A DNA stretch of 64,000 bases from Chlorokybus atmophyticus (lineage: Eukaryota > Plantae > Mesostigma and Chlorokybus algae): NCBI GenBank assembly GCA_009103225.1, contig RHPI01000890.1, forward strand, positions 275,579 to 339,578, given 5' to 3'. Positions within the stretch are counted from its first letter, which is position 1. Each line of letters begins with the position of its first letter. The notes beneath the pieces are model-generated. The model was not told where the DNA came from, did no database searches, and worked only from the letters and a program-made list of their open reading frames with translations. Below, piece by piece: positions 1 through 64,000 of the stretch. Both the position numbers and the translations under genes were made by a program.

Positions 1-63
1 CAGGCGAGAATGCACGCAACCAGTCAGTTCAGCGCAGGTTCAAACTGCGTCGCAACTCCGCAG

Positions 64-948
64 GTGGGCGAGTGCGTTGTGGTGTGCGAGCCCGAGTGGG
101 AGTCTCTCTTCCAGCAGGCCTGTCCCAAGGGCGCCGCACTGCGCTTCGCTCGCCCCGGCAAGGAACGCCAGGACTCGGTCGCCTCGGGCCTCGCACAGGT
201 ACACAAGCAGTGATGGTCGTGTTTGGACACAACGGAGCATGCCCAAGGGATTGAGACATGCAATCATATTCGTGCACACATGCGCGAGCATGCACACACA
301 TTGGTGCGTGCACGTTTGCACAAGTACACGCGCGTATGCACACATACGTGCAGACACAAGCATGTACGCAAGCGCGCATGCACGCGCATGCATGTGCACT
401 CAGGCTTGTGTGGACACATACAAACGAGCGTGTGCAGGCGCGCATGCGTGCGTGCGGGCGTGTACCCTCAGGCTTGCATGCGCACATACATGTACGTGCA
501 CACGCACCTACACACGCGTGTGCAGGTGAGACCGGAAGCCCTGCTGGTAGCGGTGCACGACAGCGCGAGGCCGCTTGTGTGCGAGACAGACGCGGCCGCT
601 GTATTCGCGGACGCGTGGCAGCACGGCGCGGCGGTGCTTGCTGTTCGTTCCAAGGCAACCATCAAGGAAGCCACGGATGCCACGGGTCGCTTCGTCGCAC
701 GCACGTTGCCACGAGCGTTGCTGTGGGAGATGCAGACACCGCAAGTGGCTCGTCCCGAACTCCTCGCTGAGGGTTTCCGGATTGTCGCCGAGCGTGGACT
801 TGAGGTCACGGATGACGTCTCTGTCATTGAGCACCTCGGCCGCCCCGTATGCATCACCGAGGGCTCGTACACCAACCTCAAAGTCACCACCCCGGAAGAC
901 ATGCTCGTGGCAGAGCGCCTGCTTGAAGGCCAGCTGGCTTTCGTTTGA
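64..948 (+). CDS. ispD: 2-C-methyl-D-erythritol 4-phosphate cytidylyltransferase (MEP pathway), last two exons (64-198, 526-948); 5' part lies outside the window
   Basis: Spliced translation contains IspD motifs GKERQDSVASGL, VAVHDSARPLV, LWEMQTPQV, VTDDVSVIE and NLKVTTPEDM. GT..AG intron 199-525 joins the exons in phase 0. Confidence 0.93.
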
Positions 949-1070
949 ACCCAACACAACACAACAAGCACGGCGGCAACAATTTTGTTGTTTGAAGATT
1001 TCTGATATGATATACATACAATGAACATTACTATGATGTAACAACGTGCTCGTGTGCTTCCGCTCAACAT

Positions 1071-1480
<410 letters not shown>

Positions 1481-2480
1481 NTGGTATTCTGGTGGTTGAA
1501 ACGCGTCCCTTTGGGCGCGCAGTTGTCCTTCATGACAGCTCTGTCTGTTGTAAGCAGCGAGTTGACTTGCTGCATTTCTAGTGATTGCGGCGAGCCTCAA
1601 TGTAGCGCGGCACTACTCACGGTTGAGTCCTTGCTTCTTTGCGTTCTTTGATGTCTGCTGCTTAATGTAGAACTACAAAGAAGTGACGATCGCAAGTAAC
1701 AACTTATTAGTTAGAAACACATTGTGAAACCCAGCAAATAGTTTGTTCAGCACCTTTCGGTGTAGCATGTAACTAACAAACTGTGCCACATATGAACCAT
1801 GTGGACACATCCGCACACCATATCCAGGCAAGCAAGCAGCAAAGTATATATCACCACACGCGACAGAGGGCTGCATATGGGCCCAATGCAACTACGTGCA
1901 TAGTGACCTAGCATAACATGCCACTCATTGGGACGGTTGCAGCTCAGATATCAGTCATCGATGCCAACCCCCGTCAAGTCCATAATATAAACTGATAAGA
2001 TCGTCAACGTACACTGCAAAGAACGTGAGCATGCACCTGGCAACAGGACCGTGTCTGACACACATACACACAGCGCGCGCCCCTCCATCCCCACGCTACA
2101 GAACCGGAAAACTATGCTATGCGCAGCAATACAGTGACAGCAATTCTAATTATACACTTTGATAGCTGCCGGCGCTTCACCAAGTAAAGTCATCAGCGGA
2201 GAGAACATAAGGTGTCACCCAACTGAAGCAATATCTAAACCTACACACTAACCAACTGCCTAATGGAAACGCGGCGCTGGAGTGCCCTGCAGCATGCACA
2301 TCAGCGACTATGGCACGCAAGCCTCTATCAAGCTGATGTACGGCCCCGCATCAATGCTATATCCCCCCAGCCATTGCCCCTAGTGTTGGAGCCTGGCTTT
2401 TCTACCCCTTCCTGTTTACAATAGATAGACAGGAGCCTCTACTATCTTTGCACCTGATCGCCGTGCCTTACTTGCCGTTG

Positions 2481-5400
2481 CTATGCATGGCCATTGGATT
2501 GAGCAGGGGAAGCGATTGAGGGTGCATTGTGTCCATTGGGTGGTGTGCTGCCGTTTGAAAGCTGCGTGGGTGAACACTGTGCCGCATTCATGCTGCTGTC
2601 TTCATCATTGGCACGAGGCGTGGGCACCACGAGCGTGGACAGCAGCAGCACAAGTTCATTTGCAGAAATCGGCTTGGTCAAGTAGCCTGCGCATTGGTAT
2701 GGTCGTGTGATGATGGGCAGAGATGCAGATAAATGATCACCAAAGAAGCTGCAGCTGACACCAGCTACTTGATGACAGTCTTACCATCCATGCCTGCAGA
2801 CAGACACCTCTCCTTGTCGCCAGGCATCGCATGCGCAGTCATGGCACTGCAAACAATGTCGCAAAAGCCCATCAAGCCATGCAAGCGTATCCCAGATATG
2901 TCATGCAATTGCATACACAAACTGACATGATTGGAGTGGATGGCTTGCTAAGCTCGGTCTCAAGCTCGCGTATGCGCATGGTGGCTTCGAGGCCATCCAT
3001 GATGGGCATCTGTATGTCCATGAGGATGACGTCGTAGCTCCCTGTTGTCCAAAGCTCAACAGCCTCGCGCCCGTGCATGGCAACAGTAGAGCGATGACCC
3101 GCTCGCTGCAGCAGGCGAACCGCCAGCATCTGATTAACTTTATTATCTTCAACCAGCAGCACGTTGAGGGCGCCTTTGTTGCTCTGGCGCGTTCTGTGCT
3201 GGTGTTCAGCCTGCTCGTCCTCCGCTTTCCGCTCCAATGACTCTGCCGGCTGCTGCAATGACGACTCCGCGGGCGCTGCCGGCAATAGCGACTTGGGCTG
3301 CAGTGCCTTGCGAACCAACCGCAGCACCAGCGACCTCCGCATGGGCTGATACCACAACAGAGTGTTATTAACATGACACGCTTGACCCGCATTATTATTC
3401 GCGTACACGTACGCATTGCACTGGACACCTCACCTTGAGGAAGAACCCGAGGACTTGTAGCTGTCGACACCGAGCGGCATCCAGCATGAGATCAGTCGAT
3501 GAAAGCATCAGCACTACCAGCAGGTCGGGGCACTTCTGCCTTAGCGCCTCAGTAAAGGTGAAGCCGTCCGTGTTGGGCATGCTTGCGTCCACGAAAGCCA
3601 GCTTGAACAGGTGGGGCGAAGCCAAGCTGAGGGCTTCATCGGCTGAAGCCGCGGTTGTGACTGAGCTGCCCCAACTACTGAGCATCTCGGCCAGGACGCT
3701 GCGTGCGGAGGTGTTGTCATCCACAACAAGGACGGGAAAGCCTCCGAAGCTCGGCAAGGCGTCTTCTCCGAGAGCGGGAGCCACGTCCAGCACTGCCGTG
3801 CAATAGAATGCAGCGCCGTGCGGTTGCACGTCTTCCATCCACATTCTCCCACTCATGTCCGCGGCAATCCGAGAGGATATAGCGAGCCCAAGCCCAGATC
3901 CCCCATACTTGCGCGTGCTAGATTGATCCACCTAAAAAGGAGGGACGTTCAACACATATGCACACAGATTGAGGCAAAACAGACACGTCATGTGATACTA
4001 TCCCAAACCTGTGAGAAGGGCTGGAAGAGCCTGTGCTTCTTATCGTCGGGGACGCCCATGCCGGTATCGCGCACGCATATGCACAGCTCCACTTTGCTGA
4101 AATCCTTCTTGTGCTCGCTGCTGTCCTCCACAACCGACACGTCCATCGTGATCTCGCCCTCGTCGGTGAACTTCACCGAGTTGCTCAGCAGGTTGACGGC
4201 AACCTGGACGAGGCGGTCGGGGTCACCGCGAAGGCGGACGGGCACGTTGGGATGCACTCGACATATGAGCTCGAGCCCCTTCGCCTGCGCCCTCACTCCA
4301 AGCATCTGTGCCGCATGCTCAAGCCGGTCCGCCACAACGAACTCCACGCACGGCTTTGGCAGCGGCGACAGCGATGAGTGAGGCTGCTGCTTCTGCTTGC
4401 TGTGCGCCTCCATGTACGAGAAGTCCAGTATGTCCTTCAGGAGGTGAAGCAGATGAAGTGCAGAGGACTTGACCTGCGACACAAATGCTGAATTTCGGCG
4501 AGAGACACTCCAGTAGCAGCATGTTTGATACAATGTTACTTTGTGCATAGCATAGGTTTCAAGAATAGATGCTACCCACGCAGCAGTGAAACGAAAATTG
4601 ATCTTCTGGCAACCACTGAATGAGGCACCTTGCATTCTTTTACGTTGGCCCTTACCAGTGCCAACAGCTCGCGCTGTTCCGGATTGAGTTCCGTCTCAAG
4701 CGTCAGCTCCGTCATCCCCAACACGCCATTCAACTGAAAGATGATAAGTTGAGCTTGACTATTGAACAATGATCGCTGACATTTTGCAAGTTTCTTGGCT
4801 TATGCTTACAGGTGTGCGTATCTCGTGAGAGACGTTGGCGAGGAAGGCGCTCTTGGCTTCGGACGCCTGCTCGGCGAGAATCTTGGCATGCGCGAGCTGC
4901 TTGGTGCGACGGGCGACACTCTGCTCATTCATGACCCGGATTCAATTAAGCAACCCGGGCAGCTTACTTATTTTGAAGTTTGAGCATAGGTCGAGGGTAG
5001 TTCACCCCCGAGGCCTCTAATCAATCGCTTTACCTGCTCTAAATGCTGGTGACTGTGCTGCAGCTGCCTCGCCATATGGTTGAACGTCTTGGCCAAGCGG
5101 CCGATCTCATTGTGCTTCTGCTTGACCTCTGCGCGGGCGCTCAGGTTGCCCTCGCCGATGGCCGTGGCAGCCGCCGCGAGGGCCGTGATAGGCCGGGTAA
5201 TGTGGTGCGCCAACCACAGCGCCGCCACAACCCCCACAGTCACAACAGAAAGATACACTACAACCATGATGGTTCGCAGCCGATTGACCTGCTCGTAGGC
5301 TACACTCTTGTCCATCATTGAGACCTGCGTCCGACAAATCGATCGTGTCACCTATCAAGCATTGCTAATCTAGTCACAGAGCGATGAAACTACTTACAAT

Positions 5401-8007
5401 GCCCCAGCTGGTGTTGCCAACGATGGCAGGAAAAGTGTTATCCACCAAGCAACTGCCCTTGGCAGCATCTGCAGCCGCTTGAAGAACGGAAGTGCTCAAA
5501 GGGTACCTGTGTCCAGTGTCCAGTGTGACAACATTAGCATTAATAGGCAAGCTCTTGCGTGCAGGTAGCCCTCAGCAGAAGCAGATGCTGGCTGTGACTA
5601 TGGTGATGCAAGCGTACCCAAGAGGGCGGTAGTGAGCCACCACGGTAACGTTGGCGTAATTGGGAGCAATAACTGAGCCGGCCTGGCCAAGGAGCGCAAG
5701 CTGCATGGGCCTGCCTTGACCGTAAAATGACAGTCGCAGACTGTCGGCGTTGTTTGGCGGCATGATGAAATCGATGTAATCACCATTGCGAGCAGCGAGC
5801 ACCACCTGGCCACTCTCCTGCAATCCCGTCCTGTTATGCAGGACATCGTACATGGTGGCTGCCGGCGCGGACACAATACCGACCGCCACAAGCTTTGTCT
5901 GGGCAGACGCTGAGGAGTCCAATGACGCCCTGTCCAGAGGGATGCAAATTGGGCCGCCCACTCTGACCTCCCAAGAATTTTGCAGCGTCCTATAAGGGAG
6001 GCCCATTGAGTTCTGCACCCGTCCCTGCATAGCAACGCAAGAATTAGGAGTTGCACCATCAGCACACCACGAAGGCAGGCACATAGAAACAAACAAGTTT
6101 GCAGGGCTCAAGCTGCAGTGCGTTATGCGCACCTGTTGGAATTCGAGTAAATCCACCTTCTGCCCGATAGCCAAGCGCACTTCATCGTTGGACATAATGA
6201 CGGTGCCATTTAGCGACACCACTGCCTCCAGCTTGACGGCGCTAGAGGCGAGGACCCTTGGCGTCTGGTCTCGCAGGTAGTCCTCATCAATAGTTTGAGC
6301 GATGAAGTGATCGTACAGCAATGGCAAAAGAAGGCGGCGCTGCGTCAAAAATGTGACCGTCGTTTCTGTGCTGTTGATTAGCGACACCAGTGACAGCTGG
6401 CGGTTCAACACGACCACTTCCAATTGAGTATGCACAGCAGCGATGGACTGATGCCGCAATACCAACCTGCCATAACATCGAGCATCAATGGTTGCAAGAA
6501 TGCTAACAACAATGTGTGAAAAAACCACGAGCAATGAGCGCTACAGCAGCTCGCTTTGCACACGAAGGCCCTGGATGACAAGATTAGGCACGGTATGATG
6601 AGCTCTCTTGAGCCACATGTTGGACTGACTGAGTCACATTCTGTGCTATGGCTTTAGGCTAACATATTCGAGGATGACAGGCGACTTCATCACAATTCAC
6701 TGAAGGGCGTGACTGCTCACCAAAATGTTAAAGAGGGTATGCCTGATGTGATTGTGACAATGGCCACAATCGTCAGCGCGATCTTGAGCCATATTGAGTG
6801 CAATTGCAGTCGTCCGCATGCTCCCAGCCGCCGCTTGCGACCGTTCTGTTTGCAAGAAAGATACTGCAATTATCACATCCGCATCCTATAGCCTCAACTA
6901 AACCCGGTGACCAAATGAGGAAGCTGATGGTGGGTTGCGCAGACATTGCTGATGAGCTAGATTACAACTGTCTTACCGCTACGCTCTGACTGCCAGACTC
7001 TGTTTCGCTTGCAAGAGGACTAATTCCGCATGGAGAAAACTTGGTGTCGTCATCTTCATCTTCTGTCAACACCTGTAACTAATAACGCAGCATATGAAGT
7101 AGCGTGAGACCACTGAAGCAGTCGTCATACTCTTGATGACTAAGCTTGCCACACGGTGCCTAACAACTCCGAATCACCAACAACAAACCACTCAGCATTT
7201 AACCGCCAACCAATTGCCGAGGCTCCAACTGCGCTGCCGCTCACACCAAAGCAAGCGCTCATACAAGTCAAGCAGGCAAAATACATACAACTGTCTCAAG
7301 AAACCCGCAGCCAGCTGCCCGGCCGACAAGGGCTTTTCGTGCTCAGTACCATGGCAGTGCAGTCTGGCAATCAACACACCAAGGCAGTGTGTTGTGACAG
7401 CAGAATGCCCTTGTAATGACAAAAACGCCGCAAGCTGACTGCCATATAGCTGCATGGTTTTCCATTGATCATGCTGTTGCAAGGCGATCAGCTGGCAAGC
7501 GCTTGTCGCAGCCTGAGTGAGCGTGATGCTCAACGCAAACAGCCGTACTGCAACTGCTGCGTCAAACTACCATTCCCAATATACAGGACGCTCAACTAAC
7601 ATGATACATTCACACCTTAGGCACGCTCATTTGCGCTGCTAGAGTTTCAGTGGACAGCAGCCAATGCACTATTGTTTACACGGCGCCAGCTATGGCCATT
7701 GACTGATGGGACGCGGAGCATAATCACACGCAGTTTGGTAAGCTAGTAGTCCTGCTTTCAGCATCCCAACTTGCAGTAGAAGTTGCACAGCCTGTGCTGT
7801 GCTCACCTGCCGCTCATCCTTGGGGTCGGCGGAGCCGGCGCTGGGCTTCTGCGCGACGAGGACGTCCACCGCAACGTGCTCCTTCGAAGAGTGCTGGAGC
7901 TGCAGCACACGTTGCTGCCGCCCCTCCAGAGCGGCGACGGAACTGGATGCATTCATGCAAGAAACTTCCGTCACGACGTCCCTCAACTCAACGTCCTGCT
8001 GCTCCAC
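2481..8007 (-). CDS. Multi-exon membrane hybrid histidine kinase: TM - Cache-like extracellular sensor - TM - HAMP - HisKA - HATPase_c - REC - REC (start codon and 5' exons tentative)
   Basis: TM1 IWLKIALTIVAIVTITSG (~6790-6715); Cache-like segment (TGLQESGQVVLAARNG..., VVAHYRPL); TM2 and HAMP (ITRPITALAAAATAIGEGNL..NEIGRLAKTFNHM); H-box FLANVSHEIRTP-LNGVLGM; N-box NLLSNSVKFT; G-boxes VRDTGMGV and YGGSGLGLAIS; REC1 VLVVDDN..AFVDASMP; REC2 LLVEDN..ILMDIQMPIMDG. Stop codon at 2481-2483. Confidence 0.92.
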
Positions 8008-9208
8008 GCCACGCGCCGCCTCGCCACGTGACGCTCCGCTCCGCTACGCCCTGCCACGCCCTGCTACGCCTCCGCCCCGCCGCCCTCACACCCTCCTAAC
8101 TTAGCGCCCAGCACCACGCTCTAGCGTGCCTCCCCTGCACCGCAGCGGACGGCAAGACTCCCGCCCTGCACCGCCGGCCCGTGGTGCCCGTGCTCCTCGC
8201 CGCCGTCGTGCTCCTTGGCGTCGCCCTCCACCTCCGCGGCTGAGCCCTGCGGCTCGCACTGAATCTTCTGCAACGTTAAGGCTCAGGAGACATTAAGGTC
8301 TGCCTAACAGGTGGGTCTTAACATTTTAAAGGTATCTGGTGGACATAAGCGGTTTGAATCCTACCGCAGAGGCCCCCAATCATCACGACCGGTACACTGT
8401 AATTGGGGACCTATGCTGTATCCGCTACTTCCGCTGTCTACTGCGCTAGTCATGATGAGGGACGCTGTGTGTGATGCGTTGCGTGTGATAACTGATTCGT
8501 AAAAAGTACTGGGCACGGTTGAGGGGATGGTTTGTAGGCTGCTAGGTAGCGCCGAGCACGCTGTACATCGTACAGTACAGTGTACAGTGTCGGTCTCACG
8601 ATGTACTGACGCCGGCAGGGGAGCCGCATGTCACTTGCGGCAGTGCCGCCCGTGTCGCTTCCCGCCACCGATTGACGTACGCTGACTTCATAACCTGTGC
8701 AGTTATGGACCATAACTGCATAACTTATGGTCATTGCAGGTAATCATGCACTGTGGCTGCCATTCGCTCTGGTTTTGCTGGTGGCCACCTACGTTACCAC
8801 TGCATGAGTGATTACTACATGCCACCTGCCACCGCGGACACTTCGCAAAGATTATCATCTGAGTGCCGTTCGTACATGTCCCTTCACATGTCGTTGTCGG
8901 GAGATTGGACAGTGCAGATCTGATCATCAGGGCCATGTTTTGCCAGGGCTTGCAGTGGTGCAGCACTGGTGCTATCATTGGTCAGGGGGCGTGCGTCAAA
9001 GCTTGGCAATGACGTAAGCAGGTTCAGAGTATCCAGTAGCGAATCGTAACCCCAATGATTCAGCGCGCAAACTGCCACACACAGCCTGTGCTTGCCAATC
9101 AGCAGCATCGTTGAGTCCAAATTGGTGGGAGGGTGCGCGGCATGCAGTTGTTATTGGCCATGCATGGGCCAATGGCCCAGGACCACACTTGGGAACGGGC
9201 CCTAACTT

Positions 9209-9373
9209 GGGGATATGCCGTTTTTGACTTTAAGGGCTAATACTATTAACCCTTAAAAGTCAAACGTCAGCTTATTAGGCTACTAGGTGTGCTTTTTGGT
9301 TTCGATCCGTACTACGAGCGTCCTTAGTGGCTGCGAATCGTTTAGGACACTGAGGTCAAAAGCCATATACTCC
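9209..9373. repeat. Small MITE-like unit with an internal ~42-bp hairpin
   Basis: Hairpin tttgactttaaggg..taata-c-tatta..cccttaaaagtcaaa at 9223-9264. Imperfect terminal inversion ggggatatgccgtttttgac / gtcaaaagccatatactcc. No target-site duplication seen. Confidence 0.4.
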
Positions 9374-12032
9374 AATAAATGGTAACATCAATGCACATTT
9401 CATGCTACAAATTGTGCAGCCTACCATGCGGATTTGTAACTTAAAGTTTGCATGAATTGACTCATGATGTGGCTTGTATAGTGGGGAATAGTGCAAACCA
9501 AAAAACTCATCTCTTATGTTAGCATAATATCATAATTTGGTGCACTCAAGTGTGCATCATTGTGATGGTGGTGGGCGTTGCTAACCTCTCCCTCTGCCTC
9601 CCTGCGCTACTCATCCTGCACATGGTGGTTAGCCTATATAGCTTATAGCTACATTGCTATCGTGGTGGTATTGTGCTTGTATATCTGTGAACGCAGTCTG
9701 CAGTGTGCTTTGCTTTATGGCTTCTCTCTGCTATAATCGATGCATCATTGTGATTGAGACATGTTAATTGAAATGATCATTTATTTTATGTCATTAAATG
9801 GGGGTGTGGCCCCTAAAAATGGGTAATGTAACAATTTGGTCAAACTTCATAGTTATAATATCAATTGGTTTGCTGTATGGTGTGGTTAACAAGACCTTGC
9901 TTCTCAATCTGACGTAAATATGTGTTTTTGTGCAAACATGTCTGATCCATCTAAGTTGAGGCAAAAGTACGGGAGGGGTCGAATCCTTATGTTCGTTGGA
10001 TATATAAGAAATCAGCATAAAGACTACATTTACAACTAAAGCCGTAGCTTTTATTGAGTTCATGTATCATAGTCCAGTGTTGTATTAAGATACATTGCGT
10101 GATGCGGCCCCCATCCTGCAGCCCCCGCTCTGCACCGGCAAGTGCATAGCGATTGTGTGTAAGCTGCTGCTATGCATGAATGCAATGAGAGATGGTGTGC
10201 TTGGTCAGCGGTGTCATGAGTGTTGGAAGCGGTTCGCGCAAATGCGTATTATTATAACTGCGTATTATTATAAAGTACAACAATGGTCGTGCTCAGCTTG
10301 GCAACAAAAGACGGATGGGCAGACAAAACACATATATGTGCAAGTAACAACATAGCACGTGATATGCTGGTTGTCGCATGTGTGTGTCAATGCCAATGTT
10401 GCTATGTTGAGGTGTAAGTTTATTGATGACAATTTGTATATGATTGTATTTTGCGTTACCGTGTAATGTTGCTTGTGTGTCAATTGCTGGGTGTATACTT
10501 GGCCTACTATTGACACTGCATGCATCACTGACACGCGTTGTGCATACAATTAAAATCTCAAATCCTCCACGTACGCACGCACACGCACATGCAAGCACAC
10601 GTGCACACACAACAGTCCGTGTGGGCATGTGATATAATTGCGCATGCAGGCTTGGATGACTTAGGGGTGGTACTACTACATAGTAGTGGTAGTGTGATTA
10701 TGTAGGTGAGAGAGTTGTGTAGCCCAATAGTGAGTGTACTACCAACAATTGTGCTTGTTGCTACATGTACGTCATGTGCTTGGGCTCTTTGATGCATGCA
10801 CAATGCACACTTGTAATGCCATTACGTGTACTCTAAGAGTACATATAATATGCCTAGGGTTTGATCAAACCGTCCACTCCTCTGTCGACCTGCAAATACT
10901 TACAAGCATTACCAGCTACATGACTACAATTGCAATGAGGTACAAGTTGTGAAGTGTGAAAAGTGAGAATGGTTGTTGGTGCAACATAGCATCGACCATA
11001 TAATGCTCGGCATATACACAAGATGCAACGGAAATGTCATGCATACATTATGTGTATGGCTTGTGTACTATGCCAGCGGCAAAGTACACAACAAATGATG
11101 AAGGCCAATTAGTCAAGCAAGCACACAACACATCCAAGCTTGAAAACACAGCACAAGCCAGGGCAAGACAACGGGGTGGGGGGGCCCACGAAGCTATAGC
11201 TAAGTGCACTAGCTATAGACTAGCTGTAGACTTGGGGAGGGGTGGGGGTAGCGGCAAGCAAAAGAAGCACCTGCAGAGCATCGTGGAGGAGGGAGAAGTT
11301 AGCCGCCAGCCAACGCCGCCACCAACCGCGATCAAAGTTTGTGTCAATGCTCCCTAGGTGTAACATATATGGTTATGGGACATATCATACGAAAATTTTG
11401 TCACGGATCAGCCTTGGCCCGCACGTACGGACCAGGGCCAAAACGCCCGGGCGGCTTGGGGTCCAGACCAGGGACTACCGATTTGGTTTGCACACGGGGA
11501 ACAGGACTGGTTCAAACAGTACAATTTACCCCCGTTAAAAGACTTCGGTTTAAGAGAATACCCCGCTAAAATCATACAATATTAAAAGACCAATCGTTTT
11601 ACAGGCAAATGCGTTTGGCTAGTGGTATAGTCTTGTATGTAATAAGACTAATGTTACCGCATTCAAAAACCAATGGTCATATGCTCTTATCGGGGTAGCA
11701 GTGCTGTGCGCAAGGGCACAAGCCAGCATTTGTACTCTTGTGCCGTTGTGCCCATGCAAGTGCTCTTTGCCTTACGCCGCAAACCCACAGTTGCAGAGCT
11801 AACCGGTCGCCGTGGAGGAGCGCTAAGATGAGGCGGCGGCGCGAGGGGCAGCGGCGGCGGCGGCAAGAGGTCTAGTTAGGTAGAAATAGATGCCTTGGTG
11901 CAGGGGACGGCTGTTTAGGGGCTGAAGGGCTTCCGTTGAGGTGTGTGCATTGTGTTCGTGCGCGTGTGTGTTTGTGTATGGTTGAGACTGTTTGTGTGGA
12001 CCAAGGATAATGTATGCGTCTTGTAGGCTAAC

Positions 12033-14255
12033 ATGTCCGCACCACAGCCAGTCAAGCGCACCACCATCACACTCAAGGACAAAAAGCGCATCCTAGAATT
12101 GTATGATGAGTTGTGTGAGACCGCCAACGTGAGGCAAGAGAATTTCATTGCAAGCATAAAAAGCAAGTTAAAGTTGGATATCAAACAGAGTGCGTTGTCC
12201 AAGTTGTTAAACAACCGTGACAAGATCATAGTGGACACTCTAGCCCAGAGTGGTAATTTTGCTGCAAGTGCTAAGCGTATGCGGCTTGCGGCACATCGTA
12301 AGTTGGAGGACGCCTTGTATGCATGGTTCACACAAGCACGGGCTCGCAACATCACCGTCACAGACATTATATTCATGAAAAAAGGCCTAGACTTTGCTAG
12401 TAAGTTGAACATAAAAGATTTTAATGCATCGCATGGGTGGGTGAATCGGTTCAAGAAACGTCATGGCATCTCCGCCAAAACACTGCACGGTGAGGCTGAT
12501 GACGCAAACGAAGATGAAGTTGACATGGCTTGAGCTGACTTGCCCGAGATCCTTAAAGAGTACGGTGTTGCCAACACCTTCAACATGCACGAGAGCGGCG
12601 TTTTCTACCGTGCTTGTCCATGTCGCTCATTGGTCGCTGAAAGTGAAGATGCTAGGGGGGGGAAGAGAGAGAAGGATAGATTTGTACTGGCGTTGTGTGT
12701 GAATGCGGATGGCTCCGAGAAGTTCCCACTTCTTCTCATTGGCACATTCAAGCGCCCAAAGTCGTTTGGCAGCACATGGACTCCTACTAGGAGTACTACT
12801 ACTAGGAGTATAGTATACGCATTGGTGTTGAGCACTACAACAACAAGAAAGCTTGGATGAACGCGGAGGTAAGATGTTTGTAAGTGTTGTAGGGTTGTAG
12901 AGTTTATGTCATCGCAAGTTGACTTGCATTGTAGGTCCGTGTTGGCACTGAGTGTTGTTGTCATGCAGATCTTCAGCCGCTGGCTCTGCAGCTACGCCCT
13001 ACAGATGAAGCTACAGAAGCGCAATGTCTTGTTGCTGCTCGACAATTTTTCCACGCATGCTTGCAGGTATGGGTAACCGGGCATGGAGAAAGGTTTCAAT
13101 AACGCTGCAGGCGGACATGGTAAAATGTCTATTTCTACCTCCCAACACAACCAGCAAAGTTCAACCTCTGAACGCAGGCATTATCGTTGCGTTCAAGGTC
13201 AGGTTTGTGTTGTTTCATTTACTGTTGCTGCGTCGCTACCACTAGTCTGACACTGAATAGTAACTTGCAAATTGCGTGTCAATTCAGCTAACTTGTTGGA
13301 AAATTTTGTCCCGGGGGGGGGGGGGGNNNNNNNNNNNNNNNNNNNNNNNNNNNNNNNNNNNNNNNNNNNNNNNNNNNNNNNNNNNNNNNNNNNNNNNNNN
13401 NNNNNNNNNNNNNNNNNNNNNNNNNNNNNNNNNNNNNNNNNNNNNNNNNNCCCCCCCCCCCCCGGACCCCCCTTATTTTTAAACAGTTGTTATGCTTTCT
13501 CGTTTTGTTTGTGACAGGTACAAGTGCAAGCTTGTTGCAAGCTTGTTGCAGCAATACGACGCAGAGCATCGGCTTTCGCAAAGTTAAGGTGCGGTTTAAG
13601 GAGGCAGTCACATGGTGTCGCGAGGCATACGGGGAGCTCACCGCACTCACTTTCACGAATTATTTGCGTAGGAGTGGCATCATCCCTTCGGCTTGGCACG
13701 CGCCCACTCCCGACACACGAGAGCAGGCTATTGTGCTCAAGATCGGTGACATCATGCAGCGTCCTCCCATTCCAGAGGTGCTTGCACTTGCTGAGTTCAT
13801 CCACGCTGATGACGCTCTTCCCACCGAAGCCGGACAGAGCGACGAGGACATCCTCGAAAGCGTTGGAGCGGCAGAAGGGCCCCCCCATGATGAGCATGTT
13901 GAGGATGAAGGTGAGAGGGTGGATTAAAATGTGTGTACATGTGTATGAGTATGAGTAGGCACAAACATTGGATGTGTTGCAAATGATGATGAGGAGGAAG
14001 AATTGCCCCCGTGTGTCACAGTGGCGGAAAGGCATGAGGTTTTTGGATGGTGTGGAGGCTTTCATCGCCACCAACAACTGCCCTATCTCCGAGCATCATC
14101 AGCTCACATTACGGCAGCTGCGTAATGTGGTCATTAAGCATCAGCTCTTTGATGTTGGCCATCAAACCCGCATACAAGACTTTTTCACTACGAGTTCTTC
14201 TGTACATGTCGCTAGCTCTGGTGGCACTGGCGATGAGCCCATTGTCGTAGAGTAA
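12033..14255 (+). pseudogene. Decayed intron-containing pogo/Tigger transposase (CENP-B-type HTH + DDE_1)
   Basis: HTH motifs (ITLKDKKRIL; LEDALYAWFTQAR; FNASHGWVNRFKKRHGI). In-frame TGA at 12531-33. Catalytic motifs altered: NMHESG for NxDETG and QPLNAG for QPLDxG, while LLLLDN is intact. GT-AG intron 12869-12968 sits in NAE|IFSRW. C-terminal PIP-box-like QTRIQDFF. Interrupted by an N-gap. Confidence 0.88.
13327..13450. other. Assembly gap flanked by poly-G/poly-C
   Basis: Run of N. Similar gaps at 18499-19066 and 61633-61907. Confidence 0.99.
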
Positions 14256-15795
14256 TATTGAGACTTGATGGCGGTGCATATACATGCGAGAATGGACATG
14301 TAGATGCATGCTGTTATTCATGCTCACGCATATCGTCACACATGCACACACATGCCAGACAAGTTGATATGTACACTTGCTCACGCGCGTGCGTGCACGC
14401 CGACACGTGCACATGAGCAATTTTTCTTCATATCAACAACATCATGCATGCTATAACGCATACTACAATGCATATTATAACTTGTGTTATGAACTTGATC
14501 ACAACATACTCTGCACTCATAAGATTCACGTTGTACATATGCTGTGCACTTGGTTTGCTTATGACATATTTATTTATGTCTTTATAACCACGTTAGTGGA
14601 CTAGAAGTTGAAGGGTATATGGTATTCTTATAACGGGGGTAGACTGTACGTCATTGTCCCACAGTCCCCGAAAACCGAACCAGGGCTGGTGCCGGTCAGA
14701 AACCGGACCAATCATGGTTCTTTGTAAGGACCATCATTGCCTTTACGCACGCTCTTGCCCGTTCATGAAGCCATGGTCCGCAAGCCCAGACCATGGCTGG
14801 TGCACGTGTAATGAGTTAATCAAACCATGTGTGGCGCGTGACCGGTAGTCCTGATCTTGTGCATGCGTTTCGGCCGGATGCAACCGGACCGCAGAAAAGC
14901 AAGAGTGACCATGGTTAGGAGTACGGTTTTGTGACTATGCTTTGGCGGCTAGCTGCAATCAGCCGCAGCAATCAAGCCGCAGCTAACCGCAGTTGGGCCG
15001 CCGCTTATGGCCTGGCGGGCGGCCTGGTGCTCCATACCAAGAGCACCAGGCCACGACGCTGGCCTGGTCAAGAGCTTGGCGGTCGCTTGCTCATAGGCAT
15101 GGCCATGGCTTCCACCAGCGCCGCAGTTGCAAGCCTATTGAACAGCATGCACGAAACCACAAGCACATGCAAACTCCCAAGGCCCCTCATGCAGGCCCGT
15201 GATGACGCTTAGCCACACATACATACCCCTTGCAGCTTACAGCATGCAACAACCATGCATACATGTCAACATGTAGTGGCAATAAACAGCAGATCGGATA
15301 CAGAGTTGATCAGGTAAAATCTCTCAGTTAAAGTACAATAATAATCAAAGTTCAACAAGTACGACAGTACTGAAGCAGCAAACCTCTATGACATAAACCA
15401 GAAATACTGCAACTTCAAGTAGTCCTTGACAAATGTTCATGGACGCCAGCAAAATCAGTGCGACATGCACATGCTGATGAGCACGCACGCGCGCGCAATG
15501 ACACCAACTTCTTACCTGCTGCCCCAGCCTTGTGCTATCTTTACTGTCCTTCTTGAATGATGCGCGCTTGCCCCCTTCAGCTCTCTCCTCTGCTGCTGAT
15601 TAGTGCGCCAACCGGCACCATCATGTACGTGGCGAGCAGGAGTGAGTAGCGGAGCAGGCGCATGCACATGCGCGCATGCTTGAATGTGAGCACGTCACCT
15701 AAGTGGGGTGGGGGCGGACACACACCTGATCACATGCATAGTGTACACCGCGAATTGCTTCACTGGCCAGCGCCGCCTATGAGATGAATGAACGG

Positions 15796-18030
15796 GCTCA
15801 TAGGCCGCACAGGTTAGTGCGGCCTATGAGCGCAGAGAGAGAGAGAGAGAGAGGGGGGGGGGGGGGGGGGGGTGCAAGTGCTTGCCTGTGCGTNTTCGCA
15901 TGCGCATGGACCAACGCCCACACGTTAATGTGCGTGTGGGCGTTGGTTACTGCCATCCTCACACCCAACCCTTTCAAGCTAAGAATGCGTATTGAAAGTT
16001 GAGCGGGAAAATCTCCGCCGCCATACCTCTCTGTTCCAAGCAACTCGTCTTTGGAGTCGGCAGCATTGCTCAGCGGCTGTTGCCAGCCGCAGCAGCCCTT
16101 TGCAAGCGTGTATTAGGTCACATTGATGGCCGCGGCAACATGCTGCTTGGTGTGTCGTGTGACGCGCGTTGTCTGTGTAAAGGCCTGACAAAGGGGCCCT
16201 GGCTGTCTGCATATCTGCGCGTGCACACATGCTTGTGTGCGTGTGCGTATGCGCATTGCAAAAGGAGGAAGGGGGAGGGGAGTGGGGGAGACACAGCTGT
16301 ATCAACATGCATAACGCCACGCTGGAGCGTCTCATAGGCCGCACTGGTCAGTGTGCGGTCTACGAGCCAGCCTTTAGCAATTGCCTCATAGGCCGCATTG
16401 GTCAGTGCGGTCTATGAGGCGGTCTATGAGCCAGCCTATGCGGCTGCACTATCATATTTAGTAGCCTCACACATGTGTGTACGCACCATTTGTGGGTGCG
16501 TACACACATGTGTGCACGCACCCACAAACTAATGCACACTCATGCGCGTGGGCACACACATACACACATACACACACTCTCATTGCACCTTAAAGGCGGA
16601 GGTCGAGAGCACGGGCAGCTGCAAAGTTAATGCTTGCATGCGCAAAGCGTGCACTGAAAATTCTTTTTGAAAGGGGGCGGCAGCCCGCATACTTGCGCGT
16701 GCACATGACTGCGTGAGCGCAAACACATGCACGTTTGCATGCGCGTGCGTGCATGCTTGTATGTGTGTGCGCATTTTCTTTGAAGAGGAAGAGAACGAGG
16801 AGGGGGGGGGGGGGGGGGGGNCATAATATACACGCTGAATTGCATTGCAGGCCGCATTGGACAGTGCGGTCCATGTGCAAGTTTGCAGCAATAAGCTTAT
16901 AGGCCGCACTAGACAGTGCAGCCTACAAGGCAGTCTATGGCAACCGCCTTATAGGCTGCATTAGACAGTGCGGTCTGTGAACCCCACTCAACCATGATGT
17001 GTATGTGCATGTGTCACGTAGTGCACATGAGCGCAAGCACACGCGCATACGCGTGCGTCATGCATTACTCCCCTCTTCCCCTCCCCCTGCCCTCCCCCAA
17101 TCCTCCGCTGACCATAAGGTCCAGCAGGTGCACCAATTTGCAACGCCCCCAAATCCCGCGCCCCGAGCAGGAGCAGGAGCAACGGGATCCCCCCACGGAC
17201 AGTGACTCCCCGGGTCACCTGTGCAGTGACTGTTTCACCCACATGTGTAAAGCATGATATGTATGTGTATGTGCACGAACAGTCACGTGTACACGCCAAG
17301 CACAGGAGCACGCGAGCTCATATGTGTGCGAGCGCATGCATGCACACTTACACCTTACACGCACATACATGCATACACGCACGCATGGAAATGCACACGC
17401 ACGCACGCGCCTGCAATGTGCGGGTGTACCTCATACACGCATGCACACGTGCTCACTCTCACGCACCTTCCACCAAAAAGATCAAGCAATAGGGAGTGTA
17501 CTTACAATCGTAAGCTTCTTGGGCAACAAAGCCAGCGCGCAGCGTGTGGTTGGTGGTGACCGTGTGGTTGTCGGTGACCGTGACCAGCACAAGCCGCTGC
17601 AGCAACTTAGCTAAAAGGTCTTGCACAAGAACCCCAATGCACACCAATACACAACTCAAAAATGAGCGGATGCATATGCAATTTTGTTGTAAGGCAACTG
17701 TATGTATACTTCGTGAAGGTGGGGCCATACGCATTCTTAAGCGCCAGCTGAGCGTCTGCCTTGGCTCACTCTCACTCGCACCGCGTGTCACCTGGGAGCC
17801 TGTGTGTTACATATACACGACATGATAAAGCACAATTGCAACTACCATACACTGCTGCGCAGTCTATCATAGACTGCGCACTTTTCAAAAGCCACAGGCG
17901 GCTGCCTGGGGAGTACCATGATGGTACTCCCCAGGCAGCCGCCTGTGGCTTTTGAAAAGTATTGATGAGTCATCGCTGCGAATAGCAACTGCCTTATAGG
18001 CTGCACTGGACAGTACAGCCTATGAGGCAA
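15796..18030. repeat. Dispersed family of short hairpin repeats (ATAGGCCGCAC-N6-GTGCGGCCTAT consensus), at least 7 copies
   Basis: Perfect 15-bp-arm copy at 15796-15831. Degenerate copies near 16330, 16385, 16848, 16897, 16948 and 17993. Confidence 0.8.
17856..17960. repeat. Two abutting perfect palindromes (12-bp and 40-bp arms, each with a 1-nt loop)
   Basis: tgcgcagtctat-c-atagactgcgca (17856-17880). acttttcaaaagccacaggcggctgcctggggagtaccat-g-reverse complement (17880-17960). Confidence 0.95.
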
Positions 18031-19789
18031 TTGCTATCGGTCCATAGCCCAACTTCAACAAGTGTGAGATGTGAATGTGAATGTGTGTATATTGGTGCCT
18101 GCGTGCATGACAAAGAGCACATGCTTGCATGCGCATGCGTACGTGGTGCGTTTGCGTGTGCATATACATTTACTTGGCTGAGTGGGTGGGTAGGTGCTGA
18201 AGTAGGTACGTGCATATAGTACTTATGGCTGTCACAGTACAAGCAAACAATTATGTCCGCAAGCTGGACAGGCACTTAGACGCATACAATGTATGCATCA
18301 TACAATGTGCATGTGCGCAAGCTAGCTGTGCATGTACGTACGTTGTATGCTGGTTACAATGCAAATATAACTTGCTAAGCGTGCGATTTCGTCGCAATCT
18401 TCAAAATTACCGTACCGGCCCAACTGACCTCTCATTGCAGGTAGGCAACCACCTGGACAAGCTCCATTTGCACCTAGTGAAGGGGGGGGGGGGGGGGGNN
18501 NNNNNNNNNNNNNNNNNNNNNNNNNNNNNNNNNNNNNNNNNNNNNNNNNNNNNNNNNNNNNNNNNNNNNNNNNNNNNNNNNNNNNNNNNNNNNNNNNNNN
18601 NNNNNNNNNNNNNNNNNNNNNNNNNNNNNNNNNNNNNNNNNNNNNNNNNNNNNNNNNNNNNNNNNNNNNNNNNNNNNNNNNNNNNNNNNNNNNNNNNNNN
18701 NNNNNNNNNNNNNNNNNNNNNNNNNNNNNNNNNNNNNNNNNNNNNNNNNNNNNNNNNNNNNNNNNNNNNNNNNNNNNNNNNNNNNNNNNNNNNNNNNNNN
18801 NNNNNNNNNNNNNNNNNNNNNNNNNNNNNNNNNNNNNNNNNNNNNNNNNNNNNNNNNNNNNNNNNNNNNNNNNNNNNNNNNNNNNNNNNNNNNNNNNNNN
18901 NNNNNNNNNNNNNNNNNNNNNNNNNNNNNNNNNNNNNNNNNNNNNNNNNNNNNNNNNNNNNNNNNNNNNNNNNNNNNNNNNNNNNNNNNNNNNNNNNNNN
19001 NNNNNNNNNNNNNNNNNNNNNNNNNNNNNNNNNNNNNNNNNNNNNNNNNNNNNNNNNNNNNNNNNNGCCGGGGGGGGGGAGCACACAACATCAGCAAGAA
19101 TAGCAGGAAAACAGCAACAACGGCGGCAACAAATATCAACAAAAGCAAAGAAAGAAAGAAAACGACAGCAGCAACAGTCGCTGCTCCCTTTGCAGCGGCT
19201 GTTGCTATGGTTCGCTGCAAGGGAGCAGCGAATGTTGCTGCCAGTACAGCTGCTGTGGTCCGCTGCATGGCCGACAGAGATTGCTTGCTGCACAATAAAA
19301 GCTCCAACTGCACAACAATGATTTTGATGACAAAATCATTGTTGTGCACGCCATGCCATGGTAGGCTACATTAGCAACAGCACCCATGCAGCAGCAACGG
19401 CAGCAAACAGCACAAAGGGGGCAAGCTATGGTTGTCAACCTCGCACTAGGTAAAAACCCTAGCGATAATAGACAGTGACCAGCTCAGTTGTAAGCTTTCA
19501 CATGGTCGCTGCGTGCGGCATAGCGCATAGCATGTGACATTCGTGCTGTGTGCTATCACATTGTTGTTGACCAATAGTGTGGCAAATGGTAGCGCTTACC
19601 GTTTGCAGAATGCTGGTAAGCTGCGCCGTCAGCACGCTGGCCCCATCTCCGCCGCCTCCAGCTTGTGGGCGGCAGCAGCCAACGCTTGGGATAACTCCAG
19701 CCGGCAAGGCGATGCCTGCGGTTGTCTGGCCGGCTTAGCATGGACTTATCTTAGCTTGATTGGTGATGTGTCCAAGTCGCGGCGGCACT

Positions 19790-20230
19790 AGCCTTGGTTC
19801 GTACGCTGAGTGTCTGTAAACCGTGCATGCCATGGGTACCATACTTGGTACGCACGGTCGTACTCGCTTGCACCAGCTTTGGCCCCCTGTTGTGCATCAC
19901 TTGTACCAGTGCTGCTGTGATTTGCAGGTCGCGTGCGTCGTGACCAGCCCTGGTCCTACCGTGCAATGCCTATGCCGTACCAGTGCTGTACCGGTCTGCG
20001 AGCTACGAGGCACGCGACCAGCCCTAGGCCAATCCTACGGACCATATTGGCGGGCTCCGGGGCCGGACCACCGGTGGTCCGGTTGCGCCGGATCAGTCGC
20101 GGCACTGGTACGCTAGAATGTACCAGACGTGGTCTGCGAGCCGCGTACGAGCCTGTGTATATGGGGCATGTGGCTCCCCCTATGGCAGCGACTTTTGCTG
20201 CCGTAGCCTGGTTAAGGCGCCGATGTTACA
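19790..20230. repeat. GC-rich block of short GGACC/GGTAC motifs and palindromes, probably a non-autonomous element
   Basis: Repeated ggtacg/gtacca/ggacca motifs and the palindrome ggaccaccggtggtcc near 20066. Same style as 11400-11519, 14649-14930 and 59440-59900. Confidence 0.45.
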
Positions 20231-20599
20231 CAAGGGTTTTGAGCGGCTATCCGCGCCCTTATACCATGCACAACACTCACTCTGTGTAGTGCGCACTGCG
20301 AAATAGCAACCAGATGCACAGCAGGGCATGCACACAGTGTACAAGCAGTGTTCAAGCAATGCACAGTCGTTTGCATATATTGTGTGCAAGTAGAAAGCCA
20401 TGGACATCAACAGTATGTACAGACACGACATGTATGCGGGCAGTGAATCTGCTCGCCAGAAATACTTACCCATTACTTACTTGTTGTCGTAGTCATGTGC
20501 TGCTTGCTGAGCGTGTGTGCATCCTTCACTCTTGTCCGTGCTCCACTGATGATCTTCCCAACCTGTGTGCCACCATGTTGTACAACTGCTTGTAATCCG

Positions 20600-22730
20600 T
20601 GTCGTATGCCATGCCTGGCATACTCCACAGCTTGCCCCGTAACCTTCGCAACAATTGTCTCTAAGTATGGCCACGTTGGATCATGTCCCTCAATAAAAGC
20701 ACCATCTTCAATAGCAAATGAGAGCGGTATGTGCAAACTTTGCACTATGTGCAAACTTTGCACATTGAATACGTAAAAAGCAAATGCATTGCGACACAAC
20801 CACTTTCTGTTTTGATGTTCGTGCAGTGTTCGGGTGAGGGTGAGGTGCCCTTCGTGCGGGGATGTCCACATAGGCTTAGCCACGTTTCTTGTTGTAGGCT
20901 TTGGTACAAAGGCCTATACTTTTTAACTGAAAAACACATAAGTCCATGGAAGGCACAAAGGTACCACTGGCAAACTCTACAACAGTAAGCATCTTCTGTG
21001 GGTAAATGCCCCCTGCTAGAGCTATGGGTGACAAGTGCAAAGCCTGCTAAAACTCAGGCACCCCCGCAACAAAGAGAGCATCCACATAACGTAGGATGCA
21101 GAGCAAAGCGCTGCAATAGCACAGGGTCATCGTATGCCGTCAATCTCGAAAAGGCTTTCGATAAAGTTCAGCTCATAAGTGAAAAGCGTGTTATTGGCAA
21201 GGTAAACCCCTGCTGCATTGCTCATAGCAATGCTAATTTGTTGTCTGTACACATTGTCAGCACTTGTGTGCACGACCAAGTTTGCCAACAAAAATTGCAA
21301 CATGTCATGCAACTGCACAGCAGTGAAAGTGCGTGTTGTGCCCTATGTGTCAGTAGCAGTACTGCCACAAACCCATTTGTTGTTGACTTCCCTTTGAGAA
21401 CAGTGATGTGGAGGTGGGTGGCTCAATGTAGGGAGTGCACCCTGGCAAACGCTTCGTGACCAGCTGGCACATATGCCGGGTGAGAACCTATTGCTGTAGC
21501 TTGGTGTAGAGGCTTGTGAAGTCGAGTGTGTGTACAGTCAGAAGTTGTTTGTCATTGCGTGACCTTGTTGTGTTTATGTAATGCTGCAACCGTTGAAACG
21601 CTGTTAAATCGTCGATGATCCAACTGGCTTCGACTGCTGGTAGGCCTTCAGCATCCTGCCACAAGACATCCCGGATGTGGGCCACCAGGTCAGCTATATT
21701 GTTGTATATCCTTGTCAACCAGTCACTAGCATCTGTCGAAGTGGTCTTGTAAGTTGCTGCGATGAAGTGTGGTGCGAGTGGCGTCTTGTGTTACTTGATG
21801 GTTAGGTAGAAATGAGGTAAATGCACTGCCAGGTCAACGGATGAAGTAACAGAGTCATGCTGAGAGTTGTATTGTGTGTGTCGTTGCAGAATGTCCTGCA
21901 AGCTGTCACTTTGCAGCTAATAAGTATCAGTATTCAATTTTGCCCACATGAGTTGCAAATAGAAGGCTATGCACACCACAACAAAGGTGCCTGCACACTT
22001 ATCTACTTTAATGATGCTAATGTGGAGTTTCAGCTCTTTTACTGCAACTTGCGCCACACTATCCATCTTGTAAGCCTGCAAGTTAGTGCCAGGCAATAAG
22101 TGCATGCGTGCAATGACTGTAGACAACACCTCTGCTATGAATGTTTGCACCCAAGGTTGGAGCAGTCCCGGCTGTCAGCGTTTGAGTTCTTGAGCCTCTG
22201 CAAATTGCTTAGGCTTCTATTGCTCATGTATGCCTTTGCGTACTACCGGCATACACACGGACACATCTGCTTTTATTGACGTGCGAAACTTAGTACCGCA
22301 ATTGAGCAATGTCTGCAGGATTTGTGACCCAGCAATGCTACAATCACACGATCACATGCTGCAATGTTGTGTGCACAAGCGCAGTGTATGCATGTGCATC
22401 ACAAGCACATGCAAACTCATCTTGTTGTTGGGTTGTGGTCGTTGTTGCCACTTACAAACGGATGCACTGATGACTTTCTCAAGGTGGCGTCAAACTTCCA
22501 TACCACCCACGTGTCTTTCCAAGTTTGTTGCATAGTTTGTGGGATGATTGCCCGCACCCGTTCACCTGCCAGAGCAGTTTGCAAGTACATAGTATCTACA
22601 GCTTGGTTAGGGAACGCACAAGTCATCAGCTGTGCACCCCGTTGTTGATTAACTATGGGTGTATTCGGCACATCAGTTAGGAGAAAATCCACCACGCAAT
22701 ACATACCATCATACATACGTGCCACCGTGG
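20600..22730 (-). mobile_element. Decayed Penelope-like element (PLE) reverse transcriptase, copy 1 (boundaries approximate)
   Basis: Ordered PLE-RT motifs across stops and frameshifts: LLNCGTKFR; IIKVDKCAGTFVVVCIAFY; LPHFYLTIK*HKTP; TLDFTSLYTKL; VYRQQISIAMSNAAGVYLANNTLFTYE; LRYVDALF (degenerate YxDD). Confidence 0.78.
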
Positions 22731-22959
22731 TGGTGACCAGCGGGCTACATCCATACAGTGCACCACTAACAGCCTTACAACTACACCTAGCAGTTACCTA
22801 CCTATTCACCACCCCCGTCAGCCATGCATAGGGCACAACACAGTAGGTACTAATAGCATGCATGGCAACACGCGAGGGATAGACTGGACGTGCAACCACC
22901 GTCGTCGCATGGTAGCTAACCGCAGCAACCAATCCCGCTCACAACATCGACAGGTAGAT

Positions 22960-24150
22960 ATCGATTGCATGTTTTACACAAAAACTTCGTACGGACCGCA
23001 GTAGTAAATGCTCAGGCAATTTTGTCATCGTATGTGAAAAATACTATCTGCAAAAATTATATGAAGAATTGGAACGGTTGCCAAACCCTACGTATATGCT
23101 GTACATACTACAAGGACAAACACACACGCAGCACGCCACAAATACTGGCGCAAAACCTCATTCACCAACACCGGAATAATACGCGTTTTGCATCTAAGCA
23201 CTATTCCAAGCTGCCCCATATATACCTTACATGGAAACTACATAAATACCCAACTAAACCATGGTTTATAGCAGCAGCATTTTGAACTACGCTCTCCACA
23301 GCTTCGCAATGGTTGACTAAAGTGTATAAAGCTTTGGCACCCATTGCGGATGCCTGTTGGGAGCAACAGTTGTTAGACACGGGTGTTCAACTTACAACTC
23401 AACTCGTAGGTGACGACGGATACTTCATCTTTTACAAGATCAACACATCTATATAATACTATTACTCCCTAGCCCATTAAGCAGCAAATGAACTCAGTGC
23501 TAACGACGTTTGACTTCACGACATTATATACCACCATCCTCCTGCAAGAGTTAAAGTCACAGACGCATACGTCAACATGATGTTCAGTTTCAAGCACGAT
23601 ATCATTGGAATGAACGGTCTCGGGGTAGTGACAGAGCAGCAAGAGACCACGATGAAATGGCATAACACACAAACGCAACCAAGCCCAAACAGTAGGTAGT
23701 TTATGGTACAACCCTTCCAGAAATTCTGAATTTCGCCTTAGACAACTTGTTTGTGCAGAGTGCATCGAATGCATTGTTTAAACAAGTGGTAGGTATTTTG
23801 ATGGGCAATAGTGCGAGAGTTTTTTTATCCAATGATTTTTTATATACTTTAGTGAGTTGGTAGATTAATAGCCACATGGCGATTAAATCTCGTCGCATTG
23901 TATGCCAACAACACTACTCAGATCTGTGGACGGTCTTTTTGTACTCAACATACCAAGCCTTCAAGCAGTCGTGTATCAAGGACCTACAGTGCTAGTGGGA
24001 AGAATTTATCCACGCCACATGTTAGAGTTGTCCATGACACAGCAAGCATACAGCGTGGAATTGCATTATTTTAGCATCAGTCCGTTGGTATATGTACTAC
24101 GTTTTATTCCAAGCGATCGCTGCTAGCGTATGCACACATTCCGATTCGTA
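22960..24150 (+). mobile_element. Decayed Penelope-like RT, copy 2, divergent from copy 1 (boundaries approximate)
   Basis: SKCSGNFVIVCEKYYLQKLYEEL; KLPHIYLTWKLHKYPTKPWFIAA; TTFDFTTLYTTI; GILMGNSA; RSVDGLFVLN. Multiple stops and frameshifts. Confidence 0.78.
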
Positions 24151-26569
24151 ATTGACCCCACCCACAGTCAGACTTGCATAAACGGTGTAAACAGGGAGTG
24201 GTGTGGCCACAATGTGTACGTTTCAAGCGGTTGTGCACTTTCAACTCCGACTTGGTGGCAGCTATGTCATCCCTCATTACACGCATGCGTGCTGAAGGTC
24301 ACAGTAAACGTCAGTTGTTGAGAGTTTGCTCAAAGCACGAATGTTCATAGCTAATGACTTGTGGCATGGTCGTATTGCACAATACATGTATCATGCCGCC
24401 ATGCGTGCATGCACAGAGTGAGGGGAGCGTGCAAACGCCCTCGCCAAAAAGACAGGTGTTTGCTTAAACACCACCTATACACTAGAGATTTGCAACGCTA
24501 TGTGGTCCTGCTGCTGTACTAACACCTGCTGCATGCTTGCAACACCTGTCTCAAATGTACAACTGACTGCCTGTGTTGCTATTGCGTGCTTACACATGAC
24601 TACTCACTGTGCTGTCCTACTCACTAGTGCACATGACTTGCACATGACTTGCAGACAGTCGCCATCAAGCTCGCACGCCACCCCATTCACTACTCGAGAC
24701 TCCGGAGGCCACAGCCAGACCTTGCCCACTTCCGCAAGGTCTGACTGTGGCGCTGCTTTGGCAGGTGGGGCGCTTGTCTTGTCTTGCTCTGCCCCTGCTC
24801 GTTGGGCGTGCTGCTGTTGGGCCCAAGCAGCACGCCATTGTGGTTATTGCCGTTGTTGTTCTTGCTGCCTGCTTGCTGCTACTAACGACTAACACTGCTA
24901 GTGGTGGTGGACAAGCAAACCCTACCGTTGTTGCTGCTAGTTGCCCCTGCTGTATGCCCACACATGCGTCACATCAGTGTTATTGCATATGCTATCAAGG
25001 CCGGGTGATTACCTGCAGCAAGGACGAGTACGAGCAGCAGTGTCAGCCCAGGCAACAACGGCCCACAGTGGTTGTGGTGGTGGTTGATGAGCAAGCAGCG
25101 TGCAAATGTGCCCCTCCTCCCACGCCTCTCTCTCTCCCCCCCCCCTGACGCCTCCTCTCTCCTCCTCCCACCCCTCTGTCTCTCCTCACGCCTTCTCTCT
25201 CATCCCGCGCCTGTGTTCGCGGCAGGATTCTGTAATGACTTTTCGCATATTCTACACTATCAAACGTTTTATTGCTGCTGATCTTATAAGACATGATAAC
25301 ATTACTACAACCCAACAACAGTAACAGGCTATTGCCAACAGAACGAAACAGTTGCTAGAGACAGAACCACCACACCACGAAAGCAACAACATCTACGTGT
25401 TCCTTTCACTATAGCTACTATTCACGCTACTGCTGTTATTACCCTGTTTAGGAGGCTGTTGTAACATGAGCCACAGGGGTCATAACAGCCTGAGTTGTTA
25501 CTACTTGATTGCAATACGCGTGTAACCAAATTTGCCAGCTTGGCATTGAGGCTGCCTTTAACTGTACCGCTACATTGTTGAAGGGTATACCACTTTGAGA
25601 ACGACATGCATGTTCCAACACTGACATCTTTTAGCAACACAAAGTGTTACACTACAAGCAATAGACAAACATGTAACTGAATTAGATCATAAGCAGTGAG
25701 ACGTTGAATTTACATGCTAAACACTGCAATGGCAGTGCTCTCCAGAAGTAATGTGGAGTCATCAAGCAACATCCAAGGTTCAATGACATCCAAATTCGGC
25801 CACAAGCATTGTCCGACCTCCAAAGTCCATCCAGCGCGGCAACAAAGAGCTACCTGTCAAGAGTCAAGGCATCTATTTCAGCCCTGCAAACTCCTAGTGT
25901 CCACAGCACAGGCACAAGAGGTTCGGAACTGAACAGATTGTTTCTTTTGCACAGGTGATACCACGGAAGCAAAGCTGTGGATTTGCTCAGCTTCCGCTTG
26001 GAACCTGTGCCATGGTCGCGACCACATGCGTGCAACCAAAATGATAACATGTTGCAAGCATGTGGGCTGACGGCGAGGCAAATTCCTAGCACACAACCAC
26101 AGTCACGCAACAACACTTGTCTGTGGTCATACCTTGCAATCAGGGGTAGGAACCGTCCCCTTTGCCAATGGCCATGTACCCGCTGGCGCGCCAGCGGCCC
26201 AGATGCCTGCCTCAAAGCTACAAACATCTTCAATATGGAACCCACTCCAAGCTTCAGGCCTGGAGGCATAAGTTTCAGGCCTGGAGGCAACCCATAACGC
26301 TGGACAGCCACCATGCAAGGATGTTGCACCAGGAACCCCCTCATAACGACGTTGCATCAACAAAGGACCGTCATCAACCTGTACCTGGGCCATGTGGTTC
26401 TCCTTTCTGGTGACAAGCATGCAACACTTGTAAACGCTGCGCTCAAGACATCGTGCTTGGAAACTTGCGCTGGACCCAACCAAAGTCACTCAAAGGCCAA
26501 ATCTGTTGCAAGACAACAGAAGCCAGCAGCCTCAGTTAATGGGATCCACCAACTGACGCAACGTCCAGA

Positions 26570-27476
26570 TCACATCAAACACTCCGGCAATCCCATCCTC
26601 ACCCGAAGCATTACGCGGCCATCAATGAGGGCATAAGGAACGGGTCCATAGTCCCGTGAGTCGGTGGAGTTCAGTTTGTTATCCCCTTGCAGCCATACAT
26701 GTCCCTTGGGTATCTGTGCAGTAAGCAGAGGTAAGGCCAGCAATACTGGCAATCCACATTCGGTTGCCAGCACAAACGACTGCATCCAGTGTCGCACCGT
26801 TATGCGGCGAGGCGCCTGCCCTCTCGGCTCAACTAGTATTCTGTCTCCTTCCTGCAAAACAGGCAAGCGCATTGTTGAAAACACAATTGAGAACATGAGC
26901 TGCGCAATGGTAGCACCAACAGACTGTGCACAGCAAACACTGGCGCATGAACAATGTGATTGTGATCTATCAGCTACGAATCTCTGACCAACAATGCAGT
27001 CAACACAGTAGTGTAGTGTAAGCGAGTGAATGCCGTATTGAAGTTGTTGTAAACGCGACTGATCTAGTGTCCAACAACAACGAAACAGGTTTTACGTTGA
27101 GATGATGCACCTCTCACCCAGTGACAAGTAGCAGGCAGAGTTTCTCGCAATATAGTCGCACGTGTGGACATGCGGTAGTGCAAATGCGTACCTTTGCAAG
27201 CAGGCGCTTGAGTAGAACGTCGGTGGGGTTCCAGGGAGAGCGGGCGACGACGACGTCCCCCGGGGAGAGGCGATTAAGGCGGGGGGCGACGCGGTCGATG
27301 AGGACGAGATCGCCGGCGGCATTGAAAGTTGGAAGCATGCTTGGCCCAGTGCAGACGGTCAGAGTGAGCAGGTACGTGCTCATGCAGTGCAGCGAAGCGA
27401 AGGCGTTGGCGTACCGCACCGCCCGCCCCGACGCATCCGCCCACCACGGCCCCAACAACGCCCTGCCCCTCGCCAT
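26570..27476 (-). CDS. IMP1: Mitochondrial inner membrane protease subunit 1-like (S26 signal peptidase family); 3' end uncertain
   Basis: Catalytic Ser box GPSMLPT, Lys box VLLKRL, and IPKGHVWLQGDNKLNSTDSRDYGPVPYALIDGRV, split by GT-AG introns. Confidence 0.88.
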
Positions 27477-27906
27477 TCAACACACCACAGTCAATGCCAC
27501 CTCACAGGCAGACAACACCCCTCCTCCTAACAACACCGCCGCCGCCCCTACCATCGCCCGCCTGCAATTTCTGACGAAAACGCTGTCTTCACACGTTAGG
27601 CACTGTGCTGCCATGGTAAGCTAACGTGCAGCGCCAGATTTTGCTGATAGTAACGCTAAATGCAGGGATCACGTCACGTTACGTGATTACGTCAGTTACG
27701 CAAAGCATTTTCTGGAGGGGCGCATGCATGCAGGCAGCATGCAGCCTTCCAGAGTGTAAGCTGTGCGGTGAAGCTGGTCCAGCTTGTCTTGTCACCCTTT
27801 GTGTGGCAGGCTGCCACTGGCAGCGGGCGCAGAACTTACTAGGCCTTCTGCTGGCTGTACAAAGCTTGGTTGCAATATTGCTGTGGGCAGGTCGCTGCTC
27901 TCAAGC

Positions 27907-30900
27907 ATGGCGCTGAGGCGTTCTGCAGCTCGACCGGCGCTGCTCTTTGCAGCATTGCTGTGCTGCGTGCTGCCAGCTGTGGCAATCGACAATGGCGTCG
28001 CCCTGACTCCTCCCATGGGTGAGCGCTAAAAGAATGCTTCCTGGTGTTGAAGGGTCGTGCGCTATTGTTCGCAGGCAGTAAAAGCCTGCTCAATAACTTA
28101 ATTGTTGTTGTCATTGCGGTGCATGCACGGTGTGGCTGCTCACAAATCTGCTGGTTTGTGTGGTTGCCAGGTTGGAACTCGTGGAACACTTTCCGCTGCG
28201 AGGTTTCAGAGGATCTCATCAAGCAGGTTAGTGCAATGTCTGATGTTCAGGGAAGGCCAAGGTTTCGCTGCTTGCATGGCGAACGAGCCTGTTTGCAATT
28301 GAGACGTTCAGTTTACATGTCGCATTATTCTTACTTGCTTGGTATCACTTAGACCAGACCAGAAGCTGCTCTGATGTACCCTTTGTCTAACAGTGTGATG
28401 TTGTTGGTCAGCACTGGCTGGTTTACCACATTATATGCACGAAGCAAGTGTGAACCATGTTTGGCGTTTTGTGATAGTGGCAGCGTTCATCGCAGTTGTT
28501 GTCATCAGTCCCGCGCCTAGTTGGAAGGCGCAATCAGCAGTGACACTCGCACACATGGGTACACAGCCGGTTGCTGTTCAGCACACGTAGAAGGCCTTCG
28601 TATTAATGAGACAAACGCCCATACTAAACTATATACTGCTCACAGACTGCCAACGCCATTGTGGAGCATGGACTGGACAAAGTTGGGTGGCAATATGTCA
28701 ACGTAAGTGCTGGAAATTCGGACATACTGTAGCACCAACTACGCATGCATGGGTATGAAGCCAGTGGTGCAGGTGGATGACTGCTGGCAGGGAGGCCGTG
28801 ACGAGAACGGTAACATATTTGCTGATCCCAAGCGCTTTCCTGGTGGCATGAAGGTAGGTTCTGACTGGTTCGGCAGGTCGCAAGTCATCACAGTCGATGA
28901 GTTGGTTCAAAGTAATGACACTCTTCCCTTAACAGGCGCTGGCAGACTATATCCACAATAAGGGTTTAAAGTTCGGGATCTATAGGTGGGTATCAGAGGT
29001 TGGGTTGCGTGTTGCATGCTGTAGTTGACTTTGCGGTATGTGTGTGTGTGTGGCACACATACTCCAACATGCCGTTGTGCCATGGCAGCGATGCGGGCAA
29101 CATGACGTGCGCCGGCTTCATGGGCAGCTTTGGTTATGAAGAGCAGGATGCCAGGACATATGCCGAGTGGGGTGTTGATTTTCTCAAGTATGACTGGTGC
29201 TACATGACGGTCCCGCACCCGTTTGACCCTCCCATCAAGGCATACACTCGCATGCACAAAGCTTTGAACAAGACTGGCAGGTACAAGACGTAATTGCAAT
29301 GAGTCACTGCCAATGGCGTCAAGATAACAGTGCTCTCTCGGGGTGCAGGCCAATAGTTTACAGTCTGTGTAGCTGGGGTCAAGGTATGCACATGCACGTG
29401 TGATTGTACTGTGTTCGTGCCCAACGTAAGCTGATTGTGACACCTATGCCAGGGCGACCTCACTTCTGGGGCAAGTTCATTGCAAACATGTGGAGGACGG
29501 GACCAGACTTGTTTGCGACTTGGTACGTATTCTCGACCGTATGCTCGAACTTGTGCGCCAATGCATCAGCTGGTCGCGCTGACGCAAGTCTCCCGAAACC
29601 TTTCAGGGATTTCCCAGAGCAGATGGATTTGGACCTACCGCTCGGTTACTCGAGCGTCATGGAGGCTGTGGTGACTCAAACAGACTACTGGAAGGATGCT
29701 GGGCCGGGCGGCTGGAATGACCCAGACATGCTGCTAGTACGTTTCTGTAGTTATATGACACTGGGGAGTCTCAATTGCTACTACCGATGTTGTGCGCGTA
29801 TCATGCACTGTCCACTGGCTGCAGGTAGGGATTCCTGGGCAAACTGTGCCAGAATACCACGGGACGGACAGGGCGAACAGTACTGTTGGAGGTGGCCGAT
29901 GGCTTCCGTTTACCAATGTGCTTTTGTTCTTGCAAAGACACTTGGTTTGCATGAACACACACATTGCATTGCTGTGTAGGTCTCGGCCTGCTTGAGCAAT
30001 ATACCCATTTCAGCTTTTGGGCCATGATGGCGTCACCACTCATTGCAGGTTGGCTGCATACCACCACCGCTTCACTTGTTTGAATGCGCACATTGATCGC
30101 ATAGGGGCCTTTCAGTTTCTCATAGTTGCTTTGCAGGAAACGACCTGCGTAGCATTGACGAAAACACGCTTCGCATCTACACCGCCAAAGAGGAACTCAA
30201 AGTGTTGCACAGTCAGTGGAGTGGTATTCTCTTCATCAAGCAATGGGACTGACCTTTGGCCTGTGCAGGTCATAGCGGTAAATCAAGACCTTCTCGGGGT
30301 GCAGGGTCAGAAAGTCTGGGAAGATGCGTATCGACAGATCTGGAGGAAGCCTCTCGCAGACGGTCGCTATGCCTTCCTCGGCGTCAACCTCGGCAAGTCC
30401 ACTACTGATGTTACCTTCTTGTGGAGGAGAGACTCGCCATACAATTGTCAAGATCTTACTGCTGAGGTCAGTGCTGCACTGTATGTTACTAGTTGACGCA
30501 GGCGATTTCTCATCTGCTCAGTGCCATCACTTGTGTAAGCATGTGTGTGAGTTGTTGTCCGCTTGCAATGAGTGCTGCATAGCTTTGCGGGCTGGGGTGT
30601 GCAGTACCACCTGTGCATCTTGCGTAGGTGCGCGATCTGTGGGCAGAAAAAGATCTGGGTACGTGGGCAACATCATACACAGCAACCAACTTGAAGCCTC
30701 GGGAGTCCCGGTTGCTTGCGGTGCGATTCATGGGCACAGTGGACGACAAAGGAAAGAGTAAAGGCTCTGGCAGCATCGCCTGGATGCTGGCCATCACCAA
30801 CATGCTGACGCTTCTGCTGCTTGCGCTGACCATATGGCGGTTCACTCGCGCGGGCGGCCCGCTCATTAAACCAAAGTACAAGCATGTTTCTGACTCAAAT

Positions 30901-30915
30901 GCTGAGCATGCTTGA
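27907..30915 (+). CDS. GH27 alpha-galactosidase (melibiase family) with signal peptide and C-terminal hydrophobic anchor, multi-exon
   Basis: Signal peptide, then [11 protein letters not shown]|[31 protein letters not shown] (nucleophile Asp), MWRTGPD (acid/base Asp), [14 protein letters not shown] and VRDLW. Tail [23 protein letters not shown]. Confidence 0.93.
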
Positions 30916-32372
30916 TGCTCGCGCAAGTCCGCGCAGTTGATGTGTTTTGGGAAGGCTGGAGTGCAGATTGCCACAGGGGGTTTGTAGCAAACAGCAGGCC
31001 ATGTACGGCGGGCAAGTGAGTTTGGCTAGCTAGATAGCTTAGCTGTGCAGTGGATAAAGGCGGGCATGTGGTGTTGTACTCATAAGAGTGTTGTCACTTC
31101 CTAGGTGTTAACTTAGTAGACGGTGGATTGGGTTTTGCAAGTATCTTGGTGTGAGGATATGGGTATTGTGGTAATATAATGCGGTTGCTGAGTTGTTAGT
31201 GATGATGCTCATGGCATTATGTAGGTGCAGGTTGCGCACATAAAGGGAAATTGAATTGAAAAGATTGATATGATACTTTGTGCATGCAAGGCTTTGATGC
31301 GTGGTCACTGATTTTATTATCTTAATACCAGTATCAAGATAATAATAGCAGTTATTGTATTAATGTTACAATACATAACCTGGAAGCTATGTCAAATCCG
31401 TTTGTAGTAACATTCAATATTGTGCAATGGCGCAGTCCAAATTATATACATAGCACACAGTAGTGTACACTAATATTAACAGGTTTATATGAAGGAGCTG
31501 CTGTTAAATAAATAAAAAATTCTCTATTATTGATTTTTTTCATGGTGTACCATGTTACAAATGGTTGCATTGCTTTTAACGTTTTAAAGTGTGTATATCA
31601 TAAATGTGCACATGATGGTAACTATAACGAGCCAGCTTGACTTTGCCATGTTAAGCCGCTGTGTTGTTTTCGCCTGATCGCATTCAGCGGTGCAAAGAGT
31701 TTCCTATCTTTATATACATGCATTGATTACGAATGTATTGCAGCACCATGCACAACATCTATGTACACCAATGTTAGTAGATCTCAGTATGGTACATGGT
31801 TGGATTATTCAACAATTAAGCATATACGAGTCAGCTTTGCGAAAGTGTTGTTATAGCTTGCTTCACCTTGCTGATTTTGTTCTGACTATGTGTGGTGATA
31901 GTACATTATGCGTATAGCGTGATCAGCGCATCTGTGTAACAAATAGGGTATACACTTCTGTAATTAATACAACTAAATTGTTCAGGAATGCATGCAAAGT
32001 TTGAAGCAAGTTTTGAAGTATTGTTTCATGCTTTGGTATGGTTGGATTTGTTAGCAACAATAACTCCCATGCACCATGTGTTGCCATGACTTACCAATTC
32101 AACTAATCTACCGTATAAGGTTACCTGGTCTACCTGATAGGTGGTGAGCGATTGCCCACTGTGGGTCACTCCGCATGGGGGGAGATACATCCACACATGT
32201 TCATAGCTTGATGCCCACTGGCACGGCTTCGGAACCTTACATGTACTCAAACGTCTCGGACTCGGATGAGTGACTCGAGTTGAGTTCAGAGTGAGTCGTT
32301 TGCCAGCCACGGCACACAGGCTTCTGGACGTCAGGCAGTCAAGTGTACCCGTTGAAGCACCTCCCGGCAAAC

Positions 32373-33342
32373 ATGGCGGCGGCGGCGGCGGCGGTGCTGT
32401 CTGTTAGCTCCCAGCCTTGCAGATCAGCAGTATCAATTTCTCGCCCCTTGACTCGGGCGGCCGCGACGTCGACTCGTCCTGCAGCGGTCTCAGCCGCGCC
32501 CCGGCCCAGCCTCGTCCTGGGCGCCTCCGCCTTCAAGCCCCTGCAGCGCAACAGCAGGAGGGGCCTGGTGGTGGTGGCGGCGGCGGCCTCGGATGCCGCC
32601 GCCAGCGACACCGACATCATCGTCAAGGTCAGTCACAGGGCCATGGCATTGTTTCGCTGGTCGGGCGGTTTGTTGACAGCACAACACCCTGGGATTGCCA
32701 GGGCATGGTACCATCTCGCAGTTTAAGAAGCACGGCACTAGCACTGCATCAAACTGCTTCTTTCCTTACTTCTCCGTCGCACCATTCACCGCTGTTGACA
32801 ATGATTATGTGCATGTGTGCATCGACTGCATTGACTTCACGATGTAAGCATGCACGTGCGTGTAACAGTGGACGGAGGAGCTGACGGTGATCGAGGACGA
32901 TATTGAGAAGACGATCAAGGAGGCGAAGGCGCTGGGCGAGGGCCCCGCGGCGGCCAACGAGTGGGACCGCGTGGAGGAGCTCTGCGCCGAGGCCGCCCAC
33001 AAGCGCACCCTCATCAAGGAGAAGACGGAGCGACGCCTCAAGGCCAAGGCGCCCACATACGAGGTCGACCCAGCCACCGTTTCCAGGGTGAGCAACCAAC
33101 GCTTCCATCAAACTGTCAACCACCATCATCAAGCTTGCATGTTTGACAAGTGCATTGATTGGCTTGTTGTGCAGTGGTTGGCGGATCTGGAGAACATCAC
33201 TGGGCGGATAGAGAGGACGATCGCCAAGGCGAAGGCGGCGGAGGGGGCTGCGGCTGTCAACGAGTGGGACCGCGTTGAGGAGCTGCGCGCAGAGGCATCA
33301 CACAAGCGCGAACTCATCAAGGAAGCCACCACCAAATATTGA
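32373..33342 (+). CDS. Plastid-targeted protein with two tandem CP12-like N-terminal modules (exons 32373-32627, 32869-33087, 33175-33342)
   Basis: Ala/Ser/Arg-rich transit peptide ending RRGLVVVAAAA. Two repeats of IE.TI..AKA......NEWDRVEEL.AEA.HKR, matching the CP12 AWD_VEEL core. Phase-0 GT-AG introns. Confidence 0.75.
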
Positions 33343-36300
33343 GTGTGTTCGCTTTCCACAGTTGGGTATTAGGTTTGATGCTCTTCACCTGCCTCCGTGC
33401 GAGTCGTGTGTTGTAGTGCTCGCATGTTATGGCATCATGCGTTGAGGCAGCTACTTATGTAACAAGATCTCCATACAATTGCATGGGAAGCGAGCATTGC
33501 CGACAGCAATTTGTAGCCCATGCCCATCGTTATTCGCTTGGTGAATTTGTATGCATTGCCTACCAAGCTTGCATTGCTGCGCACCTTGAAGTGTATAACA
33601 GACGGTATGCTAGGATATGTGGGTGAATGTCAGAGTGGTCATGCTGTGGGCTCACTGCAGGATGCAGTGTTGGGGGAGTTGTGGTGTTTACATTAGATGT
33701 GCAAGTGGTAGTGGTACAGCTATCATCTGTGAGGAAAAGCGCAATACCCAGCATTGCAATCATGTAGTTTACGCACGAGAAACAATTTGCATTGTCAATT
33801 AGAGGTCAATATGGCCTTTACTTTGCAAGTTACAATGCAAAACATCTTGTTGGATCAATAGCAACTTCAATTGCAATCACAATAGCCATAGCAATGGTAC
33901 TAGTAATAGCAACGCTTACAACTTACTTGACAAGCTTCACGCGAGTCATGTTAGAGGCAGGTGGCATAACCAGAACCATCACTGTTTTTCGGACCCTGGG
34001 TGCAAAACGAGATTTTCAGATATTGCGGTTGTTTCCCTACCCACATGATGATGGGCGAGACAAGGCTTCTTGCAATAGGGAAACTTACAGTTAAGTATAC
34101 ATTTGCGAAGGATATAGAAATGAAGTATACAACAGGTAATCAAGTGACTTGCCATTTGACAACATTAGAAATGTTTCAAAATGGTAGTAGTAAGCATCCG
34201 GACGAAACAATTATTGACAAGCATAAATGAGCTTGCGAAGTATGGGGTAAGAGGAGGAAAGGGGGAAGAGGGGATTCATCTCGATTATTTTTTGTTATAC
34301 CACCGTGCAAGCTGATATGCACAACGCACAAGAAGATGGAGTAGGTAAGAACGAACTGTCCAAAAACTGTGTACGGTACAAGCCACATATACCACATATA
34401 TTTATGTGGAGTCGGCGGCCGGGGGGAGGAGGAGGAGTCGGTGCTAAGGGATTGAGCTTGTTAGCTTGTCAAAAAGTAAACTTCTTATCGTTTGATATAT
34501 ATTACAATAAGGTTGTTATTTTATACATCCCTTATTGAATGGCTTGGTCAGCTCCTTTCATGCCGTACGGGATGTTGTCATTTACGCAATGTACGCGAAG
34601 CCAAAACATAACGACTGAAAACGCTATATCACAAGCAACACCAGCGTGTCACACTATGATATAGCAATATCAACTTGATGTTGTTTTGTTGTAACATCCG
34701 CTGATATAATTTATGTTTGTAACAATACGTTGATATGTTTATGGTGAAATACACGAAATGCAATTGCGTTGCATTTTAACCTTAATATGTCAAAAATATT
34801 ATCTTTATACATATCGCATTTATATTCGTTACATTATACGTTGCATGTATACATTTGTCACTTTTGCATGCCTCTATAAATGGAATAGCAAGTACTTACA
34901 TACATGTAAAAGACCAACTTGCAAAGCTGGATAAAGGCCATTTATGCCAGTTTTGCAAGTCAGGCTTCGACATGTGCCTGCGCAAGGAGTTACCTTAAAC
35001 ATATGGAAAACCAGTGCGGTTAATAGCTAACCACGTGTTTATCAAATTTCGCGGGTAACTTGCAGCTTCAATTGCACGAGTTGCTAATGCACTATGACAT
35101 TAGGTATGCAAGCTGCACAAAAGAAGATCACCGGATCGCTTTTGATGAACAGTACGCAAGACTTGTCTTTGCGCCGCGCAAAGACAATTCTTGCGCACTT
35201 GCGGCAACATAATCTTGGTCATTTTACTGACACATTTAGCACGTACATTATTATGTACATTTTAGCACACCAACACTCAAATTAACACAACCAATATACA
35301 ATCAGCGCTTGTTTACAGGCTGATCGACAGCTACATAAAAGTTACCTAAGCACTACTTGCGTGACGGTGGCTCTTGCCACACAAAAAGAGGTTAATTATG
35401 GAGCCATCTATTTATTTCTTAATAGCATGTTATAACATCTCTGCCGAAGCCGAGAAAAACTACAGCAGGAATACAGATAGCTAAACTTCAAGACACAAAT
35501 TCATGCAGCAGCAAAGAATATATGTTACTTTCGTGCACAGACAGTAAGGAAAGCGCATGCATTCACGATTGTCACGATCTCAGCAGCAGCCTTCTTGTAA
35601 GTGTTTGCATATGTGTCCATTATTGAGACGTAATACACACTATGTGCACTGATATTATACAATGTGTGACAATCAGTTGAATGGTAAAAAGGATTGACAT
35701 GCTATGCATAACATCAATGCAACCTTTGGTGAAATGCATGTAAAAAAACGTTTTTGTTGTAGTTATTACAGTCTGATATATGCGTTTTACCTGATGATTA
35801 CCAATGACAATACTTATGTTATAGACTAGTGATTTTTCTTTTAAACAGTAGTAATGAGCTAGGTAATCAATTAAAAAGTCTAATGTATATAGTATATTAC
35901 ATTCCGATGATGCAATGCATTGTGATTCACTTTGCTTTTTATGCTTTACTGAATGTTACGCAAGGTTGTAAATCGCGTTGAAAGCTTTGCAATTGCAGGT
36001 TTTTGTACCTTCGATTGAGCATTGTTACACAATATGTTTATTTGCTCTTACACGCGAATACTCATATGGTGATCATGACTAGCCCAGTTTAAATTATTAA
36101 TTTATATGCTGCATGCTTTTCGACTTGTAGCTTAACGCTATGGCGAGCCCCCATTTATCACCACTCTGAAGAGGGAGGTTGCCCGTATGTGGCTTGCAAT
36201 TTTTCTTCGTTTGTAAAGTTGTTAAGGAAATAAGCAATTGACAATTAATTGCGTGTTCAATATATCGTGAGTAATTACCGGCTCCAATCACACAAGTTTC

Positions 36301-37897
36301 TAGAGCGCTATGTGGCACCAACATTCAAGATCGCCGTTATTAACGAACGCCCTTAAGTAAGCTCAAAAAGGGGTACCATCAAATCGCCAAGAAAGAAAAG
36401 AAAGTGAAAGATTTCAACTCGCGGCATTTCTACCGCCAGTGGCAACTCTTTATTTGCTGGCTCCCTTAGCACGTACATTACACCAATGTACATATTAACA
36501 AGTCTGCACAAAAAGGAACGAAACTTATATACAATCAGCGCTTGCATAAGGTGGGTATGCGTAAACCAGCAGCTACAATATACTATAGTTGCCAAAGCGC
36601 TTCTAGCAATGCGGTGTATCCTGTTGCAAGAAGTGGTGTTCATTAGCACGTCAAGTTTGGTCCTCAATATCATGTATAGTATATAATGCGACACTCCTAC
36701 TCAAGCTAACGTATGGGCACATACGCACACATGCACAATTAGCATAAAAGGTACCCATGTAGGAGTCAACGCCACATCCTGTACACTCAACAACCGCTCA
36801 AGTGCTCGTAATACCTTCATTATGATAATAAATATGATACGGCGTCATTACGTGACATGTTGGATTGTATGGTATTTCATCTCAGTATGACAGTTGCCTG
36901 TACATATGTAAACAACATAGTCAATAGCCGTAAGAACAGAACGTTATTAACAAGTAATAATGCAAGTGACGTAATAACATGTTTAAATGATGATCATTTT
37001 CTGCGCTGTCTCTCTTTGTCTCGTTATATAATGCGGATGCCCCTTCTCATGCAAAGTGCCCCCCTTGACTTCCAAATTTTGTATTGTAGTAAAAGTAGGA
37101 CCCCCCCCCCCCCTTTGGGTATACTATAGAATTGTGCTTGCTTGGGCAGTGTGAACGGCGAACACGTCATAAGCAGTTGTTGTGAGCCTCCTCTCAAGGC
37201 GACATAAATTTGCGTTCGTGGCGGGGTGCGATCTGCTCGGCACGTGCGCTGCTTTCTACTGGACCGCTGGTACGGGCACCCGCGCCACAAAGAAAGCAGC
37301 TTTTGTCAGTTTTGATGCGACTTCTGCATAAGAATCACCCTCAACGCGACGAGGCGGCTGCAAGCACCTCGCAATCGTGACGCGCCCATGCGCTTCTTAT
37401 AATGAAGGCCCTTCAACGCCACACCTTTCACTGTCAGGGGCCTCACGTGAGGGTGTCACGCCAATATCCCCATGATGGGACAAGCCGCCCATCCGACGGC
37501 ATATAGACCACAGACGTCAAATCAGACCAGCAACAAAAATATCAATAGGGACCCCACCATTGGCTTCTGCAGGGACGGCTTCCACGGAGAGTCGCGACTC
37601 AGGGCGCGACCCAGAGCTTAGCAATGCAGTCCATTGCTTACTCGCTCGGTTTTGTATGATGCCCTTCCCCGTCCTTTTCCACTTCGTCGTCTTGCATTCT
37701 CGCTCAAAGCAAGGACTGCTTTTTGTGCCTTTCTCCGACAGTCATGTTCAACAAACCGCCGTAATACACACGCTAAACACCGACGGCTGGTGCGGCATAC
37801 ACTGTGTTAAGCTTCAGCCGGACAATGAAGCCGGTGGTACGTTTGAATGTTTGTGTGTGCGTAAATTCACCACAGTTGACGGTACTTGTGCTGGTGC

Positions 37898-37898
<1 letters not shown>

Positions 37899-37931
<33 letters not shown>
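37899..37931. repeat. (GGC)n trinucleotide repeat
   Basis: Run of ggc units about 0.8 kb upstream of the receptor kinase. A similar run borders the gap at 61601-61632. Confidence 0.9.
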
Positions 37932-37933
<2 letters not shown>

Positions 37934-38712
37934 TCTCCGCGGTATGGTGCATGTCGCAAGCGGAAAGCTGTCCTGTTGTGTTGCTGCTTTCTAGCAGCAA
38001 CGTGGTTGTGCTTACCAGCTCCAACAACAACGCTCAACAGTCGCAGCAGCGGTGGTGACACTGAGCCAGTGCATGAGGTGCGTGTTTGGTACGCAAGCAT
38101 GGTGGGGGCGGGTGGGTTGGCATTCAGAATCGCTGGCAAAGATGATGTCAGCGTGCATGCTACAGCGGGTTGCACCGCTCACTGCAGTAACTGCAAGTAT
38201 AGTCGGTCATACGTCAAGTTCCAGCAAGGCTGTAGGCATGCAGTTGTCGTGCTAGTGTGCAGTTCAGTAACATGCTTGGCTTCGTGTGCATGCAGCTTGC
38301 ACATGTAGGTATATGTGCCTGCCGCTACTTGTAGCGCATAGCCGTCGCTTGTGGTGCGCATAAGTTGGCGCCCGCGGCCAGCCGCGGTTGTGACTAGACA
38401 GCTGCCGCGTGAATGACTCTTGTCACTCCGCTCAGTCCTTGGCCAAAGCGGTGACTGCGTTTTTGCGCGTTCAAGCTTGCAACGCTACTAGGGGCTGTTG
38501 TAGTATGCATGCTATTCAGTTTGCGTCACGCTTAGGATTCTGCCGCCACGCCTGTCAGACGGCTTGCTTTTTGCACTTTCAAGGCACCCTTTGGCACTGG
38601 AAAGCAAGCAAGCTTGAACAACCACCACCACAAACACGACAGCAAGAACCACACTGGTCGTATACACACTGCTTCATCATCCTACAGGGTGCTGGTCGGC
38701 GGCCTCAACATC

Positions 38713-41700
38713 ATGGGGCTTGCGGAGAGGAGCGGCATGATGGTGAAGCGGCCCACTCAGCCAACCCCTCGTGTACAGCTGCTGCTGGTGTGTGCCGTGC
38801 TGGCATGGGCGGCGGCATTCGTGCCTGGGGCCGAGGGAGGATCATTGGATGCGGACGGGAAGGCGCTGCTGGCGTTCAAGAACGCCTTAACGGTGGACAC
38901 GCACAAGTCCACGGCGGCATGGCTGCCGGGCACGGACCCGTGCATGTGGCCAGGCGTGGCATGCAGTGGGAGCGGCGATGCTGCGAGGGTGTCAGTGGTG
39001 TCGATGACCAACTGGGGTCTCCAAGGCCGCCTCGTCCCTGAGCTCGGCGTTATGGACGCCCTCCTTGACCTCACCCTCAACATCAACTCCCTGCAGGGAC
39101 CCCTGCCGGACACCTATGGCAACATGACTAGCCTCGTCACGCTGTAAGTTAAAGGCAATGCTTTGCTTGATTGAGAAATGGTGAAGTATTGACACAAGAA
39201 CTGATGTGTATCCTGTTACATTAGCTCCGTTGGCCATAATCCAGTGGGTGGCGGAATTCCTGAGAGCATTCTGCAGCTACCTCAGCTCGCCACATTGTAA
39301 GTGATCTTTGTTCAATGTTTGTAGTCATAATCTGGGCAAGTCGCAGCGCATTGATGTTTGTGGGTTGTAGAGAGATAAGCAATGCTGGACTCTACGGCCC
39401 TATTCCGGACATGACTGGCCTCAAACAGCTGCGCTCCGTGTAAGCGCGTGTGCAATTCTTATCCGCAATGCACATGCAACCACACAAAGCTTACACGAGC
39501 ACTGGTGTTCACACATGCAGCGACCTTTCCGTGAACAATCTTATTGGCCCTGTCCCGGAATTCGATTCTGCACAGGCTATCTCACAGCTGTAAGTATCTC
39601 GTCAAGTTGTGGCACATATCAAGTGGATGGAAGTTATTAACATGGCAACTACGCACTCGTCGTCAGTCAACTTAATAAGCTTTGTGTGCCCCTCAGGTGG
39701 TTGTTCAACAACTCCTTGTCCGGTGGCATCCCGAAGTCGCTCGGCAGCATGACAACATTTACCTCCCTGTGAGTGCAGGTCTTTTCGCTTTTGGTTGCAA
39801 AGCAAAAGGATTTCGCGTGTAAACATACATTTGACCTTTCTCGCATTGCAGTTACCTTAACAGCAATCAGCTCGCTGGTGTCATTCCTGAAGAGCTCTCT
39901 TCCCTTGCCAACATACTGCTGTGAGTGCCCCTGGCAAATGCACTGACCTGTGTGTTTGTTGCATGCAAGCTGCAACTAATTCGTACCCAATGTCACAGCG
40001 ACTTTTCCAACAACCATCTCATTGGAGAGGTTCCTGCTTCGTTTTGGTCGGCACCGCAGCTTGGGTAAGGGCAAGTACTTTGTGACAAACATGCAACAGA
40101 AATTCGCGCGAGTGTGTCGCGCGGAGCTTTCTCAGTTTGCTTGCCAGAAGTGTGTCGTGACGACCCTTTCATGAAATCCAATTCGTTGCAGGTTGAGTGG
40201 CAACCTTGGGCTGTGTGGGCCCGTTTTAGGCTCCGCGTCTGCTAACATATCAAACACAAACATTGGCCAGAACTGTAAGCAGCCACCTTTCCTCACTGCT
40301 TGTGCTTCTCATCACCTCATGACTCATCTTCCTGACCATCACACTGCGTTGAATGTCTGGGCAGGCACATGTGATGTTGATGGCTACGCATACTCTGGTC
40401 TGCCGGGCCGCTGCTTTCGGGAGGTGCGCTTGGCGTCGCAGGCGCAGGCAGCTGCGGGTTGTCTAGCGTTGGGCGGGCAATTGGCCGAACCACACAACAG
40501 CTTGCAAGCCACCATTGCGTGGAATGTGTGCCGGAGCATCAATGCGACTTCTTGCTGGATTGGCCTGAAGCAAAGTGCCAGTCAGTATGTGTGGTTATCA
40601 GACGGCTCGGCTGCAACATACACGCCGTGGGTGCCAGGCCAACCCAGCATTACAGACGATGGTTGTGTGGTTGTCACTGGCAATAATCAGCCTCAGTTTG
40701 ACGACCGGCTTTGTGACACGGGGTCCGAGGTGGCAACGTACTTGTGCCAGCTGCCGGCAACCGTATCTTCTTCGGGCTCCATCTGTCCTGCTGGCTCCAG
40801 TGCAGCAGGCGACGGCCAATGCTACACTGCGCAACCATTTACTAACAGCGGTGTCACGGATGCGCGCAATGCTTGCGCAAGCTTGGGCGGTGACCTTGCA
40901 ACCATTGCTGGCAGCACTGCGCTTGCTGGAGCCCTGCAGGCTTGCCAAGGACAGCACTTCTGCGCCATAGGGCTCAATGACCAGGTATGTGTACATGCGT
41001 ACATAGTTTTGCTCATGTGGAACAGTTGATGCACGTCTCGCAACCGAACATCTTCTTCGCTTTCAGGTCACAGAGGGTAGCTACGTGTGGTTTGCGGACC
41101 CATCGCGCTACTCCAACTTCACGAACTGGGCTCCGGGCGAGCCTTGGCCCGGTACAACCGCCGCTTTAGCCAGTGATTGCGTGCAGATGTGGAGCTCAAC
41201 TTCACTCGGGTTCTGGAATGGCACTGCTCTCATCGTAAGACCACACTTGTAATAGCTGTCACACAAGTAGATACTTTGACCTTGTTACACGATCACCATG
41301 TACTCATCATTCCTTGTCATGCGCAGGTGACAACGCCTCGGGGGTCGTTTGTGGATGTCCCGTGTAACAACTTCGTGGGTTCCGCTCTATGCCAGATTGA
41401 TCTGAGCCCAAACAATGACTACGCTGCCTACATGGGCTGCTTCCAAAGCACTGCCTCAGACGATGTGTTGCCGATACGGTTGAGTGCGTCAAACATCACA
41501 CCCGACTCGTGCATCTCCACCTGCCACGAGTACTCGTACTCATTCGCGGGTGTTGTTGATGGGAACCAATGCCGCTGTGGAAATGTAATCTCCAGTCAAG
41601 CCCAAGTGCTCACAGGTACCAATGCAAGATTTCATTCATGTGAGACCACATGTGTATCGTCCTGCAGCTTACCTGATGCATTCTTCTTGACAGACGACTC

Positions 41701-43602
41701 CTGCACATTGCCTTGCGAAGCGGACGGGAGTGTGCTGTGTGGTGGCGCAAACGGCGCCATCACCATCTTCAACGTCTCCGCAGCAAGTAACTTTCTGCTG
41801 CATTCTTCCTCATGTGTGCAGGGTGTTGCTGTCTTATGGCACCTGACACTTGTCATGTGTGCAGAGCTGACAGCAACAACTCCCTTGGCGCTATCACCTG
41901 CTCCCCCCAAAAAGAGCAGCCACAAGACCAGGAACATTCTTATAGGAGTGGGTGTAGCGCTCTTTGTGCTTGGTAAGGAGTGCCAGTACTGTTCTCACTA
42001 TCAGGCATCAACATATGCATGTGCTCGGCAAGTTGGCTAACAGCCTCTGTACTCTGATCTTCCAGTACACATTCCCTTGTGCTGGGGCTTTTACATCCTT
42101 CTCAAGCGACGTCGCGAGAGTAAGCGTGCTCAGCGCCTCAAATTGCAGGGCGGAATGAAGTTCAAAGGCTCACGTAAGCAGCTGCTCGTACACGCTTCAA
42201 TGCCGCTCTGTGTGGTCCAGCAGTGAGTGTCTAACAACAACCAACATTGCATGCGCAGTGCAACCGCTTGTGCCTGGTGAGTGGCGCCTCTTCTCGTACT
42301 CCGAGCTCTCATACGCGACAGCCAACTTCTCGGCAGAAAGGCTTGTTGGGTGGGGCGGCTTCGGGGGTGTTTACGCTGCGGAATTCTACGATGGTACGAA
42401 CCCTTACCCCCAAACTCTAACGCTAACATGAATAAAGAATAGCAATAACATTAAGAATAAGACTAAAATCAGAATTCCCCACTGCAACATCATGTACACG
42501 TGTGCCAGGTACACGTGCGGCGGTGAAGAGGTTGGAACTGATGGGAGGTCAGGGCCAGGGCGAGTTTGAAGCGGAGCTGTCGGCACTGAGCGCCGTGCGA
42601 CACCCGAACCTTGTCTCTCTTTACGGGTGCTGCACGGAGCAGCGCAACGTGCTTCTTGTGCTTGAGATCTTGCCCGGTGGAGACCTTGCAGCGCGCCTGC
42701 ACGACAGAGCCGAGATGCCCGCTCTGCGCTTCGACTGGCTTCAGCGCCTGCGTGTGGCTGTTGGGTCCGCCAAGGGACTGGCGTACCTCCACAACGTCGC
42801 CAACATCGTTCATCGCGACATCAAGCCATCCAACATCCTTCTCGACCTTGAGGGCTTGCCCAAGATCGCAGATTTTGGTATGTGCACTGTTCGCGTGTGG
42901 TGGTTACTGCCAGCAGCTCAGCCTGTCGTGTCCACCAGTGTGTGCTCATACGCATTTTTGTCCAATGTAGGTTTGGCCAAGCTGCTTGGTGAAGACAGAC
43001 AAGTGACTGCCTTCACCACGCGCGTGGCGGGCTCGTTTGGGTATTCCGCCCCGGTAAGTGGTCCACAATGTATCATTTATCAGGAAGCATAGCGCATATC
43101 GCGTACTGAGTGCTGGTTTGTAAAACAGGAGTACCACGAGACTGGAAAGCTTGACAGAAGCAGCGACGTCTACAGTTTTGGTGTGACTCTGCTGGAACTG
43201 ATGACAGGGCGCACACCTGTGGACATGGCGCGCGAGTCGGGAGAGCAGTGGCTTGTGCTTTGGGTGAAAGCGCAGGCCGAGAAAGGCGAGCTCGCTTGCG
43301 TGTTGGACCCGAGGATGGACATTCCCGAGGAAGACAAGCCCGCCGCGTCCGAGGCGCTTAGAATTGGTCTCGCATGCATTGCGAGAGAGAAGCGCGAGCG
43401 CCCGCGCATGGTGGAAGTTGTGCGCCAGCTTGTAGAGTTGCTGCCTGCGGCTGACCCGTATGCGCAACCCGAGGAGTATGAGTCATATAAGGGTTCAGCT
43501 TCGCCGTCGTTGTCGAGTGTTTGTTCACACCCATCTCCAGACAACTCCGGAGGATTCACCGTCCCTACTGATCGCCTCAGTATGGGTGCTGCTGCTGTTT
43601 AA
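38713..43602 (+). CDS. Receptor-like kinase (RLK/Pelle): signal peptide - LRRNT - ~8 LRR - 2x C-type lectin - WSC - TM - RD Ser/Thr kinase
   Basis: DGKALLAFK..W..GTDPCMWPGVAC cap; plant-type LRRs (NxLxGxIP); CTLD1 (CLALGGQLA..CWIGL..WVPGQP..C..FDDRLC); CTLD2 (CASLGGDLA..IGLND..NWAPGEP..DVPC); WSC (YMGCF..CISTC..FAGVVDGNQCRCGN..C..PC..CGG); TM followed by KRRR; kinase FSYSEL..ATANF, GWGGFGGVY, AVK, HRDIKPSNILLD, DFG, GSFGYSAPEY, SDVYSFG. Start could also be ATG 38737. Confidence 0.95.
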
Positions 43603-44389
43603 CCTTGACTTTGTATAGAGTAGTACTGGTTCTTCATATGTGTTGTAAGTATGGCAGTTGCAAAGCATGCGAGTTGCTGGCTAGTTATTTATGTGATGTC
43701 ATCAAGTAGGACTTGATACTGCAGCGGTAGTGTACAAAGTCTGTGCTAGAATAGTAGTCCTACATAGCTTGGAACAGGTTTATTCAATCCTCTCGTCTTC
43801 TTCCTCATCTTCTTCGTCTTCTTATCCTTTCCTATCAAGCGTGTCATGAAACCCGTCTGTTGTCCTACATATGTTTCAATGTTGCATGTGGCATGCATTG
43901 TCCAACACTGCGATGTTGACTAGTGCGCCACGGTCACGCCGATACAGGCCGTGCGCGCAGACTCGTTCGCACGCATGTACATTACATCACCGTGCTGCAT
44001 CAAATATCCATGCTATGTGTACATCAAATGTGCATTGCAAATGACCACGTATTGAAGATGTATCGAACATGCAGCGAACCTGCAATATGCATAGGATCGC
44101 ACAGCAGCTATCACCATAACCACTTTCAGTCAACCGTTTGGCTACACAACTCTGCCACTATTCTACTGTACTTCTACCACCCCGTTAGTCATGCAAGTTT
44201 GTACATGCTGTTCTAAATACCTGCCCACACGGGGTGCTGCACCTATAGAATGCAGGTAACGGATGCATGTACCGATACATACATTGATGATTGAAGGTAC
44301 AAATTTGTTCACAATGAGAGAAATCACTGCCATTTGCGCATGCACATGGGTATGTTAACTCTTGCGTATGTTATGGGTGCGGTCACAGC

Positions 44390-44681
44390 GCGCCACAACT
44401 TCGTCGCCGAGACGCACGGCACCCTGGGCCAGAGTTTTCACGACGTCATCGACACATGCGCTAGGAGGGCACTGGCTGCACGTGACCTGCCATTGAGCAG
44501 GCTATCGGGCTACTTGGCTCTGTACCGGCAGCGCGTGTCTTGCGCGCTGCAGCGTGCCCAGGGCATCACCATCCTGGAGCGGGGGGCGGCGGTCGTAGCG
44601 GCAGTACCAGGCTGGGGTCCGGTCCAGACGGCGGCGCCAACGGCGGAAGCGGACGCTGTGCTGGCGGCTGCGGCAGTGTAG
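44390..44681 (+). mobile_element. 3' fragment of a non-LTR retrotransposon, restriction-like endonuclease C-terminus (CRE/R2-type grade)
   Basis: FVAETHGTLG...YRQRVSCALQRAQGITIL resembles the P.a.Et.G...qrlS.alqr.na..il signature of RLE elements. GC-rich island with no upstream RT. Confidence 0.55.
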
Positions 44682-45483
44682 TTGAGTAGGCGTGCTTGCA
44701 TGCCGCTGGCATGCGTGTGAGTATGCTTGTGCAGTGATAGGCAGGGCTGACAGTACGTAGTTTGGTGTGACGATGTTGCATATCAGTCGGTAATAAAAAC
44801 TTCATCTCACACCTCTTGTGCCCCACATGTTATGCAACACACCTCTTGCACGCATATAATGATGGTCTTCCTTAGCCCAGATGACAGCCACAGACGACAG
44901 CACAGACAACACGCACACACGCATTCGCACACTTGTACATGCATGCACACAGAGGCACAGACATGCAAGCACATATGCATGTGCGCGCACGCATGTGCTT
45001 GAACGTCCATACATACATAGCAAGTTGCATCCCTCAGCATTGCCCTATATACTGTATGACGATGTTGCTGTACTAGTACATTCCCCCACTGTCACGAGGG
45101 AAAGTGGCGAGAAGTCACTTGGGTCCACATGGGAGACGTTGCTTACATGAAACACCGGCCAAGCATTGCAATATAGTAGTGAGAGAGACACTTTTCATCA
45201 TTCTGCCCTGAAGCATTGCGCACTGTTTAACTTGTACTACAATGTGCATTGCCTTATGCATATGCACAAGTGCATCATTGGGCATCGGTACGCTATGTAT
45301 GTGAGGCCATAGGGGTGTGACAAGCTGTTAGCACTATTCAATATAATGGTAACCACTTGCAAGCTGTCTTATTACTAGTAATCGTGATGGCTCACCAGTG
45401 GTATTTGCTACAATATGTTGCTACGGTTGTTGCGGGGTGTTGCGGGACCCCCCTCTCCCCCCGGGGAATGGAGGGGGGGGGGN

Positions 45484-45522
<39 letters not shown>

Positions 45523-46619
45523 TCTAACGTAGTTGCCCTAGGCAATGAAAAATTTGCATTGCATCAGTACCTACATGTGAATGGTAACATGCAATTGACG
45601 GTGATTGCAATACGTGCATATGATGGCGCCCACGAAAAGGCTGCAACTTGCAACACTTGCTGTTATGTTTTGTATGAAATATAAGTTGTAACACATATAA
45701 TGAATATGGTAATTTATGTCATACTACATGCTTATGTCGAAGCTTGTGTTGACAACGGTTAACATCACATTGTTTTACAATATCATATGGCATACTTGAT
45801 AGGTACCAATAATGGTATTATACCCTTGCTTGCATAACATATGCAACCATTAGTATACTTGCATGACATATGTAATCATAAGTATGCAGTGTGCGTAACA
45901 TCAAATGTTGACGTTCATGGCGAATGGAGTGTGATAGCTGTGCTCAGCAATGTTGTTATTAAAGTCAATCATATAATTCACAATGATTGATATACAAACG
46001 ATAGCATATAATGGATAATTGACGATTGGACTAGCGTAAGTTGTTACTAATCGACATTGTAGCATTTATAATTCCCTACAATTGGCAATTAAGATTTCTG
46101 TTTTGATGCGTACACTTGTGCTAACATTGATGTAGTAATGCTATATAAATTACAATATCATTTAATGTAACCTTAATGTAATACATGACATTATCATTTA
46201 TCGTTCGCAATGTGTATCCACATTGCCAAATATAAAGAAGGTAGAAGTGTATACTATATGTCGGTAACCATGTAACATCATTTAATCATATATATATTAT
46301 ATTGCACATGCTTGAAAGTCACATCAACATGCAATAATGTTATTGTATTTAGGTAGACAATGTCGCCAAAGTCAGATGGTTGTGCAAACGCATATCAACG
46401 ATTATTCCTTACGGGCATGGCCCACCATGGTCGCCGCGGCGGCGGCGAGCGACATCGCCGTCAGGCGCCACTCCAGGCAGAGCCCTCCTTGCTTGAGTCA
46501 AGCACGGCTGTTAAGCCGGGTAGCTTGCTTGGCCCAGGAGGCTCCTGGTGTGCCATATGATGGAGTCGAATTGACACTAGGGTATTAGGTCACCGCCAGG
46601 CCAGCGCAAGGCGGGGGTT

Positions 46620-48817
46620 ATGGCGACCTCCTCCAACGACGTCTTCAAGCAGGTGAAGGCAGACGCTAAGGAGCGGTTGAAGAAGAGCGGCACTGCTTGG
46701 AGCCATGGCTTCCTTAATCAGGCAAGTCGCTTCCCGAGGCGGTGTTCCTGCCTCACGTGTGGCATGACAGCTGCACAGTCAATAAGTACTGAAACTCAGG
46801 GTCAAGTTTCTATTGTCAAGGAGCATGGATTGCATGCAGCCACATCGTTTTATGCGGAATGTGTACTTGACGGCTTTGCACTACTGGGAAGTGATTGTGG
46901 GTTATGAGAAGACTAGCTGGCATGGACAGTTGGCGTGTTTGGTGTTGTGCTTTTGTCGTATCTTTTGCATACCCTGCATGCAAACATGGTACGTGGAGCA
47001 GATTATTTGATTTTAACTCGCCATATCCTTCTTGTGCAAAGCATGCTGTTTGAGGGGTGCGCAACGTATAACTATGTGCACGGCAGTCGATGGCAAGTTT
47101 CATAGTGGCATGCACACTTTTCATTCCTGTTGTTGTCTCCCTGCAGAAAAGCTGGCATCCCGCTAATTTCCGCAACCAGAAGATGCTGTGGATTGCAGAG
47201 ACCGAGGAGGAGGAGCAGAAAAAGAAATCTGACGCAGTGTCGCGGGAGTTTGCGCAGGTCAGTAAGCTCTTACTGAAAGCTTGGCGTTTACTGTTCCCGC
47301 CGCGCTCAGCAAGCAGCACTGAATGCCTGATGTTGTTTGCTTGTGCAGGAGCAAGAGTTCCATCGCAACACGCTGCTGCTCAGTGAGAAGGACCGCGCGC
47401 GCGTGCTTGAGCAGCAAGCTGTAGCGTTCATGTACCAGCGACCGCCCGGGTACGATCCCCATGCCGAAGCCAAACCCCCACCTCCTCCACCCAAAAAGTC
47501 GATGGTATGCGCACGTTGAGTTCCTACACACGCCTGGCTGGTTGAGTTTGCTGTGGATTGTCGTTGCGGCGTGTGTCTCACACCTTCAAAGCCGCACAAA
47601 TATGTTGTCGTGTGTGTCACGCAGGATGAGATGCGCAATGCTGGTCTGGGCGATCCTTTCGCAGCTGGGCTTGTGCTCAAAGGCAGCACCGCTGCTCAAC
47701 AACACAAGCGCCAGAGAGATATGTATGGGCACGCGGTCCCCACAGAGCAGGAGTTTCCTGACCTTGCAAATGCTCCTAAGTGAGTTTGGAACCATGCTCA
47801 TACGGTGTTGGTCTCTTTGCTCAACCGGTGCCATGCGTTGGCAAGCACACTTCTCATTGTGGCTTCATCTTGTGTTTCACACATACAGGGCAGAGAGTGC
47901 GAAGGCAGTGTCTGCTGGGCCCGTGCACGTGAAGCCATTTGCTTTGGAGGTGCGCAACGTGCGCTGCCTGCGCTGTGGCGCGTTTGGGCACTCGTCGGGT
48001 GATCGCGAGTGCCCCATGAGGGACATCAACCCGCTGGATGCGGCCCGCCAACGGTTGGAGGACCCTTTGACGCTAATGAACCGTCAGCAGGATGCAGAGC
48101 AGGTAGCATTGCTGGCCTCAGCCTTGATTATGCAATCGAGGCGCATGTTGCTTGTGATTGCATTGGCTCGGGTTTGCTTGCTTGTTAGTTTATCTGACGT
48201 TTTTTGAATTTCAACAGTTTGTTTCCTGGTTCCTCGAGACATTGACTACATGAATTTTGAGGCACATTGCCATTGTTAAACATGGTTGGTCTTTGTAGAT
48301 TCAACGGTGGGAATTGAAGCATGCCGAGGGCAGGAGCCCAATACGAGGAGGGGCAACAGCAGATGATGAGAATCAACAGTTTGTGGTGCCCGAAGCAGAT
48401 GAAGAGCTTGGGCCAGGTATAATGAACTCACTTGCAACTTTTATTCTTTTGCATGGTAGGGATGGTCATACAGAGACGTGATCGCGCCCACACCAACACA
48501 ACTCATGCGTCTGTCGTGCAGGTTTCACAGAGGACTTGGTTATCAATGACTATGGACACTTCGCCCTGTCCAACAAGGCACAGAAGCGCCTTCTGAAGGC
48601 TTTGAAAAGCGACAAAGACCGCAAACAGTCAAAGAAGAAACATAGGCGAAAGAAGCGTGATGTCAGCAGCAGCAGCAGCAGCAGTGAGTCTGAAGAGGAT
48701 AAACGCAGCAATTCGAAGCACAAGCGTAGGAAGCAACAGCATGGGGACACAGATAACAATGCGGATAGAGCCGAGAAGCACCGGAAGACTAGCAAGCACA
48801 AGTCTGGAAGGCATTAG
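46620..48817 (+). CDS. CIR1-like (Cir_N domain) zinc-knuckle splicing/corepressor protein
   Basis: KSGTAWSHGFLNQ|KSWHPANFRNQKMLWIAE (Cir_N); FMYQRPPG; VKPFALEVRNVRCLRCGAFGHSSGDRECP (CCHC knuckle); EDPL; Lys/Ser-rich tail. Confidence 0.88.
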
Positions 48818-49495
48818 AGCACAATGTGAAAGGACAGTGCGAGATGCCGCAACCTTCTGATGTCGTAGAGCACCGGTGCAGACGCTGATTGGGTTCCTGA
48901 TGGGATAGGAAGCAGCAGGATGGGCTAGGACACCTACCACCACCATGCATAAGGCACGCACACGAAGACTGTGGTCGGCCTGATATGTGAAACTTTCTGA
49001 CACTGTTAGTCAAGGCAACATGCACAGAGTTGTAACAAGGCATGTGTTTATTGTTATGTGCGCCAAGCACAAGGCACACAACATACGGTGGTTGCATGAT
49101 GATGACAGGCCTTGTGCGTTGCCCACCTTATGATGATCGTGCAGGCTTATGCGATAGCAACAACTCTTTGACAGTGTGCAGCGTGTGTATGTTCATATAC
49201 TTATGTGATAGCACTGCTGTCACAGCAGCCAGCCGACGCCACTAAACATGCGTGCAAACAGTCGAGCATGCATGCAACACCTCAAGCAATCACTTCCTAT
49301 CAAATGGTGCCAACTGCTCGATCCCACAGTGTCAAAGAGCATTGCCAAGTACAAGTTCATGGGTGCCTACTGGTACTCACATGCATGGGTGCCAATAGCG
49401 TCGCAACAGGCACAGCAATGCGTGACATGCTGTGACTGTAGTGCTGCCAGTGAAGTGGTGGTGCAGTGCTCAAAAGATGGTACAAGCTGTGCCAC

Positions 49496-52400
49496 CTAGT
49501 CAATCCATATGATGTTGTTCATCAGCGCCCATTCCCCGGTAGTGCGTGCATTTCTGTCAACCAGCCAGTTGCCATTCTCTACGAACTTGTACTGGTGCTC
49601 ACCCTGCATGCGTGCATGTAAACATGGATTAGTCCACTTTATTGCCAGTGCGCTGACACAGCGGAATTGCTTGCGAGCATGTGCATGAGTTTACCGGAGT
49701 GAGATGCATTGACAGCGTCCATCGGTTGCCCTCATTGTGCATCGGAGTGGGATTCCAGTTGTTGAAAGACCCGGCCAACTGTACGCTGCCGGCGCCCTCA
49801 GCATGCCACACAAACTCTACAACACGCCCTGTGCAACACAATACTTGTGAGCACATGTGCTGTCTCAACCTGATAATGACAGCGACACGCGACCAACACC
49901 AACTGCACGCGGCCACATACCAGCCGGCTGTGGTTCTGGCTCCGGCTCGGGCTCGGGCTCAGGAAGTGGTTCAATTGCGGGCTGAGAGACCGTCTCTTCC
50001 TCCAACAGATCAGCAGTGCTCGTAACTGTATCAGACTCAGGCAACTCGGCGATGGACGCCACAAGCGGCCTTTCTGGAAACTCTGGTAGCGGTTCATCCT
50101 CACCAGGAACGCTCATCTGTGGACATACATGCAGAAGGCCATGAGTGTAGGCACTTCAGAGAGCTGGTAACCATGCTGAGCCACATACTTGGTCCAGTGC
50201 AGTTACTATGCTCTTCACAAAGTCATCGTCGCCATCCAGCATGCCCATCAACTCCATGACCTCCAGTTTCTGCAGCATGTCCGCCATCTTCTCCTTCTGC
50301 ACTGCCGCGTCTTCATGGCTGGGGGCAAGTTCGGGCTCGCTGTTCTCCTCTGGCCTGTGCAGGTTGGCGCGCAGCTCCTTGACGCTCTCGAGGGCCTCCT
50401 TCGCCACATACAACTTTTCTGATAGCAGATCCGCAGCTTCAAGTGCCACCGGCTCTTCCGCCTTGGCTTTCAGCTGCTCCAAAAGCGGCATAGCCTGTCA
50501 ATGCAGCAGCCATGAGTCACAACGACAACTCGTGTTGTGTGGGCTTTGCGGCCGACATTGCATTAGTGTACATTCATGTCTGATCCATGACACCAGTTTA
50601 TGCGGCCACAATGTTGAGCACCACCTCCGAGTCAGCAATGTCCTGCAGGCTATTGCTGGCAGCGAGCTGAGCCGCAGTCGTCTTGACATCGTCGTCGTCA
50701 TCATCATCATCCCTAACATCTTCTTCTCCATCCGGCGCAGAAACTTTGGTGAGCTGCTCACTCTCCGCCGGCTCCACCGGGGTCACTTTGATTCCCAGCT
50801 GCTTCACAAGCGACATAGCCTTTTCCAACAACTGCATGCATAAAGCTTTGGTAAGCTTTGGTAAGCTTTGGTAAAGTCACGAGCAAGACCGCCGTTAACA
50901 CATCTGCAATAACTTGCACACACCTCTCGCTCGGTGTCCACCATGTCCAGGAGATCTTCCACCGCATCAGCCACAGCCTTGCGATTTGCGGGCGACTCCT
51001 CCGGAAACTCGTCATCAATGTCCTCGTCCAAATCAGACGGCTGCAGTGCCTCATCTTTGGCTTTGACCTCCGCTACAACACCTAACAGGCAAAGTTGCAG
51101 CGAGCATTGTTGGTGTGGCAGGCAGGTTAGGCTGTAAACAGGGAGGAAGTCACTAACATCTCCTTTACAACCAAACTTGCTTTGACCACATCAGGGCCCA
51201 ATTTTGTACCTGCAGTTGCGTCCTCATACCCGTCTTCCCCAGGTCGGATGATGGGCCGCGGTCCACCAATGTCTTTGACAATCTTCATTGCCTCGGCCAA
51301 GAGATCTTCCTCACCCTTGACGTGATCTGTTTCGTCCGCTGAGGACGGGTCCCACTCTATCTCCTTCGGTGTTTCAACTCGTGCACGCTGCTCATCATCG
51401 TACTGTTGCTGCACTATCTTGTTGTTGGCAATCAAGGCCATCGCTTCAGCAAGCAGCTCCTCCTCAGTCTTGACACTTGTGCCGCTTTGCTGCGTTTGCT
51501 GCTTGGTTTCAAGTTGCTGCACAAGTTTGAGTCCGTTTGCAAGCTGCAATTCGTCCTTCCAACTCGCGTCGTACACGTCATCGCCTTCCTCCTCCTCACC
51601 TCCTACCACCCACTCTGCTGGGTGTGAGTTCTCGCTGCCCACAGCATTGTACTCAACCTGCAGCACGCTCACAATCAGCCAAAATGCCTGCACACGAGAG
51701 CATGCAGTTTTTTTCGCACTGAATGCAGCTACCAGTGTCCAAGAGCATCTCATCTTTAGCAAACCTGTGGTAAGGAGGATGCAACGGACGCCTTGGCATG
51801 GTGTTTTCTGTCTTTGTCCGCCTTGCTGGCTGCCGTCTGGGCAACAAATGCCTCATGTCGCGCACGAGCGCGCGCGACAAGTTCCGCCTCCCTGGCTTCA
51901 TCCAGCTTGCTCTTGACAGCGCTCGCGCCGGCCGCGGCCAGAGCCACACCCACGCCAACAAGAGCAACCACGCCAGCAGACGAATCATTTTGACTCTGCA
52001 CACGCGGTTTGTCACAACTCGACACCATTAGACACAATGCGCATGCCTGGAGCGGACTGACTGACCTTGTTGCCAGCTGGCTTGGTTACTGATGGGCGAG
52101 TTACGCTCGGTGCTGTGACGCTACCTGTAAAACCAGAGTGCAAACTTCTTGAACAATGCAGTTGTGCTGAACATTTAAAACACTTTCCAGCTGTCATGTA
52201 TTATGACTCATGATGCGACATTATGCATGCGGTGAGCTGATGGCTGAATACATAAGTTGCCGTGCACGTACTGGTTGCAGACAGAAAGGGAGGCGCAGTG
52301 CGATTTGCTGGCGTGTTTGTTGCTTGTACTACAAGCGGAGTATCGCAATCCGGCACCTCCACCTTGCAAACTGCGGGCTCTGCCTGCATGACAGACATTT

Positions 52401-53261
52401 GGTCTGTTACTGTGCCATTGCATTCATCTGGTTCAACCTTCACTGGAACACCAGACTGTCTTTACAATGCAGCAAACTTCTACATAACCACAATGCACAC
52501 GTGCTGCTACATGTTCGAGCCATACAAGAACATGCTCTAAAAGGGTAAAGCCCATCACCAACTGCCATGCATGTCAAGTTCAGTAGCAGCAACTGACAAA
52601 TGTGGCGCATGCATGCACACACAGCGTACGTTGCATTGCGCGGCGGCGAGCACCAGCGAGACAGCGGCGGCAGTGCTAGCAACGAGCAGCCCAAGACCAC
52701 GTCTGCCGTGGCTTGGCGTGGAGGTGGAGGTGGAGCAGTCCTGATCTCGTGGCCTGGAAGCTTCCGCCCGGCACACAGCAGCAGCAGGCGCCCGCGAGGC
52801 AGGCGCCCTGCAGCTGCCTGTGCTGCTGCAGGCGCGCCTCTTCTGCTGCTTGCTTCTCCTGCCTGGTGGTGCATGCGGCCAGCTGCCCAGAAGCACCCGC
52901 ACGTCCGCCGAGGCCGAGGCCGAGGCCGACCGCTCCATGCCTGCCCTCCTGACGCACAAACAGGGAGAGGATATGCTCGTCTGCATGCAACTACAGCAAA
53001 GACGACGACAATGGCAACCATGACAACGACGACGACCACCACCACGATCGCAAAGGCGATGAGCGGGGAGCCCAGCATGCCTCCAATGCTGTTCCCGCAG
53101 GTGCAGCACACAAACATAGCTTCAGTGGCCACAGCGCGGCAAGTGAACTCACCTGCGAAGGCACAGCGCTCCTGCGTCCCCGAGCTCTTACTCCTCCGTC
53201 CTGCCAATGCCTCCCGCGGGCCGGGGGACGACCCTGGCGACACCGCCGACAATACCGCCAC
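49496..53261 (-). CDS. Large acidic protein with putative transit peptide, hydrophobic segments and C-terminal CBM48 (AMPK1_CBM/PTST-like glycan-binding) domain; internal exons tentative
   Basis: C-terminus VEFVWHAEGAGSVQLAGSFNNWNPTPM..WTLSMHLTP|GEHQYKFVENGNWLVD..MNNIIWID* (stop 49496-98). Upstream acidic exons carry a repeated LLxxAMxxV/I motif. A 5' exon begins MAVLSAVSPGS. Confidence 0.72.
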
Positions 53262-53345
53262 GGCAGCCTTAGTTCCAGCGCCCCAACAAATATCGGGACC
53301 ACCGTTTTGTTTTGTTTCGCACTATCGACAGGCCTATAGGCGGGC

Positions 53346-54213
53346 TGTACCGTATAGGTAGGCCCGTGATTCACATAGACCGTCGGCGATGCTGTCAATG
53401 CATATGCGTGTACGAAGGTATGTCTACAGCCAGTTCGTAATGGGTATTACCCGAGAGGCCGGGCAATTCACGCAATCTTCGCCTCGAGCGTAGCGAGAGG
53501 CAAATGTTGCGTGAATTGACCAGACTCGAGGGGAACACCCCGCGAATCGGCATGCCGAGGCGAGTGATCCCCTGCCATTTTGCCTCGATATCGGCAACCT
53601 TCTCCGATATTCAATATCTGAGCGCTTTGCGTCACCGGACGAACCGGCACTAATAGCCCCGCGGCCGGTCTACCAATCAATTATGCGGAGGGTGCCCTGT
53701 CGGCCGATGCCGGAGCACGCGGGTGACAATAGGAGCAAACTGTGAGAAGCCGGTGGGTGACCGGTAGTGGCGCAGTCACCACCGTCACCCACGTGGCCTG
53801 TGCGCCGAACGTATTAGCACACACACAGCTCATGCCCACCCGGGGAGGCAATGAGCAAATCCATTGTGAAATTGTGACATTCACATAAGCACGCCATGCA
53901 GCATTCACTCAAGTTTCAGAAGTCATTCTTGTATTTAAGGTGCTTGAAGAGAAGGCGGCTCCCGGGCTCCTACAAGTGAGCTGCCGAACTACCTTTATAC
54001 CCTTGTCACTGGTCTTATCCAGCTAGGCATGCAATAACAAATAAGCTTATTAACCACTATTTGATTGATAATGCAACTACTATACGCTGGCATAGCCACA
54101 CTAGGGCATCTTCCCTAGCTATTTACAGCCATTTCCTGCAGTAAGACCCGTGGCTAACTGCCTTTTCATGCGATCACATGGTTAAATAAATAACCAACAT
54201 TATTTTAACTACA
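53346..54213 (-). mobile_element. Putative 3' LTR of the Ty3/gypsy element
   Basis: On the minus strand it begins TGTAG (54213) and ends GTACA (53346), giving TG..CA inverted ends. TATAAA at 53999-53994. Lies ~450 bp downstream of the pol stop. No second LTR in the window to confirm it. Confidence 0.55.
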
Positions 54214-54663
54214 TCAACACCTACTGGCCGTTGATGCAGCACCTCCTCGCCGTCTTCATCGCACGGTCGTCACGCTCCGCGCACGGTCTTCATCGTTGTG
54301 TCGTGATTGGACCACGCGGCCTGGTCACTGTCTCGCTGCCGGGCACCCGTCTGGTACCCACAGCTGTGAGAAGCCCCTCCCCACCAACACAAAAACCCAC
54401 CTGGGTTTTGCTAAAGAAATTTTCACATAAATCTAGGGAATCCAGTAAACCCAGCAAACATTGCAGTAGGAGCCTGAGGTTGCACATTGAGCGATCCTGG
54501 CAACAGCGCGATTAGCACTCCTTCCGGGTTTCTCGGCCTCAATTTCGGCCTTTCCTCATGTTGCCAGCCGCGAGTCGCAGGGCCGTCGATCTTATCCGAT
54601 GGTCACCATAAGTTCGCGCGGCTTGCGAATCATGGCGCCGCGGAAGGCCCTTCCTGGGCCTTT

Positions 54664-56655
54664 CTAGGCCCTGTTTGCAGCGTCAGCTGCGCCCCTAACT
54701 TTGAAGGGGGTAATTCTCTCCACATGCACTGTTTCTTGCTTCAAAGAAGCTATGTGCTCAACCAAGATAGTTGTTTTGGCCGTGTTGCATATCTCTTTGA
54801 TCACATAACCTCCTTTCCAATTGCCAGTAGCCCCTGCTGCTCTGGGACCGGTTCTCAGCATCACAGTTTGCCCAACCTGCAACCATGTTAGTTGAGTTGG
54901 GTCAAGTGGCTGCTTCCTTTTTGCAAAGTCCTCAATCTGTTTCTGCTGAGCTTGCTCAATATTCACCAGAGCTCGATCATAAAGCCTGCTCACAGAATCT
55001 TGGCGTTTCAGCAGCAATGCAGCTAAGTCCGCCTCTCCCATTGTGGCATAATCCAACTCCTCTATCTCTGAGTTGCTGACTACATTATTAAGCTGAAGCT
55101 TGGGGTCTCTGTGATACACCATCTTGAACGGTGTCACGCGAGTGCTGCGTTGCTTGGTTACACGGTAGGTGAACAGCACTTGTTGCAAATTCTGCTCCCA
55201 CCGGTTTCCCACCATGCTTTTGAACAATGCCAACTTCACTGTCCCATTTATTCTCTCAACCAACCCATTTGTTTGCGTGTGGTAAGCGCCTGAGTTGACG
55301 TTCTCAATATTGTAGCGTGACAGCAAGTCTTGCACTTCACTGTTGAGAACCTCTTTCCCATTGTCACTCTGAATGATAGTGGGAACACCATGACGGCAGA
55401 TGATGTCCTCAAGCAGAAACTGGCGCACATGAATGCCCTCCTTTGAAGGAATTGCCTTTGCCTCGACCCATTTGGTGAGGTAATCAATGGCCATGACAAT
55501 GTACTTGTTGCCCTTTACTGTCTCAGGCAATGGTCCAATCAAATCAATTCCCACTCTGTGAAAGGCTTCCCCAGTTACTTTGATTGGATGCAAGGGAGCA
55601 GGCTCACGGGATGTACGCCGGTGCTCTTGGCAACTCTTGCAAGAGTTCACATACTCTGTCACTTCCTGAGTCATCCCATACCAGAAGAATCGAGGGCGCA
55701 ACATTTCAAGCACCTTGCCAGCACTTGAGTGATGCATGTTGTCGTGATGCATCTGGATAATACCACGCCTCAGACTCTTAGGTGGAACTCTGCGAGTCAC
55801 CATCTGTGGCTGATCATCCCCATCATAAGTGCTTCTCCCCTTCTTGTTGCCAGGCCTGGTCCAGACCTCACTGCCTTTCATTGCAAAGCCTTTGGCTCGC
55901 TTGCGTACTCGCCTCCTTTCTTGCTTTGACAATGCTTTGATGCTGGATGGGTCCTTCAAGTATGTGAGCAACACCTGATCATCCATCACATCTTTAATGG
56001 GCTTGCCAGCTGAAAGTTTTAATGGGGGTAAAGTTTGCGCTTCAACTAAAGCCTCCACTATGTCCTCCCCTTCAACATCGTGGCTCACCTGAGCCACAAG
56101 GCTTGGCATAGTGTCTGATTCAGCAACGTCCTCCCCCTCAGTGCATGTCTCAAGTGCCTCCTCTTGTGCCTCATTGCCGAGGTCAAGCTCATCAGAAGAC
56201 ATCCCCCCCACACGCACTACCTCTTCTTCAGCAGTGTACAAGTCCGGAGGATTGCGGCTCAGCGCATCCACATGGTCGTGGTTCTTGCCAGGCTCATACT
56301 CCACCACAAAGTCATACTCCTGCAGCTTGAGTGACCATCTGGTGAGCTTGCCCGTAGGATCAGCCGTATTCATCAACCATTTTAGAGGGCGATGATCCGT
56401 CACCACCGTGAAGGTTGTACCATGCAGGTAGTGCCTCCACATCTCCACACTCCACACGATAGCGAGGCACTCTTTCTCAGTTACACTGTAGTTTCGCTCA
56501 GCCTTGTTGAGCATCCGGCTGGCATAAGCTACAACATACTCTTTATTGTCCACACGCTGTGACAATATAGCTCCCAAGGCATAGTCTGAGGCATCCGTCA
56601 TCACCACAAAAGGCATATCCAGATCTGGCCTCCTCAATACTGGAGCAGTCGTCGC
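54664..56655 (-). mobile_element. Ty3/gypsy pol, 5'-truncated: RNase H + integrase (HHCC, DDE, GPY/F-like); no RT, protease or gag
   Basis: 657-codon open frame: APVLRRPD..VVMTDASDYALGAILSQ; YSVTEKECLAIV; TDHRPL; H..H..CKSC; GIDLIGP; QSDNG; TNGLVERIN; WKGGY. The frame hits a stop ~15 codons upstream of APVL. Confidence 0.95.
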
Positions 56656-56809
56656 AATATGTTTTCCCCTGCCGGCCGACTAAATATTGGCAACGGTCGT
56701 GCATCTGAGGACGCTAATTTAGACTGTCGTGGCTCAGGCCACCTGTAATCTTGATACAGGGACCTAATAGTAACTTTCGTTACTGTAAGGCCCTTACTGT
56801 TACGATTTA

Positions 56810-57130
56810 GTCTTTAACAGTTGACTTTGCCTAAGTAACAGGCGCCTGTTAGTTACCTATCAGGCCTTAACAGGTGACTTTATAGAATGAACAGGCACCT
56901 GTTAGTCACACACCAGGCCTTAACAAATGACTTTGTGTAATTTACAGGCAACTGTTAGTTACAAATCGGGCCTTATTAGGTGACTACAACTAATCAACGG
57001 GCACCTGTAAGTTACACATCAGTATTACTTAGGTGACTCAGCCTATGTGACAGGCACCTGCAGGTTACACACCAGTCCAGCACAGGCGACTAAGCATAAT
57101 TCACAAGCACCAACTAGGTAATTATCGACA
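56810..57130. repeat. Degenerate ~53-bp tandem array (about 6 units), each with an internal dyad
   Basis: Units of form cttaacaggtgact-N10-acaggcacctgttagttac-N start near 56814, 56866, 56918, 56971, 57024 and 57078. taacaggtg and cacctgtta are reverse complements. Confidence 0.85.
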
Positions 57131-57504
57131 AAATAAGGCATTTTTTAACAACTGAAGGTGACTAATGCCTAACTGTCGTCATATGTATTGCATAGCTTGA
57201 CTACACGCGGCTGTCACTGACTTCCAGCATTGTTATGTGCATGTGCTGTGTACATGTACCTGAATTGTGTACAGTGTCTCTCAGTCACTTGCCAAGGCTT
57301 GTAGTTCGATTATGTGACTCGAATGCAGTTCTGTTGTATATCATAGGGATGCAAGTATTGATGTGCATGAGCATAATGACGATGGATTGAGCTGGTTTAA
57401 GATGCACAACACTCAGTCACAAGAGCCTTGTAGCTATGTACACTACCAGCTAAACGGACTACCAACTGCGCTACAGCTCCTCTCCATCATCGCTTTGCTC
57501 GTCA

Positions 57505-59296
57505 TTACAGAACAAAGCACCACGCGCTGGCCTGTGGAGGAGACGCCGGAGCTTGCTCTTCCTCCTCAAACGGTAGTGCCAGCCAATCAAATGCCGCTTT
57601 TGCCTCAGCGAGCAGGTCACGAGCTGCTGTGTCTTGCGGCCGGCGCCGATTGGGATCTTTCAGGTATTCGACACAAGATGCAGTGCGGCGTTTCACAAGG
57701 GTGAATGGCTGGAGGGCTGCGTACCGTTGCCTCATCTCCCACTTCATTGACATAATCATGGTGTTGATTTCGCTGAGGTACTCTTCATGTGTGTCTATGC
57801 TGGCAGCTAGGAGAGGGTCTCCATCCTTGCCGTTTAGGATGCGCTCCACCTGCGTAGTTTACAGGCATGTCTTAGTGGCATCGAAAGCCACTATTCACTG
57901 CAACGCGTTTGCAAGCCTGTAGTTTGGGGCTACAGCATTCCTGAATTGGTAATGCTGGAGTTCAGAGTGCTCACCGTAAGCAACAGGTATGCGAGGTGGT
58001 TGACTGTCAGCTGCCGGCGACCAGGTGTAGTGACGGCGTAAGACCAGCATTGCACGATCATTTGCCAGATTATGGGATTGCCCCATTCATGGATGTATCT
58101 CCTCCGCTCCGGGTCTGCAGTGTCGGTCACCTCAAATCTCCGCCATGACTTGTCTGCGACAGTCATACCGACAAGGCATTAGTCACGAAATAGATAGTTC
58201 AAGTTGAGCCTGCACCAGGCTAGAATAGTGCCTGTGACTTACTTTGGAGCGCGTTGCGCATCTGGGCTTTTTGGGTCTCGGGGTCCATTAGGGCGTCGAT
58301 GTGCCTGATTGAATCGGTTACAATAGGCGAGATGAGTACGTGTGTATGGAGGCTGAGTAAGAAGGCAGTGTTGCATAGCAGACATGGTGGTGAGGGACCC
58401 AACTCACTTGCGCTTGTTGCTGTTAAACAGTGTCCACTTGTACTCCTTCTCAAGGACATGCTTGATCTTGGTGACGTTCTCAGACCGGACCTGCGTAGCT
58501 TTCTTCAGGGCGACACTCCAGTGGAAGGGGCACTCCATGGGAGTCCAGTACACCTCATAGAACTTGGCCGCATCGGCCTCGTCGTCATGGTCGAAGCCAA
58601 CTACCTGTCGCGGGCAGGTTGGTCAGTGTCACGGTGCAGTGCGGTCATGAAGCATTTACAGCACCTGACACATGACGTTACGAATAGTGTCCTCCTTGGG
58701 ATAAACGTGGCTCTCCACCTAGTGGCCGTTTATGATTTCAACGACGGCATCTCGCAAATGCTGTCCACAGAAGAACAATCCGTTACACACATGCACACAG
58801 TGTCACAGTGTCACACAGTGCTTACCTCCTTGCCAATCTTCCACTTGCTTGGGGAAGGGTTGCTGACGGCCGAGGTTGCCACGTCACGGCCAAATGCGTT
58901 TGGGTTGGGGGTTCCAATCGACCCTCTGCAAGCACAACCACATGAGCCATGCTGCCAGCCAAGAAAGATGCAACCCTCACAGTTGCAAAAGAAGAACAAC
59001 GTGCACAGTGTATCCAGAACGCATGCAGTGAGTCACTGTGCTAGTCATGATAGAAGCAAGCATCCAAGTTAGAAGTTGAGCAAGAAGCAACGTGCACAGT
59101 GCATCAAGAACGCATGCAGTCTAGCTTGCCCTTGCGACTGCGGTGTCAGGTGGAGTTGTTGTGATGTGCTGGGCGTTAGCGCGGGGTCTTGCTGCGATTG
59201 GTTGGCGACGGTTGCCTGGTTGAACACTGGGGGCAATGTGGACAACTGGCGCCGACCTCCACGACGAGGTGCACTTACGGATGGACCACGAGGCAT
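57505..59296 (-). pseudogene. Orphan ~7-exon gene of unknown function with one in-frame TAG, possibly transposon-borne
   Basis: Exons join in frame through canonical acceptors: MPRGPSV.., GSIGTPNP..KIGKE, HLRDAVVEIINGH*VESH.., VVGFDHDD..CPFHWSVALKK.., LHTHVLISP.., KSWRRFEV..HLAYLLLT, VERILNGK..FVL*. Confidence 0.6.
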
Positions 59297-59439
59297 CTCT
59301 CCAACTCATAGTCGGGTGCCGCCTGTTTAGCTGTAAGTGGCGCTGCCGCCTCCAACGCTGCCGCCGCCGGTTGGCCCGCCCGAATGTATGAGGCGTGAAA
59401 ACGAAAATGAGGCGGTTTTAAACGTCTAGAGTCCCGCAC

Positions 59440-59900
59440 TAGAGTCGCATTTGTAGTGCGTCCTTGCTCCTATGGTTGATGGTACGACTTATGCATTCGT
59501 GCCATGCATGCTTCGTACAACCATTGTTACACACGGATTGACGTTCGGGGACCATGCATGGTCCTTCCACGGACCCCGCGGGCCATACATGGTCCGTCCC
59601 CGCGGACCACGAGTGTCTGGTCCGCGAGGGACGGACCGTCCATGGTCCTTTTGGGGCCCCAATATCTGGCGCGCAGTCGCGCACCACATATGGTCCGTGC
59701 CGCACCTTGTATGGTGCGGCACGGACCAGTACTCTACGCTGGTTCCTGGATGCGGACCAGGAGTTGGCCCGCGGCTCAGCGGCCCGGCAGCCGCGCACCG
59801 TACATGGTCCGTGCCGCACCATGTATGGGGCGGCATGGACCAGCAATGTTGCTGGTTGGCGGCCCTGCAGGGCGCGCTACACGTGTACCATGACTGAAGT
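59440..59900. repeat. GC-rich hairpin-repeat block (TGGTCCGTGCCGCACC-N6-GGTGCGGCACGGACCA)
   Basis: Perfect 16-bp-arm hairpin at 59691-59728, degenerate copy at 59805-59842, and many catggtcc/ggacca motifs. Confidence 0.8.
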
Positions 59901-59954
59901 ATCGTTATTGCATGTACGAGTACATAGGTACATTGTGTGTATCATCATTTGATA

Positions 59955-60101
59955 AATGACAGGCCGCACCGACTGTCGCCGCTTACCATAAAGTGGACAG
60001 TCGCAAATGGTCGGCGGCTGTCAATGTATATTGACAGCCGGCTGTCCATGTACATTTTAACTTGACAGCCGCCGACCAGTTGCGGCTGTCCACTTGTGGC
60101 C

Positions 60102-60132
<31 letters not shown>

Positions 60133-61060
60133 AAATGGATATGTGTATACATATAAATATATATGTATATATACATATATACATATATATATACATGCAT
60201 ATGTATGTATATGTTGATAAATATACGTGTGTGTGTGTGCATGTAGGAATAGGCTTAAGGTATGCAAGCAAAAATCGTTGACATATTGCGGCCGCAATTT
60301 GCAGCCGTGCAATTACTTCATATTTATTATTTTATGTACATACATTGTTGTAAGTATATTGATGCGCACACACATGTGCAGTAGACCTTTCATATGCAGA
60401 ATTAATAACATCTCAAATAGTATATAAGAATATGTTTGTACAAAGTGTTATGATTACTGTACAATTACAGTTTAAAAAAATACTTATATCAAATTTACAT
60501 CCATGCGTTGCGCGTGTTAATTACATTATATATAGTTCGTTGGTTATTACATTATCATAATGTTCACAACCGTTAACATCATACCATGAATACATATGTT
60601 GATGCTGTTCGCATGTTGCATTGCTAGGCGTAGTTTATGGTATGTTTGGTTTTAATGATTTGTACGAAACGAAAGCGCAAGCAATGTCAGATGTTATGAC
60701 TTGTAGCCTTACTTGTATAACCTCATAAATGGCCTACAAAAGCCTCATGCGACCACAGAATCATCGACAGCCCGATAAGGTACACTGGCTGCATTGACAG
60801 TCGCAATTTGGCTACTATCACTAAGCATTGTCACAATGACAGCCCCTAACAAGTCTACAAACTGTACTGGCGTATTGACAACCGCCGAGTTCGCGGCTAC
60901 CGGTATGTAGTTTACCACCGTCCATGTAACTGGTACAGCCTATAAATGCTACATGCATAGGCTCAGCCTATGGGCCTATAAAAGTGACACACAATCTCCG
61001 ACTGTCCATCGGCAATTACTGCCGCCGGCCGACAGTCGCCAAGCGGCTGTCGGCGCATGC
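59955..61060. repeat. MITE-like unit: GACAGCCG/CGGCTGTC motif clusters at both ends around an AT-rich core with a (TA)n tract at ~60103-60200
   Basis: gacagccggctgtc (~60033), gacagccgccgaccagttgcggctgtc (~60064), gacagtcgccaagcggctgtc (~61030), and further copies at 60770-60900. Confidence 0.55.
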
Positions 61061-61105
61061 AATAAACTACATGACATAGGTTGCCATGCGACCCTACCGG
61101 TACGT

Positions 61106-61178
61106 GCACTTGTAGCTTAGTGGTTAGGGCGTCGTCTTTGATATGCTAAAGGTACTGGGTTCGAATCCGGCCGATGCG
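61106..61178 (+). pseudogene. tRNA-like sequence (tRNA pseudogene or SINE head)
   Basis: Pol III A-box TAGCTTAGTGG and B-box GGTTCGAATCC at tRNA spacing, but acceptor, anticodon and T stems pair poorly. Confidence 0.6.
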
Positions 61179-61599
61179 TGTGTTCTTGACTAATCATTCC
61201 ACTAACTCCGCGGAGCTGGCCGCGGCCTCCTGCGCCGCAGGTTGGGCGTGGCCGGTGCCGCCGGCAAAGATGCCTCAACTTTTACTGCAGTTGCACTAAT
61301 GTTTCAGGCGGAAAGCTCAGTCTCGAGTCTCTGGCGTTTTTTAGGAGCCGCCGTAGAGCCGTCGATGTATATTGTGCTGCCGTGGCCAGCTGAGGGCAGT
61401 TGGATGAGTGGTTGGCTCGATGTGTTGGTAGGTTGACATGTGTAATATGCACGCGGCTTCACTCGCCGCGCCCATTTTCAGCCTGTAGTGATGCAGTGTG
61501 CCAGCGATATGTCAGCGCGTCGTCAGTACGGCTCGATGAGAGGCGTCATGCTGACGCGGTGCTGATCTTGGAGCTAACTGCGCTTGGCAGCAGGGTCGT

Positions 61600-61632
<33 letters not shown>

Positions 61633-62289
61633 NNNNNNNNNNNNNNNNNNNNNNNNNNNNNNNNNNNNNNNNNNNNNNNNNNNNNNNNNNNNNNNNNNNN
61701 NNNNNNNNNNNNNNNNNNNNNNNNNNNNNNNNNNNNNNNNNNNNNNNNNNNNNNNNNNNNNNNNNNNNNNNNNNNNNNNNNNNNNNNNNNNNNNNNNNNN
61801 NNNNNNNNNNNNNNNNNNNNNNNNNNNNNNNNNNNNNNNNNNNNNNNNNNNNNNNNNNNNNNNNNNNNNNNNNNNNNNNNNNNNNNNNNNNNNNNNNNNN
61901 NNNNNNGGAGTCAACGGGGGGCGGGGGCGGGGGGGTGAAGGCTCAGGCTTATCTTGCAATCGCCCTTGAGACGGTACGTATTGACCATCTCGGGTGAGAG
62001 CGGGCTTGCCTTCTGCCTGATCCCTTACTTGCCAGCCTGTTGCGGTTGGTTGGTGAGGTCTGGGATGTGGGCGGCGGCGGCGGCGGTGAGGGTGGTGATT
62101 ATGGTGAGCGGCGGAGTTGATGTTGTGGGAATTGCCGCTGCCGCTGTCGACACGGATGGCGAGGAGTTTGTGGCGTGTTTAGCGCCTAGCATGACAGGTA
62201 TGTGGCGGAGGTGCCGTGGAGTGCTGGGCGAGGAGTGCGCGGGCGCTGGTAAGTCCAGAGTAGCAGACTAGAACAGAGAGTAGAACAGA

Positions 62290-62600
62290 GCAGAACATGC
62301 AGCGTCGCTGACTGGTGACCCTGGCTTTGTGTGCGTTTTCAATGTATGTGGGTTGTAAGTGATGAATTGCATGTAGAGTAGCAGAGTAGAAGAGGGTTGA
62401 ACATGCAGCGTCGCTGACTGGTGACCCTGGCTTTGTGTGCGTTTTCAATGTGTGTGGGTTGTGAGTGATGTCATGGCATGTTTGCTTGCTTGTGTGCAGA
62501 ACTGTAGCAGAGTGGAACTGAGTTGAACATGCAGCGTCGCTGACTGGTGACCCTGGCTTTGTGTGCGTTTTTACTGCGTGTGGGTTGTAATTGATGCATT
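62290..62600. repeat. Three-copy tandem repeat (period ~106-126 bp)
   Basis: gaacatgcagcgtcgctgactggtgaccctggctttgtgtgcgtttt begins at about 62293, 62399 and 62525. Confidence 0.92.
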
Positions 62601-64000
62601 GCATGTTTGATTGCTTCTTGAGACCGGCTTTCAATGCGGTACAATCTTGCTTGGTTTGGCTCTTCCCAGCATTGTGCACAGCAGTTTGCATGCTGATGTT
62701 GACTGCCTGCTGAGGTATCCTGCTTGCTATCATGACGTACAAGTGGACTGAATGCTGTTGTAGCTGCTGAAACTGTCGTGGCTGTCGTCGCTCGAGTAAG
62801 AATCTGTCTCTGTGCCATCCCCTCGTGCTGTTGCGGGTGCCGGTGTATGCATATCGTCTTCGTCGTCATCATCTTCGCTGGAGCTATCCTCGCTGAGCCC
62901 CTGAGTGCTGGTGTCGCTGGCATCGTGCTCAGTGCGCATGGGCGTCCCTGCAACCCCTTCAGGTAAGGAATTGTACATCTTATTGATGTTAAGTGCCTCT
63001 GCTTGATACGCTGTGCTTTTGCATGATTGACATGTTCATGTAACGACGGCTGTGCGTGTGTAATTGCACCTGTGGGTGTGGCCGTTGTTGCAGTCTGCGT
63101 GGGCATTGTGGCGCTGTTGTTGTTGAGGCAGTTGAGGCAACGACATGCTGTGGAGCACATTGTTCCAGCACGCTTGCATTTGCACTGATTGCCCTTGCAC
63201 CCACTTTTCTTGCACCCGCATCCTCGCAGGAGAAGACTCCTCCGCTGGCGTGCGGAGGCCATGTTGTCGGGGGTGTCCATCTCGGCCTTGTAACACCCCT
63301 CCTCCAGTATATAACCATATGCTTCCAGGTCTGGCATGTTGAGTGTGGTGCTGCATGCTTGCATCCACATGTTGAACACCCACACGGACCTGAGGCAATG
63401 AAGGCGCAGGGCTTCCACGGTTGGCATGCGATCTGGCTCTTTCCAGATCGTGTGCCAGCTGCCATTGTGTATTGCCTGCAACCATTGGCTAATGGCAGAG
63501 TGTGATTCCGTGTCCCCGCTTAGGCCATTAACCTCCACAAACAAGGCTGCAGGACTGGTGGCCTGGAAACACCTGCGATGCTTCATGAAGTACGCGCTCC
63601 CAATCAGGCGCAGGTACATTGCAATGTCTGTGCTGGCATCAAATTCACCAGCGGTCTGTGTTTGAATGGTAGTGATAAACTCAGTGTTTTGCATTAGGAC
63701 CTCCTCCCAAAAGTACACTTTGCTGAGTCCAGCAAAAAATGACGTATAGTCGCAGCCTGTGCCTGCGAACAGTTTCAGCATGAAGCGCGCTCTCTCTTCC
63801 TGAGGTATGAAGCGCAATTGTGGGCTGCTTTGCGTTGCGGACAACAGCAGATTCAGGTTGATGAAGGGTGGGCGGCTGGAAGCAGCGCTGGAAGAGGCAA
63901 GCTGGATATGTACTTGCTTATGTTTACCTGGTGTTTCCCTCCAGCTTTCTATCATTGCCAACCCTATCATTGTCGTGTCTGTATCAGGGCTGTAAATGAG
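62471..64000 (-). mobile_element. C-terminal part of a probable Academ (AcademX-type) transposase: XPG/FEN1-like nuclease + Cys-rich CXC zinc finger; ORF runs off the window edge
   Basis: The frame is open to base 64000: LIYSPDTD (XPG S.D.D motif), LFAGTGCDYTSFFAGLSK (H3TH GCDY motif), MPTVEALRLHCLRSVWVFNMW, and GCGCKKSGCKGNQCKCKRAGTMCSTACRCLNC. Confidence 0.72.

Follow-up and report, generated by a model that had tools for sequence, protein, structure and literature searches.

Textbooks present CP12 as the protein that switches the Calvin cycle between light and dark, by a mechanism that depends on two disulfides and on the bridging of GAPDH to PRK. A CP12-like nuclear gene in Chlorokybus atmophyticus, located at 32373-33342 on the plus strand of a 64-kb window (the whole stretch of DNA analysed here), raises the question of what such a protein could do when its PRK-facing hairpin is present twice and the cysteine pairs and GAPDH-binding segment of CP12 are missing. 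The gene comprises three exons, all in phase 0, whose translations in series equal the 213 aa protein of the JGI model jgi/Chlat1/902 in eukprot (hereafter referred to as P0001). Its features, in window coordinates, are the following.

32373..32627, plus strand: exon 1, containing the start codon with a (GCG)n alanine run, a transit-peptide-like presequence and the first mature residues, as read from the translation
32628..32868, plus strand: intron 1, 241 nt, GT..AG, phase 0, skipped by spliced contigs from the X1 and X2 runs
32869..33087, plus strand: exon 2, encoding CP12 N-domain module 1 (predicted helical hairpin) and a linker, on the basis of Pfam CP12, PDB matches and AF2 helices
32959..32982, plus strand: EWDRVEEL motif of module 1, the counterpart of the CP12 AWD_VEEL motif in the alignment to 6kez_M and 5nmu_A
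33088..33174, plus strand: intron 2, 87 nt, GT..AG, phase 0, in frame and stop-free, skipped by spliced contigs from X1 and X2
33175..33342, plus strand: exon 3, encoding CP12 N-domain module 2 and the TGA stop, with no C-terminal Cys loop following
33262..33285, plus strand: EWDRVEEL motif of module 2, the second motif copy
33343..33550 at least, plus strand: 3' untranslated region, covered by an X2 contig unbroken from 33174 to 33550

Support for this gene model comes from contigs of two public sequencing runs belonging to two different studies (X1 and X2), which leave out exactly 241 and 87 bases, both gaps having GT..AG ends; exon 1 is covered by transcript contigs over 32404-32625. Their spliced form identifies the X1 and X2 contigs as derived from mature transcripts, the runs themselves lacking an RNA label on record. 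A thin X1 contig within intron 1 (depth 6, compared with about 2,550) is consistent with small amounts of DNA or of RNA that had not been spliced. Contig depths cannot rank expression, and the claim is therefore limited to transcription and splicing of the gene as modelled. Towards the 5' end of the mRNA the contigs break at the (GCG)n run (32368-32403), a repeat that lies at the start codon and encodes Met-Ala6. An open reading frame of 151 aa (32887-33342) runs through the in-frame intron 2, and retention of this intron would insert 29 residues between the modules and give a protein of 242 aa; the contigs show intron 2 only in spliced form. Two additional runs from the same study as X1 (X3 and X4) contain about 5% of the sampled gene words and gave no contig at 95% likeness; these runs may represent other Chlorokybus species with diverged orthologs.

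The segment 32373-33342 forms a GC-rich island (0.57-0.66) flanked by AT-rich spacers, the downstream one extending for 4 kb, and within the gene intron 1 has a lower GC content (0.51) than the exons (0.61-0.71). Upstream of the gene lie a multi-exon alpha-galactosidase gene on the plus strand (about 28.9-30.9 kb; Pfam Melibiase_2, E 1.2e-18), with a weak Melibiase_C match just under the cut-off (21.2 versus 22.9 bits), and a multi-exon S26 signal peptidase gene on the minus strand (26570-27476). The genome being eukaryotic, nothing about the function of the CP12-like gene follows from the identity of its neighbours.

Searches with the Pfam CP12 profile (PF02672, 70 profile positions, curated gathering cut-off of 22.7 bits) revealed matches above the cut-off for both modules: exon 2 scored 28.4 bits (E 2.8e-6) over profile positions 1-48 and exon 3 scored 24.9 bits (E 3.4e-5) over positions 7-49, while the whole protein reached 37.9 bits in two matching stretches. 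In both modules coverage is restricted to positions 1-49 of 70, the N-terminal two-thirds of the profile. Sequence matches in the PDB, accepted up to an E of 10, were limited to CP12 chains (6KEZ, 3QV1, 2LJ9 and 6GFO) and CBS-CP12 (5NMU), with exon 2 matching CP12-2 (6kez_M) and CBS-CP12 (5nmu_A), and exon 3 matching 5nmu_A and 6gfo_E. By Pfam, P0001 is hence a member of the CP12 domain family, and databases automatically label both this protein and its glaucophyte counterparts (described below) as 'CP12 domain' proteins. No other domain was detected in P0001, and the CBS pair (PF00571) gave no match. The motif EWDRVEEL is identical in both modules and retains the Trp, Asp, Val, Glu, Glu and Leu of AWD_VEEL, with the leading Ala replaced by Glu; a pattern back-translated from the motif occurs twice in the window and not once in 100 shuffles. 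The preliminary description of this locus had proposed a CP12-like protein with two exon-encoded modules of the NEWDRVEEL type, and the HMM search, the PDB matches and the placement of one motif copy on each of exons 2 and 3 bear this out.

The same description had pointed to a single cysteine in the mature part and to the lack of a C-terminal cysteine segment, and both observations hold. Of the two cysteines of P0001, Cys16 lies in the presequence, which leaves Cys124 as the only one in the mature part; it is encoded at 32983-32985, directly after the module 1 motif. Alignment to CP12 places no cysteine of the N-terminal pair in either hairpin loop of P0001, and both modules have a loop shorter by 5-6 residues than those of other CP12 domains. 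The CxxxPxxxxC GAPDH-binding loop is absent after either module, the protein ending 22 residues past the second motif. As a single exposed thiol, Cys124 could serve glutathionylation or an intermolecular disulfide.

The photosystem I assembly factor Y3IP1/CEST was considered as an alternative identity for this gene product. Y3IP1/CEST is a roughly 28-kDa mature protein with a C-terminal transmembrane helix. This helix spans A255-F275 (PMC11449065). The helix at the end of P0001 is charged and contains no hydrophobic stretch, and Pfam finds only CP12 in the protein, so this candidate was rejected on the transmembrane helix described for Y3IP1 and on the Pfam result.

The first 73 residues of P0001 contain no Asp or Glu, 20 Ala, 12 Ser and 8 Arg, the first acidic residue appearing no earlier than position 74. 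Transit peptides of the green lineage are commonly acid-free and rich in Ala, Ser and Arg, and from this composition we infer that P0001 is plastid-targeted, with a predicted mature part of about 135 residues. The transit-peptide-like N-terminus noted beforehand is therefore present, and its assignment as a plastid-type presequence is supported in part, by residue composition.

The two modules share 66% protein identity over 50 aligned residues and 70% DNA identity, and are mutual best matches among 33 CP12 hairpins. In a module tree they form a clade with a support of 100/98 on a long stem; the tree has just 46 columns, for which reason only this strongly supported node was used. Exons 2 and 3 are symmetric phase 0 exons and each begins with Trp. 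Together, the sister relationship of the modules, their DNA identity and their residence on symmetric, Trp-initial exons point to an origin of the tandem by internal exon duplication in the Chlorokybus lineage, in agreement with the exon duplication postulated at the outset. The dN/dS between modules is 0.55 and the dS is 0.53, with helix 2 almost unchanged, suggesting that both copies either stayed under constraint or were partly homogenised.

To identify relatives of P0001, an exhaustive HMMER search with its mature part was performed against 1.84 billion protein representatives at E <= 0.001. Only five proteins lay above the threshold: the gene's own model, a 906-aa repeat protein (P0005) rejected as a spurious match, and three glaucophyte proteins of 362-370 aa, from Cyanoptyche gloeocystis (P0002; UniRef A0A7S2JN26), Gloeochaete wittrockiana (P0003) and Cyanophora paradoxa (P0004). 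In each of the glaucophyte proteins a presequence precedes four CP12 N-modules in tandem, which are free of cysteine and are not followed by a GAPDH-binding tail, and the proteins pass the threshold because the scores of several modules add up. The module tree provides no indication of one-to-one orthology between these modules and those of Chlorokybus, which group together, and the two arrays thus probably arose independently, as parallel inventions. A word search with exons 2-3 as query (32869-33339, taken as one contiguous segment and thus including translated intron 2) returned the gene's own model only. Neither this search nor the HMMER search detected an ortholog of P0001 outside the Chlorokybus genome. 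The check for orthologs called for in the preliminary description therefore had a divided outcome: no ortholog was found, yet four-module cysteine-free versions exist in three glaucophytes and the architecture is not unique.

Further searches extended this picture. A word search seeded by a glaucophyte protein added cyanobacterial CBS-CP12 proteins, in which the CBS domain pair is present, and a few heterokont-type proteins. A profile word search yielded 893 CP12 matches, hundreds of them ordinary CP12s, with no second Chlorokybus (Chlat1) CP12 protein among the 120 of these matches listed. A DNA pattern scan of metagenomes for the NEWDRVEEL signature returned one contig (L001), which has no CP12-like reading frame and was dismissed as a chance match. 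The heterokont-type proteins, from Logan/JGI assemblies, include P0038, P0048 and P0050 (207 aa) and P0098 (224 aa), which carry two AWD_VEE modules after a signal peptide followed by AF/GF-xP, together with C-x7/8/10-C pairs; these pairs lie after each module in P0098 and after the second module only in P0038. By their sequence features, these four proteins are a second, cysteine-bearing kind of tandem CP12. Literature searches found no paper on tandem N-domain-only CP12 proteins or on the glaucophyte four-module forms, and none containing both 'Chlorokybus' and 'CP12'; a New Phytologist 2026 paper on GAPB/CP12, its supplements aside, does not name Chlorokybus.

In an AF2 model generated with a seven-row alignment, four predicted helices form two hairpins (residues 3-28 and 32-65 for module 1, and 74-100 and 104-132 for module 2, in model numbering), with a mean pLDDT of 86.5 and a pTM of 0.46, the latter making the mutual placement of the hairpins uncertain. 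The CP12 domain in the CBS-CP12 structure 5npl_A can be superposed on one of the hairpins at 1.2 Å over 44 columns with 45% identity. A Foldseek search of the PDB with the whole model returned no match at E <= 0.001, and the local CBS-CP12 match is the only specific one. VIA-align returned generic helical bundles, among them 8j0h_C, with a Z of 9.1 over 116 residues, and ApoE N-domain rows; some of these matches span the whole model as a four-helix bundle, and Z values near 9.1 are common for helical models. Searching the ESM Atlas by features gave no usable match, and searching it by shape gave generic helical hairpins only, with each hairpin aligned separately. The predicted fold is consistent with what the sequence shows but contributes little of its own.

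Comparison with characterised CP12 systems delimits what P0001 has kept and what it has lost. Canonical CP12 (Arabidopsis CP12-2, 6KEZ; Thermosynechococcus CP12, 6GVE/6GFO) has in common with P0001 the N-terminal region of PF02672, the two-helix hairpin with the W-D-x-V-E-E-L-x-A-E-A-x-H core on helix 2, and a plastid context, which for P0001 is predicted. P0001 differs in having two hairpins instead of one and a mature length of about 135 aa versus about 80 aa, in lacking the N-terminal Cys pair and the CxxxPxxxxC GAPDH-binding domain, in its loop shortened by 5-6 residues, and in being predicted to be ordered, whereas canonical CP12 is conditionally disordered. The glaucophyte proteins resemble P0001 in their presequence, their tandem cysteine-free N-modules and the absence of a GAPDH-binding tail, but carry four AWDAVEEL / KFG..SKEA modules in place of two shortened EWDRVEEL modules. 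CBS-CP12 (5NMU/5NPL), the best local structural match, has a CP12 domain that lowers PRK activity yet enters no ternary complex with GAPDH (PMC6142219), a mode of use that P0001, with no GAPDH-binding loop, would share; its CBS pair, hexamers, AMP dependence and hairpin Cys pair have no equivalent in P0001.

Cyanobacterial CP12 proteins fall into eight classes, one of which is cysteine-free (CP12-0; Stanley et al. 2013; PMC3906501). Likened by description, CP12-0 and P0001 agree in the absence of both Cys pairs; however, CP12-0 is a single-module, prokaryotic protein of unknown function, whereas P0001 has two modules and is eukaryotic. The heterokont tandem forms share with P0001 the presence of two AWD_VEE modules in one protein with predicted plastid targeting, and differ in their Cys pairs after the modules, their signal-peptide-type presequence and their VEEM/VEEV/LEEI motif ends; their modules are very distant from those of Chlorokybus in the module tree. 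The characterised CP12 of Thalassiosira is helical and non-canonical (PMC7992989).

Structural and mutational work on CP12 frames the possible function of P0001. CP12 residues 1-52 constitute a two-helix domain that binds PRK by inserting its acidic AWD_VEEL face into the basic active-site cleft; Asp34 hydrogen-bonds PRK, and changes at the Chlamydomonas counterparts of Trp33, Glu37 and Glu38 abolish complex formation (PMC6800369). Binary CP12-PRK interactions are weak and the ternary complex is held by avidity (PMC6800369), and the complex also forms with CP12 variants in which the N-terminal Cys pair is missing (PMC9406205). The equivalents of Trp33, Asp34, Glu37 and Glu38 are kept in both Chlorokybus modules. 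Gln40, which contacts PRK Asp146 in 6GVE, is replaced by Cys124 in module 1 and by Arg in module 2.

Because these PRK-relevant residues are kept in both modules, the reading we favour, with confidence somewhat short of even, is that P0001 is a redox-insensitive, two-site PRK binder. The acidic side of each hairpin, with its conserved W-D-x-V-E-E-L, would face the basic active site of PRK. Anchoring on GAPDH strengthens the binding of canonical CP12 but is impossible for P0001, and for this reason we propose that the two linked hairpins would supply avidity for dimeric PRK, replacing that anchor. Since there is no disulfide to make or break, PRK binding would not be switched directly by thioredoxin, and P0001 would act as a constitutive or otherwise-controlled inhibitor, stabiliser or tether of PRK, apart from GAPDH regulation. 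The long branch, the shorter loop, the substitution of Ala by Glu before the Trp and the change at Gln40 nevertheless mean that the PRK affinity of the Chlorokybus modules may have been lost. The weakness of binary CP12-PRK contacts and the failure of diatom CP12 to form the PRK complex (PMC7992989) also weigh against this reading.

Alternatively, P0001 may have kept the CP12 hairpin fold for a different job, docking other plastid proteins or serving in a protective or chaperone-like capacity of the kind proposed for non-canonical CP12s, with PRK not being its target. This is the main rival, which we hold to be less likely than PRK binding. CP12 has been described as a moonlighting protein, acting for instance as a metal binder or chaperone (PMC9406205, PMC7992989), and the CP12 of diatoms is a dimer whose level goes up under many stresses and whose partners are FNR and GAPDH, not PRK (PMC7992989). 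The long stem separating the Chlorokybus modules from all other CP12 domains and the altered PRK contact at Gln40 are consistent with such a change of partner, yet what has stayed invariant in both modules is precisely the set of residues of the PRK-facing motif, and no result obtained here indicates an alternative partner.

Two other explanations appear less likely still. The hairpins might pack together, or on other copies of P0001, into a helical bundle, making the protein a structural or oligomerising element whose motif faces serve self-association. The VIA-align matches in which a single four-helix bundle takes up the full model (8j0h_C and the ApoE N-domain) lend themselves to this idea, and such packing, if real, could bury the binding faces; the low pTM, the separate treatment of each hairpin in the ESM Atlas matches and the commonness of comparable Z values among helical models argue against it, and we regard it as improbable. 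Because both Cys pairs and the GAPDH-binding tail are missing, and word and HMMER searches detected no ortholog outside the Chlorokybus genome, P0001 could alternatively be taken for a decaying or functionless CP12 duplicate left without working parts. This is very hard to reconcile with an intact reading frame, canonical splice sites and spliced transcripts in two independent studies, with a motif that is identical in both modules and a dN/dS of 0.55 between them, with confidently predicted helical hairpins, and with the maintenance of a parallel architecture in three glaucophyte genera.

The tandem N-domain-only layout is rare in the sequences surveyed, within a family already known to be architecturally diverse, and P0001 adds an early-diverging streptophyte alga, beside the glaucophyte proteins, to the catalogue of CP12 architectures. 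As the PRK-facing hairpin alone, in two copies and free of the CP12 cysteine pairs, P0001 offers a natural test of whether this hairpin by itself controls or protects PRK, and it poses the second question of whether multivalency can replace GAPDH anchoring. In its broadest and distinctly more speculative form, which we think unlikely as a whole, the proposal would be that Chlorokybus, and in parallel the glaucophytes, turned the PRK-docking hairpin of CP12 into a clamp that holds PRK at several sites and works independently of thiols. If true, this clamp would constitute a layer of Calvin-cycle control that regulates or stabilises PRK, unlinked to either GAPDH or thioredoxin.

What the first reader, a model, noticed from the sequence alone, without database searches (positions are those of the whole stretch)
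38713..43602. Receptor kinase with a composite LRR + two C-type lectin + WSC ectodomain
Seen: one spliced ORF with signal peptide, plant-type LRR cap and ~8 LRRs, two C-type lectin domains, a WSC domain, one TM and an RD kinase with intact VK/HRD/DFG motifs. Established: land-plant LRR-RLKs and the C-lectin RLK are separate classes, and WSC domains are glycan-binding modules best known from fungal cell-wall sensors. Inference: this receptor may combine peptide/protein recognition with glycan sensing (microbial or own wall), an architecture I do not recall from land plants. It is the best candidate here for an undescribed perception system.
Basis: partly seen in the sequence, partly recalled or inferred. 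Interest (0 to 1): 0.85.

Follow-up and report, generated by a model that had tools for sequence, protein, structure and literature searches.

The report
Algal LRR–lectin–WSC receptor kinase
The early-branching green alga Chlorokybus has an intact receptor kinase gene whose outer part strings together leucine-rich repeats, two C-type lectin domains and a WSC domain; I found this mix in no other plant-type receptor kinase except one paralog, and what it senses is untested.

Summary
Window 38713-43602 (+) carries one spliced gene of 18 exons and 17 GT-AG introns of 74-127 nt. It encodes about 1125 aa: signal peptide, LRRNT_2 cap, 8 plant-type LRRs, two C-type lectin-like domains (CTLDs), an 8-Cys WSC domain, a short stalk, one TM helix and an RD kinase of the RLK/Pelle type. 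The gene is already annotated as one model in the public Chlorokybus atmophyticus genome (Chrsp107S01328). A second Chlorokybus gene (Chrsp50S06449) has the same collinear architecture at 40% overall and 56% kinase identity, so the fusion is old and maintained, not an assembly accident. Sequence searches found no other protein with this combination. The nearest matches are invertebrate and vertebrate mannose-receptor-like proteins, a Prymnesium protein and fungal WSC proteins. Those searches are shallow for distant kin. The glycan-sensing reading is only partly backed. Both CTLDs have lost the canonical Ca2+/sugar motifs (QPS/FDD and EPW/WNG), which leaves WSC as the best carbohydrate-binding candidate. 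LRR plus WSC plus C-type lectin is also the known N-terminal module set of animal polycystin-1. I read this as a lineage-specific variant of the receptor-like kinase theme: moderately interesting, function untested. The scan noted the same architecture on another piece of this genome (s1-179392).

The parts
38073..38077 (+). Possible alternative first coding exon (ATG AG | GTGCGT) implied by the public model's N-terminus MRVLVGGLNI-, spliced to the acceptor at 38685
   Evidence: P0001 starts 10 aa upstream of ATG 38713, where the window has TAC, not ATG; ATGAGGT at 38073. This is inferred, not verified.
38713..38838 (+). First in-frame ATG and signal peptide (aa 1-42, hydrophobic core VQLLLVCAVLAWAAAFV)
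38839..38970 (+). Plant LRR N-terminal cap (LRRNT_2, Cys pair DPCMWPGVAC)
   Evidence: PF08263, 2.8e-11
38986..40192 (+). Eight plant-type LRRs. LRR3-8 are each one exon of 66-72 nt, and every intron between them is phase 2.
   Evidence: PDB matches to the GSO1/FLS2/PEPR1 ectodomains at 5e-90 to 8e-76
40193..40372 (+). LRR C-terminal cap (GNLGLCG...CxC). It spans intron 8 (40275-40364), which the JGI model retains.
   Evidence: gap-free alignment to the paralog only when intron 8 is spliced
40370..40750 (+). C-type lectin-like domain 1 (aa 313-439), with QPS...FDD in place of EPN/QPD...WND
   Evidence: PF00059, 1.2e-8; AF2 pLDDT about 90; Foldseek hits on mannose receptor, Endo180 and CD23
40784..41395 (+). 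C-type lectin-like domain 2 (aa 451-596), split over exons 9-11, with EPW...WNG. It has an extra loop, VTTxxGxFxDxxC, that the paralog also has.
   Evidence: PF00059, 28.8 bits on P0001:480-650
41429..41776 (+). WSC domain (aa 608-697, 8 Cys); contains the 78-nt intron 41616-41693
   Evidence: PF01822, 2.3e-14; 59.9 bits, 1-82/82
41777..41935 (+). Short Pro/Ser-rich stalk (27 aa)
41936..42103 (+). Single transmembrane helix (ILIGVGVALFVLVHIPLCWGFYILL), followed by the stop-transfer KRRR
42104..42341 (+). Juxtamembrane segment. An alternative donor at 42209 would add 12 aa.
42342..43443 (+). RD Ser/Thr kinase domain of the RLK/Pelle type. All catalytic motifs are intact: G-loop 42348-42374, VAIK-type Lys 42520-42534, HRD 42811-42834, DFG 42871-42972 across an intron.
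43444..43602 (+). Ser/Pro-rich C-terminal tail and stop codon

Best explanation
This is an intact single gene of Chlorokybus atmophyticus (public model Chrsp107S01328). It encodes a type-I membrane receptor kinase in this order: signal peptide, plant LRR cap, 8 LRRs, tandem C-type lectin-like domains, WSC domain, short stalk, TM helix, active-looking RD RLK/Pelle kinase. It belongs to a small family with at least two members in this alga.

The family most likely arose when a CTLD-CTLD-WSC cassette was placed between the LRR block and the TM helix of an algal LRR-RLK. That origin is inferred.

Proposed mechanism, also inferred: the membrane-proximal WSC domain, perhaps with the two non-canonical CTLDs, binds a polysaccharide or glycoprotein. 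The ligand could come from the alga's own wall or mucilage, or from microbes. The distal LRR block contacts a protein or peptide ligand or a co-receptor. Ligand-driven clustering then triggers trans-phosphorylation of the RD kinase, as in other plant receptor kinases.
For: Gene integrity:
- 17 GT-AG introns of uniform size, no internal stop, a single signal peptide and a single TM helix.
- The public one-gene model is identical over 1125 aligned residues.

Domains:
- Confirmed by Pfam.
- Confirmed by PDB sequence search.
- Confirmed by an AF2 model plus Foldseek.

Maintained architecture:
- Paralog P0197 (Chrsp50S06449) has the same Pfam set in the same order.
- Identity to it is 56% in the kinase and 30-37% in the ectodomain modules.
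- It also shares the odd CTLD2 loop and the CxC cap.

Kinase:
- Best PDB hits are RIPK, BAK1, BRI1, PBL2 and Pto at about 1e-58, against IRAK4 at about 1e-38.
- Catalytic motifs are intact.
- In a quick ML tree the two paralogs are sisters (SH-aLRT 90). The nearest other kinase by path length is a Chlorokybus LRR-RLK, P0237.

Ectodomain character and ligand class:
- 9 N-x-S/T sequons and 28 Cys lie outside the membrane, against 1 sequon inside.
- WSC domains are documented glycan binders: fungal WSC3 binds long beta-1,3-glucan (PMC7816849).
Against: - No transcript evidence could be obtained. The search for transcript-derived fragments was blank.
- No ligand or expression data exist.
- Both CTLDs lack the canonical Ca2+/sugar ligands, so a carbohydrate role for them is unproven.
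- The WSC part of the AF2 model is only partly confident.
- The cassette-insertion origin rests on a quick tree with sparse sampling of LRR-RLK subfamilies and no C-LEC sequences.
- The JGI model and my model differ at intron 8 and at the start codon.
Confidence: 0.6

Rival explanations
1. Annotation fusion: two neighbouring genes, an LRR receptor-like protein and a CTLD-WSC receptor kinase, are read through as one.
For: No transcript evidence was obtainable. The LRR-to-CTLD junction contains an in-frame 90-nt segment that the two models treat differently.
Against: There is no stop codon, TM helix, second signal peptide or ATG-led hydrophobic start between the LRR cap and CTLD1. Only 90-127 nt separate the exons there, as everywhere else in the gene. 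The independent paralog P0197 has the same continuous order and aligns without a gap across that junction.
Confidence: 0.06
2. The ectodomain works mainly as an adhesion or matrix anchor, tying the plasma membrane to the wall or mucilage or mediating cell-cell contact in the cell packets. That would resemble the polycystin-1 N-terminus or mannose-receptor-family proteins. The kinase would report mechanical strain rather than a soluble ligand.
For: The same three module types form the matrix-binding N-terminus of polycystin-1 (PMC9672506). The tandem CTLDs resemble the mannose receptor, Endo180 and DEC205. WSC is the sensor head of fungal wall-integrity sensors (established knowledge). The CTLDs lack the monosaccharide-binding motifs.
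Against: The stalk is only about 27 residues, not a long Ser/Thr-rich spring like fungal Wsc1. Nothing here separates this reading from ligand perception; it overlaps with the best explanation.
Confidence: 0.25
3. A decaying or non-functional lineage-specific duplicate with no current signalling role.
For: Only two members are known, both in one species' genome. Expression is unverified.
Against: The ORF is intact over 18 exons, all splice sites are canonical, all kinase catalytic motifs and all 8 WSC cysteines are kept, and the paralogs are far more similar in the kinase (56%) than in linkers (25-28%).
Confidence: 0.05

Closest known systems
Plant LRR receptor-like kinases (RLK/Pelle family, LRR class)
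   Same: LRRNT_2 cap, 24-residue plant-specific LRRs, a Cys-pair C-cap, a single TM helix and an RD kinase most similar to BAK1, BRI1 and RLCK-VII kinases.
   Different: About 400 residues of CTLD-CTLD-WSC sit between the LRR cap and the membrane. The kinase falls outside all land-plant groups sampled in the tree.
Land-plant C-type lectin RLK (C-LEC class, e.g. Arabidopsis At1g52310; named from my own knowledge)
   Same: A C-type lectin-like domain on an RLK/Pelle kinase. A review states that kinase-associated C-Lec goes back to the earliest streptophytes (PMC10868138).
   Different: C-LEC RLKs have a single CTLD as the whole ectodomain, with no LRR or WSC.
Polycystin-1 (PKD1) extracellular region
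   Same: Combines LRR, WSC and C-type lectin modules in one ectodomain, thought to bind matrix components and ligands (PMC9672506).
   Different: The order is different (LRR-WSC-PKD-CTL), the LRRs are animal-type, and there is one CTLD. PKD repeats, REJ, GAIN/GPS and 11 TM segments follow, with no kinase. The module set was probably assembled independently.
Fungal Wsc1-type cell-wall integrity sensors and WSC lectins
   Same: A cysteine-rich WSC domain close to the membrane of a single-pass surface protein. WSC domains bind wall glycans (PMC7816849).
   Different: Fungal sensors have a long Ser/Thr-rich stalk and a short non-catalytic tail (established knowledge). Here the stalk is 27 aa and the tail is a kinase.
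Mannose receptor family (MR, Endo180/uPARAP, DEC205, PLA2R) and invertebrate multi-CTLD proteins
   Same: Tandem CTLDs. These are the best sequence and fold matches for the lectin part. Some invertebrate members also carry WSC.
   Different: No CysR or FNII domains, only two CTLDs, and a plant-type kinase.

Membership tests
RLK/Pelle (IRAK) kinase family | Kinase domain closer to plant RLKs than to other kinase groups, with IRAK as the nearest animal relative | tested here: met
   RIPK, BAK1, BRI1, PBL2 and Pto at 5e-59 to 1e-54; IRAK4 at about 1e-38; EGFR at 3e-30; best single-kinase hits are plant RLKs at 44-47% identity.
RLK/Pelle (IRAK) kinase family | Catalytically competent RD kinase (G-loop, VAIK Lys, alphaC Glu, HRD, DFG, APE) | tested here: met
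   One search gives the motif positions. Activity itself was not tested.
Plant LRR-RLK | Signal peptide, LRRNT_2 cap, plant-specific LRRs, single TM helix, cytoplasmic kinase | tested here: met
Plant LRR-RLK | Membership of one of the named land-plant LRR subfamilies (I-XV) by kinase phylogeny | tested here: inconclusive
   outside LRR-VIII-2 and all other sampled groups. Most LRR subfamilies were not in the sample.
C-LEC RLK subfamily | Ectodomain made of a single C-type lectin domain | tested here: not met
   two CTLDs plus LRR and WSC.
C-LEC RLK subfamily | Kinase domain in the C-LEC clade | not tested
Sugar-binding C-type lectin (CRD sensu stricto) | EPN or QPD motif plus WND motif that ligate Ca2+ at site 2 | tested here: not met
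   CTLD1 has QPS and FDD; CTLD2 has EPW and WNG. The paralog has EPY/WRD and EPS/IDW.
C-type lectin-like fold (CTLD) | Pfam Lectin_C above the gathering score, and the CTLD fold | tested here: met
   AF2 pLDDT is 85-95 for both domains. CD23 matches at TM 0.8, rmsd 2.4 A.
WSC domain | Pfam PF01822 above the gathering score, with 8 conserved cysteines | tested here: met
   59.9 bits, 1-82/82. The 8 Cys appear in the 18-exon model after the 78-nt intron is removed.
Fungal Wsc1-type wall-integrity sensor | Long Ser/Thr-rich O-mannosylated stalk and a short non-catalytic cytoplasmic tail | tested here: not met
   27-aa stalk, and a roughly 375-aa cytoplasmic part that includes a kinase.
Polycystin-1 | PKD repeats, REJ, GAIN/GPS and an 11-TM channel-like region | tested here: not met
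   One search shows no such Pfam domains. One search shows one TM helix.

The most novel reading that the evidence does not exclude
A streptophyte-alga receptor family in which one chain couples an LRR module for protein or peptide recognition to a wall- or glycan-binding CTLD-CTLD-WSC module on a plant Pelle kinase. It would be an early, independently assembled counterpart of the polycystin-1 type ectodomain. It would act as a combined wall-integrity and pattern sensor, and it was not carried into land plants.
Probability: 0.3. Interest if true: 0.6.

Novelty: new variant of a known kind. Interest (0 to 1): 0.42.

Why it matters
Chlorokybus belongs to one of the earliest-diverging streptophyte lineages (PMC10868138), where plant-type receptor kinases are still few: 11 are reported there (same source). 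Two of them appear to carry LRR, lectin-like and WSC modules in one chain. That suggests ectodomain shuffling onto the Pelle kinase was already under way at the base of the lineage. It also offers a tractable candidate for how an alga without the land-plant malectin- or WAK-type sensors might monitor its wall or surrounding glycans. The parallel with polycystin-1 suggests that this module set has been combined in surface proteins more than once.

Tried and rejected
- Ectodomain search (P0001 region 340-770). It returned only the gene itself, abalone and brittle-star mannose-receptor-like proteins, and fungal or unnamed WSC proteins. It missed even the paralog, so its blank is weak evidence.
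- Search for transcript-derived protein fragments spanning the LRR-CTLD junction. Nothing was found, so there is no expression evidence either way.
- Exhaustive phmmer search with exon 9. Among the best 150 hits only the gene itself joins CTLDs to an RLK-type kinase. P0149 is an unrelated kinase-CTLD-FKBP protein from a metagenome.
- Metagenome scan with a CTLD1-CTLD2 alignment. The 79 loci hold generic CTLDs at 23-48% identity. None carries WSC or LRR, and none has an RLK-like kinase in one gene. No close orthologue was found.
- Plasmid megablast. Blank, as expected for a eukaryotic gene.
- Literature. No held paper contains Chlorokybus with WSC, or Lectin_C with WSC and Pkinase. The two RLK and PRR surveys I checked do not mention WSC or C-type lectins. 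Gong and Han 2021 (Plant J), the census most likely to list this gene, is not held.
- Retention of intron 8, as in the JGI model, was rejected on the paralog alignment.
- My first 17-exon model, with an unspliced WSC exon, was rejected because it adds 3 Cys and truncates the WSC profile match.
Full report
**What is in the sequence**

Three-frame translation of 38500-43800 shows a chain of open segments on the + strand that read as one receptor kinase. I enumerated GT/GC-AG pairs between peptide anchors. Together with the extra WSC-exon intron described below, this gives a single continuous CDS from ATG 38713 to the stop at 43600-43602.

The final model has 18 exons and 17 GT-AG introns of 74-127 nt, most with GTAAG/GTGAG donors. 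LRR3 to LRR8 are each one exon of 66-72 nt, and every intron between them is in phase 2.

**Identity of the gene**

An exhaustive phmmer search with the largest exon returned P0001, a protein of 1165 aa. P0001 is identical to my model over all 1125 aligned residues. It is EukProt EP00898_Chlorokybus_atmophyticus_P008932, also known as jgi/Chlat1/903/Chrsp107S01328. The window is therefore Chlorokybus atmophyticus, and the gene is already annotated publicly as one model.

The public model differs from mine in three places.
- **WSC intron.** It removes a 78-nt intron inside my exon 11 (41616-41693, GT..AG). I accept this. Removal gives the canonical eight-cysteine WSC domain and a full-length Pfam match (1-82 of 82, 59.9 bits, against 53.8 bits and 1-73 for the unspliced exon).
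- **Intron 8.** It keeps the 90-nt in-frame intron 8 (40275-40364). I reject this. The donor is GTAAGC, and only the spliced version aligns without a gap to the paralog across the LRR cap (GQNCTCD... against GSACSCQ...).
- **Start codon.** It starts 10 aa upstream with an M where the window has TAC. This fits a tiny first coding exon, ATGAG|GT at 38073, spliced to the acceptor at 38685. The mature protein is the same either way.

**Domains**

Pfam on exon pieces, on P0001 and on sub-ranges gives the following:
- LRRNT_2 and LRR_1/4/8.
- Two Lectin_C stretches. CTLD2 alone scores 28.8 bits against a cut-off of 22.6.
- WSC.
- Pkinase at 1.6e-42.

Hydropathy shows just two hydrophobic stretches, the signal peptide and one TM helix followed by KRRR. 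Nine of the ten N-x-S/T sequons and 28 cysteines lie outside the membrane.

The LRR part matches plant receptor ectodomains such as GSO1, FLS2 and PEPR1 at 5e-90 to 8e-76.

I modelled residues 345-745 of P0001 with AlphaFold2, using 54 aligned CTLD and WSC segments. Mean pLDDT is 73.6. Both CTLDs score 85-95, and the WSC part is only partly confident. Foldseek's best matches are tandem-CTLD fragments of Endo180/uPARAP, mannose receptor, DEC205 and PLA2R. Single CTLDs superpose on CD23 at TM about 0.8 and rmsd about 2.4 A.

The kinase has all catalytic motifs and is of the RD type.

**One gene or two?**

No transcript data could be reached; the search for transcript-derived fragments was blank. 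The internal evidence is still strong.
- Between the LRR cap and CTLD1 there is no stop codon, no TM helix and no second signal peptide.
- Intron spacing there is the same as everywhere else in the gene.
- A second Chlorokybus protein, P0197 (1049 aa, Chrsp50S06449), has the same Pfam set in the same order.
- P0197 aligns collinearly at 40% overall identity. Module by module: LRR 35%, CTLD1 30%, CTLD2 37%, WSC 37%, kinase 56%, linkers 25-28%.
- Shared details include the CxC cap and an unusual CTLD2 loop (VTT..G.F.D..C).

Two paralogs this diverged that still keep the whole architecture argue that the fusion is old and under selection. The scan's note s1-179392 describes the same four-part ectodomain on another piece of this genome. 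It is probably this paralog, but I could not link the two directly.

**Kinase placement**

PDB sequence search puts the kinase with RIPK, BAK1, BRI1, PBL2 and Pto at about 1e-58, well ahead of IRAK4 at about 1e-38. The best single-kinase database hits are PERK- and ALE2-like RLKs at 44-47% identity.

I built a quick IQ-TREE tree (LG+G4, 111 kinase domains).
- The two paralogs are sisters (SH-aLRT 90).
- The nearest other kinase by path length is P0237, a plain Chlorokybus LRR-RLK.
- A branch with 98 support separates these three and the outgroup from all 107 land-plant sequences sampled. Those include PERK, ALE2, CrRLK1L, LRR-VIII-2, CRK, SD, WAK-like, RKF3 and RLCK-VII.

Sampling is biased and lacks C-LEC and most LRR subfamilies. 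The tree shows only that the kinase is not nested in any sampled land-plant group. It is consistent with a cassette of CTLD-CTLD-WSC having been inserted into an algal LRR-RLK.

**Is the architecture found elsewhere?**

Among the best 150 of 859 hits of the exhaustive search, only the gene itself joins CTLDs to an RLK-type kinase. P0149 is an unrelated kinase-CTLD-FKBP protein from a metagenome.

The named top hits are mannose-receptor-like or uncharacterised multi-CTLD proteins of invertebrates (krill, crinoid, Owenia, Patella, amphioxus) and a Prymnesium protein. Several of the invertebrate proteins also contain WSC.

The ectodomain word-index search found nothing further, but it also missed the paralog, so it is insensitive here. 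A metagenome scan found only generic CTLDs.

In the literature I could reach:
- No paper combines Chlorokybus with WSC, or Lectin_C with WSC and Pkinase.
[quoted passage not shown] That census may already list this gene. It is not held.

**How it probably works**

What is shown is a secreted, glycosylatable, Cys-rich ectodomain, one TM helix and an intact RD Pelle-type kinase. What follows is inferred.

Alignments to solved CTLDs show that the sugar/Ca2+ site is not canonical. CTLD1 has QPS and FDD, and CTLD2 has EPW and WNG, where SP-D and other sugar-binding CTLDs have EPN and WND. The paralog is degenerate at these positions as well. Classical monosaccharide binding by the CTLDs is therefore not expected.

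WSC domains are documented glycan binders; fungal WSC3 binds long beta-1,3-glucan (PMC7816849). This makes the membrane-proximal WSC the best candidate for carbohydrate contact with the wall, the mucilage or microbial glycans. The distal LRR block would bind a protein or peptide ligand or a co-receptor. Clustering would then activate the kinase by trans-phosphorylation, as in other plant receptor kinases.

An adhesion or strain-sensing role overlaps with this reading. It is suggested by polycystin-1, whose extracellular region also combines LRR, WSC and C-type lectin modules implicated in matrix and ligand binding (PMC9672506).

**Surroundings**

The flanking ORFs are unrelated: glycosidase-like segments near 29.4-30.5 kb and a CP12-like gene at 32.4-33.3 kb. 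There is no tandem array of receptor kinases in 28-54 kb.

**Verdict**

This is a real, intact, publicly annotated gene with an unusual composite ectodomain. It is one of at least two such genes in Chlorokybus, and I found the architecture in no other plant-type receptor kinase.

It is a new variant of the receptor-like kinase theme rather than a new kind of system. Its glycan-sensing role rests mainly on the WSC domain and remains untested.

Noticed in passing
window 38986-40192: LRR3-LRR8 are each encoded by one 66-72-nt exon, and every intron between them is in phase 2. This layout would allow repeats to be gained or lost by exon duplication or skipping. The paralog P0197 aligns with a gap where about one LRR would be (about 23 residues).
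   Followed up: partly
window 40275-40364 and 38073-38077: The public JGI model Chrsp107S01328 seems to retain a 90-nt in-frame intron, adding 30 aa of low-complexity sequence between the LRR cap and CTLD1. It also seems to use a 5-nt first coding exon about 600 nt upstream.
   Followed up: partly
window 34000-37000: An AT-rich stretch (GC 0.35-0.42) lies directly upstream of the gene, which is at GC 0.50-0.60. It may be an intergenic or repeat region. I did not examine it.
   Followed up: no
P0189 (Chlorokybus Chrsp387S05503, 804 aa): A Chlorokybus protein with two or three tandem Pelle-type kinase domains and no detected ectodomain.
   Followed up: no
P0149 (ENA metagenome protein, 1092 aa): An N-terminal protein kinase followed by three C-type lectin domains and a C-terminal FKBP domain. 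This is an unrelated but odd kinase-lectin combination.
   Followed up: no
L047 and L048, 6001-6240 and 8353-8967: Two near-identical metagenome contigs carry a CTLD match and, about 2 kb downstream on the same strand, a Ser/Thr kinase match at 34% identity to this kinase. This may be another lectin-kinase pairing, perhaps bacterial.
   Followed up: no
P0016, P0021, P0024, P0031, P0032 (Owenia, Branchiostoma, Patella): Large invertebrate multi-CTLD (mannose-receptor-like) proteins also contain a WSC domain, so CTLD plus WSC co-occurs outside polycystin-1.
   Followed up: partly
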